A DNA stretch of 64,000 bases from Bacteroidales bacterium (lineage in GTDB: Bacteria; Bacteroidota; Bacteroidia; Bacteroidales; UBA1715). Under the pieces are notes generated by a model. The model had not been told where the DNA came from. It saw nothing but the letters and a program-made list of their open reading frames with translations, and did not search any database. The stretch is taken from positions 93,989 through 157,988 of the forward strand of contig JAKSTZ010000001.1 of the NCBI GenBank assembly GCA_024402335.1, in the 5' to 3' direction. A program made the position numbers and the translations under genes. Shown piece after piece: positions 1 through 64,000 of this stretch (within the stretch, counting starts at the first letter, position 1; each line of letters starts with the position of its first letter).

Positions 1-651
1 GACAAATGTAATTGGAGGATTTTCCGCAAACCCTCCAGGATCACCTATATATTGAGCAAAAGCCCAAACAACCGGATATGTTCCATCAACATAGACATCA
101 GGTTGCGCGTCGTGTTCTACAAAAAACAAAATAAAAGAAAGAATTATCGTTACGATAAATAAAAATTGCAACGACACCCACAATTCCATTTTCTTTGAAT
201 TAATAGCTTCTGAAAGCAAGCGGAACGATTTCATATAACGGAATATTCTAAACAAGCGGGCGATTCTCAGTGTTTTGAGAACCGTGTATGGAATATTCAT
301 CACAAAATTCAAATAGAATGGATAGGTAGAAAGAATGTCTATCAAGCCATAAAAGCTAAAGCAATAGCGAACTCTCCCCAAAAAACCTTTGTATTTTTCA
401 TCCAATAAATCTGCACACCAAATACGAAGTGATACTTCCACAGTAAAAACTACGGTTGTGAACACATCAACCCAATGCAAAAGCCGTCCATATTTTTCAA
501 CCACTCCATCGAATGTTGAAAGAAAAACCTCAACTGTACTAATAATTATTAATGCAATTATAGTGTAGTCAACTATATTGTGCCATTGTTTTGTATGCAA
601 ATCATCGTCGAATACACGCGATAGTTCTTGCTTAATTTCTTGTATGTTCAT
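1..651 (-). CDS. Ion transport protein (voltage-gated cation channel superfamily), 5' part only; the C-terminus lies beyond the window start
   Basis: My own minus-strand translation from ATG 649-651 gives MNIQEIKQELSRVFDDDLHTKQWHNIVDYTIIALIIISTVEVF... It has several hydrophobic helices and an S4-like Arg ladder (TLRIARLFRIFRYMKSFR). The frame stays open to nt 1. It is absent from the ORF track because it is truncated. Confidence 0.7.
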   Translation of the reverse strand, partial: MNIQEIKQELSRVFDDDLHTKQWHNIVDYTIIALIIISTVEVFLSTFDGVVEKYGRLLHWVDVFTTVVFTVEVSLRIWCADLLDEKYKGFLGRVRYCFSFYGLIDILSTYPFYLNFVMNIPYTVLKTLRIARLFRIFRYMKSFRLLSEAINSKKMELWVSLQFLFIVTIILSFILFFVEHDAQPDVYVDGTYPVVWAFAQYIGDPGGFAENPPITFV

Positions 652-717
652 TTTCCCTAATCAAAAACACTCCTAAAAAAAAGATTGACTCTTTTTTAAA
701 TTAGCTGTATAATTGGA

Positions 718-1056
718 TTAACGTTTAATCCAACTTAAGCCTTTATTTGTTGAACGATACAGCCCTTTACTTGTAGTAGCAATAATTTCATTCCCAGTTA
801 CCATTAAGCTATGGAAATCGCCGCACGAAGTTCCTGTATATCTTGACATCCAAGACAAGCCTTTATTTGTCGAATAATAAATACCCTTACTTGTGGCAGC
901 AATAATATCTGTTCCGTAAACAATCAAGTCACGAAATTCGCCACACGAAGAACCAGTATAACGTCGGTTCCACGTTATACCTTTATTGATAGAATACTCT
1001 ATCCCTTTGTCACTGTAACGAATAATTTCGTTACCATAATTAATCATTTGAGGCAT
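718..1056 (-). CDS. Hypothetical protein built from 2.65 copies of a 40-aa repeat (degenerate BNR/Asp-box-like S-x-N-K-G-x-x-W, beta-propeller blade-like)
   Basis: The ORF track protein shows YGxxII..SKGIxYSxNKGxxW..RYTGxSCGxF repeated three times. The DNA motif aagcctttatttgt recurs at 737 and 857 (120-bp period). Confidence 0.6.
   Translation of the reverse strand: MPQMINYGNEIIRYSDKGIEYSINKGITWNRRYTGSSCGEFRDLIVYGTDIIAATSKGIYYSTNKGLSWMSRYTGTSCGDFHSLMVTGNEIIATTSKGLYRSTNKGLSWIKR
718..1056 (-). repeat. In-frame 120-bp tandem repeat (about 2.65 copies) within the CDS
   Basis: DNA-level similarity between the units starting near 737, 857 and 977; the protein repeat is 40 aa. Confidence 0.7.
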
Positions 1057-1064
1057 AGGTGTGA

Positions 1065-1307
1065 TTATTTTTCTCGTTTCATGCTCTCCTTTGCTGATTC
1101 AATCTGCTTTTTGTAAGACTCAATATGTCTATCATGAGTTGCAGCATGATCAACCTTTGATTTTCTATAAGATGCTTTAGAAGAAGGAGTGCTTGCAGTT
1201 TTTATCATCTTAGCATAATATTCGTTATCTTTTTTCTTTGCGTCCTTTTCTTTTTGCATAGCAGCACGCAAGTCTATAATTTTCTTTCTGTAATATTCTT
1301 TACTCAT
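1065..1307 (-). CDS. Hypothetical lysine-rich, probably coiled-coil protein (80 aa from the ATG)
   Basis: The track ORF 1065..1391 starts at a TTG. The first ATG (1305-1307) gives MSKEYYRKKIIDLRAAMQKEKDAKKKDNEYY... Charged low-complexity sequence with no recognised domain. Confidence 0.45.
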   Translation of the reverse strand: MSKEYYRKKIIDLRAAMQKEKDAKKKDNEYYAKMIKTASTPSSKASYRKSKVDHAATHDRHIESYKKQIESAKESMKREK

Positions 1308-1425
1308 AAATTTAATTAATCTAATATTTCTACAATAAGCGCAATGGCCAATGGGAAAAGGAAAAATTGTATCATGTTTCCAATAACACAACCAACCTTA
1401 TTTTCAAACAAATCTAATTACTTAC

Positions 1426-1806
1426 TTATTTATTAATCTCGTCAATAAGTTTTGAGCCAAATTGGCGAGTATTCCAATTAGGATCTGCCGTGAAGCCAAT
1501 GTTTTCTGCAATGGTACGCAAGGCTTCTATCGTGTTATCGTATGTTCGATAGGTTTCTATTCCACCGTCTGCTTTTACAGTAATGAAATAGTTTCCTATT
1601 TCAGCAGACTTACCATCGCCAAATTCTTTACAAAGTTTGCTACCAAATTGACGAGTGTTCCATTTCGTGTCATACTCAAAACCTTTTACTTCTGCGACTT
1701 CGCGCAAACTTGCTATTACATTATCGAAAATTCGATACACTACTATGCTACCACTATCTTCTACTGTGATTACATACTCTCCTGAAATTGCAGATTTTTT
1801 TGCCAT
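1426..1806 (-). CDS. Hypothetical protein with an internal duplication of a ~62-aa domain ending in WNTRQFGSKL
   Basis: Residues 9-70 and 71-126 align (xYxITVxxxGxIxxYRxxDNxIxxLRxxAExxGFxxDxxWNTRQFGSKL). ATG at 1804-1806. Confidence 0.6.
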   Translation of the reverse strand: MAKKSAISGEYVITVEDSGSIVVYRIFDNVIASLREVAEVKGFEYDTKWNTRQFGSKLCKEFGDGKSAEIGNYFITVKADGGIETYRTYDNTIEALRTIAENIGFTADPNWNTRQFGSKLIDEINK

Positions 1807-1817
1807 AATATTTACCT

Positions 1818-2636
1818 TTAATTACACAATTCTTTTGCTAACTCAAAAAGTGATTTCAACACTGGCTTTTCTTTCAAAAATTTCATTTTTGTCAAATCAT
1901 ATTTTGAAAAGTCAAAACCCTTTTCATTAAACTCACAACCATATTTCTTATACTCTTCCATAGTAAGTATAAGAGAAAGATTTCCTCTTAGAATCTTACC
2001 TGTATGCCACAGCAACCGATCAAGCGAATCGTATGTTAATTCTTTAGGATTACCTAATTTCTTTTTCAACAAGTCTATTGCCTCAACAAATGCGATAATA
2101 TTATCCACCATACTCGTCATTTTAGGCATCTCTTTTTTAGGCAATCCACAATAACTCCATAACAACGGATACATTTCCCGAACTATAGAATCATAAATAG
2201 GGAACTGATAATTAGTTTCAAAATATGCATACTTTGTAATAAGCGAAAGAGCATGTCCTTTATCCCTACCATCCTTTCCTATTCCATAATTTTCTGTAAA
2301 AAGCTTCTTTTCTTCACCGTTGTAAACAACAGTAAATTTTTCTACATCTTTGTCTTTTAGAAAAGTCAAAAACATATCCGATAGTTTTTGCTTCTCCTGC
2401 AGTTTGGCAAGAACCTCTGCCAATTCTTCTAAACCGTAATATCTTCGTCCCATTTGGGTAGAATACATACTATCAATTAAAGTTAACCGTGCAAGAATAT
2501 TCTCTACATTATCTCCCTTAATTGATTCAAAAACTTTTCTAATAGTATTCTTCCCTGTTACATAGCCAGAACTTTCTTCTCCTGCTTTCTCAAAAGAAGA
2601 AAGAATATTTAATATTTTATCAGTGTTTGTCATCAT
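1818..2636 (-). CDS. Hypothetical protein (272 aa), no recognised domain
   Basis: Long ORF, 11 nt upstream of the next gene, same strand as the rest of the cluster. Starts with ATGATG at 2631-2636. Confidence 0.6.
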   Translation of the reverse strand: MMTNTDKILNILSSFEKAGEESSGYVTGKNTIRKVFESIKGDNVENILARLTLIDSMYSTQMGRRYYGLEELAEVLAKLQEKQKLSDMFLTFLKDKDVEKFTVVYNGEEKKLFTENYGIGKDGRDKGHALSLITKYAYFETNYQFPIYDSIVREMYPLLWSYCGLPKKEMPKMTSMVDNIIAFVEAIDLLKKKLGNPKELTYDSLDRLLWHTGKILRGNLSLILTMEEYKKYGCEFNEKGFDFSKYDLTKMKFLKEKPVLKSLFELAKELCN

Positions 2637-2644
2637 TCTTTCAT

Positions 2645-2673
2645 AAAAGCCGACGCAGAAATGCGTCGGCTTT
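2645..2673 (-). terminator. Rho-independent terminator-like hairpin
   Basis: Stem GCCGACGCA (2649-2657) / TGCGTCGGC (2662-2670), loop GAAA, flanked by an A-run and a T-run. It lies directly downstream of the minus-strand gene 2678..2992. Confidence 0.7.
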
Positions 2674-2677
2674 ATAA

Positions 2678-2992
2678 TTATTTACCTGCTTGAACAAGTG
2701 TTGCATCGTTGTCGGCAAGTTTAGTGTCGTCAGCATTTGCTACTTGAACACCAATACCCCACATTTCAACGAATTCAGTTTCGAAATTGCCTACGCGTTT
2801 AGCACCTCCAACTGTAAGTTCGCCACCTTTTGCACCTTCAGCACGAATTGACGCTAATGTAGCTGCGTCATCTGCCATTTTACCTTTGCATGATGGACTC
2901 ATGTAAACACGAAGAGAACTTCCAAATGCTTTTTTGAACTCTTCTTTCAACTTGCGTACTGTTGTACGACCACTGATTTTTAAATCTGCCAT
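2678..2992 (-). CDS. Hypothetical protein (104 aa)
   Basis: ORF followed by a strong hairpin terminator; no recognised motif. Confidence 0.55.
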   Translation of the reverse strand: MADLKISGRTTVRKLKEEFKKAFGSSLRVYMSPSCKGKMADDAATLASIRAEGAKGGELTVGGAKRVGNFETEFVEMWGIGVQVANADDTKLADNDATLVQAGK

Positions 2993-3028
2993 AACTATTT
3001 ATTTTTATTATTACTTTTTTTATTTTTC

Positions 3029-3187
3029 TTATTTCTTTTTTTTGCTTAAAACAGAAGAATTTTTCTTCTTACCTGTTGTATCTACAATACCTAAAGTGGC
3101 TATTTTGAGAGCTTTTTTAACCGCCTTAACATCTTTACGACGATCATCTAACAAGCCACTATCTTTCCCTTTTGTAAAAAATCCCAT
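3029..3187 (-). CDS. Possible small basic protein (52 aa), below the ORF-track length cut-off
   Basis: My own translation: MGFFTKGKDSGLLDDRRKDVKAVKKALKIATLGIVDTTGKKKNSSVLSKKKK*. The ATG is 6 nt after the stop of the upstream gene, and the ORF fills an otherwise empty gap in the operon. Confidence 0.3.
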   Translation of the reverse strand: MGFFTKGKDSGLLDDRRKDVKAVKKALKIATLGIVDTTGKKKNSSVLSKKKK

Positions 3188-3193
3188 CTTCTA

Positions 3194-3460
3194 TTATTTA
3201 AATAATCGTTTTAATTTATTCTTGAAACTATTTTTAGCCTTTCGAGCCTCTGCCATTCGAGCAGCAGCAGCTTTTCCTTCTTTTGTTCGTTGGTCTAAAT
3301 GACCGTCGGCACGACGAGTAGAAGACGAAGATTTTTTTATTGTAGGTTTACTTTTTGTCGTTTTCTGAGCCGCACGTGCTTTTTTTGCACGTTCAACCAT
3401 TTCTTTATATTCTTTGGTACGTTTGTCAACTTTACCAGATGCTGTTTTTTGTATCGCCAT
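3194..3460 (-). CDS. Hypothetical highly basic (Lys/Arg/Ala-rich) protein, 88 aa
   Basis: ORF track protein MAIQKTASGKVDKRTKEYKEMVERAKKARAAQKTTKSK... Histone-H1-like composition, no defined domain. Confidence 0.5.
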   Translation of the reverse strand: MAIQKTASGKVDKRTKEYKEMVERAKKARAAQKTTKSKPTIKKSSSSTRRADGHLDQRTKEGKAAAARMAEARKAKNSFKNKLKRLFK

Positions 3461-3478
3461 AGTTCTATAAATTAATGG

Positions 3479-3883
3479 TTATTCTTCTATTATTAAATCT
3501 TCTTCTTCATCAACAAATTCATCAAGGATTGATGATGCTGTTGTTTCATCAACGCCAAGAATTTCAGCGAAGGCAAAAAAGTTCTCCATCTCATCTGTCG
3601 CCAAAAATGCATCTGCACACATCATTTGTAGACATAATGTCAAAACTCCTTCTTTTTCTTCATTATCAACTTGTTTTGCTGCTTCCTCAAGACATGATGC
3701 TAATTCATCTTCTGTCATTTTTTCTGTTGCCTTTATTGCATTTTCCAAGTCAGCACCTAACGTTTTTACGTCAAGAATTTCTCCTACTTGTGCAACAAAT
3801 TCTTTTTCAAATTCATCATATTCGCCATCTGCCCATACAGCAGCAGCAAGAAATGACGACAATGTTTTAGAGCTTGTTTTCAT
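3479..3883 (-). CDS. TerB-like (tellurite-resistance TerB / DjlA-N type) acidic helical protein
   Basis: The pattern AAAVWADGEYDEFEKEFV...LCLQMMCADAFLATDEMENFFAFAEILG resembles the two-lobed TerB helical domain; very acidic C-terminus. Assignment is by motif resemblance only. Confidence 0.5.
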   Translation of the reverse strand: MKTSSKTLSSFLAAAVWADGEYDEFEKEFVAQVGEILDVKTLGADLENAIKATEKMTEDELASCLEEAAKQVDNEEKEGVLTLCLQMMCADAFLATDEMENFFAFAEILGVDETTASSILDEFVDEEEDLIIEE

Positions 3884-3895
3884 TTGTTTCTATAT

Positions 3896-4816
3896 TTATT
3901 CTATTACTATAAATTCTGTTCTTCTATTCACATTTGATTCTGGATTGGCAGCATCTTTTAGTTCACTGCTTCCCTTTCCTTCCCACTGTAAACGGTCTTG
4001 GGAAATTCCTTGAGAAATCAAGAAATCAACAGCTGCTTTCGCACGACCCTCCGAAAGTTTTTGGTTAAATTTAGCATCACCTTCAGCAGATGTGTGACCA
4101 ACAATTTTTAATTTAATTTGTTGTTGTTTACCCATCAATGTTGCCAAGTCATGAAGTACAAACTTTGAAGCATCAGACAAATCTGTTTTTCCTTTTTCAA
4201 ACTCTGCAGCATTAAAGTTCTTTTCTATTTCTTCAATTTGTTGTACATATACTGTATCTACTACCGTTACTATTTTCTCAACAACTTGTGGTTCTTTATT
4301 ACAACTACGCATTAACAACAATGCTAAAATTGCAATCACAATTGCAGCACCTATTAAAATCCATAACCAAGTTTTTGATTTAGTTGGTACAGGTGGAACA
4401 TAGCCATTAAGATATTCAAGACGCCAACCGCCTTTTTCTCCCTTTACACCTTTTTCAAATTCGGCAATTTCTATATCATACGATTTTGCATGAGAAACCA
4501 ATCTATCAAAACTAGGTTTTGTCCACATGCGTACAACTGCGAATTTTATACCATCACTAGATGTCATATATTCTTCTGGCTCAACAAAGTATCCTTGACC
4601 TTGTGTATACCATGCGTCTCCTGCTGCAACATGTTCTTGAATTTCTTTCTCCGTAAGAAAAATATTTTTTGATCCACAATCTGGATTTATCTCATTAGGA
4701 AAAGATTTCTTGAAATCCTCATAGGTTGCTTGAGGGAACATTACTTGATACGCATTGATAATTCCCAATGCTGTTCGGTTTTGTGCTTTTCCGTAAACTC
4801 TTACTTTGCTTGGCAT
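3896..4816 (-). CDS. OmpA/MotB-family peptidoglycan-binding protein with an unknown ~150-aa N-terminal domain and one TM helix
   Basis: The C-terminus KIVGHTSAEGDAKFNQKLSEGRAKAAVDFLISQGISQDRLQWEGKGSSEL...NRRTEFIVIE is a classic OmpA_C-like motif. TM segment: TWLWILIGAAIVIAILALLLM. Confidence 0.8.
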   Translation of the reverse strand: MPSKVRVYGKAQNRTALGIINAYQVMFPQATYEDFKKSFPNEINPDCGSKNIFLTEKEIQEHVAAGDAWYTQGQGYFVEPEEYMTSSDGIKFAVVRMWTKPSFDRLVSHAKSYDIEIAEFEKGVKGEKGGWRLEYLNGYVPPVPTKSKTWLWILIGAAIVIAILALLLMRSCNKEPQVVEKIVTVVDTVYVQQIEEIEKNFNAAEFEKGKTDLSDASKFVLHDLATLMGKQQQIKLKIVGHTSAEGDAKFNQKLSEGRAKAAVDFLISQGISQDRLQWEGKGSSELKDAANPESNVNRRTEFIVIE

Positions 4817-4972
4817 ATTTTTATATTTTTTTAATTAAACTTCCACATTACAAACAAACATCTTTTCGCAACCTTTTCAAAAGTCCTTTTTAGTCCTTTT
4901 CTAAATCTGTAAGCAATCATTATGTAACAAAATCTGCCTCAAGAGCCTGATTAAGATGTTGCAGACAAAGTA

Positions 4973-4988
4973 TTATCATTTATGATAA
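4973..4988. promoter_or_regulatory. Palindromic operator candidate TTATCA-TTTA-TGATAA (copy 1)
   Basis: Exact 16-nt sequence ttatcatttatgataa; 6-bp inverted arms; lies in the divergent intergenic region. Confidence 0.55.
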
Positions 4989-5039
4989 TGCAAATATATA
5001 ATTTTTTCAGGGAAATACAAACAAATCATACCGAGAAAC

Positions 5040-5055
5040 TTATCATTTATGATAA
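5040..5055. promoter_or_regulatory. Palindromic operator candidate TTATCA-TTTA-TGATAA (copy 2)
   Basis: Identical 16-mer 67 bp from copy 1, 28-52 nt upstream of the XRE gene start candidates. Confidence 0.55.
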
Positions 5056-5082
5056 TAAACAAGCGGTAATAAACTTGTTCAT

Positions 5083-5328
5083 TTGAACAATTCAAATTGT
5101 TTTACCGTGAACGAAGCAGATTTGTATAAAAAAATCGGACAACGAATTAAGTTTTTACGAGAGCAGGAAGGCATTTCACAACATGAACTTGCGCTTCGTT
5201 GCGATTTTGAGACATCAAATATGTGCAGAATCGAATCAGGGAAAACTAATCTTACCGTAAAAACAATTGCCACAATAGCAAAGGCTCTGGAACTTCCATT
5301 TTATAGAATCACTGAAGGGATAAAATAG
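5083..5328 (+). CDS. XRE-family helix-turn-helix transcriptional regulator
   Basis: LYKKIGQRIKFLREQEGISQHELALRCDFETSNMCRIESGKTNLTVKTIATIAKAL is a canonical HTH_XRE pattern. There is no in-frame ATG before the HTH, so the start is TTG 5083 or GVG-type GTG 5107. Confidence 0.8.
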   Translation: MNNSNCFTVNEADLYKKIGQRIKFLREQEGISQHELALRCDFETSNMCRIESGKTNLTVKTIATIAKALELPFYRITEGIK

Positions 5329-5338
5329 ATATATAGTG

Positions 5339-6637
5339 TTATAACCGTTTCAAATAAGGAATAAAAGCATATAAAGGTACATTCACCAAATTTTCTTGCT
5401 CAATCATATTCTTCATAGAAATTCGTACAGCCTTTAAATTTGGATTTTTTTGTAGAAAAGCTTTTAATGATTTTGCATGAACATTTTCTTCTGCTTTTAC
5501 TTCTATCGGGAAAACATTCATTGTACCTTGAATCACAAAATCTAGTTCTTTATGAGCGTCGTCAGAGGAATAATAAAAAGGATTCATTTTATTGGAAATC
5601 ATTTGAGTTGCCACAAACAATTCTGTGAACATACCTTTATATTCAGAAAAAATATTATTATTAACCAACATTGATTCAGCAGAAGTGTCCGCGAGAGCAC
5701 CCATTAAACCTACATCTATCAAAAAAAGCTTAAAGGCTCCCATATCCTCATAGAATTTTAATGGCATCTTAACAACAGAAACTCTATTTACTTTATATAT
5801 CAAACCTGCATCAATGAGCCATTGAATTGCCAATTCAAATTCCGAGGCTCTTGCACCATGTTTTAATGCACCATAAACAAATTTTTTATTTTCTTTTGAC
5901 AACTGCGATGGTATGGAATTCCAAACCAAATTGATTCGAGGAACCAAAGACTGTGGAGCATGTTTCGAAAAATCTCTTGAATAATCAAATAAAATCTGAT
6001 TTTGTAACGTCCGAACTTTAGTTAGTTCCCTAGTTTCCACAAACTGTTTTACAACTGCTGGCATACCACCCACATAATAATACATACGCAGTAATTCTTG
6101 CAATTCAGTAGAAAGAAGATTTAAGACTTCGTAATTTTCTTGCATAATTACTTCGACATACTTTGTCTTACCATTTGCTTCCAGAAACTCACAGAAATCC
6201 ATAGGGAACATTCTAATCATATCAATCTTACCAACAGGAAACGAGATATTGTTATGTAAAGATATTCCCAATAACGAACCTGCAACAGCTACAAAATATT
6301 CGGAAGCATCCTCTGAAAAGTATTTCAAAGCTTCTAAAGCTTTGGGACAATCTTGAATTTCATCTAAGACGATAAGAGTATCTTTAGGTGTTATATCAAC
6401 ACCCGATATTGCCGAAAGAGAAAGTATTATGGAGTGAATATCAGTAGTATTCTCAAAGATAGAGCGTACACTCAACTCTCTATCTAGAGAAAAGAAGGCT
6501 AATTTTTTAAATTCAGATTTTCCAAACTCCTTTAAAATGTATGTTTTTCCTATTTGTCGAGCCCCACTTAAAACCAATGGTTTTCTACCTTCACTCAATT
6601 TCCACTGTATCAAATCATTATAAACACTCCTATACAT
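5339..6637 (-). CDS. AAA+ ATPase of the AAA_14 / DUF4143 type
   Basis: Walker A GARQIGKT and Walker B-like LIVLDEIQ. The 432-aa length and C-terminal region are typical of the Bacteroidales 'ATP-binding protein' family. Confidence 0.8.
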   Translation of the reverse strand: MYRSVYNDLIQWKLSEGRKPLVLSGARQIGKTYILKEFGKSEFKKLAFFSLDRELSVRSIFENTTDIHSIILSLSAISGVDITPKDTLIVLDEIQDCPKALEALKYFSEDASEYFVAVAGSLLGISLHNNISFPVGKIDMIRMFPMDFCEFLEANGKTKYVEVIMQENYEVLNLLSTELQELLRMYYYVGGMPAVVKQFVETRELTKVRTLQNQILFDYSRDFSKHAPQSLVPRINLVWNSIPSQLSKENKKFVYGALKHGARASEFELAIQWLIDAGLIYKVNRVSVVKMPLKFYEDMGAFKLFLIDVGLMGALADTSAESMLVNNNIFSEYKGMFTELFVATQMISNKMNPFYYSSDDAHKELDFVIQGTMNVFPIEVKAEENVHAKSLKAFLQKNPNLKAVRISMKNMIEQENLVNVPLYAFIPYLKRL

Positions 6638-6643
6638 AATAAT

Positions 6644-6775
6644 TACATTTTTCGTGATGATATTTCACAACAAATATACACTTTTCGTAACAAGTTTAGT
6701 ATAGAACAACACATTTTTCGTTAGGAGTTTTATACAAAAAAATACACTTTTCGTTAGGAATAATTGGTATTACCT
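6644..6775 (-). repeat. Four iteron-like direct repeats, core (T/C)ACA(T/C)TTTTCGT on the plus strand, at exact 33-bp spacing
   Basis: Cores start at 6644, 6677, 6710 and 6743. The spacers are only weakly similar. The repeats lie between the ATPase start (6637) and the kinase stop (6778). Confidence 0.7.
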
Positions 6776-6777
6776 TT

Positions 6778-8178
6778 TTATTTACACCTAGGTAAATCCT
6801 TAATACGAGGGTACAATTGTTGGTTATAAATGGTATCATCATATTTACGAACATAAGGAAGCGCATACTTCTGCCAAATGTCCATTTCTTCCTTTTCGGA
6901 CCTAAAAACTCCTGAATCCTTTAACGGAATCCAAATATCATAGGTTATTTTCACAGCCAAATCATAATAACGATTAAGTGCCGTCTCCCAACAAACATAT
7001 TTATTTGTCATCAAACTGTCAATATATGGTTTATACAAACTATCTATCGCAGTCTTAAAACTTTCCAAATCAAAGCCAACAGTTTTTTCAACTGATGAAC
7101 TTTTTTGTTCGGTAATTATTGCATGAACAGATGCACTATCACTTGATGTTTTAACAGGAACAGATTTAATAACTTGTTCTTCTGACTCGTAATTTACCAT
7201 AACCGTATCCCGAACAAATGCTCTATTACTTAACGTTTTAACAGGAATAGATTCAACAAATTGCTCTTCTGACTCGTAATTTTCCACAACCGTTTTTCGA
7301 ACAGAAGTACTATCATTCAACACTTCATTATTGTTAACATATTCAACAGTTGATACTGATGGTCGAAGTACAGTTTCTGTTTTTTTTAACATAAAAAAAC
7401 AAAATAGAACAATCATAAACACAAGAAGTCCAGAAACTATTCTTCTCAACCAATACAAACGTAATTGCTGCTGTATTTCAATAGCAGAACCATACCGTTT
7501 ATCCCTATTTTCTGTAGTACATTTTTTTGTAACACCTCTATAGCAATACGGGAAGACATCTCCCATTATTTTTCCGAAAGAATATAAATCGCTTCGGCAA
7601 TCAAGCACAACGCCTTCTTGCAGTTGTTCCGGAGCAATATAGTTCGCACTGCCGGCAGGTTGCTTTAGAATTGCATGGCTATCACTATCAGCCAAACCAA
7701 AATCAATAATTTTAACATGATTACCATTACGGGAAACAAGTATATTGCTTGGCTTTAAGTCTCTATGTATTATTTGTTTTGAATGAATATACTGCAAACC
7801 ATCAAGCAATTCATTCACCACTGCAATACGGATACGCGAAGATGGATTTAAACGAAGAAATTCCCGCAGAGTATAACCTTCAACGTATTCCAGCACAATA
7901 CATTTTCCAATTTTAGAATCATATTCAAAAGAAAATGCACTAACAATATTGGGATGATACAGCAAAGAAGTTAATTCATACTCTTTGCGTAAAAGATTTT
8001 GATAAATTGTTTGTTGCGCATATTCTGGCTTTAATCCTTTCAACACAAACCATCGTCCTTGGCGTTTTGCACGATATAGACAATTAAAGCTAGCACAAGG
8101 AATTTCCACATAATCAGAAAATTCCGAACATATCAATTCATTATTTGATAATACTATACCAGAAGATGAAGTGTCCAT
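6778..8178 (-). CDS. Ser/Thr protein kinase with one TM helix and an extracytoplasmic C-terminal region
   Basis: Hanks motifs [16 protein letters not shown] and YIAPE. TM segment: [18 protein letters not shown]. Confidence 0.9.
7148..7321 (-). repeat. In-frame 87-bp tandem duplication (29 aa x2) in the kinase C-terminal region
   Basis: gttttaacaggaa-agatt-aa-aa-ttg-tcttctgactcgtaattt-cca-aaccgt occurs at 7148 and 7235. Protein: NYESEEQ(F/V)(V/I)(E/K)S(I/V)PVKT(L/S)S. Confidence 0.75.
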
Positions 8179-8216
8179 TCATACAAATATCACACATTTT
8201 TATGAAAAAAAGCTAT

Positions 8217-8786
8217 CTATTCGACCATAATTTCCTCCAAACCACCTTTTGTACCAAGAACGAAAGGCATAGGAGGATTATCTTCCTGTATAAGATTATC
8301 TATATATAACGGCTCATGATGTATAAAAAAGGAACATTCAAACGTATTTCCCACTTGCAACTTTGAATTCAATGCAGAAACAACACGGAACTTTATTCCT
8401 CCTAAAAAAAGAAAAGTACATTTTCTATCTGGTTTCCATGAAACGGTTACCATATTTCCTTCATGTAATTCCGACGTTTTAACTGATTGTGACACAATAA
8501 AATCGGAAGCATCCGGAGCTGAATCGTGTAATTTTACGAGAAAAGCATCCCAATGTTCGTATCCTAAGAACTGTGACAAAATATTTAACGTACTCCTACG
8601 GGTCATATCTGCCCCTTCTATATATCCCCATAAACGTTTTAATGTCGTAGGACTAATCGTTACATGCATTCTCTCCCATATAACACCAACCAAAAATTCA
8701 AAATCAGAAGGAGTGCGTATCAAACGATTTACCGACTGCTCAATTTCGTATCGCAACATCAATATTTCTGGAGAATGTTTTGTCAT
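8217..8786 (-). CDS. Hypothetical protein (189 aa), probably with an N-terminal HTH-like domain; co-oriented partner of the kinase
   Basis: ORF 38 nt upstream of the kinase gene. The N-terminal ISPTTLKRLWGY...RRSTLNILSQFLGY pattern looks like a helix-turn-helix. No firm family assignment. Confidence 0.55.
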   Translation of the reverse strand: MTKHSPEILMLRYEIEQSVNRLIRTPSDFEFLVGVIWERMHVTISPTTLKRLWGYIEGADMTRRSTLNILSQFLGYEHWDAFLVKLHDSAPDASDFIVSQSVKTSELHEGNMVTVSWKPDRKCTFLFLGGIKFRVVSALNSKLQVGNTFECSFFIHHEPLYIDNLIQEDNPPMPFVLGTKGGLEEIMVE

Positions 8787-8801
8787 CGCTTTTATTTTTC
8801 A

Positions 8802-8809
8802 CAAAAATA
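8802..8809 (-). promoter_or_regulatory. Bacteroidetes-type -7 promoter box (TATTTTTG on the minus strand)
   Basis: Matches the TAnnTTTG consensus; 16 nt upstream of ATG 8786. Confidence 0.4.
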
Positions 8810-8900
8810 AGTTGTTTTATCATTCAACCTACAGTCCTTTTTAGTCCATTTGGAAATTCAACTCCTACGCAATACCTTTGCCGGCAAAGATTTTCATACG

Positions 8901-10241
8901 ATGAAGGAAGAACGCGACTCACTTGATTTTAGCAAAGAGCCTGTAAGCCAACTCTTTCGCAAGATGTTCATTCCTACTCTTCTTGGTATGGTTTCGATGG
9001 TGGTACTTAACATTACCGATGGTGCATTTGTTGGACATGGTGTGGGCAGCGAAGCATTAGCTGCTATCAATATTGTGGCTCCATTATTTCTTATTGCTGG
9101 CGGTTTGGGACTATTATTCGGCATTGGCAGCAGTGTGGTCGCAAGCATTCATTTAGCAAAAGGGAATGAACACGCAGCAAATCTTAATCTTACTCAAGGT
9201 GTGATTGCAAGTGTGACTATTGGAATACTTGTCGGTTGTATTGTGTTGCTTTTTCCAGAACAAACATGCCTATTGTTTGGTGGTTCTGAAGCACTTATGC
9301 CACTTACTTGTGCTTATCTAAAATGGATTGCGCTACTTACCCCATTCAACATGTTCGGAATGACATCCATGTTTATGGTGAGATTAGACGGAAAGCCTCG
9401 ATTTGCCGGTTTTATGAATAGTTTTTGTGCAATACTCAACATTATTCTCGACTATATTTTCATTTTCCCACTACAAATGGGCATAGAAAGTGCAGCACTT
9501 GCCTCATTCATTGCATTAGCATTAGGAAATATTCCACTGGCAATATTCCTATTTACACAAACAACAAATATTCATTTTCACCCGATAAAACTATCTAAAA
9601 CCAGTCTATATCTATCTCTTCGAAACCTTGCATACCAGATAAAAATTGGTGCTTCGGCACTGCTTGGCGAACTTGCTATTGCATCGATTATGATCGTAGG
9701 CAACTATATGTTCATGCGTTTTCTTGGAGAAGATGGAGTTGCCGCCTATTCTGTTGGGTGTTATTGTCTTCCGATAGTGTTTATGATTGGTAATGCCATT
9801 ATTCAAAGTGTACAACCAATAATGAGTTTTGCTCACGGTGCAAATGACAAAATCCGCCTCTATGAAGCAAAAAAAATCGCGCTAAAGTTTGCATTACTCA
9901 TTGGTTTGGGCGGAATGATATCGCTACTATTTTTCTCAGAACCAATTACTTCTACTTTTCTTATTTCTGGGTGTCGTGCACATGAATTATGCAGCAATGG
10001 ACTACGGATATTTGCGCCATCATTCTTGTTTATTGCAATAAACATCGTTTTAATTGGCTACCTACAAAGTATCGAAGCGGCCAAAGCAGCAACAATTTTC
10101 ACTCTACTCCGCGGCTTCATTTTCTCCATACCATGTTTTATTGCTTTACCATATATTGTAGGATCCAATGGACTTTGGTTAGCATTACCGTGCGCTGAAT
10201 GTGCAACAATGGTATTACTTTTTATAAAAATGAAGAAATAA
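8901..10241 (+). CDS. MATE family efflux transporter
   Basis: About 12 TM helices and the N-terminus PVSQLFRKMFIPTLLGMVSMVVLNITDGAFVGHGVG, typical of MATE/NorM. The track ORF starts at TTG 8850; the first ATG is at 8901. Confidence 0.85.
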   Translation: MKEERDSLDFSKEPVSQLFRKMFIPTLLGMVSMVVLNITDGAFVGHGVGSEALAAINIVAPLFLIAGGLGLLFGIGSSVVASIHLAKGNEHAANLNLTQGVIASVTIGILVGCIVLLFPEQTCLLFGGSEALMPLTCAYLKWIALLTPFNMFGMTSMFMVRLDGKPRFAGFMNSFCAILNIILDYIFIFPLQMGIESAALASFIALALGNIPLAIFLFTQTTNIHFHPIKLSKTSLYLSLRNLAYQIKIGASALLGELAIASIMIVGNYMFMRFLGEDGVAAYSVGCYCLPIVFMIGNAIIQSVQPIMSFAHGANDKIRLYEAKKIALKFALLIGLGGMISLLFFSEPITSTFLISGCRAHELCSNGLRIFAPSFLFIAINIVLIGYLQSIEAAKAATIFTLLRGFIFSIPCFIALPYIVGSNGLWLALPCAECATMVLLFIKMKK

Positions 10242-10242
10242 T

Positions 10243-10656
10243 ATGATTAACCAGGTAGAATTTACACTTCAAGAAAGAAGACGTGGCTGTCATCTTATAA
10301 CAAGCGAGATTATTGCACAAATCAGTCATCTTTTACCGAAAACCGGACTACTTCATCTATTCGTTAAACATACTTCATGTGCGATTTCAATTAATGAAAA
10401 CGCCGATCCGGATGTCCGCAACGATATGGAGCAAATTCTTAATCATATCGTAAAGGAAAACGAGACATATTACCTTCATACACTTGAGGGTGCCGACGAC
10501 ATGCCAGCTCACGCAAAAAGTAGTTTGTTCGGCGTAAGTCTAACTATTCCTATAACAAACGGACATCTAAATTTAGGTACATGGCAAGGAATATACCTAT
10601 GTGAATTCCGTAACTATGGCGGACCACGAAAAATTGTCGCAACTATTTATTCGTAA
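10243..10656 (+). CDS. YjbQ/UPF0047 family protein (secondary thiamine-phosphate synthase-like)
   Basis: 137 aa; the motifs CHLITSEI, LHLFVKHTSCAISINENADPDV and HLNLGTWQGIYLCEF are characteristic of the family. Confidence 0.75.
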   Translation: MINQVEFTLQERRRGCHLITSEIIAQISHLLPKTGLLHLFVKHTSCAISINENADPDVRNDMEQILNHIVKENETYYLHTLEGADDMPAHAKSSLFGVSLTIPITNGHLNLGTWQGIYLCEFRNYGGPRKIVATIYS

Positions 10657-10662
10657 TTGATT

Positions 10663-11487
10663 ATGCAAACAAAAATAACATACAAAGCTATCGTTCTTGA
10701 TTTAGACGGAACGCTTACAAACAGTAAAAAAGAGATTACGCCAAGAACAAAAGAAGCGCTTATGAAGGCGCAAAAAATGGGTGTACGTGTCATCTTAGCT
10801 TCTGGCCGGCCGACACATGGAATAAGACATGTTGCCAAAGAACTTGAAATAGAACAATATGATGGCTATGTTTTATCGTTCAATGGTGGAACTATCACTC
10901 ATTGGCCAACAAAAGAGATACTATTTGACCAAAAATTAGATCCTTCATTTGTGCCTGAACTTTATAAAGCAGCCAAGGATAATAATTTTGAAATACTTAC
11001 TCCTCAAGGAGAAAGCATTGCGTCATCGAATATTCAAGACTCATACGTACAACACGAGGCGTTTATAAATAAGCTATCACTCATCCAATATGATGATTTT
11101 TTAAACCAAATACAATATCCTATCAATAAATGTCTTATTGTAGGAGATCCTACCCGTCTTGCCGTTTTGGAGAAAAATCTTGCAAAACAAATGGAAGGTC
11201 GTATGAACATTTATAGATCGGCAGACTTCTTCTTGGAATGCGTACCACTTGGCATAGACAAAGCAGCATCACTCGACAGGCTTTTCACAAAATTAGGCAT
11301 CAGAAAAGAAGAAGTTATTGCCTGCGGTGATGGACACAACGATATTTCCATGATACAATATGCGGGATTAGGAGTCGCCATGGCAAATGCCGACGATGAA
11401 GTAAAAAGTCAGGCAAATTTCATTACACTATCAAATGAAGAAGACGGTGTGGCTGCTGTTGTTGAACAATTTATACTACAACAATAA
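10663..11487 (+). CDS. Cof-type HAD-IIB phosphatase
   Basis: Motif I is VLDLDGTL. The C-terminal GDGHNDISM motif and ~270-aa length fit. ATG at 10663; the track ORF starts at TTG 10657. Confidence 0.85.
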   Translation: MQTKITYKAIVLDLDGTLTNSKKEITPRTKEALMKAQKMGVRVILASGRPTHGIRHVAKELEIEQYDGYVLSFNGGTITHWPTKEILFDQKLDPSFVPELYKAAKDNNFEILTPQGESIASSNIQDSYVQHEAFINKLSLIQYDDFLNQIQYPINKCLIVGDPTRLAVLEKNLAKQMEGRMNIYRSADFFLECVPLGIDKAASLDRLFTKLGIRKEEVIACGDGHNDISMIQYAGLGVAMANADDEVKSQANFITLSNEEDGVAAVVEQFILQQ

Positions 11488-11687
11488 TGACAGGTAAACA
11501 ACAAACATTATATGCTTTAATGGAAAATCAAGGATATAGCTATGGCTTTATTATGACTGCCATGCGTATTCTTGGTCAATCAAAACAAGCACTCGACGAT
11601 ATGATTATCTTCATTGATGACTTCCATCCAACTGAAGAACAATGCATAGAACATTTAGCAGAAATCTGCAGCGGAGGGCAACAATAA
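11487..11687 (+). CDS. Hypothetical small protein (66 aa)
   Basis: Its ATG overlaps the upstream stop (TAATG), and its stop abuts the next ATG; this operon context is the only support. Confidence 0.4.
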   Translation: MTGKQQTLYALMENQGYSYGFIMTAMRILGQSKQALDDMIIFIDDFHPTEEQCIEHLAEICSGGQQ

Positions 11688-11966
11688 ATGACTACTTTGT
11701 TTTTATACTATATCATAGGAATTTCAGTCATTACATTCTTTGTTTATGGCATCGACAAATACAAAGCGAAACAGCAACAATGGAGAATTCCAGAGAAGAC
11801 ACTTATTATGTTGGCTATAATTGGAGGTTCTATTGGTGCATTAGCGGCAATGCGCATATTCCGCCACAAAACACTACATACTAAATTTCGATTGGGAGTA
11901 CCTTGTATTCTTATAATACAGGTTGTGTGCCTGTATTATCTACAGCAACAAGGATTATTCTTGTAA
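11688..11966 (+). CDS. DUF1294 family membrane protein
   Basis: YGIDKYKAKQQQWRIPEKTLIMLAIIGGSIGALAAMRIFRHKT is the typical DUF1294 signature. Confidence 0.7.
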   Translation: MTTLFLYYIIGISVITFFVYGIDKYKAKQQQWRIPEKTLIMLAIIGGSIGALAAMRIFRHKTLHTKFRLGVPCILIIQVVCLYYLQQQGLFL

Positions 11967-12413
11967 TAACTTATCCAAATCCGACAATTCTTCTTCGCTT
12001 TGCAATGCCGGGAAATTTATTTTGTCGGTGATTAAATACGATACTGGGAAATCAACCAATAACTTTTTGTACAAAGCATACGCTTCGTCTTTTGTGCGAA
12101 AATCACCCACACGTATTTTGAAAAATGGAGGCTGATAAATTAAATAGGCACCAATATCCGGATACTTCGACAAAAACAATTTACGTTTGTTTTGTGCTTC
12201 TGTTCTTGAATTTGTTCCCGAAGAATTATATATCTGCACGCGCCATCCTGTCATTGTGCCATTTTGTTCTTTTGCCAATGCTTTATGCGTGTTCAATAAT
12301 TCTTGAATACGACTATCCTGAGTAATTGTGATTACCCCATATTGCGTTGTATCAACCTGAGCAAATGCTCCAAGCGACAACATCACACACACTATGACCA
12401 ATAGTTTCTTCAT
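11955..12413 (-). CDS. SPOR domain-containing protein
   Basis: Signal peptide, then GWRVQIYNSSGTNSRTEAQNKRKLFLSKYPDIGAYLIYQPPFFKIRVGDFRTKDEAYALYKKL, a SPOR-like pattern. Confidence 0.7.
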   Translation of the reverse strand: MKKLLVIVCVMLSLGAFAQVDTTQYGVITITQDSRIQELLNTHKALAKEQNGTMTGWRVQIYNSSGTNSRTEAQNKRKLFLSKYPDIGAYLIYQPPFFKIRVGDFRTKDEAYALYKKLLVDFPVSYLITDKINFPALQSEEELSDLDKLLQE

Positions 12414-12484
12414 CAGTATTCTTTCTGCAAAAATATGATTTTACTAATACACAACAATCAGTTCGTCTTTTTTTTCGCTAACAA

Positions 12485-13531
12485 TTATTTATCTATATAA
12501 ACCTTATCCAATCCAAGTATATTCAAATGATTGGTACACAAGTTTTTTACATATGAACGAGTTATATTATAATGTCGTTGTGCGCCATATAATGTTATAC
12601 CGTTTGCATCGGAGATTTCGTACTCCATGTCTTCCGGAAACCTTGCTACAATTGAAGGGACTTTCTCACCCGGTACAAGCAAAATAGCATCAATTTCGTT
12701 ATTTACAAACAAATCTACTTCATCATCTAAAGTCTTTACCTTAGTTATACGCACAGTATCGAGATAAGGCAATTTACAGTTTTTCTCGTCTTTGCCAAAA
12801 TAGTATTTACTCTTTATGAAACGAAACTCGAGGCTGTCATGTTCATACAAAAAAGGACCAACATTAACTGTTGACTCCATTCCATACTTTTCAACTGCTT
12901 CATGTGGAATTATTGCCGCTGCCGGATATGCAAGATTCTTCAAAAAATGGGCAGATGGTTTATCCAATGTAACTGACAACGTATAGTCATCTATAACCTT
13001 AATACCGGCGATACGACTTGTATCACGCTGCTCATCTGTCATAGAAAAATATTCTTTTGCGCCCTGAATACGATAGACCGTATTCGTGAAATTTGCAGTA
13101 CTATAAAGTGGATTTGCAAGTATATGGAATGTGTATTTAACGTCGTAGGCAGTAACATTTCTTGTCATCGAACGACCAAAACATTCATTCTTGTTGAAAC
13201 GAGCTGTAGAATCAAGATAAAAAGTATAAACAAGACCGGAATTATCGACTTCCCAATCACGACAAACTGAATTTTCCACCTCTACAGTCACAGGATTTAT
13301 TTTAAATAAACCTGTATAAAACATACTAGCGAAACATTTTTCCAGCTCACTTCCTATTGTTGGTGGGAATATATAGTCGTCGAAAGTGTAGCGAAACACC
13401 GCAAGTCGAAGCGTGCCACCACTCTTCTCACTCTCTTGCTTATTTGAAGTATTTGCACAAGAAGCAAAAACAAATAGGGCAAGAAAAACAAGAAGAATAT
13501 TCTTACAACTATATGTTTTGAAATACTGCAT
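12485..13531 (-). CDS. Lipoprotein resembling a family-5 ABC substrate-binding protein (short form)
   Basis: Lipobox FASC. GGTLRLAV...GLFKINP...WEVDNSGLVYTFYL resembles the SBP_bac_5 N-terminal lobe, but at 348 aa it is shorter than typical members. Confidence 0.5.
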   Translation of the reverse strand: MQYFKTYSCKNILLVFLALFVFASCANTSNKQESEKSGGTLRLAVFRYTFDDYIFPPTIGSELEKCFASMFYTGLFKINPVTVEVENSVCRDWEVDNSGLVYTFYLDSTARFNKNECFGRSMTRNVTAYDVKYTFHILANPLYSTANFTNTVYRIQGAKEYFSMTDEQRDTSRIAGIKVIDDYTLSVTLDKPSAHFLKNLAYPAAAIIPHEAVEKYGMESTVNVGPFLYEHDSLEFRFIKSKYYFGKDEKNCKLPYLDTVRITKVKTLDDEVDLFVNNEIDAILLVPGEKVPSIVARFPEDMEYEISDANGITLYGAQRHYNITRSYVKNLCTNHLNILGLDKVYIDK

Positions 13532-13958
13532 TATAATCTATCAACTGTTGTTTTTTAGTAATATTCGCTGGCGAGACTTTTTGTATAAACGTAATTTCCG
13601 CACAACTACGCAATTTTCTTTGCAGCCACCGTATTTGCGCCTCGGAAAATACTGGAGATATTTTCACAAAAAAAGTCACCGTACGTAGAAAAACAAAAAG
13701 TGGCCCTTCCTCTGTTTTATTATCAACTATAGAAACTTCATAACGTTTTTCTTCATCAAAGAAAGAAAACACAACAGGAACTGTTTCCTTACCGTTTATA
13801 ATAATAGGAGAAAGATTTTTACGCTGTAAATCTATTTCAAACAGGCGATTCAACAAGGCACAAAACTTATAATCCGGCAAAACAGTGCCTATAGCAAATA
13901 CTTCGAAGAATTCGCCTTGCGGACTATGTTTTATGACCACTTGTTTTTTTATCATCAT
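13509..13958 (-). CDS. Hypothetical protein (149 aa)
   Basis: The ORF overlaps the downstream gene by 23 nt. The C-terminal ...QQLIDY and the size are reminiscent of the Bacteroidetes IPExxxVDY family. That is from memory only and is not asserted. Confidence 0.45.
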   Translation of the reverse strand: MMIKKQVVIKHSPQGEFFEVFAIGTVLPDYKFCALLNRLFEIDLQRKNLSPIIINGKETVPVVFSFFDEEKRYEVSIVDNKTEEGPLFVFLRTVTFFVKISPVFSEAQIRWLQRKLRSCAEITFIQKVSPANITKKQQLIDYNAVFQNI

Positions 13959-14686
13959 TTAAAATCTTTTAAGAAGAACAAAAGACTCAACCAAAACGAT
14001 TCATTTCCTTCCGATTCCCACCATAATGATTTAGCGCCATGTTCTTTTGTATTTTTTTCTGGGCGGAACACCACTTTTTTCTGTGTGGCAACATTTTTTA
14101 CCAAAGCAGACACATAGGAATATTCTGTACGATTACTTGCCACATACAATGGAGTCTTTAGATTCTTCACATAGTCCGCCATATTCATTTCCCCGAAAAA
14201 TTCCCCTGGGCTATATGCAATCACAGCCTTAAACAACGAAGCGCTATCGGTTGCCACTTTTAAGCACAACGAGGCAGAAAAAGAGCTACCCATAATGAAT
14301 AATTCAGCATCCGGTTTTTCAGAACGTACATAATCAATAGCAGCAAGAATATCCTTTTCGCAATCAAGCATAGAGACCGCATAATTACCCGATTTTGCAG
14401 ACATTGCTGTTTCATTATTGATAAAGTTGACTTCGTTTCCATATCTCAAATCAACAGCAATACAATTGTAATCAAGTTTTACTAATCTTTTTGCGATTTG
14501 TTGGAATTCGCCACGACTATATTCCTCTTGATGAAACAAAAGCATATACTTATTCGAAGGCTCAAATGTCTCGTACACATCGGCTGTAATTGAAAGGCCA
14601 TCGGATGCAGTAAATGACACAATCTTCTGTCCACACACTGTAAATGCAAGACAAAGACATAATATGATTGTGTATAGTTTCTTCAT
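13955..14686 (-). CDS. Secreted alpha/beta hydrolase (dienelactone-hydrolase-like)
   Basis: Signal peptide and a nucleophile-elbow-like MGSSFSAS (G-x-S-x-S); ~240 aa. Confidence 0.55.
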   Translation of the reverse strand: MKKLYTIILCLCLAFTVCGQKIVSFTASDGLSITADVYETFEPSNKYMLLFHQEEYSRGEFQQIAKRLVKLDYNCIAVDLRYGNEVNFINNETAMSAKSGNYAVSMLDCEKDILAAIDYVRSEKPDAELFIMGSSFSASLCLKVATDSASLFKAVIAYSPGEFFGEMNMADYVKNLKTPLYVASNRTEYSYVSALVKNVATQKKVVFRPEKNTKEHGAKSLWWESEGNESFWLSLLFFLKDFK

Positions 14687-14698
14687 AGTTATAATACC

Positions 14699-14729
14699 AA
14701 AAAAGCCACTATTTGATTAGTGGCTTTTT
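14699..14729 (-). terminator. Rho-independent terminator downstream of atpC
   Basis: Stem AGCCACTA (14704-14711) / TAGTGGCT (14718-14725), with an A-run and a T-run on both sides. Confidence 0.75.
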
Positions 14730-14748
14730 AACTGAGTCCAAATGTATA

Positions 14749-14985
14749 TTATTCAACTAATACGATTACCTTATTTGCAGACTGTTCCACAACACCGCCA
14801 CCAATTTCAAATGTTTGTGTTTGATTGTCGTTGTCAACTATTGTTATAGTTCCTGCCGACAATGTTGCAACAATAGGAGCGTGATGTTCCAACATACCAA
14901 ATGAACCGTTACTGCCAGGCAAGTTGATTTCCTTTGCCGTACCAGAGAACAATTTTTCTGTTGGGGTAATTATATCGATTGTCAT
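14749..14985 (-). CDS. atpC: F0F1 ATP synthase subunit epsilon (short form)
   Basis: 78 aa, immediately downstream of atpD. LFSGTAKEINLPGSNGSFGMLEHHAPIV is the typical epsilon N-terminal domain. Confidence 0.85.
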   Translation of the reverse strand: MTIDIITPTEKLFSGTAKEINLPGSNGSFGMLEHHAPIVATLSAGTITIVDNDNQTQTFEIGGGVVEQSANKVIVLVE

Positions 14986-14993
14986 AATTTCAA

Positions 14994-16520
<1,527 letters not shown>

Positions 16521-16543
16521 TTATCTTATTTTGTACGTTATCA

Positions 16544-16551
16544 CAAAAGTA
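16544..16551 (-). promoter_or_regulatory. Bacteroidetes-type -7 promoter box (TACTTTTG on the minus strand) for atpDC
   Basis: Matches TAnnTTTG; 42 nt upstream of the atpD ATG. Confidence 0.4.
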
Positions 16552-16605
16552 CTTTTTTTTTGAATACCACAAAAGATTTCTTCTTTTTTTTCTACTATCA
16601 AACTG

Positions 16606-16637
16606 AAAAAAACAGAAGCCACAAAATATGGCTTCTG
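16606..16637 (-). terminator. Rho-independent terminator (minus strand)
   Basis: Stem CAGAAGCCA (16613-16621) / TGGCTTCTG (16629-16637). A7 at 16606-16612 gives a U7 tail on the minus strand. Confidence 0.75.
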
Positions 16638-16905
16638 CGATGGGGCGGTATTGCGAGATTTCTATTCATGTCATTTTGCCCCTCAACGACACGAGTACAA
16701 TGATTGGCATGACAAAGATTACACTATTTTTACATTCCACAAAATGCCCCAAACAGCTGTTTGTCCAACTGACACAGACTATTAGGATTTCGTTGGAATT
16801 CCTACAATATTTTTATGGTTATTTGGTAAAATTTTTCGGAAAAACTGAAAACAGTACACAAAACTGAGCGTAGATATTTGCTCCTGTCTATCAAACAAAA
16901 CGCAA

Positions 16906-17487
16906 TTACAAATCGGTAATATCGACCAATTTGTTCATGATTGCATAACTGGTCAAGCCCGCGATACTATTAATTCCTAATTTATGGGAAATATTTTTTC
17001 TGTGTGACACAACAGTATAGACCGACAAACTAAACTCATCGGCAATTTCTTTATTGGAACGGCCTTTGGCAACGGCTGCAAGAATTTCTTTCTCGCGCGG
17101 AGAAAGTTCATTACTTGCCTCCACCTTAGGACGATCGGATACAGCTTCAATAGCATTACGCAAACGACGCAACAATTGTTCCTCTGTATGAAAAAGTCCA
17201 ACATATCCATCGTAAGGTTTTAGCACCGACTCATCGTAAGGTCCATAAGTAATGGCTACAAATGCAGTATTATTTTGAGTAGGCAAAAGCGAACGTATGT
17301 TCCCATCTCTATCTAAAGAAACATTCACGAGCATAACATCGGCCATACCATACTGAAATTCATTATATGCAGACAAACATGGCAATGTTGCAAGTACCGA
17401 AAAATCAGCGTTGCTTTCCACAAGTTTTTTCAATCCTGCAGAAACAATCAGCGATGGTTCAATAATCACAACTTTTGTCTTTTTCAT
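16906..17487 (-). CDS. LuxR-family DNA-binding protein with an atypical (probably non-phosphorylatable) receiver domain
   Basis: The C-terminal LSPREKEILAAVAKGRSNKEIADEFSLSVYTVVSHRKNISHKLG is a LuxR/GerE HTH. In the receiver-like N-terminus, VVIIEPS replaces the acidic DD pair and DVMLVNVSL places Asn where the phospho-acceptor Asp is expected. Confidence 0.8.
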   Translation of the reverse strand: MKKTKVVIIEPSLIVSAGLKKLVESNADFSVLATLPCLSAYNEFQYGMADVMLVNVSLDRDGNIRSLLPTQNNTAFVAITYGPYDESVLKPYDGYVGLFHTEEQLLRRLRNAIEAVSDRPKVEASNELSPREKEILAAVAKGRSNKEIADEFSLSVYTVVSHRKNISHKLGINSIAGLTSYAIMNKLVDITDL

Positions 17488-18188
17488 AGTATTCCTTTTT
17501 CTATTTTCGAGACAAGAGGAATCAACAAACTGTTTTCTATCAATGTGTGTTTGTTTAAATCTGTCTCTATCTTAAAAATATCGTTCAAGACATCTATACG
17601 TACAGAATGATTAGAAGCACATTGATCATCGGATAAATACTTTACAATAATGTTCTTCAAATCGCGCAACTTTTCATCTATATCACTATGATTTTTTTCA
17701 AAATCCAAGATATGATACTTAGAATTCTGTTCCCCATGTATTACCGACATCACATACGGGAATACAACATTTTCTTCATAAGCCAGATGTTTTTCAACCT
17801 CAGCATCATAATCATCATAAAACTGATTAAGAACACGTTGATTTATAGCATCGCAGGATTGCAACATGGCATGTATATTCGCATGTAAGCGAGGAAAACA
17901 TTGCTCTAACCAATAACTATGAGTCTTTTTCAGATAAGAAACTACTTTTGGAATATCACTTCTTGTAAGTCCTTCTATACTTGGCACATACGAATCCGAC
18001 GTATATATATTACATATAAGTATGAATAGGTTTGTTGAGAGACCATACTTTCCACAAATTTCCTCTATTGTTGCCTCGCCAAAGCCAAGACGAATATTCA
18101 ACCGCTCTAAAATAGACAGTTGCTCTGGGCAACATACTATTTCAGCCATTTTCATTTTTGCAGAATAGGTAATTGTAGTAGGATTCAT
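17484..18188 (-). CDS. Hemerythrin (HHE cation-binding) domain protein
   Basis: H/E-rich motifs: HSYWLEQCFPRLHANIH, EVEKHLAYEENVVFPY, FEKNHSDIDEKL. The stop overlaps the LuxR start (ATGA). The ATG at 18186-18188 is preferred over the track start at 18254. Confidence 0.65.
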   Translation of the reverse strand: MNPTTITYSAKMKMAEIVCCPEQLSILERLNIRLGFGEATIEEICGKYGLSTNLFILICNIYTSDSYVPSIEGLTRSDIPKVVSYLKKTHSYWLEQCFPRLHANIHAMLQSCDAINQRVLNQFYDDYDAEVEKHLAYEENVVFPYVMSVIHGEQNSKYHILDFEKNHSDIDEKLRDLKNIIVKYLSDDQCASNHSVRIDVLNDIFKIETDLNKHTLIENSLLIPLVSKIEKGIL

Positions 18189-18267
18189 TTCTAAAATTTT
18201 CCTAAAGATACAAATTTTTAAAAAAGGACAGACTAACCATCTATCCTTTCTCAAACAAACCTAAAAA

Positions 18268-20685
18268 TTATACTATCAAATTTCCAATATTATAGACAAC
18301 AAGCGCTATCAACCAGGCAATCAAAGAATTATAAATCACCGTAAACGTAGCCCATCGTTTTTTTCCAGACTCTCCATACACAGCCGCTATAGTCGCCATA
18401 CAAGGGAATGTAAGCAACATAAACACCATCATTGCCATTGCAGAAGCCTTACTGAATGTACCCGCACGAATAATATTCTCTCCCAAAGTATCTTCATCTT
18501 CATTACCATACAATACTCCGAGTGTACTTACCGCTATTTCCTTCGCCGGAATGCTTGCAACTACCGCTACACTTGCTCTCCAATCGAATCCCAATGGTGC
18601 CATGATAGGCTCAATTAACTTACCAAATTTGCCCAAATATGAATCCTCACAATTCTTTTCGTCCGGTGCAGCTTCGACAAGAACAACCTCGCCTGTTTCC
18701 GTCACTTGTTCCACCATTGGACGTGGAAAATAAGTTAGAACCCACACAACAACAGTTGCAGCAAGGATTACTGTTCCTATCTTCTTTATATATTGTAAAC
18801 ATTTGTCCCACATGTGTTTAAGCACAGCCAAAACTGTCGGCATACGATACGGTGGAAGTTCCATAACAAAAGGTGTTTCGTCTTCGCCAAACTTCACAGC
18901 ACGGAGCATTTTTGCCGTAAAAGCAGCAACCAAAATTCCCAACAAATACAACAAAATCATAACCGTTGCCGCATGTCCTGGAAAGAATGTACCAGCAAAC
19001 AACACATAGATAGGCAAACGTGCGCTACACGACATAAACGGAACAATCAACATAGTTATCAAGCGACTACTACGACTTTCTATCGTACGAGTTGCCATAA
19101 CTGCCGGAGCATTACAGCCAAACCCCATAAGCATAGGTACAAAAGATTTCCCATGAAGTCCCATTTTATGCATTAAACTATCCATAATGAATGCCGCACG
19201 AGACATATAGCCGGAATCTTCCATCAAGGAAATGAACAGATATAACAACAATATATTTGGCACAAACGAACAAACTGCACCTACTCCGGCAAGAATACCA
19301 TCAACGACTAAAGAGCGCAATGCAGAATTTGGCATAATTGAATTCAACATATCGGCCAATGCCGTAAAGCCCATTTCTATCCAATCTTGCGGATATGATC
19401 CGAGTTGGAATGTGACAAAAAACATCAGCCACATTATAAATATAAACAACGGGAAGCCTAACCACTTGTTTGCCACCAAGCGGTCGATTTTTCTTGTAAT
19501 CTTATTGATATCGATTTTTCCTTCTTCAAAAGTTTCTTGAAGTGCGCCCGAAATAAATCCATATTTTGCATCGCTTATAGCGGTTTCGATATCATTATCA
19601 AGTTCTTTCTCTATTTGCTGACGGGATTTTTCGGCCGTGTGCTCCCATTCCTGATAATTCTTACAAGACTGTAGAACAGACACTGCTTCGGTATCGCCTT
19701 CTATCATTTTCAAAGCCCAATACCGTGCCGGAAATTGCTGTGGTAAATCAACAACTTCGTGCAAATCTTTCGACAAAGCCGAAATTTCAGGTTCCATCAC
19801 GGTACCATAATTAATATGTATATGACGAGTTTGTTGATCTCTGTCTATCTCTTTTCCTTCGAATACAGAAATAATCGTATCGAGTAAGGCATTCAAACCT
19901 TGTCCATTCTTCGCAACCGTTGGGACCATAGGAATTCCCAACATCGAACCTAATTTTTTATAGTCGAGTTTCGCACCGCTGGCCGACAATTCATCGTACA
20001 TATTCAATGCAACAACAACACGTTGACTTAAGTCAATCAATTCTGTCGTCAAATACAGATTGCGTTCAAGGTTCGAGGCAACAACCGCATTCACAATAAT
20101 ATCGGGCATGGTTTGCTGTAAATGCCGACGAACATAAACTTCCTCCGGAGAATATGCCGACAGCGAATACGTTCCCGGCAAATCTGTTACGTTAAAGTGA
20201 TAACCCTTATAATTAAAATGACCCGTTTTTACATCAACTGTGACGCCACTATAATTACCCACATGTTCATTGCCACCCGACAACGCATTAAACAACGATG
20301 TTTTACCACTGTTAGGATTTCCAACGAATGCAATATTGATGATATTTCTCTGAGTTGTTTTATGAAAATCATTCTTGCAACTACCACAACAACCGCAGTC
20401 GTCGCAAGAAAAATATGTTGGAGCACTTGCATCTTCGCCCGACACCAAAGCATCGGCCGCATCCTCAGAAAGCACTTCAATCAAATCAGCCTCGGCACGA
20501 CGTAACGACACATCGTAGCCCATAATTAAATATTTTATAGGATCATTTGTTGGAGCATTTATAACAGAAGTTACCTTGTGACCACGCACAAACCCCATTT
20601 CCATGATTCGTTTACGAAAGCCTCCATGGCCCGAAACACGAACAATTATGGCCGATTCACCGTTCTTTAATTCCGACAGCTTCAT
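18268..20685 (-). CDS. feoB: Fused FeoA-FeoB ferrous iron transporter
   Basis: N-terminal FeoA SH3-like region (LSELKNGESAIIVRV), G-domain G1 motif GNPNSGKTSLFN, and a large polytopic permease. 805 aa. Confidence 0.95.
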   Translation of the reverse strand: MKLSELKNGESAIIVRVSGHGGFRKRIMEMGFVRGHKVTSVINAPTNDPIKYLIMGYDVSLRRAEADLIEVLSEDAADALVSGEDASAPTYFSCDDCGCCGSCKNDFHKTTQRNIINIAFVGNPNSGKTSLFNALSGGNEHVGNYSGVTVDVKTGHFNYKGYHFNVTDLPGTYSLSAYSPEEVYVRRHLQQTMPDIIVNAVVASNLERNLYLTTELIDLSQRVVVALNMYDELSASGAKLDYKKLGSMLGIPMVPTVAKNGQGLNALLDTIISVFEGKEIDRDQQTRHIHINYGTVMEPEISALSKDLHEVVDLPQQFPARYWALKMIEGDTEAVSVLQSCKNYQEWEHTAEKSRQQIEKELDNDIETAISDAKYGFISGALQETFEEGKIDINKITRKIDRLVANKWLGFPLFIFIMWLMFFVTFQLGSYPQDWIEMGFTALADMLNSIMPNSALRSLVVDGILAGVGAVCSFVPNILLLYLFISLMEDSGYMSRAAFIMDSLMHKMGLHGKSFVPMLMGFGCNAPAVMATRTIESRSSRLITMLIVPFMSCSARLPIYVLFAGTFFPGHAATVMILLYLLGILVAAFTAKMLRAVKFGEDETPFVMELPPYRMPTVLAVLKHMWDKCLQYIKKIGTVILAATVVVWVLTYFPRPMVEQVTETGEVVLVEAAPDEKNCEDSYLGKFGKLIEPIMAPLGFDWRASVAVVASIPAKEIAVSTLGVLYGNEDEDTLGENIIRAGTFSKASAMAMMVFMLLTFPCMATIAAVYGESGKKRWATFTVIYNSLIAWLIALVVYNIGNLIV

Positions 20686-20704
20686 ATATCATCTATTTGC
20701 GACA

Positions 20705-20712
20705 CAAACATA
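20705..20712 (-). promoter_or_regulatory. Bacteroidetes-type -7 promoter box (TATGTTTG on the minus strand) for feoAB
   Basis: Matches TAnnTTTG; 20 nt upstream of ATG 20685. Confidence 0.4.
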
Positions 20713-20733
20713 CGCACAAGCGGAAAACTTTCC

Positions 20734-20753
20734 AATCACTATTTATTGTGATT
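20734..20753. promoter_or_regulatory. Palindrome AATCAC-N8-GTGATT, candidate (Fur-like?) operator over the feoAB -33 region
   Basis: Perfect 6-bp arms at 20734-20739 and 20748-20753, plus a third AATCAC half-site at 20765-20770. Confidence 0.45.
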
Positions 20754-20830
20754 TTTCGAAACAAAATCACTTTTTATTATGACAGCAAAAACAAAGATAT
20801 AAAGCAAGCATTTTTCTCTTCCAAAATTTA

Positions 20831-20838
20831 TATCTTTG
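20831..20838 (+). promoter_or_regulatory. Bacteroidetes-type -7 promoter box (TATCTTTG)
   Basis: Matches TAnnTTTG just upstream of the TPR-phosphatase gene. It overlaps the track's TTG start, which argues for a later ATG. Confidence 0.4.
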
Positions 20839-20862
20839 ACTCAAAGAATGTTCTTCAAAAAA

Positions 20863-23439
20863 ATGAAAAAAATCATTTCAGTATTACTCCTTTGTTGTTC
20901 CGTGTTTGCATACGCACAGACACGGCATTCCATTGATAGTCTGGAAAATGTGTTAGACAAAGCAAAAGGCGACGAAAAAATTACGACACTACAAAAACTG
21001 TCGATTCTATATCTTAACGAATCTCCACAAAAAGCATTCGAAGCTGCAAGAAAAGTATTCTACTACACATCTTTTAGTACCAATACTACCCTACTTTCCG
21101 ACGCATATTACACAATAGGCTATCTTCATTCTAAAACAAGTTCCTTAGACTCGGCAAAGATTTACTTCAACAAAGCATTACAAACAAGCGAAACCAACGA
21201 ACAAACTGCAAAAATCCTAGACAATCTTGGCACAACATACCGAGAATTAAGCAAATACGATTCTTCCCTTGTCTGCCACGAGCAAGCATTAAAATTAGAA
21301 CAAATTCTTGGTGACCGCGAAGCTATTTCTATCTGCTACAAGAACATAGGCAATGTGCACATGCAAATGGCGAGATACGAAGATGCTTTGGAATACTACA
21401 AGTTTTCGTTAGAGCAACGTTCCGAAGAAACCGATAAGAAAGCAATAGCCTCGCTATACAACAGCATGAGTAACGCATTAGTCGGGCTAAACAAATACGG
21501 TGAAGCGCTTTCGTACTTGACACAAGCTGTTGACCTACAAGCACAAATCGGCGACAAAGCTGACGAAGCTTATACATTAAACGGCATCGGTAACTTTTAT
21601 TTCCGCCTAAAAGTTTACGACAAAGCACAGGAATACTATACTAAAGCACTTGACCTACGACTACAAGTCGGAGACAAGAATGACATTGCCGCATCGCAAT
21701 TCAATATTGCCACCGTACACCGTGATTTAGGCAACTACCGCGAAGCGCTTAAATACTATAGTCAGGCATTGGAGCTCCGTAAACAAACCGACAACAAAGA
21801 AGCCCAAGCGCTGATTTACAACGCAATAGGTGGAACATACAAGAATCAGAAAGCCTATCAAAAAGCAATAGACAATTACCAACTTGCACTTGAAAGCAAT
21901 GAAAAAATCGGCAGCAAGAAAAACATTGCGAGTTCGTACGAACGTCTTGGTATGATATACAAAGACACTTGCCTATACGACAAAGCAGCGAATTACTACC
22001 AAAAGGCAACAAACGAATATCTTGCCATTGGCGACACACTCAATGTTGGTAGAATGTACAACTTCTACGGCAACCTCAACAAAGAAAAAGGCGACATGGC
22101 TGCCGCAATGCAATGCTACGAAAAAGCTATGCAATTCTACAAAAACAATCTTTTAGGAAAAGCATACACAACATTCAACCAAGGAAAGATAACAAACTCC
22201 GAACCGCACTACCTACGAGCATTGGAATATGCAGAACAATGTGAAGAAAAAACACTCGTACGCGATATTTTATATGCATTGTACACGTTAAAGAAACAAC
22301 AAAACAACAAAGAACTATCGCTTGCATACTTTGAACGATATGTTGCACTGAAAGACACTATCGAGAACGATAAGAACAAAGAACGTATAGCCGAATTGGA
22401 ATTTGAATCGGATATTAAAGTATTGGAGCATGTCAACGAAAACCAATTACTCCGCCTACGTGAAGAGGAACTAAAAAACAGCCAGACTCATATTTTCATT
22501 GGTTTTCTTTGTTTGATTTTGTTGGCAATCCTTGCATTCTCCATCATTATCTACAAGCAATTCGCACAAAAGAAAAATGCGTTTAATTTATTATCACAAA
22601 AGCAATTAGAGGTTGAGTCTGCCTACAGCGACGTAAAAAAAGTAAATGACGTTTTAGCCCACAAGAACTCACAAATTACCGACAGCTTAACATACGCTAA
22701 ACGTATTCAAAAGTCTATTCTTCCTTCGGAAACAGAAATCGCAGGTGTTTTCCCGCAACATTTCATCTACTATTTACCAAAAGAAATAGTAAGTGGTGAT
22801 TTCTATTGGTTTTCGGAAATAGACAACTACGTATTTTTTGCCGCAGTTGACTGTACCGGCCACGGCGTTCCGGGTGCCTGCATGTCGATGGTAGGCAACA
22901 CATTATTAAATCAGATTATAAATGAGAACAAAATAACTTCCCCATCGGAGATACTTAACCAACTCGACACAGAAGTTATGAAGACATTACGTCAGAATGA
23001 GGATAACGATTCGCAGGAAGACGGAATGGCAATTTCATTAATCCGCTACGACAAGAGTAAATCGGAGATAGTATTTGCCGGTGCCGGGCAGAAAATTCTT
23101 GTACACAATGCCAAAGGGCTACAGGAATATGCAACATCGTTGTATAGCATTGGCGGTATGCACGCATACAAACAAACCAAACAAATGAAATTTGAGGAAA
23201 CCACGATTTCCGTAGAGCCAAACACAAGCATATACTTATATTCAGACGGATTCGCAGATCAATTTGGCGGCGGAGACAAAAAAGAACGATATTCTTCGCA
23301 ACGATTCAAACAAATGATTGCCGACATGCAATCGATGGATATGGCAGAACAATTCATGAATGTATCAAGAACATTTGATTCATGGAAAGGTAGCGAAAAA
23401 CAAATTGACGACATACTTGTCGTGGGTTTAAAACTATAA
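20863..23439 (+). CDS. TPR-repeat / TM / SpoIIE (PP2C-like) serine phosphatase domain protein
   Basis: Signal-like MKKIISVLLLCCSVFAYAQ, about 10 TPR units, the TM segment IFIGFLCLILLAILAFSIIIY, and the C-terminal SGDFYWF...AAVDCTGHGVPGACMSM motif of SpoIIE/PP2C. ATG 20848 is an alternative start. Confidence 0.85.
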   Translation: MKKIISVLLLCCSVFAYAQTRHSIDSLENVLDKAKGDEKITTLQKLSILYLNESPQKAFEAARKVFYYTSFSTNTTLLSDAYYTIGYLHSKTSSLDSAKIYFNKALQTSETNEQTAKILDNLGTTYRELSKYDSSLVCHEQALKLEQILGDREAISICYKNIGNVHMQMARYEDALEYYKFSLEQRSEETDKKAIASLYNSMSNALVGLNKYGEALSYLTQAVDLQAQIGDKADEAYTLNGIGNFYFRLKVYDKAQEYYTKALDLRLQVGDKNDIAASQFNIATVHRDLGNYREALKYYSQALELRKQTDNKEAQALIYNAIGGTYKNQKAYQKAIDNYQLALESNEKIGSKKNIASSYERLGMIYKDTCLYDKAANYYQKATNEYLAIGDTLNVGRMYNFYGNLNKEKGDMAAAMQCYEKAMQFYKNNLLGKAYTTFNQGKITNSEPHYLRALEYAEQCEEKTLVRDILYALYTLKKQQNNKELSLAYFERYVALKDTIENDKNKERIAELEFESDIKVLEHVNENQLLRLREEELKNSQTHIFIGFLCLILLAILAFSIIIYKQFAQKKNAFNLLSQKQLEVESAYSDVKKVNDVLAHKNSQITDSLTYAKRIQKSILPSETEIAGVFPQHFIYYLPKEIVSGDFYWFSEIDNYVFFAAVDCTGHGVPGACMSMVGNTLLNQIINENKITSPSEILNQLDTEVMKTLRQNEDNDSQEDGMAISLIRYDKSKSEIVFAGAGQKILVHNAKGLQEYATSLYSIGGMHAYKQTKQMKFEETTISVEPNTSIYLYSDGFADQFGGGDKKERYSSQRFKQMIADMQSMDMAEQFMNVSRTFDSWKGSEKQIDDILVVGLKL

Positions 23440-23441
23440 CT

Positions 23442-24104
23442 ATGGCGACACCTTTAGCAGAAGCTCTTATCTTTATTCGCCATCACCAAGATGGTGAAAT
23501 TGCCGAAAAAATACGTGAAAGCGGCTTGCAATATAATATGAATTACGGCGTATCGTCGCTCCTTTTGGCAAATTACGCAAAAGCACGCGAGCGCAACCAA
23601 GAACTTGCCGACCAATTATGGAAAGAAAATTTCCGTGAGGCAAAATTGTTGTCGTTTATGTTCGCCGAACACGAAAATTGTCCGGATTCCACTGTGCAAC
23701 AATACGTTACCGGTTGCGTGAACAACGAGATGGCGGAAATCGGTGTAACATATTTTTTTGCGAAACTAACAAACGCATTCAACTACGCAAAAGAATGGAT
23801 AGCTTCGGACAACCGATACAAAAAAATGGTGGGATACTTAACACTTGTACGCTTAACCATGACGAAAAAATTAAGCGATAAAAACGACGTATTGGTATTA
23901 TTTCCAGCCATAGAAAAAGATATCGTTTCCGACGATTACTTTGTATTTCAATCAGTTAGCAAGCTGTTACAAGAATTAGGATTCCGTTGTCCGGAACAGA
24001 AGCCATTATTAATTGAAAAATTACAATACATTTGTGAGGAAAATAAATCCTCAAAATTTGAGTTACAACTAAACGAATTATTAGAAAACATACAAAACTT
24101 TTAA
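23442..24104 (+). CDS. HEAT-like repeat protein, possibly of the DNA alkylation repair (AlkD-like) family
   Basis: 220 aa and all-helical. The N-terminal pattern resembles PF08713-type proteins of Bacteroides, from memory only. Confidence 0.4.
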   Translation: MATPLAEALIFIRHHQDGEIAEKIRESGLQYNMNYGVSSLLLANYAKARERNQELADQLWKENFREAKLLSFMFAEHENCPDSTVQQYVTGCVNNEMAEIGVTYFFAKLTNAFNYAKEWIASDNRYKKMVGYLTLVRLTMTKKLSDKNDVLVLFPAIEKDIVSDDYFVFQSVSKLLQELGFRCPEQKPLLIEKLQYICEENKSSKFELQLNELLENIQNF

Positions 24105-24115
24105 ATAGACACATT

Positions 24116-24859
24116 ATGGGAATGTTAGCAAAAACTTCGAATCCTGCATTTTCGGGTAATGTATTTGAACAACAAACTCGCACATTTGCAGCAAACTCTA
24201 TGACTCTACAAGGTACAGTTAATAAGAGTTTAACATTATTAGGTCTTATTTTGGTAGCAGCCTTAGTCACATGGAAAATGGCTTTTGCAGGAAATGGAAT
24301 GGTTATGCCATTGATGATTGGCGGTTTGATTGTTGGAACTATCAGTTCGTTCATTACCATTTTCAAGCCAGAGAAAGCAAAAGTAACTTCTGTTATCTAC
24401 GCTATTGCCGAAGGTTTGGTATTAGGAGGTATTTCTGCAGTTTACGAAATGGGTAATGGCATAGTATTCAATGCAATACTTCTTACCATAGGCGTATTTT
24501 TCGTGATGTTGTATTTGTACAAGCAACGCATTATTCAACCAACGCAAAAGTTCATGATGGGTATAGTTGCCGCTACAGGAGCTATTGCAATTGTTTACCT
24601 AATTGACCTTATAATGGGCTTCTTCGGTTCTTCTATCGGATTCCTACACAGCAATGGTCCTCTTGGAATTGGCATCAGCCTTGTTATAGTTGCAGTTGCA
24701 GCACTAAACTTTATCCTTGATTTCAAGAATGTGGAAGACGGCGTTGCCAACGGTGCTCCTGAATACATGGAATGGTACTGTGCCTTCGGTCTTATGATGA
24801 CTTTAGTATGGTTGTACTTGGAAATGCTACGATTGCTTTCGAAATTGAATAGAGACTAG
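24116..24859 (+). CDS. Bax inhibitor-1/YccA-like membrane protein (COG4760 type)
   Basis: N-terminal KTSNPAFSGNVF followed by about 6-7 TM helices; 247 aa. Confidence 0.65.
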   Translation: MGMLAKTSNPAFSGNVFEQQTRTFAANSMTLQGTVNKSLTLLGLILVAALVTWKMAFAGNGMVMPLMIGGLIVGTISSFITIFKPEKAKVTSVIYAIAEGLVLGGISAVYEMGNGIVFNAILLTIGVFFVMLYLYKQRIIQPTQKFMMGIVAATGAIAIVYLIDLIMGFFGSSIGFLHSNGPLGIGISLVIVAVAALNFILDFKNVEDGVANGAPEYMEWYCAFGLMMTLVWLYLEMLRLLSKLNRD

Positions 24860-24880
24860 GTAATTGACAATTGATAATTT

Positions 24881-24914
24881 AAAAAACGCAGAACCAATGG
24901 TTCTGCGTTTTTTT
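24881..24914. terminator. Bidirectional Rho-independent terminator
   Basis: Stem CGCAGAACC (24887-24895) / GGTTCTGCG (24899-24907), flanked by A6 and T7. It sits between convergent genes. Confidence 0.8.
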
Positions 24915-25725
24915 ATTGCCACCTGTTTCTTTGTTCTTTATACTGATTGATGGTATAGCCTGTATGTTTTTTAAAAAACATACGTAAAGCTGCAACTTCC
25001 GAAAAGTGGAATTTAGAACAGATTTCTTTTGTTGTTAATCTATTTTCGGCAAGTTCTTTTTGTAATTGATCTATAGTAATTTTGTTAATCCAATACATAG
25101 GAGTTTTTCCAGTTTCCTCTTTTATTTTTGCAGAGAAATACGATGTACTTAAAGACATTTTTTCTGCATAGAACTTGATGTTTCTTTCCTCCTTGCAAAA
25201 CAGAAAAAGCTGTTCCATAAACATAGGATGTAACATTGTCTTCACACCCGACGCAGCATTTTCTAAAACAACAGGAGTAATAGAATTAAGAGCTATAAAC
25301 AAACATAAACAACAATGTTGTACCTCTAACAAGCGTTCTTGTATTGATGGTTTGGGAACCGCAGCTATTTGTTTTTCCAATAACTGCAAAGCATAAGCCT
25401 GATGAATGAAATTATTGCTTTGCTCCGCCGACAATGTAACAACAGGCGTAGAATAGGGTCTTATCTCCACAATTAAAGGCAAAACGAGTTGAAAATAATT
25501 GCTAAATCCACTACGAGGAACACATTGTATGAACGAAGCATCGTTAGATACTTCAATAACCGAAATAGAAGAAATCTTTGCCTTACGAAACAGCATATTT
25601 TCTTTTATTTCAATTTTGTTGCCATCTACAATACATACAACCGTGCCACTAACACAAAAGAGTATGTATTGTTCTGCATCCCATTTAGGAGATTTTGTCT
25701 GCAATACAACATCAAGATAATTCAT
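24913..25725 (-). CDS. AraC-family transcriptional regulator
   Basis: C-terminal double HTH: FYAEKMSLSTSYFSAKIKEETGKTPMYWINK...ICSKFHFSEVAALRMFFKKHTGYT. Confidence 0.85.
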   Translation of the reverse strand: MNYLDVVLQTKSPKWDAEQYILFCVSGTVVCIVDGNKIEIKENMLFRKAKISSISVIEVSNDASFIQCVPRSGFSNYFQLVLPLIVEIRPYSTPVVTLSAEQSNNFIHQAYALQLLEKQIAAVPKPSIQERLLEVQHCCLCLFIALNSITPVVLENAASGVKTMLHPMFMEQLFLFCKEERNIKFYAEKMSLSTSYFSAKIKEETGKTPMYWINKITIDQLQKELAENRLTTKEICSKFHFSEVAALRMFFKKHTGYTINQYKEQRNRWQ

Positions 25726-25916
25726 TTCAAACTACTTTTAATGCACAATTGTAATAAAAATTTACCACACTTCCGTACAATAATAGAAAACACCCACTAT
25801 TATCAAAGGATTGTTTACTAAAAGTTTAGTGCTTATTGCGAATATTTGCAGAAATAAAAAAAATTTAAATATGAAAAAAATTTTATTATGTATTGCCACA
25901 AGTGTAATGGCAATGG

Positions 25917-26025
25917 TTTCCACACCATACATTCCGTAGAATGGCCGTAGGCCATTATTTGAGTAACCTGTGACGAAGTCTCAGGATTAGACTATATGGA
26001 ATGTAATTGGCTGGAAGCCAATACA
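25917..26025. repeat. Cluster of REP-like short hairpin modules (left flank of the cassette)
   Basis: Hairpins AATGGCC-GTA-GGCCATT (25939-25955) and ATTGGCT-GGA-AGCCAAT (26005-26021). The modules ccatacattccgtag (25924-25938) and gagtaacctgtgacgaagtctcagga (25960-25985) recur at 27.4-27.7 kb. Confidence 0.75.
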
Positions 26026-26138
26026 AGAATTATGTGATTTGTAATAATTTTTGCAAAATCCTCAAAAAAAGATTAGTTTTTCATGCAGTCTTTTGCATTT
26101 TTTAGAACTATATAGATAAACGAAAAATTTAAAGAATT

Positions 26139-27008
26139 ATGAAGAAATTATTAGTTTCAATGGTATGTTTGATTGCTATAGTAACAGCATACGCACAAGA
26201 TTCCTACTATTGGTATAAAGGAGAAAAAATACAATTAAAAGAAGTAAAGACTGAATATTTTATCTGTTATACAGATAAAAATCTATTTGACTATTTGAAG
26301 AAATCGGATGATGTAATACAAAATACATCAGGAATGTCTTTCCCAAATATGAATCTACAAGCAGGGGTTGAGTCAAAACTACAGGAATACTTTTATTCAA
26401 TTGTTCCAGCAACTAAATTAGATGAGATTTCACAAAATTATGAGATTCCATATATTACAAAAAATTATAAGTTAGATGGTTCAGAAGAAGACTTCTGTGT
26501 TTCAAATATTTTTTATGTGAAACTGAAATCTGAAGATGATTTCTCCGTTTTACAAAACATGGCAGAACAATATGATGTCACAATAGTCGGAAATAATGAA
26601 TTCAATCCATTATGGTATAGTTTAATTTGTTTTAACACAAAAAATGGTGATGCACTTCATTTGGCAAATCTATTTTTCGAATCAGGTGCTTTTGCTGCTT
26701 CAGAACCAGATTTAATGGGTGGTTTACCAACAGCGGTCATCTCAGTTGAGCAAGAAAAAGAAGTCTCTTTAAGAATGACAAACAATTCTTCATTGAATTT
26801 ACAGGCAAATCTGTCAAACTTACATTCGGTGATTTCTATCAATGTATATAATATTCAAGGAGTACAGGTTAAGGGAATGACATTATGTAATACCAATTCC
26901 TTTAACGAGGAAATTGAATTATGTGGAGAACCTATTGGCTTATATGTTGTTGTTGTACAAGCAGATGGCAAAATAATATTTAGTAAAAAAGTCCTAATTT
27001 GCAAATAA
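26139..27008 (+). CDS. Secreted hypothetical protein with a probable T9SS type-A C-terminal sorting domain
   Basis: Signal peptide MKKLLVSMVCLIAIVTAYAQ. The C-terminus INVYNIQGVQVKG...GLYVVVVQADGKIIFSKKVLI resembles Por-secretion tails. Confidence 0.55.
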   Translation: MKKLLVSMVCLIAIVTAYAQDSYYWYKGEKIQLKEVKTEYFICYTDKNLFDYLKKSDDVIQNTSGMSFPNMNLQAGVESKLQEYFYSIVPATKLDEISQNYEIPYITKNYKLDGSEEDFCVSNIFYVKLKSEDDFSVLQNMAEQYDVTIVGNNEFNPLWYSLICFNTKNGDALHLANLFFESGAFAASEPDLMGGLPTAVISVEQEKEVSLRMTNNSSLNLQANLSNLHSVISINVYNIQGVQVKGMTLCNTNSFNEEIELCGEPIGLYVVVVQADGKIIFSKKVLICK

Positions 27009-27016
27009 TTAGAAAT

Positions 27017-27370
27017 ATGAAAAAACAAATTGTAATTTCCATGCTTGCGATGGCATCGATAGTTGCCTGCAACAAAAACGAAGAAAGTCAACCTCAAGTT
27101 CAAGGACAAACTGGTATGGAACAACTAACGATTCTCAAAGCAGATACACAAACAGGCGATATTTGCGTATCTATAAAAGACGGAGAAACAGAAAGAGATT
27201 CATGTTTTAACATTGGTGTTCCTTTCCATTCTGCAACTCCAACAATTGTTATTGGACAAATTGCTGTAAAAATGGGAGAAGGAGATAATATTCATGATTC
27301 TTTGATTGATGTGTATGCTCCTGTTCCACAACCTGATTTTTCAAAAATGCCTTGTGATACTTGTAAATAG
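27017..27370 (+). CDS. Hypothetical lipoprotein (117 aa)
   Basis: Lipobox MLAMASIVAC after the ATG at 27017; the track ORF begins at TTG 26999. Confidence 0.55.
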   Translation: MKKQIVISMLAMASIVACNKNEESQPQVQGQTGMEQLTILKADTQTGDICVSIKDGETERDSCFNIGVPFHSATPTIVIGQIAVKMGEGDNIHDSLIDVYAPVPQPDFSKMPCDTCK

Positions 27371-27387
27371 ACTTAGATAATAGCACC

Positions 27388-27710
27388 GTATGCCTAACGG
27401 CATACACACTTGGTAGAAACAAACGATTTCCACCACCATACATTCCGTAGGAATGAACCAAAACGGTTTGTTTCTACGGATTTTTTCATAAAATTTTAAC
27501 GCTCATTCGTGAAGTCGAGATGGTTAATCTTCGGATGCTTTTTGTATGCGACAGGCAATACATTTTTTTGTAATGGCTTTCAGCCATTGGGTGCTGGGGT
27601 TATATTCTCCCGAGACTTCGTCACGGGTTACTGGAATATTGCCTTGCCAGGCAATAGTATATTTTGATTCTTATTGCACATAAAAAAGTAATGGCTGGAA
27701 GCCAATACAA
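27388..27710. repeat. Cluster of REP-like short hairpin modules (right flank of the cassette)
   Basis: Hairpins GTATGCC-TAAC-GGCATAC (27388-27405), CATTCC-GTA-GGAATG (27441-27455), AATGGCT-TTC-AGCCATT (27572-27588) and ATTGCCT-TGCC-AGGCAAT (27638-27655). Module 27608-27634 is the inverted copy of 25960-25985, and 27688-27710 is a direct copy of 26002-26025. Confidence 0.75.
27413..27486 (+). terminator. Long hairpin with a T6 tail; terminator-like, enclosing a REP-like module
   Basis: 12-bp stem GTAGAAACAAAC (27413-27424) / GTTTGTTTCTAC (27466-27477), followed by TTTTTT at 27481-27486. Confidence 0.5.
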
Positions 27711-27724
27711 AAATTTCAGAACGA

Positions 27725-27988
27725 CTATTTGCCTTCTTTCTGTTTATCCAACACTTTTTGTAACGCAACTGCAAGTTGGTCTGGGCAAGATGTTTGTTTT
27801 GGACCACAAGTAATTCCCGACAAGCGTTTAATCGCTTCTTCGGCAGTCATTCCTTCCACCAACTTACCTATTCCCTTTAGGTTCCCATTGCAGCCGCCAT
27901 AAAAAACAACGTTGGAAATCACATTGTCATTCAATTCAAAATCAATTTGTTGGCTACAAGTACCTACTGTCTTATAACGATATTTCAT
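27725..27988 (-). CDS. TIGR03905-type 4-Cys (TSCPD-like) small protein
   Basis: 87 aa. The pattern GTCSQQIDFEL...FYGGCNGNLKGI...ITCGPKQTSCPDQLA is typical of this family. Confidence 0.6.
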   Translation of the reverse strand: MKYRYKTVGTCSQQIDFELNDNVISNVVFYGGCNGNLKGIGKLVEGMTAEEAIKRLSGITCGPKQTSCPDQLAVALQKVLDKQKEGK

Positions 27989-27994
27989 AGTCTA

Positions 27995-29116
27995 TTACAT
28001 TAATGATTTATACACCATATCTGTTTTGTCGGCAAACTCCTTCAAAGTGAATTTCTTTGCCTGCTCAAAACCATCGTTCACCAATTGCATACGAAGATTT
28101 TTATTCTCGTGCAATTCCATCATTGCACGGGCTATACTATCTACATTATATGGATCAATATAATAACAAGCATCACCGCCCACTTCTGGCAACGACGACA
28201 CATTACTGATTACCACCGGAACACCACTACGGAATGCTTCCAAAATAGGAATACCAAATCCCTCGTAGCAAGACGGATACAAAAACATTTCCGCACATTG
28301 GTACACTATAGGCAACATATCGTTTCCCACCGAAGAACAAACAAACACCTTATCCTGCAAATTCTCAGCTTCGATATAGGCCATCAGTTGCTTTTGGCAA
28401 TCACGACCCTTTCCAACAATAACCAAAGGAATATCTATTTGATTTTTAATCTTATTGTAGGCTTTTGCCAAAGCAAGCACATTTTTTCGGTCCATTATGG
28501 CGCCTACGTACAACAAATAAGACGAAGGCAATCCAAGTTTTTGCAAGACATCCTTCTTTTCGGTTTCGGTAAATCGAGCATCAAAAATAGAACTACACGT
28601 TTGATACACGACAGAAATCTTCTTTGGATCTACATTGAAGAACTTTACTATGTCATTCTTTGTCGCTTCGCTCGTGGCAATAATTGCATCAGCATTCAGA
28701 CAAGAATTTCTCCACTTTAAATCGTAGATTTTCTTGTCTATTAAAGGGAAATCACTCGGAAACAATTTGTAAATCAAATCATGAATAGTTACCACTGTTT
28801 TTATAGTAGTATCTTCTATGCCAACTGGCAATTCATGGCTTAAACCGTGATAAATATCAATATCTCTTTCAATAAGACTATTTACAATCAAATGTGAGCG
28901 CCAAAACGACTTCGACATAAAGATACTTGGCGTAACAGTCTCAAATTCTTTTGTAAAATAAAAACTCTCGTCATTATAGGTTATTGACGGAGAGTACAAT
29001 ATGTACATATTTTCGGGATAATATTCCTTCAAACTACGTAGCAAGCTCCGACTATAATTTCCAAGCCCTGTCGTATTATGAAACAAACGCTTTGCGTCGA
29101 AACCTATTTTGTACAT
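27995..29116 (-). CDS. Glycosyltransferase family 4 (GT-B, RfaG-like)
   Basis: C-terminal PSCYEGFGIPILEAFRSGVPVVISNVSSLPEVGGDA, containing the E-x7-E motif. Confidence 0.85.
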   Translation of the reverse strand: MYKIGFDAKRLFHNTTGLGNYSRSLLRSLKEYYPENMYILYSPSITYNDESFYFTKEFETVTPSIFMSKSFWRSHLIVNSLIERDIDIYHGLSHELPVGIEDTTIKTVVTIHDLIYKLFPSDFPLIDKKIYDLKWRNSCLNADAIIATSEATKNDIVKFFNVDPKKISVVYQTCSSIFDARFTETEKKDVLQKLGLPSSYLLYVGAIMDRKNVLALAKAYNKIKNQIDIPLVIVGKGRDCQKQLMAYIEAENLQDKVFVCSSVGNDMLPIVYQCAEMFLYPSCYEGFGIPILEAFRSGVPVVISNVSSLPEVGGDACYYIDPYNVDSIARAMMELHENKNLRMQLVNDGFEQAKKFTLKEFADKTDMVYKSLM

Positions 29117-29117
29117 A

Positions 29118-29834
29118 TTAGAAATTAGCTAAAATATCAACAATATGTATTACCGTGATAGGCAAATTATTACGGTCGATATATGCTTTCATATTCATTA
29201 AACATGAATATTCTGTTCCTGTAATATATTCAGCACCAGTTTCCAAAGCGAAACGCACCTTTTGTTCTACCATTGCAGAAGAAATATCTTTCTGTTTGAT
29301 TGAGAATGTACCACCAAAACCGCAACAAGTCGTACTTTCTTCCATTTCAACAATTTCCAAGCCCTTCACGTTCGAAAGCAATGTGCGTGGTTCCGACACC
29401 ATTCCATATTCACGCAATGCTGAACATGAATCGTGAACAGTTACTTTTGCATTAAACGTTGCACCTAAATCAGTTACCTTCACAACATTTACAAGAAAAT
29501 CACAAATGTCATAAATTCTATTTGAAAGAGATTCTGCTTGTTGTTTTTCTGCAGCATCGTCGAATAACGAAGCATACCGACGTTTTATGAAACCGGTACA
29601 CGATCCACCAGGACTAACTATCATTCTATCGCCTGCAAAATCTTGCATAAATTTACGCGCGAGTTCTTGAGTTTCTTTTGCATAGCCACTATTGAACTGT
29701 GGTTGTCCGCAACAAGTTTGTTTCGGGTTGTAGTTTGTTTCACAACCAACATGATTCAATATCTTTATAAGATTTTCCCCTGTTTCAGGTGTCAACTGAT
29801 CAACAAAACAAGGAATAAACAAATCAACTTTCAT
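29118..29834 (-). CDS. (Fe-S)-binding CCG-domain protein, LutA-like
   Basis: MKVDLFIPCFVDQ...KQTCCGQP and ...TCCGFGG show duplicated cysteine-rich CCG motifs; 238 aa. Confidence 0.7.
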   Translation of the reverse strand: MKVDLFIPCFVDQLTPETGENLIKILNHVGCETNYNPKQTCCGQPQFNSGYAKETQELARKFMQDFAGDRMIVSPGGSCTGFIKRRYASLFDDAAEKQQAESLSNRIYDICDFLVNVVKVTDLGATFNAKVTVHDSCSALREYGMVSEPRTLLSNVKGLEIVEMEESTTCCGFGGTFSIKQKDISSAMVEQKVRFALETGAEYITGTEYSCLMNMKAYIDRNNLPITVIHIVDILANF

Positions 29835-29905
29835 ACTAAAAATTTAATAACACAAAAGTAATATTTATCGTTTACATAACGAATTAAGTTGTAAAACTTT
29901 TAAGC

Positions 29906-31243
29906 CTAATCTCTTTTAAAGATATCGCGTGTATAAACCTTATCTTTCACATCGTCAAGACAGTTATCGTATCTGTTGGCAATAATTGCCTGACATTGTT
30001 TTTTGAACGACGCCAAATCATTTACAACCACGCTGCCAAAAAAAGTACTACCATCTTCGAGTGTTGGTTCATAAATAATAACCTGAGCACCTTTTGCCTT
30101 GATACGCTTCATCACACCCTGAATAGAACTTTGACGGAAATTGTCGCTATTGCTCTTCATCGTAAGACGGAATACACCAATAGTCACTGATTTTTCCTGT
30201 GATTTATCGAAACCGTTTGCATTGCTATAACCATAATAACCAGCCTTTGCAAGCACTTGGTCGGCGATAAAATCCTTACGGGTACGGTTACTTTCAACTA
30301 TAGCCGTCATCATATTTTGTGGAACGTCCTGATAATTCGCAAGCAGTTGTTTGGTATCTTTTGGAAGGCAATAGCCGCCATAGCCAAACGAAGGATTATT
30401 GTAATGAACACCAATACGTGGATCCAAGCCAACACCTTGAATAATAGCCTGAGAATCAAGCCCTTTAACCTCAGCGTATGTGTCTAATTCGTTGAAATAA
30501 CTTACACGTAAAGCAAGATATGTATTCGCAAACAATTTTACCGCTTCGGCTTCGGTCATTCCCATGAAAAGCGTATCGATAGATTCTTTTATAGCACCTT
30601 CCTGCAACAATGCGGCAAACGTATGTGCAGCTTGTTCCAAATCGCCACCAATAATTTTTCGTACCAAAGCATCCTCGTCACCAAATTGTTCCGATTCTTT
30701 CGGATAACCGACAATAATTCGGCTTGGATACAGATTATCGTACAACGCTTTACTCTCGCGAAGAAATTCCGGCGAAAACAATAAATTCAAAGTACGGTTA
30801 GTCCAACCATTTGCCGCAAATTTCATCGCATATTTCTTATAAAGCGAACGACAATATCCTACCGGAATGGTACTTTTTATAATCATTACTGCCTGTGGAT
30901 TCACCTCCAACACTAAATCTATCACTTCCTCCACATGGCTTGTATCGAAATAATTCTTTACGGGATCATAGTTTGTTGGTGCTGCAATTACCACAAAATC
31001 AGCATTGCGATACGCTTCGGCACCATCTAAGGTTGCCGTTAGATGCAAATCTTTTTCTGCCAAAAATTTTTCTATATACTCGTCTTGTATCGGCGACTTT
31101 TTGTTATTGATCATTGCCACTTTTTCTGGAACAACATCCACTGCCATAACGGAATGACGTTGCGCCAAAAGCGTTGCAATACTTAAACCTACATATCCTG
31201 TTCCTGCAACAGCAATCTGTAAATCCTCAATCTTTTTATTCAT
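29906..31243 (-). CDS. Nucleotide-sugar dehydrogenase (UDP-glucose 6-dehydrogenase-like)
   Basis: N-terminal Rossmann motif [11 protein letters not shown] and catalytic region [10 protein letters not shown]; 445 aa. Confidence 0.85.
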
Positions 31244-31376
31244 ATTTTCTTCTCTATTCTATAAACTTTGTGTAGAGCCCAGGCATAACACGGCATAAAA
31301 TTACAGTTTTTATAGATGTGTTCCACCAATTTCTCAAAAAATAACTAACTTGCACTCGTTTTAAAAACAATTTGAG

Positions 31377-32111
31377 ATGAAAAAACACATTCCTAATACA
31401 CTAACTATCTGCAATTTGCTATGTGGTGTATTTTCTGTAGTAATTTCAACAACACAATTCAAATCGCTTGAACTTGCGGTTGCATTGATTTTCTGCGGAG
31501 CAGTTTTCGACTTTTTTGACGGTTTTTCCGCACGACTACTAAAAGTTGCATCTCCTATCGGCAAAGAACTTGATTCTCTTGCAGATTTAATAACCTTCGG
31601 ATTTGCTCCTGCGGCAATAACCTCAAGTCTTATCTTCGACTCTCTATACGGCGGACAACTAACTGACTACGACACAATTAGCACATCCACACTCATGCTT
31701 ACATTTTTCCCATACATTATAGTGGCTTTTTCGGCACTACGTTTGGCAAAATTCAATTTAGACACACGACAAGCACATTCATTCATAGGATTACCAACTC
31801 CAGCAAACGCCATTTTCTTTGCAAGTTTCGCATTCCTACCAGATATTGATTTGGAGATTTTCCCTATCATACTTGACGTGCTTTGTTTAGCATTTTCGTT
31901 ACTTCTTGTATCGGAAATTCCTATGTTCTCGCTCAAATTCCAAAACTACTCTTGGGCCGATAACAAAATACGTTTTTCATTCCTGATCTGTACTATTATT
32001 TTATTGGCTATCTTCCAATTACAAGCGCTTACAGGCATTATGGTCTTATACATTGTTCTATCGCTTGTTGATGACTTTGTAAACAAAAAAACACCTGACA
32101 ATTTGGAATAA
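31377..32111 (+). CDS. pssA: CDP-diacylglycerol--serine O-phosphatidyltransferase (CDP-alcohol phosphatidyltransferase family)
   Basis: The motif DFFDGFSARLLKVASPIGKELDSLADLI fits D-G-x2-A-R-x8-G-x3-D-x3-D. Polytopic, 244 aa. Confidence 0.8.
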   Translation: MKKHIPNTLTICNLLCGVFSVVISTTQFKSLELAVALIFCGAVFDFFDGFSARLLKVASPIGKELDSLADLITFGFAPAAITSSLIFDSLYGGQLTDYDTISTSTLMLTFFPYIIVAFSALRLAKFNLDTRQAHSFIGLPTPANAIFFASFAFLPDIDLEIFPIILDVLCLAFSLLLVSEIPMFSLKFQNYSWADNKIRFSFLICTIILLAIFQLQALTGIMVLYIVLSLVDDFVNKKTPDNLE

Positions 32112-32137
32112 AATTGATATTTTGATGGTGAATGCAT

Positions 32138-32185
32138 ATTGGGTGTATGCAATACAACAACCCATTGGGCGTATGCGATACGCCC
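32138..32185. repeat. Two direct copies of a REP-like unit ATTGGGYGTATGCRATAC
   Basis: Copies at 32138-32155 and 32164-32181. The second forms the hairpin GGGCGTA-TGCGA-TACGCCC (32167-32185). Confidence 0.65.
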
Positions 32186-32265
32186 CGACGATAATCAATA
32201 TTCATTAACCATTTAATATTAACCATTTTATTGTAACTTTACCCCAATTTATTTGTCTATTGTAA

Positions 32266-35200
32266 ATGAAACGATTGGGGCTGATATTACTATTTCTCTA
32301 TTCATTCTTGAGCGTATTTGCCCAAGAATCATCCATCGTTTTCACCGAAAACCAGAAACAATGGCCTTCGAATGTTTTATTTCGCAGCCAACTACACAAA
32401 GGGAATGTTTTTCTTGAGAAAAACTGTCTCACCTACTACTTTTTCGACGAAGAAAATTCGAAACATCGCCACGGTGCATATTCTGTTTCCGAAGAAGAAC
32501 TACAACAAAGTTTAGAACGATTTGAGCAAACTGGAGAACAACCGAAGCGAAAACAAGAACGAAAACCTGATTTTTTTCGTGCACACGCATACAAGGTTTC
32601 GTTCGTCAACATGAATTCACGAACAAAAATTTATGGAACTTCACAAACACCATATACCGAGAATTATTTAATCGGCAGCAATCCTAAAAATTGGGCTACC
32701 GGTGTTCGTAGTTTCTCTAAAGTAATCTACGAAAATATCTATAAAAACATTTTTCTACAGATTTATGGGAATGGCCCCGATCTCAAATATGACTTTGTGA
32801 TTCAACCTGGCGGAGATCCACAAAAAATACAATTACTCTATTCGAACGTGCCTGCAATGACTGTCAGAAGCGACGGTGTTTTGCAAATAAAAACTTCGGT
32901 AAACGAAGTTTATGAACAAAAGCCATTTGCTTATCAAATAATTGGCGGCGACACTGTTACAGTTCCATGCACCTACCATTTGGAGCATTTTACCGTAAGC
33001 TACGATTTAGGGAAATACAATCCGTCATATACTCTTTACATAGATCCCGATTTAATTTTCTCTACTTATACCGGCTCAACTTCCGACAATTGGGGGTTTA
33101 CCGCCACATACGATTCCGAAAACAACGCTTATCTTGGAGGTATAGTTGAAGGATTTGGTTACCCGGTCAACATGGGAGCAATTCAAACAGAATATGCAGG
33201 CGGCAATTGGGACATAGGAATCATAAAACTTGATGCAACTGGCACCAAACGATTATATGCCACATATCTTGGTGGCTCAAGCTGCGAAATGCCTCATAGT
33301 TTCATTGTGAATAGCAAAAACGAGCTATTAATCTTAGGCACAACCGGTTCTGCCGATTTTCCGACTGCCAATGCTTATCAAAAGACATTCGCCGGAGGCG
33401 ACTACACTTTATACGACAACACTATATTATTCGAAAATGGTGTGGACATATTCGTAAGCCGCCTTTCGCCTGACGGAACAACGTTGCTTTCATCCACATT
33501 TTTAGGCGGAAGCAAAAACGACGGCATCAACTTTAGTTGGGAAACCGATTTGGAATACGGACACGATTCGTTGTATTACAACTATGGCGACGGTGCACGT
33601 GGTGAAATCATGATTGACGATGACGACAATGTATATATTGCTTCAACCACATTCTCCGACGACTTTCCTATTGTAAACGGATTTCAAAGCACATTCGGAG
33701 GCATGCAAGATGGCATTGTATGCAAATTCGATCCCGAAGTTTCCACCTTACAATGGAGTTCATATATCGGCGGCGACAGCAAGGACGCTTCATATTCCAT
33801 AGACATAGATCACGACAATAGTGCGTATGTTACAGGAGGAACTTGTTCTTCTACCCTCAACTTGCCTGCAGGAGGTTATCAACCTGACCGTATTGGCGGA
33901 ACCGTTGACGCTTATATTCTGAAAATAAACCGCAACTCGGGAGAATTAGAAGCAGGCACATATTTTGGTTCAACTGAATACGACCAAGCACATTTTGTAC
34001 GAGTAAACTCAAATAACAAAGTCTTTATTTTCGGACAAACAACTGCAAAAGGCAACACCCTGATTTACAACGCAAAATACAACAACCCAAATAGTGGACA
34101 ATTCTTAGCCTCGTTTTCGAACGACCTACAGACACTAAATTGGTCAACCGTATTTGGTTCAGGATTAGGAAGGCCGAACATATCACCTACAGCTTTTGAA
34201 GTGGACATTTGCAACCGTATTTATCTTGCCGGTGTCGGACGAGATTGGAATGACCAACCAGGTTGGTATTTTTACGGGAATACCGGATATCGTTTATATG
34301 ACTACGGATGGGAAGCGATACAGGGGACTAAGGGAATGGAAGTAACCGATGATGCTTACCAAAAAGAAACCGATGGTAAGGATTTCTACATCATGGTTAC
34401 CGATGACGAAGCAAATAATCTTGACTATGCCACATTTTTTGGAGAACTCTCGGATGCGTATGTACTCTACAATCCTTTCAATGGACAATATCTATACAAT
34501 GGATGTACGTCAAGCGGACGCGACCATGTAGATGGCGGAACTAGTCGTTTTGATGCAAATGGCTATGTTTATCAAAGCGTTTGTGCGAGTTGCGGAGGAT
34601 GCAACGGATTCCCGATTTATCCAAAACCAGGAGCGTGGTCCACTAAAAACAATGCAAGCAATTGCAACAGCGCAATTCTTCGCTTCGTAATTGATTTTGG
34701 CCTGATTAAAGCTAATTTCGACTTGCCTGAAGTTGGTTGTGCAAGCAAAGAACTTACGTTCAAAAACACATCGGAAGTTCATTACAATAATCCAAAGCTT
34801 ACCTATTTATGGGACTTTGGAGACGGAACTACCTCAACAGAAGAATCACCTGCACACACATACAAGGCAAACGGGAAATATACTATAACTCTCTGGGTAA
34901 AAGACTCAACCTCGTGCAACCAAAGTGATTCGGTAACAAAAGTTCTTTCCATAGTTACCAAAACAAATTACGAGATATTAGATACAAAAAATATCTGTTT
35001 AGGCGACAGCGTGTTAATTGGTATTCCTAACGAATACGATGAATCGTTGGAATATTCATGGTCGCCGACAAATTGGATTACCGATCCGTCAAAACCGTCA
35101 TCATACACAAGACCAAACGACACGACCACATATCAACTTTCGGTTACATCGGGATGGTGCCAAACTATTTACGAGCAAACCGTCAACACGTTTAACCAAG

Positions 35201-36717
35201 ATTATTTTGTTAAAAAAATCAATGTTGAGAAAAATGGTGTCCCACAAAAACCATACATCTGTAAAGGAGACAATGTGAAACTTACCGTTGAAACCAACGC
35301 TCCTTCTCAACGATATTTATGGGCAACAGACAAAAATTTCAGGAACATAATCAGCCCTGACTTTTCACTAAACTATATTGAATTCACCCCGACAGAAACC
35401 ACTACACTATACGTTAAAACACTCAGCACCTATTGCGAATTCGAAGCAATTGATTCAATTACTGTACACGTGTTCCATAACAAAATTACCGTTACAGGTG
35501 ACACGCTGATTTGTAAAGGAGACATGACGCCTATTTTCGTAGAAAATCTTACGCCAAAGAATCCTCTCACTTATTTATGGACACAAAAAAATCAAATATA
35601 TGACGGAGCAAATACAAGTTCTCCACTTGTAAAGCCAAATAAGACAACTAAATTTATAGTATATGCAACCGACTCTGTTGGTTGTAGTTACACCGATACC
35701 GTACTTGTAGAAGTTGATGAATTGCTCATAAACGTAGAGAACTTCCAACCTATCAGCTGCCATGGCGAAACCGACGCACAATTTGATATTGTTCCTATCG
35801 GATTCCCGCCATATCAAATTGCATGGGATGACAACACATCTTTTCCCGGGAAATACAACGTCGGTCCTGGTACATATACCGTTTTTGTAAGCGACAGTTT
35901 AGGTTGTACAAACAAAGAAGAAATAGAAGTTGTTGATCCAAAAGAACTTACAATTGATTCAACCATATTTTCACATGAGACCTGTAAAGGCGCTTGCAAT
36001 GGCACAATTACACTAAAAGTTTCCGGAGGAACCGAGCCATATTCTTATCTATGGAATACTGAAGACAACAGCGCAGAACTAAAACGACTTTGCCCTGGAG
36101 AATATAGTGCGACAATAACCGATGCACATGGTTGTACCACAGCACTTTCACAACCAATACAAATCAGGTTGGAAGAAAAAATTCCTAATGTTGATGCGTT
36201 TGCCGAATCGAACTTGGTTTTCATCGGACAGGAAACAAAAATTCATGCAACGAAAAATCCAGAAGAAAACATAACATATCTTTGGACACCAAACATTTGG
36301 TTAGACGACAACACGAAAGCAATAGCCACAGTTACACCAGACATTCCTTTAGAACTCACATTCAAAGTCATTGCCATAGATGCATACGGTTGTCAAAATA
36401 CCGATACCGTACAACTTACATCTGTAGAATGGATTTGCGACAAGCCGTTCATATTTGTACCTACAGCATTCACTCCAAACAACGATGGCAAAAACGACGT
36501 AATTTCCGTCAACAGTAAAGTAATCACCAATTTAGAATTCTCCATATTCGACCGTTGGGGAGAACTTGTATTCGAAACAAATGACATCAACTCTAGCTGG
36601 GACGGAACATACCACGGGAAATTACTTCAGCCACAAGTGTTTGTGTATCATCTAAAAGCAACTTGCTTAAATGGTGAAAAGTTCGAAGAAAAAGGAAACA
36701 TCACGCTCATACGATAA
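32266..36717 (+). CDS. Giant secreted adhesin-like protein: SBBP beta-propeller repeats, PKD domain, SprB-type repeats, T9SS type-B (gliding-motility) C-terminal domain
   Basis: Signal peptide present. Repeated (S/D)xDFP..N.(F/Y)Q.TF(A/G)G motifs (SBBP-like). PKD motif WDFGDGTTSTEESPAHTYKANGKYTITL. Cys-containing SprB-like repeats (ISCHGETDAQ..., ETCKGACNGTITLKVSGGTEPYSYLW). C-terminus FVPTAFTPNNDGKNDV...IFDRWGELVF...WDGTY. Confidence 0.9.
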   Translation: MKRLGLILLFLYSFLSVFAQESSIVFTENQKQWPSNVLFRSQLHKGNVFLEKNCLTYYFFDEENSKHRHGAYSVSEEELQQSLERFEQTGEQPKRKQERKPDFFRAHAYKVSFVNMNSRTKIYGTSQTPYTENYLIGSNPKNWATGVRSFSKVIYENIYKNIFLQIYGNGPDLKYDFVIQPGGDPQKIQLLYSNVPAMTVRSDGVLQIKTSVNEVYEQKPFAYQIIGGDTVTVPCTYHLEHFTVSYDLGKYNPSYTLYIDPDLIFSTYTGSTSDNWGFTATYDSENNAYLGGIVEGFGYPVNMGAIQTEYAGGNWDIGIIKLDATGTKRLYATYLGGSSCEMPHSFIVNSKNELLILGTTGSADFPTANAYQKTFAGGDYTLYDNTILFENGVDIFVSRLSPDGTTLLSSTFLGGSKNDGINFSWETDLEYGHDSLYYNYGDGARGEIMIDDDDNVYIASTTFSDDFPIVNGFQSTFGGMQDGIVCKFDPEVSTLQWSSYIGGDSKDASYSIDIDHDNSAYVTGGTCSSTLNLPAGGYQPDRIGGTVDAYILKINRNSGELEAGTYFGSTEYDQAHFVRVNSNNKVFIFGQTTAKGNTLIYNAKYNNPNSGQFLASFSNDLQTLNWSTVFGSGLGRPNISPTAFEVDICNRIYLAGVGRDWNDQPGWYFYGNTGYRLYDYGWEAIQGTKGMEVTDDAYQKETDGKDFYIMVTDDEANNLDYATFFGELSDAYVLYNPFNGQYLYNGCTSSGRDHVDGGTSRFDANGYVYQSVCASCGGCNGFPIYPKPGAWSTKNNASNCNSAILRFVIDFGLIKANFDLPEVGCASKELTFKNTSEVHYNNPKLTYLWDFGDGTTSTEESPAHTYKANGKYTITLWVKDSTSCNQSDSVTKVLSIVTKTNYEILDTKNICLGDSVLIGIPNEYDESLEYSWSPTNWITDPSKPSSYTRPNDTTTYQLSVTSGWCQTIYEQTVNTFNQDYFVKKINVEKNGVPQKPYICKGDNVKLTVETNAPSQRYLWATDKNFRNIISPDFSLNYIEFTPTETTTLYVKTLSTYCEFEAIDSITVHVFHNKITVTGDTLICKGDMTPIFVENLTPKNPLTYLWTQKNQIYDGANTSSPLVKPNKTTKFIVYATDSVGCSYTDTVLVEVDELLINVENFQPISCHGETDAQFDIVPIGFPPYQIAWDDNTSFPGKYNVGPGTYTVFVSDSLGCTNKEEIEVVDPKELTIDSTIFSHETCKGACNGTITLKVSGGTEPYSYLWNTEDNSAELKRLCPGEYSATITDAHGCTTALSQPIQIRLEEKIPNVDAFAESNLVFIGQETKIHATKNPEENITYLWTPNIWLDDNTKAIATVTPDIPLELTFKVIAIDAYGCQNTDTVQLTSVEWICDKPFIFVPTAFTPNNDGKNDVISVNSKVITNLEFSIFDRWGELVFETNDINSSWDGTYHGKLLQPQVFVYHLKATCLNGEKFEEKGNITLIR

Positions 36718-37724
36718 TGCGCAAGAAATTGCTGACATATCTATTTTTCTTTTTCCTTGTGCGAAGCGTTATTGCACAAGACATTCACTTTTCTAATTTC
36801 TATTCGAACACACTCAATCTGAATCCGGCAGAATCAGGATTTTTTACGGGAAGACATCGATTTTGCTTAGCATACCGCGACCAATACAGAACTGTAGCAA
36901 GACCATATAAAACACTTGCAGCAAGTTACGACAGGAAAATAGCAAAACGAACAATGAATAGCATGTTCGGTCTCGGAATATTACTCGATGCCGGCGATGC
37001 AAACTATACAACTGTTCAATTCGGTATTCCGTTGGCACACCATATCCCATTGGCAGGGAAAACCATATTGATTTCATACGGAATTATGCCTGCAATACAT
37101 CATTCTTCTATCGACTACAGCAATCTTACTTTTGGAGAACAATTTAATGGAATACAATTCATTCCCGACATAGAAATAAGCGAAGACGTGGACATGAATT
37201 CCGTACTTTATTGCAATATTGATGCTGGGGCACAAATCACGTACAAACCTTCAAAAACACAAACCTATACTTTGGGGATGGCTTGGAACAACATCAACAA
37301 GCCAACAATGTCATTTTTTAAAGACAATGATGCGCAATTACGACAACGAGTTCTATTACATGCATCCGGAATCATATCTATAACCTCAACATTCGACGTT
37401 GTTCCCGGAGCAAAGATTCAGTTTCAAGGCAAGCAACACGAATTCCAATTTGGCGGAATGGGAATCTATTATTTCCCTAAGTCAACTATATCGCAAGGGC
37501 AAGCGGGAATCTGGTTTCGCTCCAAAAATAAAGACGCCGTTATTTTTGGACTCGGAGCACAATATAGCGGATTCGACATCATGCTAAACTACGATTTAAA
37601 CATTTCTAAATTACACACAGCCAGCAACTTCCACGGAGCTTTCGAAATCACATTGTCATATATTGTCGAGGATCAAAACCGCAGCAAACGAATGACTGCC
37701 ATACGTTGTCCGCACACATTATAA
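36717..37724 (+). CDS. PorP/SprF family type IX secretion system membrane protein
   Basis: N-terminus AQDIHFSNFYSNTLNLNPAESGFF, ~335 aa, and positioned directly after a type-B CTD cargo (TAATG overlap). Confidence 0.85.
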   Translation: MRKKLLTYLFFFFLVRSVIAQDIHFSNFYSNTLNLNPAESGFFTGRHRFCLAYRDQYRTVARPYKTLAASYDRKIAKRTMNSMFGLGILLDAGDANYTTVQFGIPLAHHIPLAGKTILISYGIMPAIHHSSIDYSNLTFGEQFNGIQFIPDIEISEDVDMNSVLYCNIDAGAQITYKPSKTQTYTLGMAWNNINKPTMSFFKDNDAQLRQRVLLHASGIISITSTFDVVPGAKIQFQGKQHEFQFGGMGIYYFPKSTISQGQAGIWFRSKNKDAVIFGLGAQYSGFDIMLNYDLNISKLHTASNFHGAFEITLSYIVEDQNRSKRMTAIRCPHTL

Positions 37725-37798
37725 AACATCATTTTATTCTAAAACTGACCATGTAACTATTCGAAATTTATATCTTTGTGAAATAAAATGTATTGACT

Positions 37799-38788
37799 AT
37801 GAAAAAGATAATCTCTACCATATTTTTAGTTGGATTAACTGCTATCGTTTTTATCGGTTGTAAAAAAATTGAACGCATATATTTTAGTCCAGTTACAACC
37901 ATAGACAAAATGGAAATAATTGATATGACCGCCATTACAGACAGCACATTCCTCGTATTATGCAAAGACAAAGACGAGAAACGTGAAGTTTATCGTTGCA
38001 CATGGGGAAAAAATCAAAAAGTTACATCTAAAAAAATGGGAAAAACACTCAGTCTAAAATTCAACACCATAGAATTTAAAGATGGCAAAACATGGTTAGC
38101 CGGCGACACACTTGCTATTCGCATGAGTGAAGACACAGGAACTTCATGGGCACGATGGAAATCAAAATCGTTTGACGATTGGAAAGAAAATTGGCATAGC
38201 GACATATCCGACCTAACAAACATTTACATCAAAAACGACGAACCATATTTTGCAATAGGCACTGATGATTTATTCAAAGGTAACTTCTATTGGTTTAGTA
38301 CAGAATGGAATAGCTGGAAAAGCGGACAAAAACAATTCGGTCTTAACGACATGCTTGTATGCGACGACAGTCTTGTTTACATTGCAGGCTATGGTTCCAT
38401 CTGCTTTGCCAATAAGATGGGAGAAAATCATACATTAGAAAACATTGGTGGCGAGAACTTTACAAGCATCTGTACAAACGGTAAATATGTCTATGCTTGT
38501 TCATATTCCGGGAAAATTTACCGTAGCAAAATAGCTGAAAACAAATGGGAACATGTCTATTCAAAAGGAACTCGCCTATTGTTTATAGAATCCGACAACG
38601 CCGGAAATGTGGTAGCCGTTGGCGAAAGCAAAAAAATCAGTATCTCTAATGACAATGGTGAGAACTGGCGAGAAGAAAGCTATTCTGACGGCAACAAAAT
38701 CTCATGTATGAAAATGATAAATAACGAATTTTATATAGGTACAGAGAAAGGAGTTATTATAAAACTAAACAACGCTAACCTTCAATAA
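37799..38788 (+). CDS. Lipoprotein with BNR/Asp-box (beta-propeller-like) motifs
   Basis: Lipobox VFIGC. Asp-box motifs SEDTGTSW and SNDNGENW. ATG at 37799; the track ORF starts at TTG 37793. Confidence 0.6.
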   Translation: MKKIISTIFLVGLTAIVFIGCKKIERIYFSPVTTIDKMEIIDMTAITDSTFLVLCKDKDEKREVYRCTWGKNQKVTSKKMGKTLSLKFNTIEFKDGKTWLAGDTLAIRMSEDTGTSWARWKSKSFDDWKENWHSDISDLTNIYIKNDEPYFAIGTDDLFKGNFYWFSTEWNSWKSGQKQFGLNDMLVCDDSLVYIAGYGSICFANKMGENHTLENIGGENFTSICTNGKYVYACSYSGKIYRSKIAENKWEHVYSKGTRLLFIESDNAGNVVAVGESKKISISNDNGENWREESYSDGNKISCMKMINNEFYIGTEKGVIIKLNNANLQ

Positions 38789-41700
38789 ATGAGAAAATTC
38801 TTTTTCCTCGCAGCATTTGTTATCTCTGCTTTTTATTCATTTTCGCAACAACTTATTTTAAATGAGATAGTTGCAAAAAATGCAAACTCATACACCAACG
38901 AGCAAGACAAAACACCGGATTGGATAGAAATTAAAAACACATCTAATTCCGCCATTCAACTTTCAAACTACAGTCTTGCCACAAAAGATTGTTTAAATAC
39001 ACCATGGCAACTACCCGACACAAAACTTGCAGCCGGTGCCGTTACATTATTTGAGGCAAAAGAATCTCAAACGGTAGCACAATGGGAAACGGTTATTGAC
39101 TTAGGACACTCTTTCACATATACAGTACCTTCATACGAGATAAGCAACTGGAACAAAGAAGATTTTAACGACAACGAATGGAATAACGGGCCTTCCCCTA
39201 TCGGATTTGGAGAATCAATTATTGCCAGCAGCGTTCCAGCAGGAACAAAATCGGTATTTCTACGAACAACTTTTCCCGTTAGCGATATCAACGACATTGC
39301 AAACCTTATGCTCCACATGGACTGCGACGATGGATTTATCGCATACATAAATGGAAAAGAAGTTGTTCGATTCAACATGAACCAAACAACATATAACGCA
39401 TTTGCAAACAGCGCAACAGAAGGAGTTATTGCCAACGGAGGAAACCCAGAAAAATACATAATTGAAAATCCACAAAGTTTCTTACACGAAGGAACAAATA
39501 CATTTTGCGTACAAGTACACAACTGCAATGCAACATCAAGCGACTTGCTGGCAATTCCTATCTTAAGCATTGGGTATAACACAACAAAAGACTATCGCGG
39601 AGAAACATCCAAATACTGCAGTTTCTCAAGCGGTAATACATTTCCACACTCGCTAAACGCATCTTCCGACATTGTATATTTACTATATAACAACAGCATT
39701 GTTGATAGTATTTCATGGAAAGATATTCCTGTAGATATCTCTATCGGACGAAAAAGTGGTGACAATACGAATATTTATTATTTTCAAAAGCCAACGCCTG
39801 GGAAAGCAAACATTTACGAGGCATTCGTTTCTGAGACTCTTGAGAAGCCAAAGCTTTCAGTACCAGGAACCGTATTCACAACCGGAGAAATATTCTATGT
39901 ATCTGCATATTCCAGCGAAACAGAAGTAACCATTCGCTACACAACCGACGGATCTGTTCCTACAGAAAGTTCCAAGGTCTTTCCTGAAAAACTACTTATC
40001 TCCGCTACAACCAACTTACGTGTACGAGCATTCAGAAGTGGCTATTTACCAAGTAAAACAACAACATGCACATACCTATACCTAAACAGAAATCAAAATC
40101 TGCCAATCGCTTCTATTACCGCTAAAAAAGGAGATTTTTTCAGCAACACGGAAGGTATTTATATGCTTGGTCCAAACGCGGAAAAAGAAGAACCATACTA
40201 TGGGGCAAACTTCTGGCAAGATTGGGAAAAGCCTATCCATTTTGAATATTTCGACGAAAATGGAGATTGCGTAGTTTCACAAGATGCTGGTGTAAAAATC
40301 GGTGGAAACTGGAGCCGTGCCCAACCGCAAAAAACACTAAAAATCTATGCCCGCGATGAATATGGAAAAGACGAAATAGAATATCAGTTTTTTAAAGACA
40401 AACCTATTTCTTCATTCCATCTTATTTTATTGCGAAATAGCGGCAACGACTTTAACAACACTCAAATGCGCGATGGTGTTATTTCCGAGCTTGCAAAACA
40501 AATGGACATAGACCGACAAGCATACCAACCTGCTATAGTTTTTATAAACGGTAAATACTATGGAATCCAAAATGTGCGCGAAAAACAAAACAAACATTAT
40601 GTTGCAGAAAACTACGGCTACGACAAAGACGATATTGATGTCATTAAAAACGGTGGTGAAGTTGTAGATGGCAACAACACCGACTATTTTGTGATGCGAA
40701 ATTTTATGGAAAACGCCGATTTATCTCAAGAAAACAACTACGAGCAAGCTAAAAAATATATAGACATACAAAACTTCATCGACTACAACATTTTGGAAAT
40801 GTATGTGGTTAACGAAGACTGGCCTGGGAACAACATTGCCTATTGGCATTCCCGCTCAGCAAACACCCCTTGGCGCTATATGCTTTTCGACGCAGATTTC
40901 GGATTAGGTATATGGGACCTTGAAAAGAAGGTCAACAAAAACATGTTTCAATGGTGCACACTTGCAAATTCCAGCGACTACGCAACTGCTCCATGGTCCA
41001 CTATCATTTTACGACAGCTACTTAAAAACGCCGAATTCAAAAAAAATTTCCTTAACAGCCTTGCCGACCGATTAAACACAACACTTTCCGCATATACGGT
41101 AAATCACACTATAGATTCTGTTCACAAAATCATAGAAGATGAAATGTATTTCCACAAAGAAAGATGGAAAGACAATTGGCAAGATGGTTGGCTTAAACAA
41201 ATGAAAGATTTCGGAAGTCGTCGCGATGACATCATGAGAAGACAAGCCGAAGATTTCTTCTCAACCAACGGCAGTTATAAACTAACAATTTCATCTTCGG
41301 GAAAAAATGCAGGTGTTATTCAACTGAACAGCATAACTGTTTCTGCTTTCCCGTGGTCTGGGAAATACTTCAACAACAACACTATTTCATTAACAGCCAT
41401 AGCAAAACCTGGATATAAATTCATACGTTGGGAAGGTGCTGTTAATTCTACAGAAAAATCTATCACTATCACCACAAATCAAGCCACGAGTATAACAGCC
41501 GTGTATGAGTATATTGGAAACGAACCAAACATTCAATTTACTGAGGTTTACTATCATACATATCAAGATGATGAAACCAAATGGATAGAACTCTACAATA
41601 TAAATAGCGCACAACCAACCCTTGATATCTCAAATTGGACAATTACATTCGACAGATACAACCAAACATTCACCTTCCCAGAAGGAAGCAAATTAGGAAC

Positions 41701-42736
41701 AGATGAACATCCTAACATTCTTATTGTTGCGAAAAACAAAGAACGCTTTTGTGCTAAATATCCTAGTGTGCCTGCAGAATCAGTCATTGGCAATTTAGGC
41801 ATTGACTTTCCAAAAGATTTTGCAACGATTACATTACGAAATGCAGATGGTTGTAAAATGGCAGAAATGTATTATTCCGACCAGTTCCAATATGCAAAAA
41901 AAGCCGATGGATACGGATATTCTTGTGCAATTCTCGACCAAACTTGGTGTTCTTACGAATTAGGTGGTGATCCTTTAAACATATATTACAAACCCGAAAA
42001 TGTTGACCCTGAGCGATGGCCTATAATTACAGAAATCAATTTTGCACCAAGCAAGACATTTGATTCAGGCGACTGGATTGAGATTTACAACCCTGACAAA
42101 TATGCTACTTTCAGTCTAAAAGATTGGATGATTAAAGATGACGGAGGTAAAATATCCGTAATCTACGATGATATAACTATTGCACCAGGAGAATATATAG
42201 TATTCGCAAACAACCCAGAAAAATTCCATAACATCTACCCTGACGTACAATGCTATCAATTAGACTTATCGCTAAACAATTATCAAGACGGTATTAGTTT
42301 GTATAACAAATTCGAAAGAATAATTGACCAAGTATCATACTCCATGTTTGATGGAAAATGGGCAACGAACACATTCAAAACAGGAAGGACACTTTCACTT
42401 CGAGACTATAATTCAAACAACGCATTAGGTAAAAACTGGTCGGCAAGTAAAAGTTTTGGAACACCAGGAAGAGAAAACGACTATATTCTAACAGATATTC
42501 CTGAAAATGAACAAATTCAAGTTGCAGCATTTCCAAATCCATGTAAAGATTATCTTACAATACAATGTGAAGGTAGTTTCACATACGAAATAGTTACTTC
42601 TAATGGCGTGATGATTGCTTCAAACGAAGCCGAAAACCAAGTATTCGTTCCAGTAAGAGAACTTTCTATAGGAATATATTTTGTTGTTGTTTATAAAGAC
42701 AATCTAACTATTATTAAGAAAATAGTTAAAGAATAG
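38789..42736 (+). CDS. CotH kinase-family protein with three lamin-tail domains and a T9SS type-A C-terminal sorting domain
   Basis: LTD signatures: LILNEIVAKN...PDWIEIKNTS, IQFTEVYY...KWIELYNIN, IITEINFAP...GDWIEIYNPD. CotH core: GGNWSRAQPQKTLKIYAR, LLRNSGNDFNNTQMRDG, YYGIQNVREK, MYVVNEDWPGNNIAYW. CTD: FPNPCKDYLTIQ...IGIYFVVVYKD. Confidence 0.85.
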   Translation: MRKFFFLAAFVISAFYSFSQQLILNEIVAKNANSYTNEQDKTPDWIEIKNTSNSAIQLSNYSLATKDCLNTPWQLPDTKLAAGAVTLFEAKESQTVAQWETVIDLGHSFTYTVPSYEISNWNKEDFNDNEWNNGPSPIGFGESIIASSVPAGTKSVFLRTTFPVSDINDIANLMLHMDCDDGFIAYINGKEVVRFNMNQTTYNAFANSATEGVIANGGNPEKYIIENPQSFLHEGTNTFCVQVHNCNATSSDLLAIPILSIGYNTTKDYRGETSKYCSFSSGNTFPHSLNASSDIVYLLYNNSIVDSISWKDIPVDISIGRKSGDNTNIYYFQKPTPGKANIYEAFVSETLEKPKLSVPGTVFTTGEIFYVSAYSSETEVTIRYTTDGSVPTESSKVFPEKLLISATTNLRVRAFRSGYLPSKTTTCTYLYLNRNQNLPIASITAKKGDFFSNTEGIYMLGPNAEKEEPYYGANFWQDWEKPIHFEYFDENGDCVVSQDAGVKIGGNWSRAQPQKTLKIYARDEYGKDEIEYQFFKDKPISSFHLILLRNSGNDFNNTQMRDGVISELAKQMDIDRQAYQPAIVFINGKYYGIQNVREKQNKHYVAENYGYDKDDIDVIKNGGEVVDGNNTDYFVMRNFMENADLSQENNYEQAKKYIDIQNFIDYNILEMYVVNEDWPGNNIAYWHSRSANTPWRYMLFDADFGLGIWDLEKKVNKNMFQWCTLANSSDYATAPWSTIILRQLLKNAEFKKNFLNSLADRLNTTLSAYTVNHTIDSVHKIIEDEMYFHKERWKDNWQDGWLKQMKDFGSRRDDIMRRQAEDFFSTNGSYKLTISSSGKNAGVIQLNSITVSAFPWSGKYFNNNTISLTAIAKPGYKFIRWEGAVNSTEKSITITTNQATSITAVYEYIGNEPNIQFTEVYYHTYQDDETKWIELYNINSAQPTLDISNWTITFDRYNQTFTFPEGSKLGTDEHPNILIVAKNKERFCAKYPSVPAESVIGNLGIDFPKDFATITLRNADGCKMAEMYYSDQFQYAKKADGYGYSCAILDQTWCSYELGGDPLNIYYKPENVDPERWPIITEINFAPSKTFDSGDWIEIYNPDKYATFSLKDWMIKDDGGKISVIYDDITIAPGEYIVFANNPEKFHNIYPDVQCYQLDLSLNNYQDGISLYNKFERIIDQVSYSMFDGKWATNTFKTGRTLSLRDYNSNNALGKNWSASKSFGTPGRENDYILTDIPENEQIQVAAFPNPCKDYLTIQCEGSFTYEIVTSNGVMIASNEAENQVFVPVRELSIGIYFVVVYKDNLTIIKKIVKE

Positions 42737-42852
42737 CGGATTTCCCAAAGGTTACATTCCGTTTTCAACAATTATGAATACTTATTAACAACAGACTTTT
42801 GTTTGTTAAGAAATGTCTATTTTTGAAATCGGTAAAAAATGATTATTGAACT

Positions 42853-43404
42853 ATGAGATTTAGTAAGCTTGTATTGTTATTAGGAATGTTGATAGTTAGC
42901 ACTACAGCATTTGCCCAATATGACGATGATGAAACTGTACAATCAAGAAAGAGTACACATAAGAAAGAAAAAGTTCACTCTGGTCCAGCGGCAAAAAGCC
43001 GTGATATGAAGAAGCAAGACAACTTCAAATCAAGCGTTAACAAAACTACGCACTTGAGCAAGAAGGAACAAGCTAAATTACAAGCTAAAAAAGAAAAAGA
43101 ACATCAAAAACGTTTCGAGTCTAACCGCAAAAAAATGCAAGACAAGAAGACTTTGAAACGAATGAAACAAAATGAAAAATACTCATATCGTACCAATTCA
43201 GCAAAAGGAAAATCATGGCAAAGTCGAAAACACGAGTCTAAATCTACTAAGGCTAACAGGAAACGATCAAAAGCTTTAGAAAAGAAACAAGACGAAGCAC
43301 GCGAAAGGTACGAGAACAAGGACTATAAACCTGGAGCAAGGAAAACGACTCGAAAAGGTAAAATCCGCGAATTCCAAAACCCTTTCAAACGAGATAAACA
43401 CTAG
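42853..43404 (+). CDS. Secreted polybasic (Lys/Arg-rich) hypothetical protein
   Basis: Signal peptide MRFSKLVLLLGMLIVSTTAFAQ followed by low-complexity K/R/E/Q-rich sequence. Confidence 0.55.
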   Translation: MRFSKLVLLLGMLIVSTTAFAQYDDDETVQSRKSTHKKEKVHSGPAAKSRDMKKQDNFKSSVNKTTHLSKKEQAKLQAKKEKEHQKRFESNRKKMQDKKTLKRMKQNEKYSYRTNSAKGKSWQSRKHESKSTKANRKRSKALEKKQDEARERYENKDYKPGARKTTRKGKIREFQNPFKRDKH

Positions 43405-43406
43405 AA

Positions 43407-44354
43407 ATGAAACGCTATTGCTGGGAAATAGTTATTGCTCTGCTTATTTCAATAACAGCACAAGCCCAACAATGTGATTCTCTCTACATTGCGTCACTAA
43501 AGTTATACGATAACGAAAAATATGGTGCCTCTTTAGAGACTATCAACAGCGTTATTGCTAATTGCGGCAACGAAGTTGACTATCAACTACATAGAGCAAA
43601 ATGCTACTCCGAACTAAAAGACACTAAGGGGAAACTAACAGCTCTTAATGCGGCTTTAGCCATTGACTCGAATTGCATTGCTGCCTTATCTGAAAAAGCG
43701 GCAATGTATATGTCTGCAGACATCTATGGTTCTGCAATAAAATGCTACAAGAAGATTCTTTCTATAATCCCGACATCCGACACCACAATTCGTATATACC
43801 TAACGAATTTGGGCGCATTATATGTTTACACAAACCAGAACTCAAAAGCATTTGACTTATTATGGGATTATTGTCAAAAAGATTCCTCGGCAAGCAATGA
43901 GTACATGCTCACAAACTTAGCAGCTGCAGCAATATATATCGGCAAATACGAAGAAGCAGAATGGGCTCTTTCTAAAATATTAGACGATAATCCAGCAAAT
44001 GTAAAAGCTCTTGTAAACATGGGACTTTGTAAACAAGGCAAAAATGAATTTGAAGCTGCTATATCATACTATGACAAAGCAATGATATACGTACCTGATG
44101 ACGCATACGCATGGAACAATCGTGGTTATGCGTATTATATGCAAGGAGACTACAAATCTGCGCTCAACGACATAGAAAAATCTCTTTCTATTGATCCTTC
44201 AAACTCATACGCATACAAAAACAAAGCTTTGGTTTTAATAGCTATGGGTAAGAAAAAAGATGCTTGCAAAAACCTTGAGCAAGCCATTGGAGCAGGATTT
44301 ACCGAAATGTACGGCGACGAAGTTCTTCAACTGATAGAACAAAATTGCCGCTAA
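43407..44354 (+). CDS. Tetratricopeptide repeat protein (secreted)
   Basis: Signal peptide, then several TPR units (for example AWNNRGYAYYMQGDYKSALNDIEKSLSIDPSNSYAYKNKA). Confidence 0.75.
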   Translation: MKRYCWEIVIALLISITAQAQQCDSLYIASLKLYDNEKYGASLETINSVIANCGNEVDYQLHRAKCYSELKDTKGKLTALNAALAIDSNCIAALSEKAAMYMSADIYGSAIKCYKKILSIIPTSDTTIRIYLTNLGALYVYTNQNSKAFDLLWDYCQKDSSASNEYMLTNLAAAAIYIGKYEEAEWALSKILDDNPANVKALVNMGLCKQGKNEFEAAISYYDKAMIYVPDDAYAWNNRGYAYYMQGDYKSALNDIEKSLSIDPSNSYAYKNKALVLIAMGKKKDACKNLEQAIGAGFTEMYGDEVLQLIEQNCR

Positions 44355-44365
44355 AAAATACCACT

Positions 44366-47128
44366 ATGGAAGAAAAGAAATTGTTTCTTATAGACGGACA
44401 TGCCGTTTTATATCGTTCATATTTTGCATTCATCAACAATCCTCGTGTAAATTCCAAAGGCGTCAACACATCTGCTGTTTTTGGTTTTGTAAACACTATC
44501 TACGAGATGATGCGTTCACAAAAACCTACACATATTGGAGTTGTATTCGATCCTAAAGGGAAAACGTTCCGTCACGAGATGTACGAAGCCTATAAGGCAA
44601 ATCGTCAGGCGACTCCAGAAGACTTAAAAGCAGCTATTCCTGAAGTCATAGAAATTATACAAGCGATGAATATTCCTGTCGTGCAAGTCGAAGGATACGA
44701 GGCTGACGATGTTATCGGAACACTTGCAAAACAAGCTGCCCGCAAAGACTTTATGGTATATATGGTTACACCAGATAAAGACTATGCACAATTAGTGGAA
44801 GATTCCATTTACATGTATCGACTCGGGCATAACGGCATAGACATAATGGGACCACAGCAAGTGGCCGATAAATTTTCGGTAAAAAGACCTGAACAAGTCA
44901 TCGACCTACTTGGACTTTGGGGCGATAGCGCCGACAACATTCCTGGAGCACCAGGCGTTGGCGAGAAAACAGCGAAAGCACTTATCGCTCAATATAATAG
45001 CATTGAAGGAATATATGAACATATTGAAGAACTAAAAGGCAAACAAAAGGAGAAAATGATTGCAGCAAAAGAGCAAGTACTTCTATCAAAAGAACTTGCC
45101 ACTATTTGCACACAAGTTCCTATTTCCTTCGACGACTATAACTTCGAAAAAGAGCCCTTTAATGCGGAGGCTCTACAAGCAAAATTCACCGAACTAGAGT
45201 TTATTGGCTTAGCTCAAAAAATGCTTAAAACAAGTATAGAGCCACAAAAAACGGTTCAAAAGGTTGTAGAGAAAAATCCATCAGATACACAATTGGACTT
45301 ATTTGCCGAACCTGCTGCACCTCAACAAGAGCACATGCAAACGCAAAATTTCCAAAACTATCATATAGTACGAGATGTTGATTCTTTCATAAAACTGTTA
45401 TCCAAACAGTTAAGCATCAGCTACGTTATATGTACAGACACTTCTACAACGGTGAATGCACATATTTTAGGTTTTGCCTTTGCATGGAAAAACGGAGAAG
45501 CACACTACGTTGCAGCACCTACCGATCCAAGCCAACACAGCGAGCTAGTACAAAAATTCAAACCTATTTTTAATTCGTGCTCAAAAAAATTCACATACGA
45601 CATAAAACAAAGCGTATCGGTTCTATCGCATTACGACATCAATATCTATGGAGAATTACATGATGTGCAGCTTGCCCACTATGTTCTACAACCAGAACTA
45701 CGACATTCATTAGATACAATTGCAAGGCAATATTTAGGAGCAAAAATGCTACGTATCGAAGACTATTCGAGTACGAAGGCAGCACAATTCACTTTTAAAG
45801 AATTCACCTTAGAACAGCAAAAAAACTTTTTCTGCGAACAAGCTGACATCATATTCCAAACGGCGCCATTAATAGAAAAAGAACTACACGAACTAAACCA
45901 ATACGACTTATATACAAAAATTGAATGTCCACTTGCTTCAGTACTAAGCAAAATGGAAATGGCCGGAGTAAAAATCGACTCCGATGCCCTACATGATTCG
46001 TCAAAGGTCATCAGCGAAGAAGTACAGAAAATTGAAAACCGCATATATGAATTGGCCGGAGAGACATTCAATATTGGTTCACCTAAACAATTAGGAGAAA
46101 TACTTTTCGACAAATTAGCGATTGTTGAAAAAGCAAAGAAAACCAAGACAAAACAATATGCTACAGGCGAAGAAGTTCTTGATAAACTTCGTGATACGCA
46201 CGAGATTATTCCATTGATTTTGGAATATCGAGAAATGAAGAAATTGCTTTCGACCTACATTGATGCCTTGCCACAATTGGTAAATGAACGTACTGGAAAA
46301 ATCCATGCCACGTTCAACCAAGCCATAGTTGCCACAGGACGATTAAGTTCGACTAATCCTAATCTGCAGAACATTCCGGTACGTACTGAAATGGGACGTG
46401 AAATACGCAAGGTCTTCATTCCTTCTGAACCAGGAAACATCTTCCTATCAGCAGACTATTCTCAAATAGAACTTCGTCTTATCGCCCACTTTAGCGGTGA
46501 CGAACATTTTATCTCAGCATTTAAAAATGGCGAAGATATTCATAGCGCAACTGCCGCTAAAATCTTTGGTGTGCCTTTAGAAGAAGTAACTTCAGACCAA
46601 AGACGAAAAGCAAAATCTGCCAACTTTGCCATTTCCTACGGAACAACTGCATTCGGACTTTCACAAACGTTGAATATTCCTCGCAAGGAAGCACAAGAAT
46701 TAATTGACAGTTACTTTGCAAACTATCCAAAAGTAAAAGCTTTAATGGATTCATATATCGACATGGCACGCAATAAAGGCTATGTGGAAACTATGTTTAA
46801 CCGTCGTCGATATTTGCCAGACATCAATTCACAAAATGCAACTATACGCGGTGTTGCGGAACGAAATGCCATCAACGCACCGGTACAAGGTTCTGCTGCC
46901 GACATTATCAAAATTGCAATGATTAACATTGCAGCAAAAATGGAAGAACAAAACCTACGTAGTCGTATGATTTTGCAAGTACACGACGAATTAAACTTCG
47001 ATGTTTTTCCTGACGAACTTGAGGCAATGAAGAAAATCGTGACTGAAGAAATGCAAAATGCAGTAGCATTACAAGTACCACTTATTGCCGAAATGGGAAT
47101 AGGCAACAACTGGCTCGAAGCACATTAA
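44366..47128 (+). CDS. polA: DNA polymerase I
   Basis: 5'-nuclease N-terminus LFLIDGHAVLYRSYFA. Pol motif A LLSADYSQIELR and motif B RRKAKSANFAISYG, plus QVHDELNF. The ATG at 44366 is preferred over the track's TTG at 44345. Confidence 0.97.
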   Translation: MEEKKLFLIDGHAVLYRSYFAFINNPRVNSKGVNTSAVFGFVNTIYEMMRSQKPTHIGVVFDPKGKTFRHEMYEAYKANRQATPEDLKAAIPEVIEIIQAMNIPVVQVEGYEADDVIGTLAKQAARKDFMVYMVTPDKDYAQLVEDSIYMYRLGHNGIDIMGPQQVADKFSVKRPEQVIDLLGLWGDSADNIPGAPGVGEKTAKALIAQYNSIEGIYEHIEELKGKQKEKMIAAKEQVLLSKELATICTQVPISFDDYNFEKEPFNAEALQAKFTELEFIGLAQKMLKTSIEPQKTVQKVVEKNPSDTQLDLFAEPAAPQQEHMQTQNFQNYHIVRDVDSFIKLLSKQLSISYVICTDTSTTVNAHILGFAFAWKNGEAHYVAAPTDPSQHSELVQKFKPIFNSCSKKFTYDIKQSVSVLSHYDINIYGELHDVQLAHYVLQPELRHSLDTIARQYLGAKMLRIEDYSSTKAAQFTFKEFTLEQQKNFFCEQADIIFQTAPLIEKELHELNQYDLYTKIECPLASVLSKMEMAGVKIDSDALHDSSKVISEEVQKIENRIYELAGETFNIGSPKQLGEILFDKLAIVEKAKKTKTKQYATGEEVLDKLRDTHEIIPLILEYREMKKLLSTYIDALPQLVNERTGKIHATFNQAIVATGRLSSTNPNLQNIPVRTEMGREIRKVFIPSEPGNIFLSADYSQIELRLIAHFSGDEHFISAFKNGEDIHSATAAKIFGVPLEEVTSDQRRKAKSANFAISYGTTAFGLSQTLNIPRKEAQELIDSYFANYPKVKALMDSYIDMARNKGYVETMFNRRRYLPDINSQNATIRGVAERNAINAPVQGSAADIIKIAMINIAAKMEEQNLRSRMILQVHDELNFDVFPDELEAMKKIVTEEMQNAVALQVPLIAEMGIGNNWLEAH

Positions 47129-47135
47129 AACAATT

Positions 47136-47163
47136 GTAGAAATGCGGTGCACCGTATTTCTAC
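47136..47163 (+). terminator. Hairpin terminator after polA (overlaps the 3' end of the convergent gene)
   Basis: Stem GTAGAAAT (47136-47143) / ATTTCTAC (47156-47163) with an inner GC-rich stem CGG-TGCA-CCG, followed by a T-rich tract. Confidence 0.6.
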
Positions 47164-47642
47164 ATTTTCTTCACATAATTTGTAGTTGAAAAGCCTGCAA
47201 CAAAATCTATAGTTTTAACCTCACCACCGTTGGCAAGAACCTCTTTGGCACCAACTATATTTTCAACCGTATAATCGCTTCCTTTTACTAAAACATCGGG
47301 AAGCAACGAAGAAATCAGATTCAACGGAGTATCTTCATCAAACAAAATCACAAGGTCGATAAATTCAAAACTGGCAATCGTCAACGCTCGTGATTCTTCT
47401 TCTTTTATCGGACGATTCTCACCCTTTAATCTCTTAATAGACGCATCCGTATTCAATCCTAAAACCAGTTTTGTACCAAGGTCGCGGGCTTTTGCCAAAT
47501 AATAAACATGACCTTTATGGATGATATCAAAACAACCATTGGTAAACACAATTTTTTCTCCTTGTTTCTTCCAACTATCTACGATTTGTAACGCCTCTTC
47601 ACGCGAAACTATCTTGTGTAAAATTGTGTCTAACTGATTCAT
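47160..47642 (-). CDS. D-glycero-beta-D-manno-heptose 1-phosphate adenylyltransferase (RfaE domain II type cytidylyltransferase)
   Basis: FTNGCFDIIHKGHVYYL (HxGH motif) and LNTDASIKRLKGENRPI; 160 aa. Confidence 0.8.
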   Translation of the reverse strand: MNQLDTILHKIVSREEALQIVDSWKKQGEKIVFTNGCFDIIHKGHVYYLAKARDLGTKLVLGLNTDASIKRLKGENRPIKEEESRALTIASFEFIDLVILFDEDTPLNLISSLLPDVLVKGSDYTVENIVGAKEVLANGGEVKTIDFVAGFSTTNYVKKM

Positions 47643-48631
47643 TTATTCTGCTTTTTACGGAAAACGAAACATAAAGATACCAAGCCTAACAGTATCTCTA
47701 AAATTAACTGCGATTCATGACTAATAGTTGCGTATAACAATCCAACCGAGTTAAAGTCAAGATTATAGATAGTGAGTGCCAAAGCCACAATATAATGATA
47801 GGCACCTATTCCACCTTGTACAGGAACAGCCATACCGATACTTCCCACCACAAGCAAAAACAATCCATCATCGATACCAAGATGCGCTGTTGCAGGCAAT
47901 GCCAGACAAACAAACCACGTCATTATCCAATAGCATACCCACAATGTAATAGTATAGAAAATAAACCACCCACGTTTTTCCAATTTATATACCGAACTCA
48001 AACCTTCTAATATTCCCTTAACAAATGATTTTATCTTAGTCACAACAACATTTTCTTTTCCCTTAAAAACAAAAAATATAATGACCAATAGTAACAGAGC
48101 TACGACTGCAAAAACATAAACACTTAACGAAACAGACGAAAACCGTTCTGCCGTAGGCGCCAAAACTTTTTCAGTTATAAAAGCACCAAACAAATCAATT
48201 TGTAAGAAAAACGTTATACAGGCAAGAATCAAAGTAACCAACACATCAAATGCGCGCTCAACGATAACAGTGCCGACAAGGGTGTCAAACGGAAGATTTT
48301 CCGTTCGCTTCAATGCACCACAACGAGCAATTTCGCCGACACGAGGTAATGCAAGGTTAGCAAAATAACCAAACATTTCTGCCCAAAAGGCATTCGCAAG
48401 AGTTGGTTTATGATCACATGTAGCCTCAATTAGAAGATTCCAACGAGCAGCACGGCAGAGATAGGCTATCATAGCCAAAATCAAGGCAAAACCTATCCAC
48501 AAGAAATTCGCATGAAGAATGTCGTTCCACATTGCAGAAAAATCAACATCCTTAAATACAAAAAACAACAAGCCTACTCCAATCAGAGCAAAAACAATGT
48601 ACGATATTGTTTTTGAAAGGCTTTTATCCAT
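47639..48631 (-). CDS. UPF0104 / lysylphosphatidylglycerol-synthase-TM-region (flippase-like) membrane protein
   Basis: About 8 TM helices; RWNLLI and LPRVGEIARC motifs are typical of the family. ATGA overlap with the downstream gene. Confidence 0.6.
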   Translation of the reverse strand: MDKSLSKTISYIVFALIGVGLLFFVFKDVDFSAMWNDILHANFLWIGFALILAMIAYLCRAARWNLLIEATCDHKPTLANAFWAEMFGYFANLALPRVGEIARCGALKRTENLPFDTLVGTVIVERAFDVLVTLILACITFFLQIDLFGAFITEKVLAPTAERFSSVSLSVYVFAVVALLLLVIIFFVFKGKENVVVTKIKSFVKGILEGLSSVYKLEKRGWFIFYTITLWVCYWIMTWFVCLALPATAHLGIDDGLFLLVVGSIGMAVPVQGGIGAYHYIVALALTIYNLDFNSVGLLYATISHESQLILEILLGLVSLCFVFRKKQNK

Positions 48632-48634
48632 AAA

Positions 48635-48985
48635 CTACACTAACTTATTTGTAGCAGTATCAGGGAAGACAACAGAAGGAGTGAAAGATTTTGCTTCTTC
48701 GAAATCCATTTGGGCATACGAAATAATTATCGCAATTTCTCCTACATTGAACTTATGGGCAGCAGGCCCATTCAAGCAGACAACACCGCTATTACGTTCA
48801 CCTTTAATTGCATATGTTTCTATACGTTCACCTGTATTCAAATTCAATACCTGAACTTTTTCGTTTGGAATAATATTAGCAGCCTCCATCAATGCTTCAT
48901 CAAGAGTAATGCTTCCGATGTAATTTAAATTCGCTTCGGTGACAGTTACTCGATGAATCTTCGACTTCATTACTTCTATCATCAT
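48635..48985 (-). CDS. panD: Aspartate 1-decarboxylase
   Basis: [29 protein letters not shown], including the G-S self-processing site. The start is taken at an internal ATG, since the track ORF would otherwise overlap panC. Confidence 0.93.
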
Positions 48986-48989
48986 AGTG

Positions 48990-49847
48990 CTATTTGTTTT
49001 GTAATGTGATATTATCAATTAAACGAACATCCCCAACATTAACAGTAATACAACCAACAACCCATTCTGCTTCGTCCCACGAAGAAATCGGCTGCATCGT
49101 ATAACCATTAACTACCTCGAAATATTCAACCTCCAACAAAGGAACAGCATTCACAGTATTTTCCACAAATGCTTTTACTTCGGCAACCGAAGCTGTTTTT
49201 GCCTGTCCTACAGCCTTAAACAATGTTTGTGAAATTTGCACAGCTTGAATACGTTGTTCCTCATTCAAACGAGTATTACGGGAACTTAAAGCCAAACCGT
49301 CGGATTCACGGACAATAGGACAAGGAATAATTTCGATATTTATTCCACGTTGACGTACCATTTCGCGAATGATTGCAATTTGTTGGAAATCTTTCATACC
49401 GAAATAACCTCTGTCGGCAGGAACAAGTTCGAACAAACGATGCACAACTATGCCAACACCGTTAAAGTGTCCCGGACGAGCAGCACCTTCCATTACGGCA
49501 CCAATTGCGCCAAAATCATACGATTCTGTAACATTTTCCAAACCTTCAGGATAAATTGCTTCAATTGTAGGAACGAAAGCAATGTCAGCACCAGCTTTTT
49601 CCAACAAAGCCAAATCAGCATCCACAGTTCGTGGGTACGTAAGAAGATCATTCTTATTGTTGAATTGCGTTGGATTCACAAAAATACTCACAGCCGTGCA
49701 GTCATTTTCTGCAATCGATTTCGAGACCAATGAAATATGTCCTTGGTGAAGAGCACCCATAGTTGGTACAAATCCAAGTGAACGATTTGCCTTACGAACT
49801 TCTGCTATCGCATTCGTAATCTCTTCTCTTGTTCTACAAACAATCAT
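48990..49847 (-). CDS. panC: Pantoate--beta-alanine ligase
   Basis: [17 protein letters not shown] motif. The start is taken at [10 protein letters not shown] (ATG 49845-49847). Confidence 0.93.
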
Positions 49848-49999
49848 TTCAATATCAAAAATTTGGACAAAGGTATGTTTTTTTTTCACTATCGTTCTTT
49901 TTTTCATAGTTTATTCAAACACAACAGTGTAGTTTTTTGAATTTTCTATAAAAATTCCCGAAAAAATTTTTATAATTTTGCATACGAAATTTTTTTAAG

Positions 50000-50809
50000 A
50001 TGAAGAAAGCAAAAGTCCTGTATGTAACTCAAGAAATGGCGAAATATCTTCCTGACACTGAAATGTCGCTAAAAAGTCGCTATTTACCTCAGTATATCCA
50101 AGAAAGCGGAAAAGAAATCCGTTGCTTTATGCCTCGATATGGATTAGTAAACGAACGAAGAAACCAACTTCACGAAGTTATTCGTTTATCTGGTATGAAT
50201 CTTATCATTGATGATACCGACCATCCACTTATCATTAAGGTTGCTTCTATTCAACAAGCAAGATTACAAGTATATTTCATCGATAATGATGAATTCTTCC
50301 ACCGCAAAGCCATGTTCGTTGACGAAAATGGTAAAGAATTTGAAGACAACGAAGATCGTATGATTTTCTTCGCACGCGGTGTGTTGGAAACAGTAAAGAA
50401 ACTTCGTTGGGCTCCTGATATTGTTCACTGCCAAGGTTGGTTCACTTCTTTATTGCCATTATATCTTAAAAAGACATTCTACGAAGATCCTCTTTTTGCA
50501 AATGCAAAAGTTGTGTACTCACTATACAACAATTCTTTTGAAAAACCGTTCTCTAAAGACTTCGCTAACAAGATCCACTTCGATGGCATCACGTCTGACG
50601 ACATTGCTTCAATAAAAAACAATGCAGACTGGTTAAGCATTAACAAACTTGCCATCGACCAAGCTGAAGGTATTGTTCTTGGTGAAGAGAATGTAAATGA
50701 AGAGTTGTTGCAATATTGTAAAGAAAAGAATAAAATCATCCTTCCTTACCAAGGACAAGAAGGTTACACACAAGCATATTCTGATTTTTACGATGGTTTA
50801 TTAGATTAG
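50000..50809 (+). CDS. Short glycogen/starch synthase-like protein (GT5 N-terminal domain only)
   Basis: KVLYVTQEMAKYLP...CFMPRYG resembles the GlgA N-terminus. The 269-aa short form is typical of Bacteroidales and lies next to panC. Confidence 0.6.
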   Translation: MKKAKVLYVTQEMAKYLPDTEMSLKSRYLPQYIQESGKEIRCFMPRYGLVNERRNQLHEVIRLSGMNLIIDDTDHPLIIKVASIQQARLQVYFIDNDEFFHRKAMFVDENGKEFEDNEDRMIFFARGVLETVKKLRWAPDIVHCQGWFTSLLPLYLKKTFYEDPLFANAKVVYSLYNNSFEKPFSKDFANKIHFDGITSDDIASIKNNADWLSINKLAIDQAEGIVLGEENVNEELLQYCKEKNKIILPYQGQEGYTQAYSDFYDGLLD

Positions 50810-50813
50810 GACT

Positions 50814-52124
50814 ATGAACGTACACTTTCGTGTAATTGTATTGTTGTTACTTTCCCTTCTCTGCTTTTCTTGTAACAAAGAGGACCAGACAATAGGTATA
50901 GGTATGCTCCCTGACAGCGACCTACTTACAACTGCTGTAGATTCTTCTACAATAATCACCATGCAAACAATAGCCGACGACAGCACTCGCTCTACTTTGG
51001 TAACCTACATGCTTGGTGAGAACTCCGATGCGATATTCGGAAAAACACGTGCTTCGTATGCAACTCGACTATACATACAATCGATGGTCATGGACATGTC
51101 CGAATACAAACTTGACTCGGCATGTTTTAACATTGCAAAATCTGCAAAATACGTCTATGGCGACACAACTGTCGCACAGAAATTTTCAGTGTACGAACTT
51201 ACGCAACCTATTACCGTAGCCGACTGCAAAAACTACGAGCAAACAGGAGCAAAACCAGCATGGACATTTTCCGACGCAAACAAAATTTGTGACATACAAG
51301 TACCTGCCTATAAAGATACCCTACGCACATATAGTTGTAAATTGGCTACAGATTTTGCAGCATCACTTTTTTCTAAAATAAAAGAGTGCACTAAAACTGA
51401 TACTTCCTTACAATACGTTGATTCTCTATTCATTAAGAAATTCAACGGAATTTATGTAACAACAAAAGACAATCAGTTCAACAACGTAAATTCAGTAATT
51501 GTCCATAGTCTTCCGGGGATTACATTCTATCTTTCTGGCAAAGACACAACTACAACATTAACATTGGCTCCGTCACCACAACCATATGACGAAGCTTTGA
51601 AAACCGACCCAAGCCAGATTTATCTTCAAGCTATCAACTTCTTTGAGCACGACTACTCGGGTACAGATATCACTCTCAATACCGAAAGCAATACGGCTTA
51701 CGTACAGGGGTTCATGGGAACAAAAGCAAAAGTCACATTCTCAGACCTTGAAAGATGGAGAAAAGCTGTTGACCACAATACTCCATCCGACTCAACTATC
51801 GTGATTAATTCTGCGAAATTGTATCTTCCAATAAAGAAATACGACACTTGGAACCAATACCTTCCTCTGAATTTCAGAGTGTACGACGAGACAAAAAAGC
51901 CTCATAAATTGGTATATTCTACAGTATCGACAACAGAAGATAGCACAAACTTTATCTTCAATATCCATAGTTTCCTAATAACGTTATACAATGGAGCAAC
52001 TAAGGCCGACAATTACTCGTACGAAATTGCTGTTCCTGAAAATAATGCGTATGGAAACATGTTTGTTCTTGACGGAACTACCGATCCTAAAAAATTGAAA
52101 TTAGTAATTACATACACCAAATAA
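50814..52124 (+). CDS. Hypothetical lipoprotein (DUF4270-like by position and size)
   Basis: Lipobox LLCFSC. 436 aa, between the glycogen-synthase-like gene and glmS, as I recall for Bacteroides. The family call is from memory only. Confidence 0.5.
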   Translation: MNVHFRVIVLLLLSLLCFSCNKEDQTIGIGMLPDSDLLTTAVDSSTIITMQTIADDSTRSTLVTYMLGENSDAIFGKTRASYATRLYIQSMVMDMSEYKLDSACFNIAKSAKYVYGDTTVAQKFSVYELTQPITVADCKNYEQTGAKPAWTFSDANKICDIQVPAYKDTLRTYSCKLATDFAASLFSKIKECTKTDTSLQYVDSLFIKKFNGIYVTTKDNQFNNVNSVIVHSLPGITFYLSGKDTTTTLTLAPSPQPYDEALKTDPSQIYLQAINFFEHDYSGTDITLNTESNTAYVQGFMGTKAKVTFSDLERWRKAVDHNTPSDSTIVINSAKLYLPIKKYDTWNQYLPLNFRVYDETKKPHKLVYSTVSTTEDSTNFIFNIHSFLITLYNGATKADNYSYEIAVPENNAYGNMFVLDGTTDPKKLKLVITYTK

Positions 52125-52125
52125 T

Positions 52126-53970
52126 ATGTGTGGAATAGTTGGTTACATTGGCGATAAGGACGCATATCCTATCCTTATTACAGGTTTAAAAAGATTAGAG
52201 TATAGAGGTTACGACTCTACTGGTATTGCACTTATCCAAAATGGAGAAACAATATCATATAAAAAACAAGGAAAAGTTGCCGACCTTGAAGCCTATTTGG
52301 AAAATAAAAACACATCTGGCTGCATTGGAATGGGACACACTCGTTGGGCAACTCATGGTGAGCCAAACGATGTAAACGCGCATCCACATACTTCTATGAA
52401 AGGTAAATTCGTTGTTATACACAACGGTATCATAGAAAATTACAATGCACTAAAGAAAAAACTAACGGCAAAAGGTTACGAATTCAAAAGCGAAACCGAT
52501 ACCGAAGTTATTGCCGACTATATCGAATATATTTACTTAAAAGGCAAAGGTAAAGTTACGGCAGAAGTAGCAGTACGTTTGGCTTTGTTGGAAGTACAAG
52601 GAGCATACGGTCTTGTAGTTATTTGTACTGACGAACCAGACCAACTTATAGTTGCGAGAAACGGTAGTCCTCTTGTTGTTGGTGTTGGACAAGGTGAATA
52701 TTTCGTTGCTTCCGATGCTACTCCTATTGTAGAACACACTAAACGTATCATTTATTTGAATGACCTTGAAATGGCGACAATTACAAAACATGAGTTGTCA
52801 TTAAAGACTATCAAAAATGATATGTTAACTCCTGTTATTCAAGAACTTGAACTTGACATTGAAGGAATAGAGAAAGGCGGATACGATCACTTTATGTTGA
52901 AGGAAATTTTCGAACAACCTTCAGCAATTATGGACACCTTCCGTGGTCGCGCGACAAAGAATCCTCCTAAAATCTATCTTGGTGGCTTATACAATGCATT
53001 CGACAAATTCGACAAGGCAGATAGAATCATTATCGTTGCCTGTGGAACTTCATGGCACGCTGGTCTTGTTGGAGAATATCTTTTTGAAGAATATGCCCGC
53101 ATTCCTGTCGAAGTTGAATATGCGTCGGAATTCCGTTATAGAAATCCTATCATACGCGAAAACGATGTGGTTATTGCAATCAGCCAAAGTGGTGAAACTG
53201 CCGACACTTTAGCAGCCATTCGCCTTGCTAAAGCTGCGAATGCAACTGTTGTAGGAATCTGTAATGTTGTCGGTTCAAGCATTCCACGCGAAACCGATGC
53301 CGGCGTTTATACACACGCAGGACCTGAAATCGGTGTAGCTTCAACAAAATCATTCACAACACAGGTAACTGTGCTTACCATGATGGCACTTATGCTCGGT
53401 AAACGAAGAAACACAATTGCCGACGATGAATACAAAAAACTTATCTCTGAACTATATAAGATTCCAGCAAAAGTTGAAAGTATTCTAACTCACGTTGATG
53501 ATTATAAGCAAATTGCAGAAGCATATAAGGATGCACAAAACTTTATCTACTTAGGTAGAAGTTACTTGTATCCTGTGGCATTGGAAGGCGCTCTAAAGTT
53601 GAAAGAGATTTCGTACATTCATGCAGAAGGGTACCCTGCAGCAGAAATGAAACACGGACCTATTGCACTGATAGACAAAAATATGCCTGTCGTTGTTATC
53701 GCAACAAAAGACAAACATTACGACAAGGTTGTAAGTAACGTACAAGAAGTGAAGGCACGCCAAGGTATTGTAATTGCTGTAGTTACGCAAGGTGACACTG
53801 TACTTTCGAAAATAGCAGACCATGTGATTGAAGTTCCTGAAACTTCTCCTGCGCTTACTCCACTTACGACAGTTATTCCTTTACAGATTCTTTCATATTA
53901 CATCGCCGTAATGCGTGGCTGTAACGTGGATCAACCTCGTAACTTGGCAAAATCGGTAACGGTAGAATAG
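52126..53970 (+). CDS. glmS: Glutamine--fructose-6-phosphate aminotransferase (isomerizing)
   Basis: N-terminal MCGIVGYIG, two SIS domains, and a C-terminal ...PRNLAKSVTVE. Confidence 0.97.
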   Translation: MCGIVGYIGDKDAYPILITGLKRLEYRGYDSTGIALIQNGETISYKKQGKVADLEAYLENKNTSGCIGMGHTRWATHGEPNDVNAHPHTSMKGKFVVIHNGIIENYNALKKKLTAKGYEFKSETDTEVIADYIEYIYLKGKGKVTAEVAVRLALLEVQGAYGLVVICTDEPDQLIVARNGSPLVVGVGQGEYFVASDATPIVEHTKRIIYLNDLEMATITKHELSLKTIKNDMLTPVIQELELDIEGIEKGGYDHFMLKEIFEQPSAIMDTFRGRATKNPPKIYLGGLYNAFDKFDKADRIIIVACGTSWHAGLVGEYLFEEYARIPVEVEYASEFRYRNPIIRENDVVIAISQSGETADTLAAIRLAKAANATVVGICNVVGSSIPRETDAGVYTHAGPEIGVASTKSFTTQVTVLTMMALMLGKRRNTIADDEYKKLISELYKIPAKVESILTHVDDYKQIAEAYKDAQNFIYLGRSYLYPVALEGALKLKEISYIHAEGYPAAEMKHGPIALIDKNMPVVVIATKDKHYDKVVSNVQEVKARQGIVIAVVTQGDTVLSKIADHVIEVPETSPALTPLTTVIPLQILSYYIAVMRGCNVDQPRNLAKSVTVE

Positions 53971-55010
53971 TGAGCAATTCATCGCAGATATCTAAGATTC
54001 TTGTTTTTCGATTGAGTTCAATCGGCGATATTGTTCTCACTACGGCATTATTGCGCTGTTTACGAAACAAATATCCGCAAGCACAAATTGACTTTGTTGT
54101 AAAGAAACAATTTGCCGCAATCTTACGCTGCGTACCATTTGTTAGCAATGTCATAGAACTTGATTCAAAGAAAGGTCTTACTGAACTGTTTGCCTTACGA
54201 AAACAATTACAAAAAGAAAACTACGACGTTGCCCTTGATATTCATAAAAATTGGCGTAGTTTATTCATTTGCAGAACTATAGGAGCTAAACAGGTTTTTG
54301 CATTCAACAAACACGTTTTTCGCCGTTGGGTATTAACAACATTCCATAAAAATATCTACAAAGAAGTTCGACCTGTTTATCTACGATTTACAGATGCAGC
54401 CAAACAAATTGGCGTAGAATCTGACGGGAAATACACTGAATTGGTTGTTCCATCAGAAATTCAAATTACAACCGACAACATATTGCAACAAAAAGGATTC
54501 GACACTTCGAAACCAGCAATTGCCCTCTGTCCAGGCGCAAGCTTCAAGAACAAGCAATGGCAGCCGGAAAAGTTCGCCGAATTGGCTAAGAAAATCGTTA
54601 CAGAGCTTGACTATCAAGTTATTCTAATTGGCGGCAAAAACGAACAACCGTTGTGTGAAATTATACAAAAGGAAGAACCTACGGCTATTTCTTTTGCAGG
54701 AGAATTAGACTTAAGTCAATCTATCGCCGCACTTAATAGAGTACAAGCAACAGTGGTCAACGACACTGGTATGCTTCACGCTTCCGAAGCACTTGGCGTT
54801 CCTGTTGTTGGAATCTATGGAGCAACCGCATATCCGTTCGGTTATTATCCAATTCTACCACAAAGCAAAGTTGCCGACGTTGACCTACCATGCAGACCAT
54901 GCACAAAAATGGGCAAAAACTCCTGTCCTAAAGGACATTTTAACTGCATGAACCAATTGCACACGCAAAAGGTTTTCGAATTGTTACAAGAGGTTTTAAA
55001 AGGGAAATAA
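53970..55010 (+). CDS. Glycosyltransferase family 9 (heptosyltransferase-like)
   Basis: ILVFRLSSIGDIVLTTALLRCLRNKYPQAQIDFVV and the C-terminal NDTGMLHASEALGVPVVGIYG. The GTG start overlaps the glmS stop. Confidence 0.8.
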   Translation: MSNSSQISKILVFRLSSIGDIVLTTALLRCLRNKYPQAQIDFVVKKQFAAILRCVPFVSNVIELDSKKGLTELFALRKQLQKENYDVALDIHKNWRSLFICRTIGAKQVFAFNKHVFRRWVLTTFHKNIYKEVRPVYLRFTDAAKQIGVESDGKYTELVVPSEIQITTDNILQQKGFDTSKPAIALCPGASFKNKQWQPEKFAELAKKIVTELDYQVILIGGKNEQPLCEIIQKEEPTAISFAGELDLSQSIAALNRVQATVVNDTGMLHASEALGVPVVGIYGATAYPFGYYPILPQSKVADVDLPCRPCTKMGKNSCPKGHFNCMNQLHTQKVFELLQEVLKGK

Positions 55011-55021
55011 ATATACTACTC

Positions 55022-55507
55022 CTATCGTTTCTTTACATAATACTGGTAGCACATAGAAATAGGATTATTTCTAAACTCAGAATCGAGGCCAAAACAAAGA
55101 GTATCATTTAACAAGCAAACATAGCCTGTATGTTGACTTAAATCCATCAAATTTCGAATAATTAAAGAATCAGCTGCAATTGTGTAAGTATACACTTTCT
55201 CCACACTTGTACATTTTTCAATAGCATCATCGTCGGGAGCTATTGAATAAACCTCATCTTCTGTAAATGTAAAATAGAAATTATGCTTGCAGCTACAATT
55301 ATTATAACCATTCTGTCCTTTAACATATTCAAGATACCAATCATATCCAATAACTTGCTTTTGTATCTCGTAAGGATCTAGAACAAAAACACTTTCTTCT
55401 TGAGATATTTCTTTCTGATTATCCCCACCATTAGGCTTGGGTTCATCATCTTTATTGCAAGCACACATTACCAATGCACTTAGCAAAATCATCAATATCT
55501 TTCTCAT
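55022..55507 (-). CDS. Hypothetical lipoprotein (161 aa)
   Basis: Lipobox LVMCAC; no recognised domain. Confidence 0.55.
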   Translation of the reverse strand: MRKILMILLSALVMCACNKDDEPKPNGGDNQKEISQEESVFVLDPYEIQKQVIGYDWYLEYVKGQNGYNNCSCKHNFYFTFTEDEVYSIAPDDDAIEKCTSVEKVYTYTIAADSLIIRNLMDLSQHTGYVCLLNDTLCFGLDSEFRNNPISMCYQYYVKKR

Positions 55508-55640
55508 AATAGATTGATTTAAAGTTTACTACGCAAAGTAAAAAAAAAATAAATAAACAAATAAAAAGATTTCTTTTTAGGATTTTTATAAAAAAAATGA
55601 ACTCAAAACAATGAGCATTTTGCATTTATCAGAATTTGTT

Positions 55641-55648
55641 TACATTTG
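55641..55648 (+). promoter_or_regulatory. Bacteroidetes-type -7 promoter box (TACATTTG) with TTTG about 19 nt upstream
   Basis: Matches TAnnTTTG. It would place a TSS near 55655, about 385 nt before the receptor ATG. Confidence 0.4.
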
Positions 55649-55987
55649 CCGCATCAAAAAATTACGATGAAGAAAACCTTCCGATATAAAAAACAGACTT
55701 TCCGTTTCCATCGTTGGAATCGTGCGAATTACTCTGCATTTATGAGTATCGGAAAACAAATCACGATTGGTCGTGTAAACACTGAAGTTGCCGATGGTCT
55801 TCTTCGCGACCAACATATCAAAGAAATTTTCACATCTGAATTCATGAACGGTTCATCAGATGATGATGACTCTTCGGGCGGAGACGAAAATATACTTACT
55901 CTTTTAGAACAAACTATTCTTTGCCCTACACAATTAACTACAGAAGCATGTCCTGCTTCTTGTAAATCTTCCTATTTTGTAAACTCT

Positions 55988-56032
55988 AATCCTATCTTCT
56001 GGTGGCCACAGTCGATAGGATTTTTTATTTTT
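55988..56032 (+). terminator. Terminator/attenuator hairpin immediately upstream of the TonB-dependent receptor start codon
   Basis: 9-bp stem AATCCTATC (55988-55996) / GATAGGATT (56014-56022), a loop containing GTGGCCAC, then TTTTATTTTT (56023-56032). ATG at 56040. Confidence 0.6.
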
Positions 56033-56039
56033 AAATCTT

Positions 56040-57959
56040 ATGAAAAAAATCAACTTGCTTTGTAGCATTGCGCTACTCTCTCTACCTGGCTTTTGCCAAG
56101 TTTCAGACGATTCCCTATTAGTGAATCTGCCTAACATCGAAGTAGTAAAACAACAAACGACATTGGCGTCTGAATCACTTCGTATTGTAACAACATTGAC
56201 GAAACAAGAAATCGCCAAAATTCCGGCACAAAGTATCAACGACCTACTTGACTACATTCCTGGTATAGATGTACGTTCTCGTGGAAACAACGGTGTACAA
56301 GCCGACATGATTATGCGTGGCGGAACATTCGACCAAGTTATTATTCTTCTAAACGGCGTGAACATTACCGACCCACAAACAGGTCACCAAAATCTCGACA
56401 TTCCTATCGATCTTTCTATTGTTGATAGAATAGAAATCCTACAAGGAACTTCTATGAATGTTTTTGGACTATCGTCTTTTAGTGGTGCAATCAATATCAT
56501 CACAGGCACACGAAAAGACACTAAAGTTGACGTCGGTCTTATTGGCGGCAGCAACGGATATGTTGCACCACACATTAGTGCAACTGCTTCAAAAGGCAAA
56601 TGGGATGTATCGGCATCTGCGTCAACTAATCAATCAGCTGGTTATATAGACAACACTGATTTCAAGTACACCAATGCCTACCTACAAACAAATTACACGG
56701 ATTCAACCCTTGGTAAATTCAGTTTTCAACTTGGCGGACAACTAAAAGAATTTGGTGCAAATTCTTTTTACTCACTTGCATATCCAAACCAGTTCGAGAA
56801 AGACAAAACTTTACTAACATCATTACTTTGGACTAAAGGATTCGGTCGTTTTGATGTGACATCATCGGTTTTCTATCGTGCGCACTACGATGAATTCCAA
56901 CTATTCCGCGACGACTACGGTCTTACTATACCAAGTTGGTACACAAACCACAACTATCACATTTCACAAGTTACTGGTGGTAATATTAAAACTTCGGCAT
57001 ACACAAAAATTGGTAAGTCAACTCTTGGTATTGAAATCCGTAACGAACACATTGTCAGCAATGTTTTAGGCGACTCTTTATCTGCACCAAAAGAAGTTCC
57101 ATTTGCTAAAGGAGAATATTTCACTGTTGGGAAAAACAGATTGAATTTCAATTACTTCGGCGAACAGACATTTATTGCAAAGAAATTCACAGCATCTGTA
57201 GGATTTTCAGGCAATTACAATTCCATGTTTAATTCAAACTTCTGTGCTGGTGGAAACCTTGGCTATAACTTTTCTTCACTTTGCAAAATCTATGCAAACG
57301 CCAACAGCGCACTACGCTTACCAACATTCACCGACATGTACTATAAAAGTGCAACACAATTGGCAAATCCAAACTTGCAACCAGAGAAAAGTATCACTAT
57401 GGAATTGGGAGCACAAGGCCATTCTAGCGCATTTTCTTACCGAGCATCAGCATACTACCGCATAGGAAAAGACATTATTGACTGGGCAAAAGCCGAAGGC
57501 GAAGAGAAATGGAGAAGTATGAATATTGATAATGTGAACGCTCTTGGAGCAGAACTTTCGGCTCAATATAAATTCAAGACATTCTTGAAACAAATCGGTG
57601 CTACATTCTCATATTGTAAGCTAAATAAGGAATCTGGAGAACTAATCAGCAAATATGCACTCGACTATCTTCACACGTCGTTTACACTTAACATAGATCA
57701 TACTATCTACAAAAATTGGGGAGCTAATTGGCAACTTTCATATCAAGATAGAGAAGGAAATTATATCGGCACAAAAGGAACTGCCGAAGATTATGAACCT
57801 ATCGCATTGTTAGATGTACAAACATATTGGTCTAACAAAAACACAAAAATTTTCATTGAAGCTACTAACTTGTTTGGAACCAAATATTTTGACTATGGTG
57901 GCGTTGAACAACCAGGCTTACAAGCACGCGTTGGAATTAACGTACATTTCGCAAAATAA
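56040..57959 (+). CDS. TonB-dependent outer-membrane receptor (small, BtuB/siderophore-size class)
   Basis: Signal peptide; plug motifs IEVVK...LTKQEI...DLLDYIPGIDVRSRG...MRGG...ILLNGVNITD; terminal aromatic beta-barrel end ...GINVHFAK. Confidence 0.9.
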   Translation: MKKINLLCSIALLSLPGFCQVSDDSLLVNLPNIEVVKQQTTLASESLRIVTTLTKQEIAKIPAQSINDLLDYIPGIDVRSRGNNGVQADMIMRGGTFDQVIILLNGVNITDPQTGHQNLDIPIDLSIVDRIEILQGTSMNVFGLSSFSGAINIITGTRKDTKVDVGLIGGSNGYVAPHISATASKGKWDVSASASTNQSAGYIDNTDFKYTNAYLQTNYTDSTLGKFSFQLGGQLKEFGANSFYSLAYPNQFEKDKTLLTSLLWTKGFGRFDVTSSVFYRAHYDEFQLFRDDYGLTIPSWYTNHNYHISQVTGGNIKTSAYTKIGKSTLGIEIRNEHIVSNVLGDSLSAPKEVPFAKGEYFTVGKNRLNFNYFGEQTFIAKKFTASVGFSGNYNSMFNSNFCAGGNLGYNFSSLCKIYANANSALRLPTFTDMYYKSATQLANPNLQPEKSITMELGAQGHSSAFSYRASAYYRIGKDIIDWAKAEGEEKWRSMNIDNVNALGAELSAQYKFKTFLKQIGATFSYCKLNKESGELISKYALDYLHTSFTLNIDHTIYKNWGANWQLSYQDREGNYIGTKGTAEDYEPIALLDVQTYWSNKNTKIFIEATNLFGTKYFDYGGVEQPGLQARVGINVHFAK

Positions 57960-57970
57960 TTTGGGATTGG

Positions 57971-58005
57971 TGGAGGCGCAAAATATTGCGTCTCCACTTT
58001 TTTTA
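57971..58005 (+). terminator. Rho-independent terminator after the TonB-dependent receptor gene
   Basis: Stem TGGAGGCGCAA (57971-57981) / TTGCGTCTCCA (57986-57996) with one G-U pair, followed by a T-run at 57998-58005. Confidence 0.75.
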
Positions 58006-58962
58006 TAAAAATTGTTGTGTTTTCTCGAAGTACTTCTGTAATACAAGCAACGATATAATGTCTTCCCGTTCTGCATCTAAAAATTGTTGCACATATTCAT
58101 TTGCGTGAGAAATAATCGCAAGGGCCTCATCCTCATGCGAAATATAATAATTCAAACGCTCCTCTAAATCAGAAAAATCGTCAGCAATTGCGACATAATG
58201 ATAGTTTGGAATAAGCGTTCCTTCCATAAACCACGTTTCAAATTTAGGTTTAGGCATAACCGCCAACGAATTCGTAAGCATTACCCATTTTAAATTTGTA
58301 GCGACGTCATTTCCCTCTAAACACAATATAAATTTATATCGCAAATGAGCTTCGCGTGACATTTTTTCACATATCCAAGCAGGATTATATACTGGTTTCG
58401 TATTTACCTGCCCTAAATCACAAAGAGGTGTTCCAAACCATTTCTTGTAAAAATCTATTCTATTTTGCTGATACAGCAACCCACGACCAATCAATTTGTT
58501 CTGTTTAGCAGAAAAAGGCGTTTGATCTGCAATAAAATTAAAATGGCGAAACTTATTTAACTTTAAAAGCACCGAATTCTCGTTTGACTCACCTATAGGA
58601 CGACTTTTTACAATAGTTGGACATTCCGGAATCCAAGTAATATCACCAAACGAAAAACAAAAGCGAAGCTTCTTCGAAAAATATCGCACATATTCGTATG
58701 TATCAAAAAAATAAGCAAAATGGTATTCTTTACCATACTTAAAATTTCCCAAAGTCATAGAATCCGACGGCAGACCTTTTTCCTCCTGCAACTTGCAATA
58801 ATAGTTTACCCGTTGTTCGACGTATGATTTTTGTTCCGGATATTTCTCAAAATAGCGTCTGATTTTTGCATTTCTTCGTTTCTCAAACAACCCACGTGGA
58901 ATCAAGTACGACACAAGATTCTTCATCTGATAGGGAAATTTTGCATTTTGACGTATTTTCAT
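58003..58962 (-). CDS. Glycosyltransferase family 90 (CAP10/LpsA-like) protein
   Basis: YKFILCLEGNDVATNLKWVMLTNSLAVMPKPKFETWFMEG resembles the CAP10 domain core. Confidence 0.6.
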   Translation of the reverse strand: MKIRQNAKFPYQMKNLVSYLIPRGLFEKRRNAKIRRYFEKYPEQKSYVEQRVNYYCKLQEEKGLPSDSMTLGNFKYGKEYHFAYFFDTYEYVRYFSKKLRFCFSFGDITWIPECPTIVKSRPIGESNENSVLLKLNKFRHFNFIADQTPFSAKQNKLIGRGLLYQQNRIDFYKKWFGTPLCDLGQVNTKPVYNPAWICEKMSREAHLRYKFILCLEGNDVATNLKWVMLTNSLAVMPKPKFETWFMEGTLIPNYHYVAIADDFSDLEERLNYYISHEDEALAIISHANEYVQQFLDAEREDIISLLVLQKYFEKTQQFL

Positions 58963-58971
58963 AACACAAAC

Positions 58972-59661
58972 CTATTTCTGCTTGTTCTCCACTACAAAAT
59001 TTGGGAAATGCCTTAAAAATGACTTTGGAATTGGCACATCAAAAACCAAAGGTTGTCGAGTGACAGGATGTATAAATGCCAATCTATTATTATGCAACAT
59101 TAGACGATTTTCCGGATCTGTTTTTGCACCATATTTTCTATCACCAGCAATACACCATCCATGTTCAGACAATTGTACGCGTATCTGGTTTTTTCGGCCC
59201 GTAAGTATCTGAACATCAAGCAAAGCCATATTTTTATGTTCGGCAACAACCTTGTAACGAGTTATCGCCAACTTTCCTGTTTCCGGATTACGAGTTGAGT
59301 ACACATACGTAGCTGAATTTTCTGCCAAATACGAGCGGATTTCCGCCTTCTTTGGATTAGGAATTACTTCTGTAACAGCAACATATCGTCTATCTAACAC
59401 ATAATCATTCCAAGCATTACGAAATACTTGTTGAATTTCTTCTGTCTTTGCAAACAACAAAATTCCCGATGTATATTGATCTAACCTATGACATACATAG
59501 GCCTCATTTTTTATATATTTATGTTTAACATATTCACGTACTAACTGCCAGGCATTCACATCCTTAGATGTCTTATTACCAACCGACAACAATCCAGATG
59601 GTTTTTCAATCACAATCAACCATTTGTCTTCGTACAGAATATTGAGTTTACGGGAATTCAT
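58972..59661 (-). CDS. RluA-family pseudouridine synthase
   Basis: Catalytic motif HRLDQYTSGILLFAK, plus GRKNQIRVQL. Confidence 0.88.
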   Translation of the reverse strand: MNSRKLNILYEDKWLIVIEKPSGLLSVGNKTSKDVNAWQLVREYVKHKYIKNEAYVCHRLDQYTSGILLFAKTEEIQQVFRNAWNDYVLDRRYVAVTEVIPNPKKAEIRSYLAENSATYVYSTRNPETGKLAITRYKVVAEHKNMALLDVQILTGRKNQIRVQLSEHGWCIAGDRKYGAKTDPENRLMLHNNRLAFIHPVTRQPLVFDVPIPKSFLRHFPNFVVENKQK

Positions 59662-59663
59662 TT

Positions 59664-60923
59664 CTAATTTGCTAATACATTTCTATAGTAAGCAAGAACA
59701 TCATTCCATTTATAGTAAGGAGCTGTATCGCTCTGCAACGGAAGATCAACTTCATGTTCGTTCAACAACACTTTTACCAAAATAACATCGGACTTTGCAG
59801 ATTTATAAAATATCATCTGAAGATTTCCCGCCATTGGAATAATTGCATAATCCTTCCACTGATCACCAAGCTTTTCTAAATCGCTAACCTGGGCATTGCA
59901 ACCTTCTAATTGCATCAAGCAGCATAAAGGCAATAAGCCAGTATCGTGACCAAAACGTAAATTTGCGCAGACCTTAGCCGAACCCGCAAGAACCATATCT
60001 GCATCATCTAAAATATCTTGTAAAATAGTCTTTCCAAACAATATCCCTTTAGAATTTGTTAATGGACACGCACCATACGAACCATACCACCACGCATTTT
60101 GCACGACCCAATTTCCATATAATTCATCATCAGTAAACACATCATTCAAATCAAATCCCAAAGTATCCAATCCTTGTACACTTGCCTGAACATCATAGAA
60201 TTTACGCATAAACTGATTTGCATCAATATTTTGTGCTACGAAAATAGAATCCGAAAATATTCTTTCCATCATAGCATGTGGTTTTATATACTTTTCACAT
60301 AATGCTCCATACGGTTTTTGCCATTCATCTTTTGACTGATAATCTGAAATTTCTTTCCATGCATCAGTAACAATGGAAGGCATCGTTTTCTTGCTGCACT
60401 CTGTCTGGAACTCTAATTGAGGACTTAAAGCCGATAATTCCGTACAAAAAGCAGACATACTCACAATACAACGTGGTGTTGTTGAAGCAGTAACAGCAAC
60501 TAATTTTTGTTGTTTGAAAACATCTGGAAAATTTGCGTACATACGTTTTGCTATTCCTTTATGTTGCTCTTGGCCCAATAAAGTCAAATCACCAGCCCGC
60601 AATGTTGCATAATCGTTTAATTTATATACTCGTTTTGCTACAGATTTACCAAATTCAGTCAATGCATTGGCAGATTCTGCTTTGTGGAATAAATCAGAGA
60701 AAAACTGATAATCATCCTGGCTCCAATGGAAACGTGAACCATGTCTTCCATAGTGGCTGATATAAAATGGTTTATAACCTTTAGGCGCAGGCGTGTATTT
60801 TTCATTTGGCTTTTCATATGCCAAATAATTACTACACATTTGGTTACGACTAGGTCGAGTTGTTTGCGAGAAACAAACAAAACACGTACATATTGTAAGA
60901 ATTATAGCTGCTAATTTCTTCAT
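59664..60923 (-). CDS. Secreted histidine acid phosphatase (branch-2 histidine phosphatase, MINPP/phytase-like)
   Basis: Signal peptide; RHGSRFH (the RHGxRxP-type motif) and a downstream HD (FGHDTGL). Confidence 0.75.
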   Translation of the reverse strand: MKKLAAIILTICTCFVCFSQTTRPSRNQMCSNYLAYEKPNEKYTPAPKGYKPFYISHYGRHGSRFHWSQDDYQFFSDLFHKAESANALTEFGKSVAKRVYKLNDYATLRAGDLTLLGQEQHKGIAKRMYANFPDVFKQQKLVAVTASTTPRCIVSMSAFCTELSALSPQLEFQTECSKKTMPSIVTDAWKEISDYQSKDEWQKPYGALCEKYIKPHAMMERIFSDSIFVAQNIDANQFMRKFYDVQASVQGLDTLGFDLNDVFTDDELYGNWVVQNAWWYGSYGACPLTNSKGILFGKTILQDILDDADMVLAGSAKVCANLRFGHDTGLLPLCCLMQLEGCNAQVSDLEKLGDQWKDYAIIPMAGNLQMIFYKSAKSDVILVKVLLNEHEVDLPLQSDTAPYYKWNDVLAYYRNVLAN

Positions 60924-60972
60924 TTCTACTAATTATTCATTGCCGGGATATTCTTTAAAGAACGCTCTTACT

Positions 60973-61007
60973 AAAAAAAATCCCAACAGAAAACTCTATT
61001 GGGATCC
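60973..61007 (-). terminator. Rho-independent terminator downstream of frr
   Basis: Stem ATCCCAA (60980-60986) / TTGGGAT (61000-61006). A8 at 60973-60980 gives a U-tail on the minus strand. Confidence 0.7.
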
Positions 61008-61029
61008 TTAACTTATTAAGCTTAAATAA

Positions 61030-61590
61030 TTAAATCTTCATAATATCAGCTTCTTTTGCAGCAGCTACTTCATCGACCTTTGCAATTGCAGCATCAATAA
61101 TTTTTTGGATTTTACCTTCGCCGTCTTTTGCCATATCTTCTGCAAGACCATCTTTTTGCAATTTCTTTAGCATTTCGTTGGCATCACGACGAATGTTACG
61201 AATAACAACCTTAGTATTTTCAGCTTCTGAACGAACTTGCTTACAAAGGTCTTTACGACGTTCCTCTGTCAAAACAGGAATAGAAATACGTATTAATTGA
61301 CCATCGTTAATTGGAGTCAAGCCAAGGTTTGCAACCATGATTGCTTTTTCGATTGGGTCAATCATTTTCTTTTCCCAAGGTTGAACCACTAAAGTACGAG
61401 CATCAGCAGAGTTCACATTCGCTACCTGATTCAATGGAGTCATTGTACCATAGTAATCAACACGAACAGATTCCAACATAACAGGAGACGCCTTACCCGC
61501 ACGTAATTTCGAAAGTTCAGATTCTAAACGCTGCAATGGAGCGTTCATTCTATCTTTTGTATCTTCAATAACTAGTTCTAGTTCTTCCAT
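61030..61590 (-). CDS. frr: Ribosome recycling factor
   Basis: 186 aa; LRAGKASPVMLESVRVDYYG...LTEERRKDLCKQV are typical RRF motifs. Confidence 0.95.
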   Translation of the reverse strand: MEELELVIEDTKDRMNAPLQRLESELSKLRAGKASPVMLESVRVDYYGTMTPLNQVANVNSADARTLVVQPWEKKMIDPIEKAIMVANLGLTPINDGQLIRISIPVLTEERRKDLCKQVRSEAENTKVVIRNIRRDANEMLKKLQKDGLAEDMAKDGEGKIQKIIDAAIAKVDEVAAAKEADIMKI

Positions 61591-61591
61591 A

Positions 61592-62290
61592 TTATTTACC
61601 TAATTTGAATTGAACTGGTAAGTTGAAATATACAGGAACTTTTTCACCAGCTTGTTCGCCTGGTTCAAATGCTGGCAATTTTGCTACGACATCCAAAGCA
61701 GCCTTATCAAGCAATGGGTTTACTGATTTCAAAATTTCTGGATGAACAGCTTTTCCTTGTTTATTTACAACGAATTTAACTACCACTATACCTTCTGCAC
61801 CCATATCGGCAGCTTCTTGTGGGTATTCCAATTTTTCACCGATGAATTTAATCAAAGCACCCATACCACCAGGGAAACTAGGCATTTTTTCTACACGAAT
61901 GTGTGGAGTACCTTCGTTTACTTCTTCATCATCATTATCAAAATTTATAGGATCTTTGATATCAGCATTTTGGTCATCATTGTTAGCCTGCATTTGATAT
62001 GATTGGTCTTCGTTTTCATCTTCTGTTTCTACAACCTGATCAGAAGCAGGAGGTTCTGGCAATTCTGGTTTTGGTTGTTCAACTTCTGGTTGTTCTGGCT
62101 CGCGAGTAACTTCAACCATTTCCATATCATCTTCCGAACCTATAGTTTCACGTTGAACTGAATTGCTTGATTCACTCACACCAACTTCAAATGCAACTAA
62201 TACGATAAGAAGCACTACAACAAATCCTATTTCTCTGAATAACAATCGTTTGTCTTCAAGATTTGCCTTTTCACTTTTCTTTATTTCCAT
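61592..62290 (-). CDS. Energy transducer TonB-family protein
   Basis: N-terminal TM anchor, a Pro/Glu-rich spacer (EQPEVEQPKPELPEPP), and a C-terminal TonB domain (PSFPGGMGALIKFIGEKLEYPQEAADMGAEGIVVVKFVV). Confidence 0.85.
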   Translation of the reverse strand: MEIKKSEKANLEDKRLLFREIGFVVVLLIVLVAFEVGVSESSNSVQRETIGSEDDMEMVEVTREPEQPEVEQPKPELPEPPASDQVVETEDENEDQSYQMQANNDDQNADIKDPINFDNDDEEVNEGTPHIRVEKMPSFPGGMGALIKFIGEKLEYPQEAADMGAEGIVVVKFVVNKQGKAVHPEILKSVNPLLDKAALDVVAKLPAFEPGEQAGEKVPVYFNLPVQFKLGK

Positions 62291-62379
62291 AATACAATGT
62301 ATAAATCGTCAAAATTTTTGCTAAAATAGTAAATTACTTTGAATAAATAAGATGACACACCTATTTTTTCGACAACAAA

Positions 62380-63747
62380 TTATTCCGCATTCGATTTTTT
62401 GAAAATTTCTCTGAATGTGTTGTCAATTCGTGAACACGAAATCACTTGACACTGCGAATTACTTTTTACTTCACAAGGAGGAACAAACATTTTCTGTATG
62501 CCTAATTTTGCAGATTCCTTCACTCGTTTTTCCACCTGAGAAACAGAGCGTACTTCGCCGGTAAGACCGATTTCCCCTGCAAAGCAATACGTGTTTGGTA
62601 TATAAAAATCAAATAAAGACGAAAGTATTGCAGCCACAACGGCAAAATCTATAGATGTATCTTGAACTCGTATTCCACCGGCAATGTTTATAAACACATC
62701 TTTCGTATAGATTTTCACGCCAAGTCTCTTTTCTATGACAGCAAGTATCATGTTCAAACGCTTATTATCGTAGCCATTCACTGTTCGTTGCGGGGTTCCA
62801 TAAGCAGCTGTACTTACCAATGCCTGCACTTCTATCATCAATGGACGAATGCCTTCCATAACAGAAGCAACAGCAACACCACTTAGCTTTTCAGGATTGC
62901 CACTCAACATAATCTCCGAAGGATTTGAAACTTCTTTCAAACCAGACTGAACCATCTCAAAAATACCAATCTCGGCAGTTGAACCAAAACGGTTTTTATT
63001 GCTTCGTAGGATTCTATAAACATTGTGCATATCGCCTTCGAACTGTAGCACAACATCTACCATATGTTCCAGTATCTTTGGACCAGCAATGCTTCCTTCT
63101 TTGTTGATATGACCAATCAATATCATTGGCGTATGTGTTGATTTTGCCAATTCTATCAACAAATTTGATGTCTCCCGTATCTGCGAAACGCTACCTGGAG
63201 TTGCATCTATATCAGGATGTTTTAGTGTTTGTACCGAGTCAATGATCACCAACTCTGGTTGAAATTGCTTTACTTCCTGTATAATTGCAGCCACATTTGT
63301 CTCACTATAGATATAGCAACTATCTGATTTTGTATTCAATCGTTGCGCACGAAGAAAAATCTGTTGCGGACTTTCCTCTCCTGAAACATAGAGAACCTTC
63401 TTTTGTAAAGATACAGCAACCTGAAGCAGTAAAGTTGACTTTCCTATACCTGGCTCTCCACCCAATAAAATTACTGAACCCGGTACTATTCCTCCACCAA
63501 CAACCTGATCAAGTTCACGAATACCGGTTTGAATACGGTCTAACTTTTCCGATTTTATTTCACCTAAGACAACTGGTTTTGATGACGAAATAACAGCTGT
63601 TGCAGAAGTTGTTTTTCCAACATTAGACTGAATAACTTCTTCCTGAAATGAATTCCAAGCGCCACACGAAGTACACTTGCCCATCCATTTAGGAGACTGG
63701 GCGCCACAATTCTGACAAACAAATACAACTTTTGATTTTATAGCCAC
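62380..63747 (-). CDS. radA: DNA repair protein RadA
   Basis: Zn-finger CQNCGAQSPKWMGKCTSCGAWNS, Walker A GGEPGIGKST, the KNRFG motif, and a Lon-like C-terminus. Confidence 0.96.
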   Translation of the reverse strand: MAIKSKVVFVCQNCGAQSPKWMGKCTSCGAWNSFQEEVIQSNVGKTTSATAVISSSKPVVLGEIKSEKLDRIQTGIRELDQVVGGGIVPGSVILLGGEPGIGKSTLLLQVAVSLQKKVLYVSGEESPQQIFLRAQRLNTKSDSCYIYSETNVAAIIQEVKQFQPELVIIDSVQTLKHPDIDATPGSVSQIRETSNLLIELAKSTHTPMILIGHINKEGSIAGPKILEHMVDVVLQFEGDMHNVYRILRSNKNRFGSTAEIGIFEMVQSGLKEVSNPSEIMLSGNPEKLSGVAVASVMEGIRPLMIEVQALVSTAAYGTPQRTVNGYDNKRLNMILAVIEKRLGVKIYTKDVFINIAGGIRVQDTSIDFAVVAAILSSLFDFYIPNTYCFAGEIGLTGEVRSVSQVEKRVKESAKLGIQKMFVPPCEVKSNSQCQVISCSRIDNTFREIFKKSNAE

Positions 63748-63749
63748 AA

Positions 63750-64000
63750 TTATTTTGTAAATTCTCGTCGAAGATAAGCTCCTTGAGTATTTCCATCAAG
63801 TAACTCCACACGATTTAGTTTTAACTTACGGCTATTAACTTTTTCCACACGCCACACACCATTCATGGTAGATCCTTCAATACGAACATATCGAGTTACT
63901 ATAGATCGTGTAAAAACATCATAAGAGCATACTTGAACACTATCTTTTTTACCAAACATAATATCATCGGTAATCTCTAATTTCCCACCTGAATAAAATG
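63750..64000 (-). CDS. Hypothetical protein, 3' part; the ORF stays open to the window end
   Basis: The track ORF starts at Met 63959, but my own translation upstream (...FYSGGKLEITDDI-M) has no stop before nt 64000, so the true start is probably outside the window. Confidence 0.45.
   Translation of the reverse strand, partial: FYSGGKLEITDDIMFGKKDSVQVCSYDVFTRSIVTRYVRIEGSTMNGVWRVEKVNSRKLKLNRVELLDGNTQGAYLRREFTK

What the first reader, a model, noticed from the sequence alone, without database searches (positions are those of the whole stretch)
32266..42736. Single four-gene operon combining a type-B-CTD giant adhesin, its PorP/SprF partner, a propeller lipoprotein and a type-A-CTD CotH kinase
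The genes are contiguous on the plus strand: 32266-36717, 36717-37724 (TAATG overlap), 37799-38788 and 38789-42736 (TAA directly followed by ATG). Pairing of a type-B CTD cargo with a dedicated PorP/SprF-like protein is established. Co-transcription with a BNR-motif lipoprotein and a second, differently sorted (type-A CTD) cargo that is a CotH-family atypical protein kinase is unusual. Inference: this may be a surface module in which a secreted or surface-tethered kinase modifies the adjacent SprB-like adhesin or host/prey surface proteins, with the lipoprotein as an anchor or adaptor.
Basis: partly seen in the sequence, partly recalled or inferred. Interest (0 to 1): 0.55.

Follow-up and report, generated by a model that had tools for sequence, protein, structure and literature searches.

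The report
Two secretion-cargo gene pairs side by side
The four neighbouring genes are real, but relatives show they are two separate two-gene units (an adhesin with its outer-membrane shuttle, and a lipoprotein with a secreted CotH-type kinase) that lie together only in this gut Bacteroidales lineage, so the arrangement is largely ordinary.

Summary
The four plus-strand genes, their junctions and their domain assignments are all confirmed. The window comes from an uncultured Bacteroidales MAG. The CotH core has the Bacillus CotH kinase fold and keeps the catalytic and metal-binding aspartates.

The reading as one functional four-gene operon does not hold up. The four-gene order occurs only in close relatives (CotH at least 81% identical). 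In more distant relatives the orthologous adhesin+PorP pair is a self-contained unit followed by convergent genes. In one MAG that pair and the lipoprotein+CotH pair lie on different contigs.

The lipoprotein sits directly upstream of CotH in nine lineages, with changing flanks. It also occurs without CotH in three lineages. A conserved Bacteroidetes -7 promoter box lies 24-52 nt upstream of the lipoprotein gene in at least 9 of 13 loci, including inside the 74-nt gap here.

Across the wider CotH-LTD-CTD family (74 species-representative loci), the recurrent neighbours are VTC, DUF4956, DUF2490 and glycan-active genes. PorP and type-B cargo never appear there.

Verdict: two known kinds of T9SS cargo cassette brought together by a lineage-specific rearrangement. 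The clade-restricted lipoprotein-CotH pairing is the only mildly new element.

The parts
32167..32185 (+). Perfect 8-bp hairpin (GGGCGTAT-GCG-ATACGCCC) in the 154-nt spacer after the pgsA-like gene. It probably marks the upstream boundary of the adhesin unit.
   Evidence: Sequence. The spacer folds better than shuffles (z -2.53).
32233..32258 (+). GTAACTTTACC-N11-GTCT, a candidate promoter of the adhesin+PorP unit.
   Evidence: Conserved upstream of the adhesin orthologues in the window, L011, L096 and L097, whose proteins are 66-92% identical. Function not tested.
32266..36717 (+). SprB-like T9SS adhesin of 1483 aa: signal peptide, DUF7948, SBBP propeller repeats, PKD, SprB repeat, type-B CTD.
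   Evidence: NCBI names it 'gliding motility-associated C-terminal domain-containing protein', MCQ2607173.1.
36454..36714 (+). Type-B C-terminal sorting domain of the adhesin (aa 1397-1483).
   Evidence: PF13585 58.9 bits against a cut-off of 27; TIGR04131 57.8 bits against 35.
36717..37724 (+). PorP/SprF-family outer-membrane protein, the cognate shuttle/anchor of the adhesin. Its start overlaps the adhesin stop (ATAATG).
   Evidence: Orthologous pairs in L011, L096 and L097 keep the same overlap; L098 has a short gap instead.
37771..37778 (+). TATCTTTG, a Bacteroidetes-type -7 promoter box (TAnnTTTG) 28 nt upstream of the lipoprotein ATG, inside the 74-nt gap.
   Evidence: The same box lies 24-52 nt upstream of the lipoprotein gene in at least 9 of 13 loci. 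Background is 0.63 per kb per strand. The gap has no terminator-like structure.
37799..38788 (+). Lipoprotein of 329 aa (Cys21): 7-bladed BNR/Asp-box beta-propeller of the Ycf48/DUF6242/sortilin type.
   Evidence: The tight family is small: 13 representatives at E<=1e-30 among 1.84 billion proteins.
38789..42736 (+). T9SS type-A cargo of 1315 aa: signal peptide, LTD with an insertion, CHB_HEX_C/Fn3_assoc, CotH kinase core, Flg_new_2, two LTDs, type-A CTD.
   Evidence: NCBI names it 'CotH kinase family protein', MCQ2607176.1.
40292..41230 (+). CotH kinase core (aa 502-814). D677 and N682 (DWPGNN) correspond to Bacillus subtilis D228 and the D-x4-N loop. D701 and D703 (FDADFG) correspond to D251 in WDYD.
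   Evidence: Foldseek top hits are B. cereus CotH 5JDA/5JD9, E 7.6e-13, TM 0.76. hhalign alignment, numbering, invariance within the family.
42530..42733 (+). Type-A C-terminal sorting domain of the CotH protein (aa 1248-1315).
   Evidence: PF18962 35.4 bits against 27; TIGR04183 29.4 bits against 23. The family profile hits solved T9SS CTD chains 8glk_D and 8glj_D.

Best explanation
The region holds two independent T9SS-cargo units that a lineage-specific rearrangement placed next to each other.

Unit A (32266-37724) is a SprB-like adhesin with a type-B CTD plus its cognate PorP/SprF outer-membrane protein. After Sec export, the adhesin crosses the outer membrane through the T9SS and is handed to its own PorP-like protein, which holds it on the surface. 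This step is established for SprB-SprF and PG1035-PorP and is inferred here.

Unit B (37771-42736) has its own promoter. It encodes a beta-propeller lipoprotein that is translationally coupled to a large secreted CotH-family phosphotransferase. The CotH protein carries a type-A CTD, so it should use the PorV/PorU route and be released or attached to the surface (inferred). Its catalytic residues are intact, so it is probably an active enzyme (inferred from residues and fold).

The lipoprotein is most likely a dedicated envelope partner of CotH that docks, escorts or restrains it. I put this sub-claim at about 0.5.

There is no evidence that unit B acts on unit A. Read-through from A into B is possible because the 74-nt gap has no terminator.
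For: Linkage of the four genes:
- The four-gene order is present only in the window, in identical contigs L001/L002, in L011 (lipoprotein 84% identical), and in two further close MAGs by consecutive accessions or a shared contig.
- Orthologous adhesin+PorP pairs (adhesin 57-67% identical, PorP 45-65%) stand alone in L096, L097 and L098, each followed by a convergent gene.
- L097 and L004 come from the same MAG but from different contigs.

Lipoprotein and CotH:
- The lipoprotein sits directly upstream of CotH in nine lineages: window, L004, L007, L012, L013, L017, L019, L020 and L021. Spacing runs from an 11-nt overlap to a 92-nt gap and is at most 10 nt in seven of the nine.
- The flanks differ between these lineages.
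- All 6 GTDB species representatives with a CotH core at least 58% identical have the lipoprotein. None of the 74 with 51% identity or less has it.

Promoters:
- TATCTTTG or TATATTTG lies 24-52 nt upstream of the lipoprotein ATG in at least 9 of 13 loci.
- A separate conserved motif lies upstream of the adhesin orthologues.

CotH as an enzyme:
- Fold and active-site residues match Bacillus CotH.

Literature:
- Type-B cargo paired with a PorP-like shuttle or anchor: PMC9143113 and PMC12618676.
Against: - The gap between PorP and the lipoprotein gene has no terminator-like hairpin. Co-transcription of all four genes is therefore not excluded.
- The promoter box is a consensus match, not a mapped transcription start.
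- The lipoprotein occurs without an adjacent CotH in three lineages (L014, L006, L009). In five lineages it is flanked by an ECF sigma/anti-sigma-like pair. Its tie to CotH may therefore be positional.
- All lipoprotein+CotH pairs come from one Bacteroidales clade, so shared ancestry inflates the synteny count.
- No activity, localisation or interaction data exist.
Confidence: 0.66

Rival explanations
1. All four genes form one functional surface module: the secreted CotH kinase phosphorylates the adjacent SprB-like adhesin (or host/prey proteins bound by it), and the lipoprotein acts as anchor or adaptor.
For: The genes are contiguous on one strand with overlapping or abutting junctions and no terminator in the 74-nt gap. 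The order is kept in close relatives. The CotH catalytic residues are intact.
Against: The two pairs are unlinked in every relative below about 80% identity, including within a single MAG. None of 74 wider-family loci has PorP or type-B cargo beside CotH. A conserved internal promoter box precedes the lipoprotein gene. The adhesin has no Ser/Lys/Arg-rich region like the Bacillus CotH substrates (by inspection).
Confidence: 0.06
2. There are three units, not two. The lipoprotein is an old resident of this chromosomal site, linked to an ECF sigma/anti-sigma pair and to the p183-TPR-polA block. CotH was merely inserted beside it in one subclade, and the two have no functional relationship.
For: The lipoprotein occurs without CotH in L014 (lipoprotein-p183-TPR-PolA), L006 and L009. 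In MAG GCA_964558075.1 the lipoprotein (L009) and CotH (L022) lie on different contigs, and that CotH sits in a VTC/DUF4956/DUF2490 cluster. An ECF sigma plus a ~540-aa protein flank the lipoprotein in five lineages.
Against: Where both are present, the pair stays together while both flanks change: upstream PorP, anti-sigma, DUF4412, DAPDH or a histidine kinase; downstream p183, rubrerythrin or radical SAM. The junctions are overlapping or nearly so, which suggests translational coupling.
Confidence: 0.22
3. The CotH protein is not a protein kinase here. It is an extracellular phosphotransferase acting on glycans or using polyphosphate, part of the fibre/exopolysaccharide-associated surface apparatus. 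The adhesin is irrelevant to it.
For: In the wider family, VTC (polyphosphate-polymerase-like), DUF4956, DUF2490, GH3 and CBM9-CTD genes recur beside CotH. CotH + polyphosphate polymerase + DUF4956 accompany Gram-positive pel loci (PMC7112168). The LTD-LTD-Fn3-CotH architecture occurs in a C. thermocellum cellulosomal protein (PMC6083626). CHB_HEX_C/Fn3_assoc modules are present in this protein. ATP is scarce outside the cell (general knowledge).
Against: The window's 64 kb hold no VTC, DUF4956 or DUF2490 genes. The only characterised CotH enzymes are Ser/Thr protein kinases (PMC7821199). No biochemical data exist for this clade.
Confidence: 0.25

Closest known systems
SprB-SprF (Flavobacterium johnsoniae) and PG1035-PorP-PorE (Porphyromonas gingivalis): type-B CTD cargo with a cognate PorP-like shuttle/anchor
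   Same: A type-B CTD at the extreme C-terminus, a SprB repeat, and a PorP/SprF-family gene immediately downstream. The start/stop overlap is conserved in the closer orthologues L011, L096 and L097 (PMC9143113, PMC12618676).
   Different: The adhesin is much shorter than SprB and has a DUF7948 + SBBP propeller N-terminal part. No gliding-motility context was examined. The neighbouring propeller lipoprotein lacks PorE's TPR, CarboxypepD_reg and OmpA_C parts.
Bacillus CotH spore-coat Ser/Thr kinase (PDB 5JD9/5JDA) with substrates CotB and CotG
   Same: Pfam CotH match and the same atypical kinase fold (Foldseek E 7.6e-13, TM 0.76). The equivalents of D228 and D251 are conserved.
   Different: Only 13-14% sequence identity, and a profile search of PDB sequences does not reach it. 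The core is embedded in a 1315-aa secreted multidomain T9SS cargo in a non-sporulating Bacteroidales. No CotB/CotG-like neighbours.
LTD-Fn3-CotH extracellular proteins of Firmicutes cellulosomes (C. thermocellum Cthe_0239; CseP Cthe_0044)
   Same: The same LTD + Fn3-type + CotH module order on an extracellular protein of a plant-fibre-degrading anaerobe (PMC6083626).
   Different: Targeting is by a T9SS type-A CTD instead of a dockerin. The function of the cellulosomal proteins is also unknown.
CotH + VTC (polyphosphate polymerase-like) + DUF4956 accessory gene set (Gram-positive pel loci; many FCB-group genomes)
   Same: The same CotH-LTD-CTD protein family. About 20 of 74 species-representative loci carry VTC, DUF4956, DUF2490 or CarboxypepD_reg-like genes beside CotH (PMC7112168).
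   Different: None of these genes occurs in the 64-kb window. In this clade the neighbour is the propeller lipoprotein instead.
Ycf48 / BNR-Asp-box seven-bladed propellers (PF14870, DUF6242, sortilin-Vps10)
   Same: A 7-bladed propeller with Asp-box motifs. 16 of 18 family members give weak PSII_BNR matches, and Ycf48 structures are among the fold hits.
   Different: It is a lipoprotein of a non-photosynthetic bacterium. It scores below the Pfam cut-off, and the fold hits are generic WD40-type, so no function can be transferred.

Membership tests
T9SS type-B cargo + cognate PorP/SprF pair | Type-B CTD (TIGR04131 / PF13585) at the extreme C-terminus of a Sec-exported protein | tested here: met
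   TIGR04131 57.8 bits against 35 and PF13585 58.9 bits against 27, aa 1397-1483 of 1483. N-terminal signal peptide MKRLGLILLFLYSFLSVFAQ.
T9SS type-B cargo + cognate PorP/SprF pair | PorP/SprF-family gene adjacent to the cargo gene, with the adjacency conserved in orthologues | tested here: met
   TIGR03519 139.2 bits against 90.55. The pair is conserved in L011, L096, L097 and L098.
T9SS type-B cargo + cognate PorP/SprF pair | Secretion or anchoring of the cargo depends on its PorP-like partner | not testable with these tools
   Needs genetics or biochemistry. Established for SprB/SprF and PG1035/PorP (PMC9143113, PMC12618676).
T9SS type-A cargo | Type-A CTD (TIGR04183 / PF18962) at the C-terminus plus a signal peptide | tested here: met
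   TIGR04183 29.4 bits against 23 and PF18962 35.4 bits against 27, aa 1248-1315. The family profile hits solved CTD chains 8glk_D and 8glj_D.
CotH kinase family (PF08757) | Full-length match to the family model above its curated threshold | tested here: met
   120.9 bits against 23.8, model positions 1-320 of 322.
CotH kinase family (PF08757) | Atypical kinase fold of Bacillus CotH | tested here: met
   AF2 model pLDDT 86.7. Foldseek top hits are 5JDA/5JD9, E 7.6e-13, TM 0.64 (query-normalised) and 0.76 (target-normalised).
CotH kinase family (PF08757) | Catalytic Asp (Bs D228, D-x4-N loop) and metal-binding Asp (Bs D251) | tested here: met
   hhalign places D677...N682 on NFDGFVHN and D701/D703 on WDYD. 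D677 and N682 are invariant and D701/D703 are conserved in at least 90% of 17 family members. The roles of D228 and D251 come from PMC7821199. The alignment probability is only 42.7%, but it agrees with the fold match.
CotH kinase family (PF08757) | Protein Ser/Thr kinase activity on Ser/Lys/Arg-rich coat proteins in a sporulation context | tested here: not met
   No spore-coat genes in the neighbourhood. The organism is a Bacteroidales MAG. Enzyme activity itself is not testable here.
CotH-VTC-DUF4956 gene set | VTC and DUF4956 genes adjacent to cotH | tested here: not met
   HMMs built from L022 find these genes in 12-14 loci of the wider family but not in the window.
BNR/Asp-box propeller (Ycf48-like, PF14870) | Match above the curated threshold; Asp-box repeats; 7-bladed propeller | tested here: inconclusive
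   PSII_BNR 25.3 bits against a cut-off of 27. Two Asp-boxes are present, and the model is a 7-bladed propeller with only generic propeller hits.
PorE-like T9SS lipoprotein | TPR + propeller + CarboxypepD_reg + OmpA_C architecture | tested here: not met
   The 329-aa protein holds only a propeller.
Single four-gene operon / conserved module | One promoter, no internal promoter or terminator, and synteny conserved across taxa | tested here: not met
   No terminator in the gap. However, a conserved -7 box precedes gene 3, and four-gene synteny is limited to close relatives. Transcript structure itself is not testable here.

The most novel reading that the evidence does not exclude
A small, clade-restricted family of beta-propeller lipoproteins has become the dedicated envelope partner of a T9SS-secreted CotH-family phosphotransferase. 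It could act as a periplasmic restraint or escort, or as a surface dock. In this clade it would replace the VTC/DUF4956 (polyphosphate-linked) partners found beside CotH in other FCB bacteria. This would imply that secreted CotH-LTD enzymes are an unrecognised class of extracellular phosphotransferases in gut fibre-degrading Bacteroidales.
Probability: 0.2. Interest if true: 0.6.

Novelty: new member of a known kind. Interest (0 to 1): 0.3.

Why it matters
If the four genes were one module, it would be the first case of a T9SS kinase modifying a co-encoded adhesin. The comparative data argue against that, which saves experimental effort.

Two points remain useful. No paper in the searched library links CotH to the T9SS. 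Second, this work identifies their recurrent genomic partners: VTC, DUF4956, DUF2490 and glycan-active genes broadly, and a propeller lipoprotein in one gut Bacteroidales clade. That gives concrete handles for working out what an extracellular CotH enzyme does and which phosphate donor it uses.

Tried and rejected
- **PDB sequence searches.** phmmer of the CotH protein and a 17-sequence profile against PDB sequences did not reach Bacillus CotH. The link needed structure prediction plus Foldseek.
- **Getting the Bacillus sequence.** I obtained the real 5JD9 sequence by querying the PDB with a B. subtilis CotH sequence recalled from memory. That recalled sequence is one residue short, so its Asp positions read 227 and 250. 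The 23-residue spacing matches the published D228 and D251.
- **Nguyen et al. 2016 (PNAS).** The paper could not be retrieved. The roles of D228 and D251 are taken from PMC7821199.
- **Sigma-70 promoter scan.** It was uninformative: 53 sites against 50.9 expected. I used the Bacteroidetes -7 motif from my own knowledge instead.
- **Signs of a mobile insertion.** There are no flanking repeats, tRNAs or Rfam RNAs and no clear GC shift.
- **Anti-sigma-like protein of relatives.** I checked whether it is related to the window adhesin. It gives no hit in the window.
- **p183 as a CotG-like substrate.** It is basic and Ser-containing, but it is highly conserved and equally present where CotH is absent. 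I kept this only as a side note.
- **Lipoprotein export signal.** The residues after Cys21 (KKIE) are ambiguous, so I make no localisation call.

Full report
**1. Observation**

The ORF list gives four plus-strand ORFs at 32266-36717, 36717-37724, 37793/37799-38788 and 38789-42736.
- ATAATG at 36717.
- A 74-nt gap at 37725-37798.
- TAA followed directly by ATG at 38786-38791.

Pfam and NCBIfam confirm the domain assignments:
- Gene 1 has DUF7948, SBBP, PKD, a SprB repeat and a type-B CTD. TIGR04131 scores 57.8 bits against a cut-off of 35.
- Gene 2 is PorP/SprF. TIGR03519 scores 139 bits against 90.55.
- Gene 4 has LTD stretches, CHB_HEX_C/Fn3_assoc, CotH (120.9 bits against 23.8), Flg_new_2 and a type-A CTD. 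TIGR04183 scores 29.4 bits against 23.
- Gene 3 has a lipobox (Cys21) and two Asp-box motifs. Its PSII_BNR score of 25.3 bits falls just under the cut-off of 27.

The flanks are housekeeping genes. A CDP-alcohol phosphatidyltransferase lies upstream. A 183-aa protein, a TPR protein and DNA polymerase I lie downstream. Exact-sequence look-ups place the window in an uncultured Bacteroidales MAG, where the four proteins carry consecutive accessions MCQ2607173 to MCQ2607176.

**2. Is the CotH protein a plausible enzyme?**

Sequence searches against the PDB miss Bacillus CotH. An AlphaFold model of residues 438-870 (pLDDT 86.7) has B. cereus CotH 5JDA/5JD9 as its top Foldseek hits, with E 7.6e-13 and target-normalised TM 0.76.

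A profile-to-sequence alignment against the 5JD9 sequence (obtained) gives these equivalences:
- Window D677-W-P-G-N-N682 aligns with N-F-D-G-F-V-H-N.
- Window F-D701-A-D703-F-G aligns with W-D-Y-D.

These positions correspond to B. subtilis D228 and D251. Mutating either residue inactivates the kinase (PMC7821199). In the 17-sequence family alignment, D677 and N682 are invariant and D701/D703 are conserved in at least 90% of sequences. The refutation criterion 'active-site residues missing' is therefore not met.

**3. Synteny starting from the lipoprotein**

The lipoprotein has only 20 detectable relatives in the word-indexed search. A full HMM scan of 1.84 billion representatives finds 13 at E<=1e-30. 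So it is a small branch of the large BNR-propeller superfamily.

Gene contexts show the following:
- The order pgsA-adhesin-PorP-lipoprotein-CotH occurs only in the window's own sequence and in L011, whose lipoprotein is 84% identical.
- L004 has ECF sigma, a 540-aa protein, lipoprotein, CotH, a 179-aa protein, TPR and PolA.
- L013 has lipoprotein, CotH, a 176-aa protein, TPR and PolA.
- L007 has DUF4412, lipoprotein and CotH, followed by a convergent rubrerythrin gene.
- L012 has lipoprotein, CotH and a radical SAM gene.
- L014 has lipoprotein, a 183-aa protein, TPR and PolA, with no CotH.
- L006 and L009 have the lipoprotein alone, beside a divergent ECF sigma and a ~530-aa gene.

**4. Synteny starting from CotH**

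A scan of GTDB species representatives with the CotH-core alignment found 586 relatives, and 80 loci were kept. I called ORFs in all loci and searched them with HMMs built from the window proteins.
- All six loci whose CotH core is at least 58% identical carry the lipoprotein immediately upstream. All six are Bacteroidales MAGs, several from ruminant or horse gut samples.
- None of the 74 loci at 51% identity or less carries it.
- No locus outside the window lineage has a PorP or DUF7948/type-B protein beside CotH.

A second approach clustered all neighbours by BLAST and checked the clusters with Pfam. The recurrent partners in the wider family are:
- VTC in 12 loci.
- DUF4956 in 9-14 loci.
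- DUF2490 in 6-8 loci.
- A CarboxypepD_reg-like protein in 9 loci.
- GH3 in 7 loci.
- A CBM9-CTD protein in 5 loci.
- Tandem CotH paralogues in several loci.

A CotH + polyphosphate-polymerase + DUF4956 gene set has been described next to Gram-positive pel loci (PMC7112168). The LTD-LTD-Fn3-CotH architecture exists in a C. thermocellum cellulosomal protein (PMC6083626). None of the VTC, DUF4956 or DUF2490 genes is present in the 64-kb window.

**5. Synteny starting from PorP**

PorP orthologues at 45-65% identity were looked up in three contexts. Each is preceded by a full-length collinear adhesin orthologue of 1483-1500 aa that is 57-67% identical. L096 and L097 keep the same 1-nt start/stop overlap as the window and L011. 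The more distant L098 has a short gap instead. Each pair is followed by a gene on the opposite strand.

L097 belongs to the same MAG (GCA_024409235.1) as L004. In that genome, adhesin+PorP lie on contig 1 and lipoprotein+CotH on contig 3. The two pairs are therefore separate heritable units.

**6. Transcription signals**

A Bacteroidetes -7 box (TAnnTTTG; the consensus is from my own knowledge of Bacteroides and Flavobacterium promoters) lies 24-52 nt upstream of the lipoprotein start in the window (TATCTTTG at 37771-37778), L011, L004, L007, L012, L020, L021, L006 and L009. That is at least 9 of 13 loci. The background rate is 0.63 per kb per strand.

The adhesin orthologues share a different upstream motif, GTAACTTTACC-N11-GTCT.

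The 74-nt gap does not fold (-4 kcal/mol, z +0.74) and has no terminator-like site. Read-through from PorP is therefore possible. The spacer after the pgsA-like gene is structured (z -2.53) and contains a perfect 8-bp hairpin.

**7. The lipoprotein**

The model (pLDDT 88.4) is a 7-bladed propeller. Its fold hits are generic WD40-type proteins and Ycf48. It lacks the extra domains of PorE. The residues after the lipid-modified Cys (KKIE) do not clearly indicate surface export.

Its junction with CotH ranges from an 11-nt overlap to a 92-nt gap. It is at most 10 nt in seven of nine lineages.

**8. Interpretation**

The best-supported picture is two units.

Unit A is a standard type-B cargo with its PorP-like shuttle and anchor (PMC9143113, PMC12618676).

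Unit B is a propeller lipoprotein translationally coupled to a type-A-CTD CotH-family enzyme and driven by its own promoter. The coupling between lipoprotein and CotH is supported by the pair staying together while both flanks change. It is weakened by three lineages that have the lipoprotein but no adjacent CotH, and by the recurring ECF sigma/anti-sigma-like neighbours. I therefore rate a functional partnership at about 0.5.

Nothing links unit B to unit A beyond adjacency in one lineage.

What the CotH enzyme phosphorylates, and with which donor, remains open. The family-wide association with VTC/DUF4956 and glycan-active genes makes a non-protein or polyphosphate-linked role a serious alternative.

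**9. Novelty and score**

Both cassettes are new members of known kinds. NCBI already annotates the proteins as a gliding-motility CTD protein and a CotH kinase family protein. No paper in the searched library connects CotH with the T9SS. The lipoprotein-CotH pairing is undescribed but narrow. Interest is modest, at 0.3.

Noticed in passing
window 42853-43404 (+): A signal peptide followed by a very basic protein (K 24%, R 9%, S 9%). It is about 75% conserved among relatives and is always followed by a TPR protein and polA. It has its own TAnnTTTG box at 42818-42825. Its composition recalls the Ser/Lys/Arg-rich Bacillus CotH substrates, but it is unchanged where CotH is absent (L014).
   Followed up: partly
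L004 7801-9920; L020 2224-4396; L021 5223-7380; L006 7681-9836; L009 770-2904: An ECF sigma factor plus a ~540-aa single-pass membrane protein flanks the lipoprotein gene in five lineages, with or without CotH. The membrane protein has a PKD_6 domain and a C-terminus resembling a T9SS type-B CTD (sub-threshold CHU_C/TIGR04131 hits). An anti-sigma-like protein ending in a type-B-CTD-like domain is odd.
   Followed up: partly
L022 760-3652; also L047, L050, L054, L062, L080, L093, L094 and others: A CarboxypepD_reg-like - VTC - DUF4956 - DUF2490 gene cluster directly abuts CotH-LTD-CTD genes in about 20 of 74 species-representative loci. These span Bacteroidota, Ignavibacteriota, Calditrichota and related phyla. 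GH3 and CBM9-CTD genes also recur there.
   Followed up: partly
L023 1902-12247; L025 2000-12247; L091 6393-17269; L085 5336-12175: Tandem arrays of two or three full-length CotH-LTD-CTD paralogues.
   Followed up: no
P0065 (Prolixibacteraceae MAG CotH), core region: This CotH has FGAEF where the family has FDxDF, so it has lost both aspartates of the metal-binding motif. It is probably an inactive paralogue.
   Followed up: no
window 32233-32258 (+): GTAACTTTACC-N11-GTCT is conserved upstream of the adhesin orthologues. It resembles an ECF-type -35/-10 pair rather than the usual Bacteroidetes -7 box.
   Followed up: partly
L096 11058-19438; L097 11018-19443: A PorP_SprF (349-357 aa) - PD40-repeat protein (811-826 aa) - Peptidase_C25 (1619-1627 aa) cluster converges on the adhesin+PorP pair in two relatives. 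This is a second PorP-linked cargo set.
   Followed up: no
window 20836-23439 (+) and 26139-27008 (+): An 867-aa TPR protein ends in a SpoIIE/PP2C phosphatase domain. A separate 289-aa ORF has no Pfam family and a sub-threshold type-A CTD (TIGR04183, E 5e-4).
   Followed up: no
L004 20184 onward; L007 551-9172; L013 10397 onward: A giant T9SS protein of 2616-2873 aa (GH8 + Big_2 repeats + type-A CTD) lies within about 10 kb of the lipoprotein+CotH pair in three relatives. It is not present in the window.
   Followed up: no
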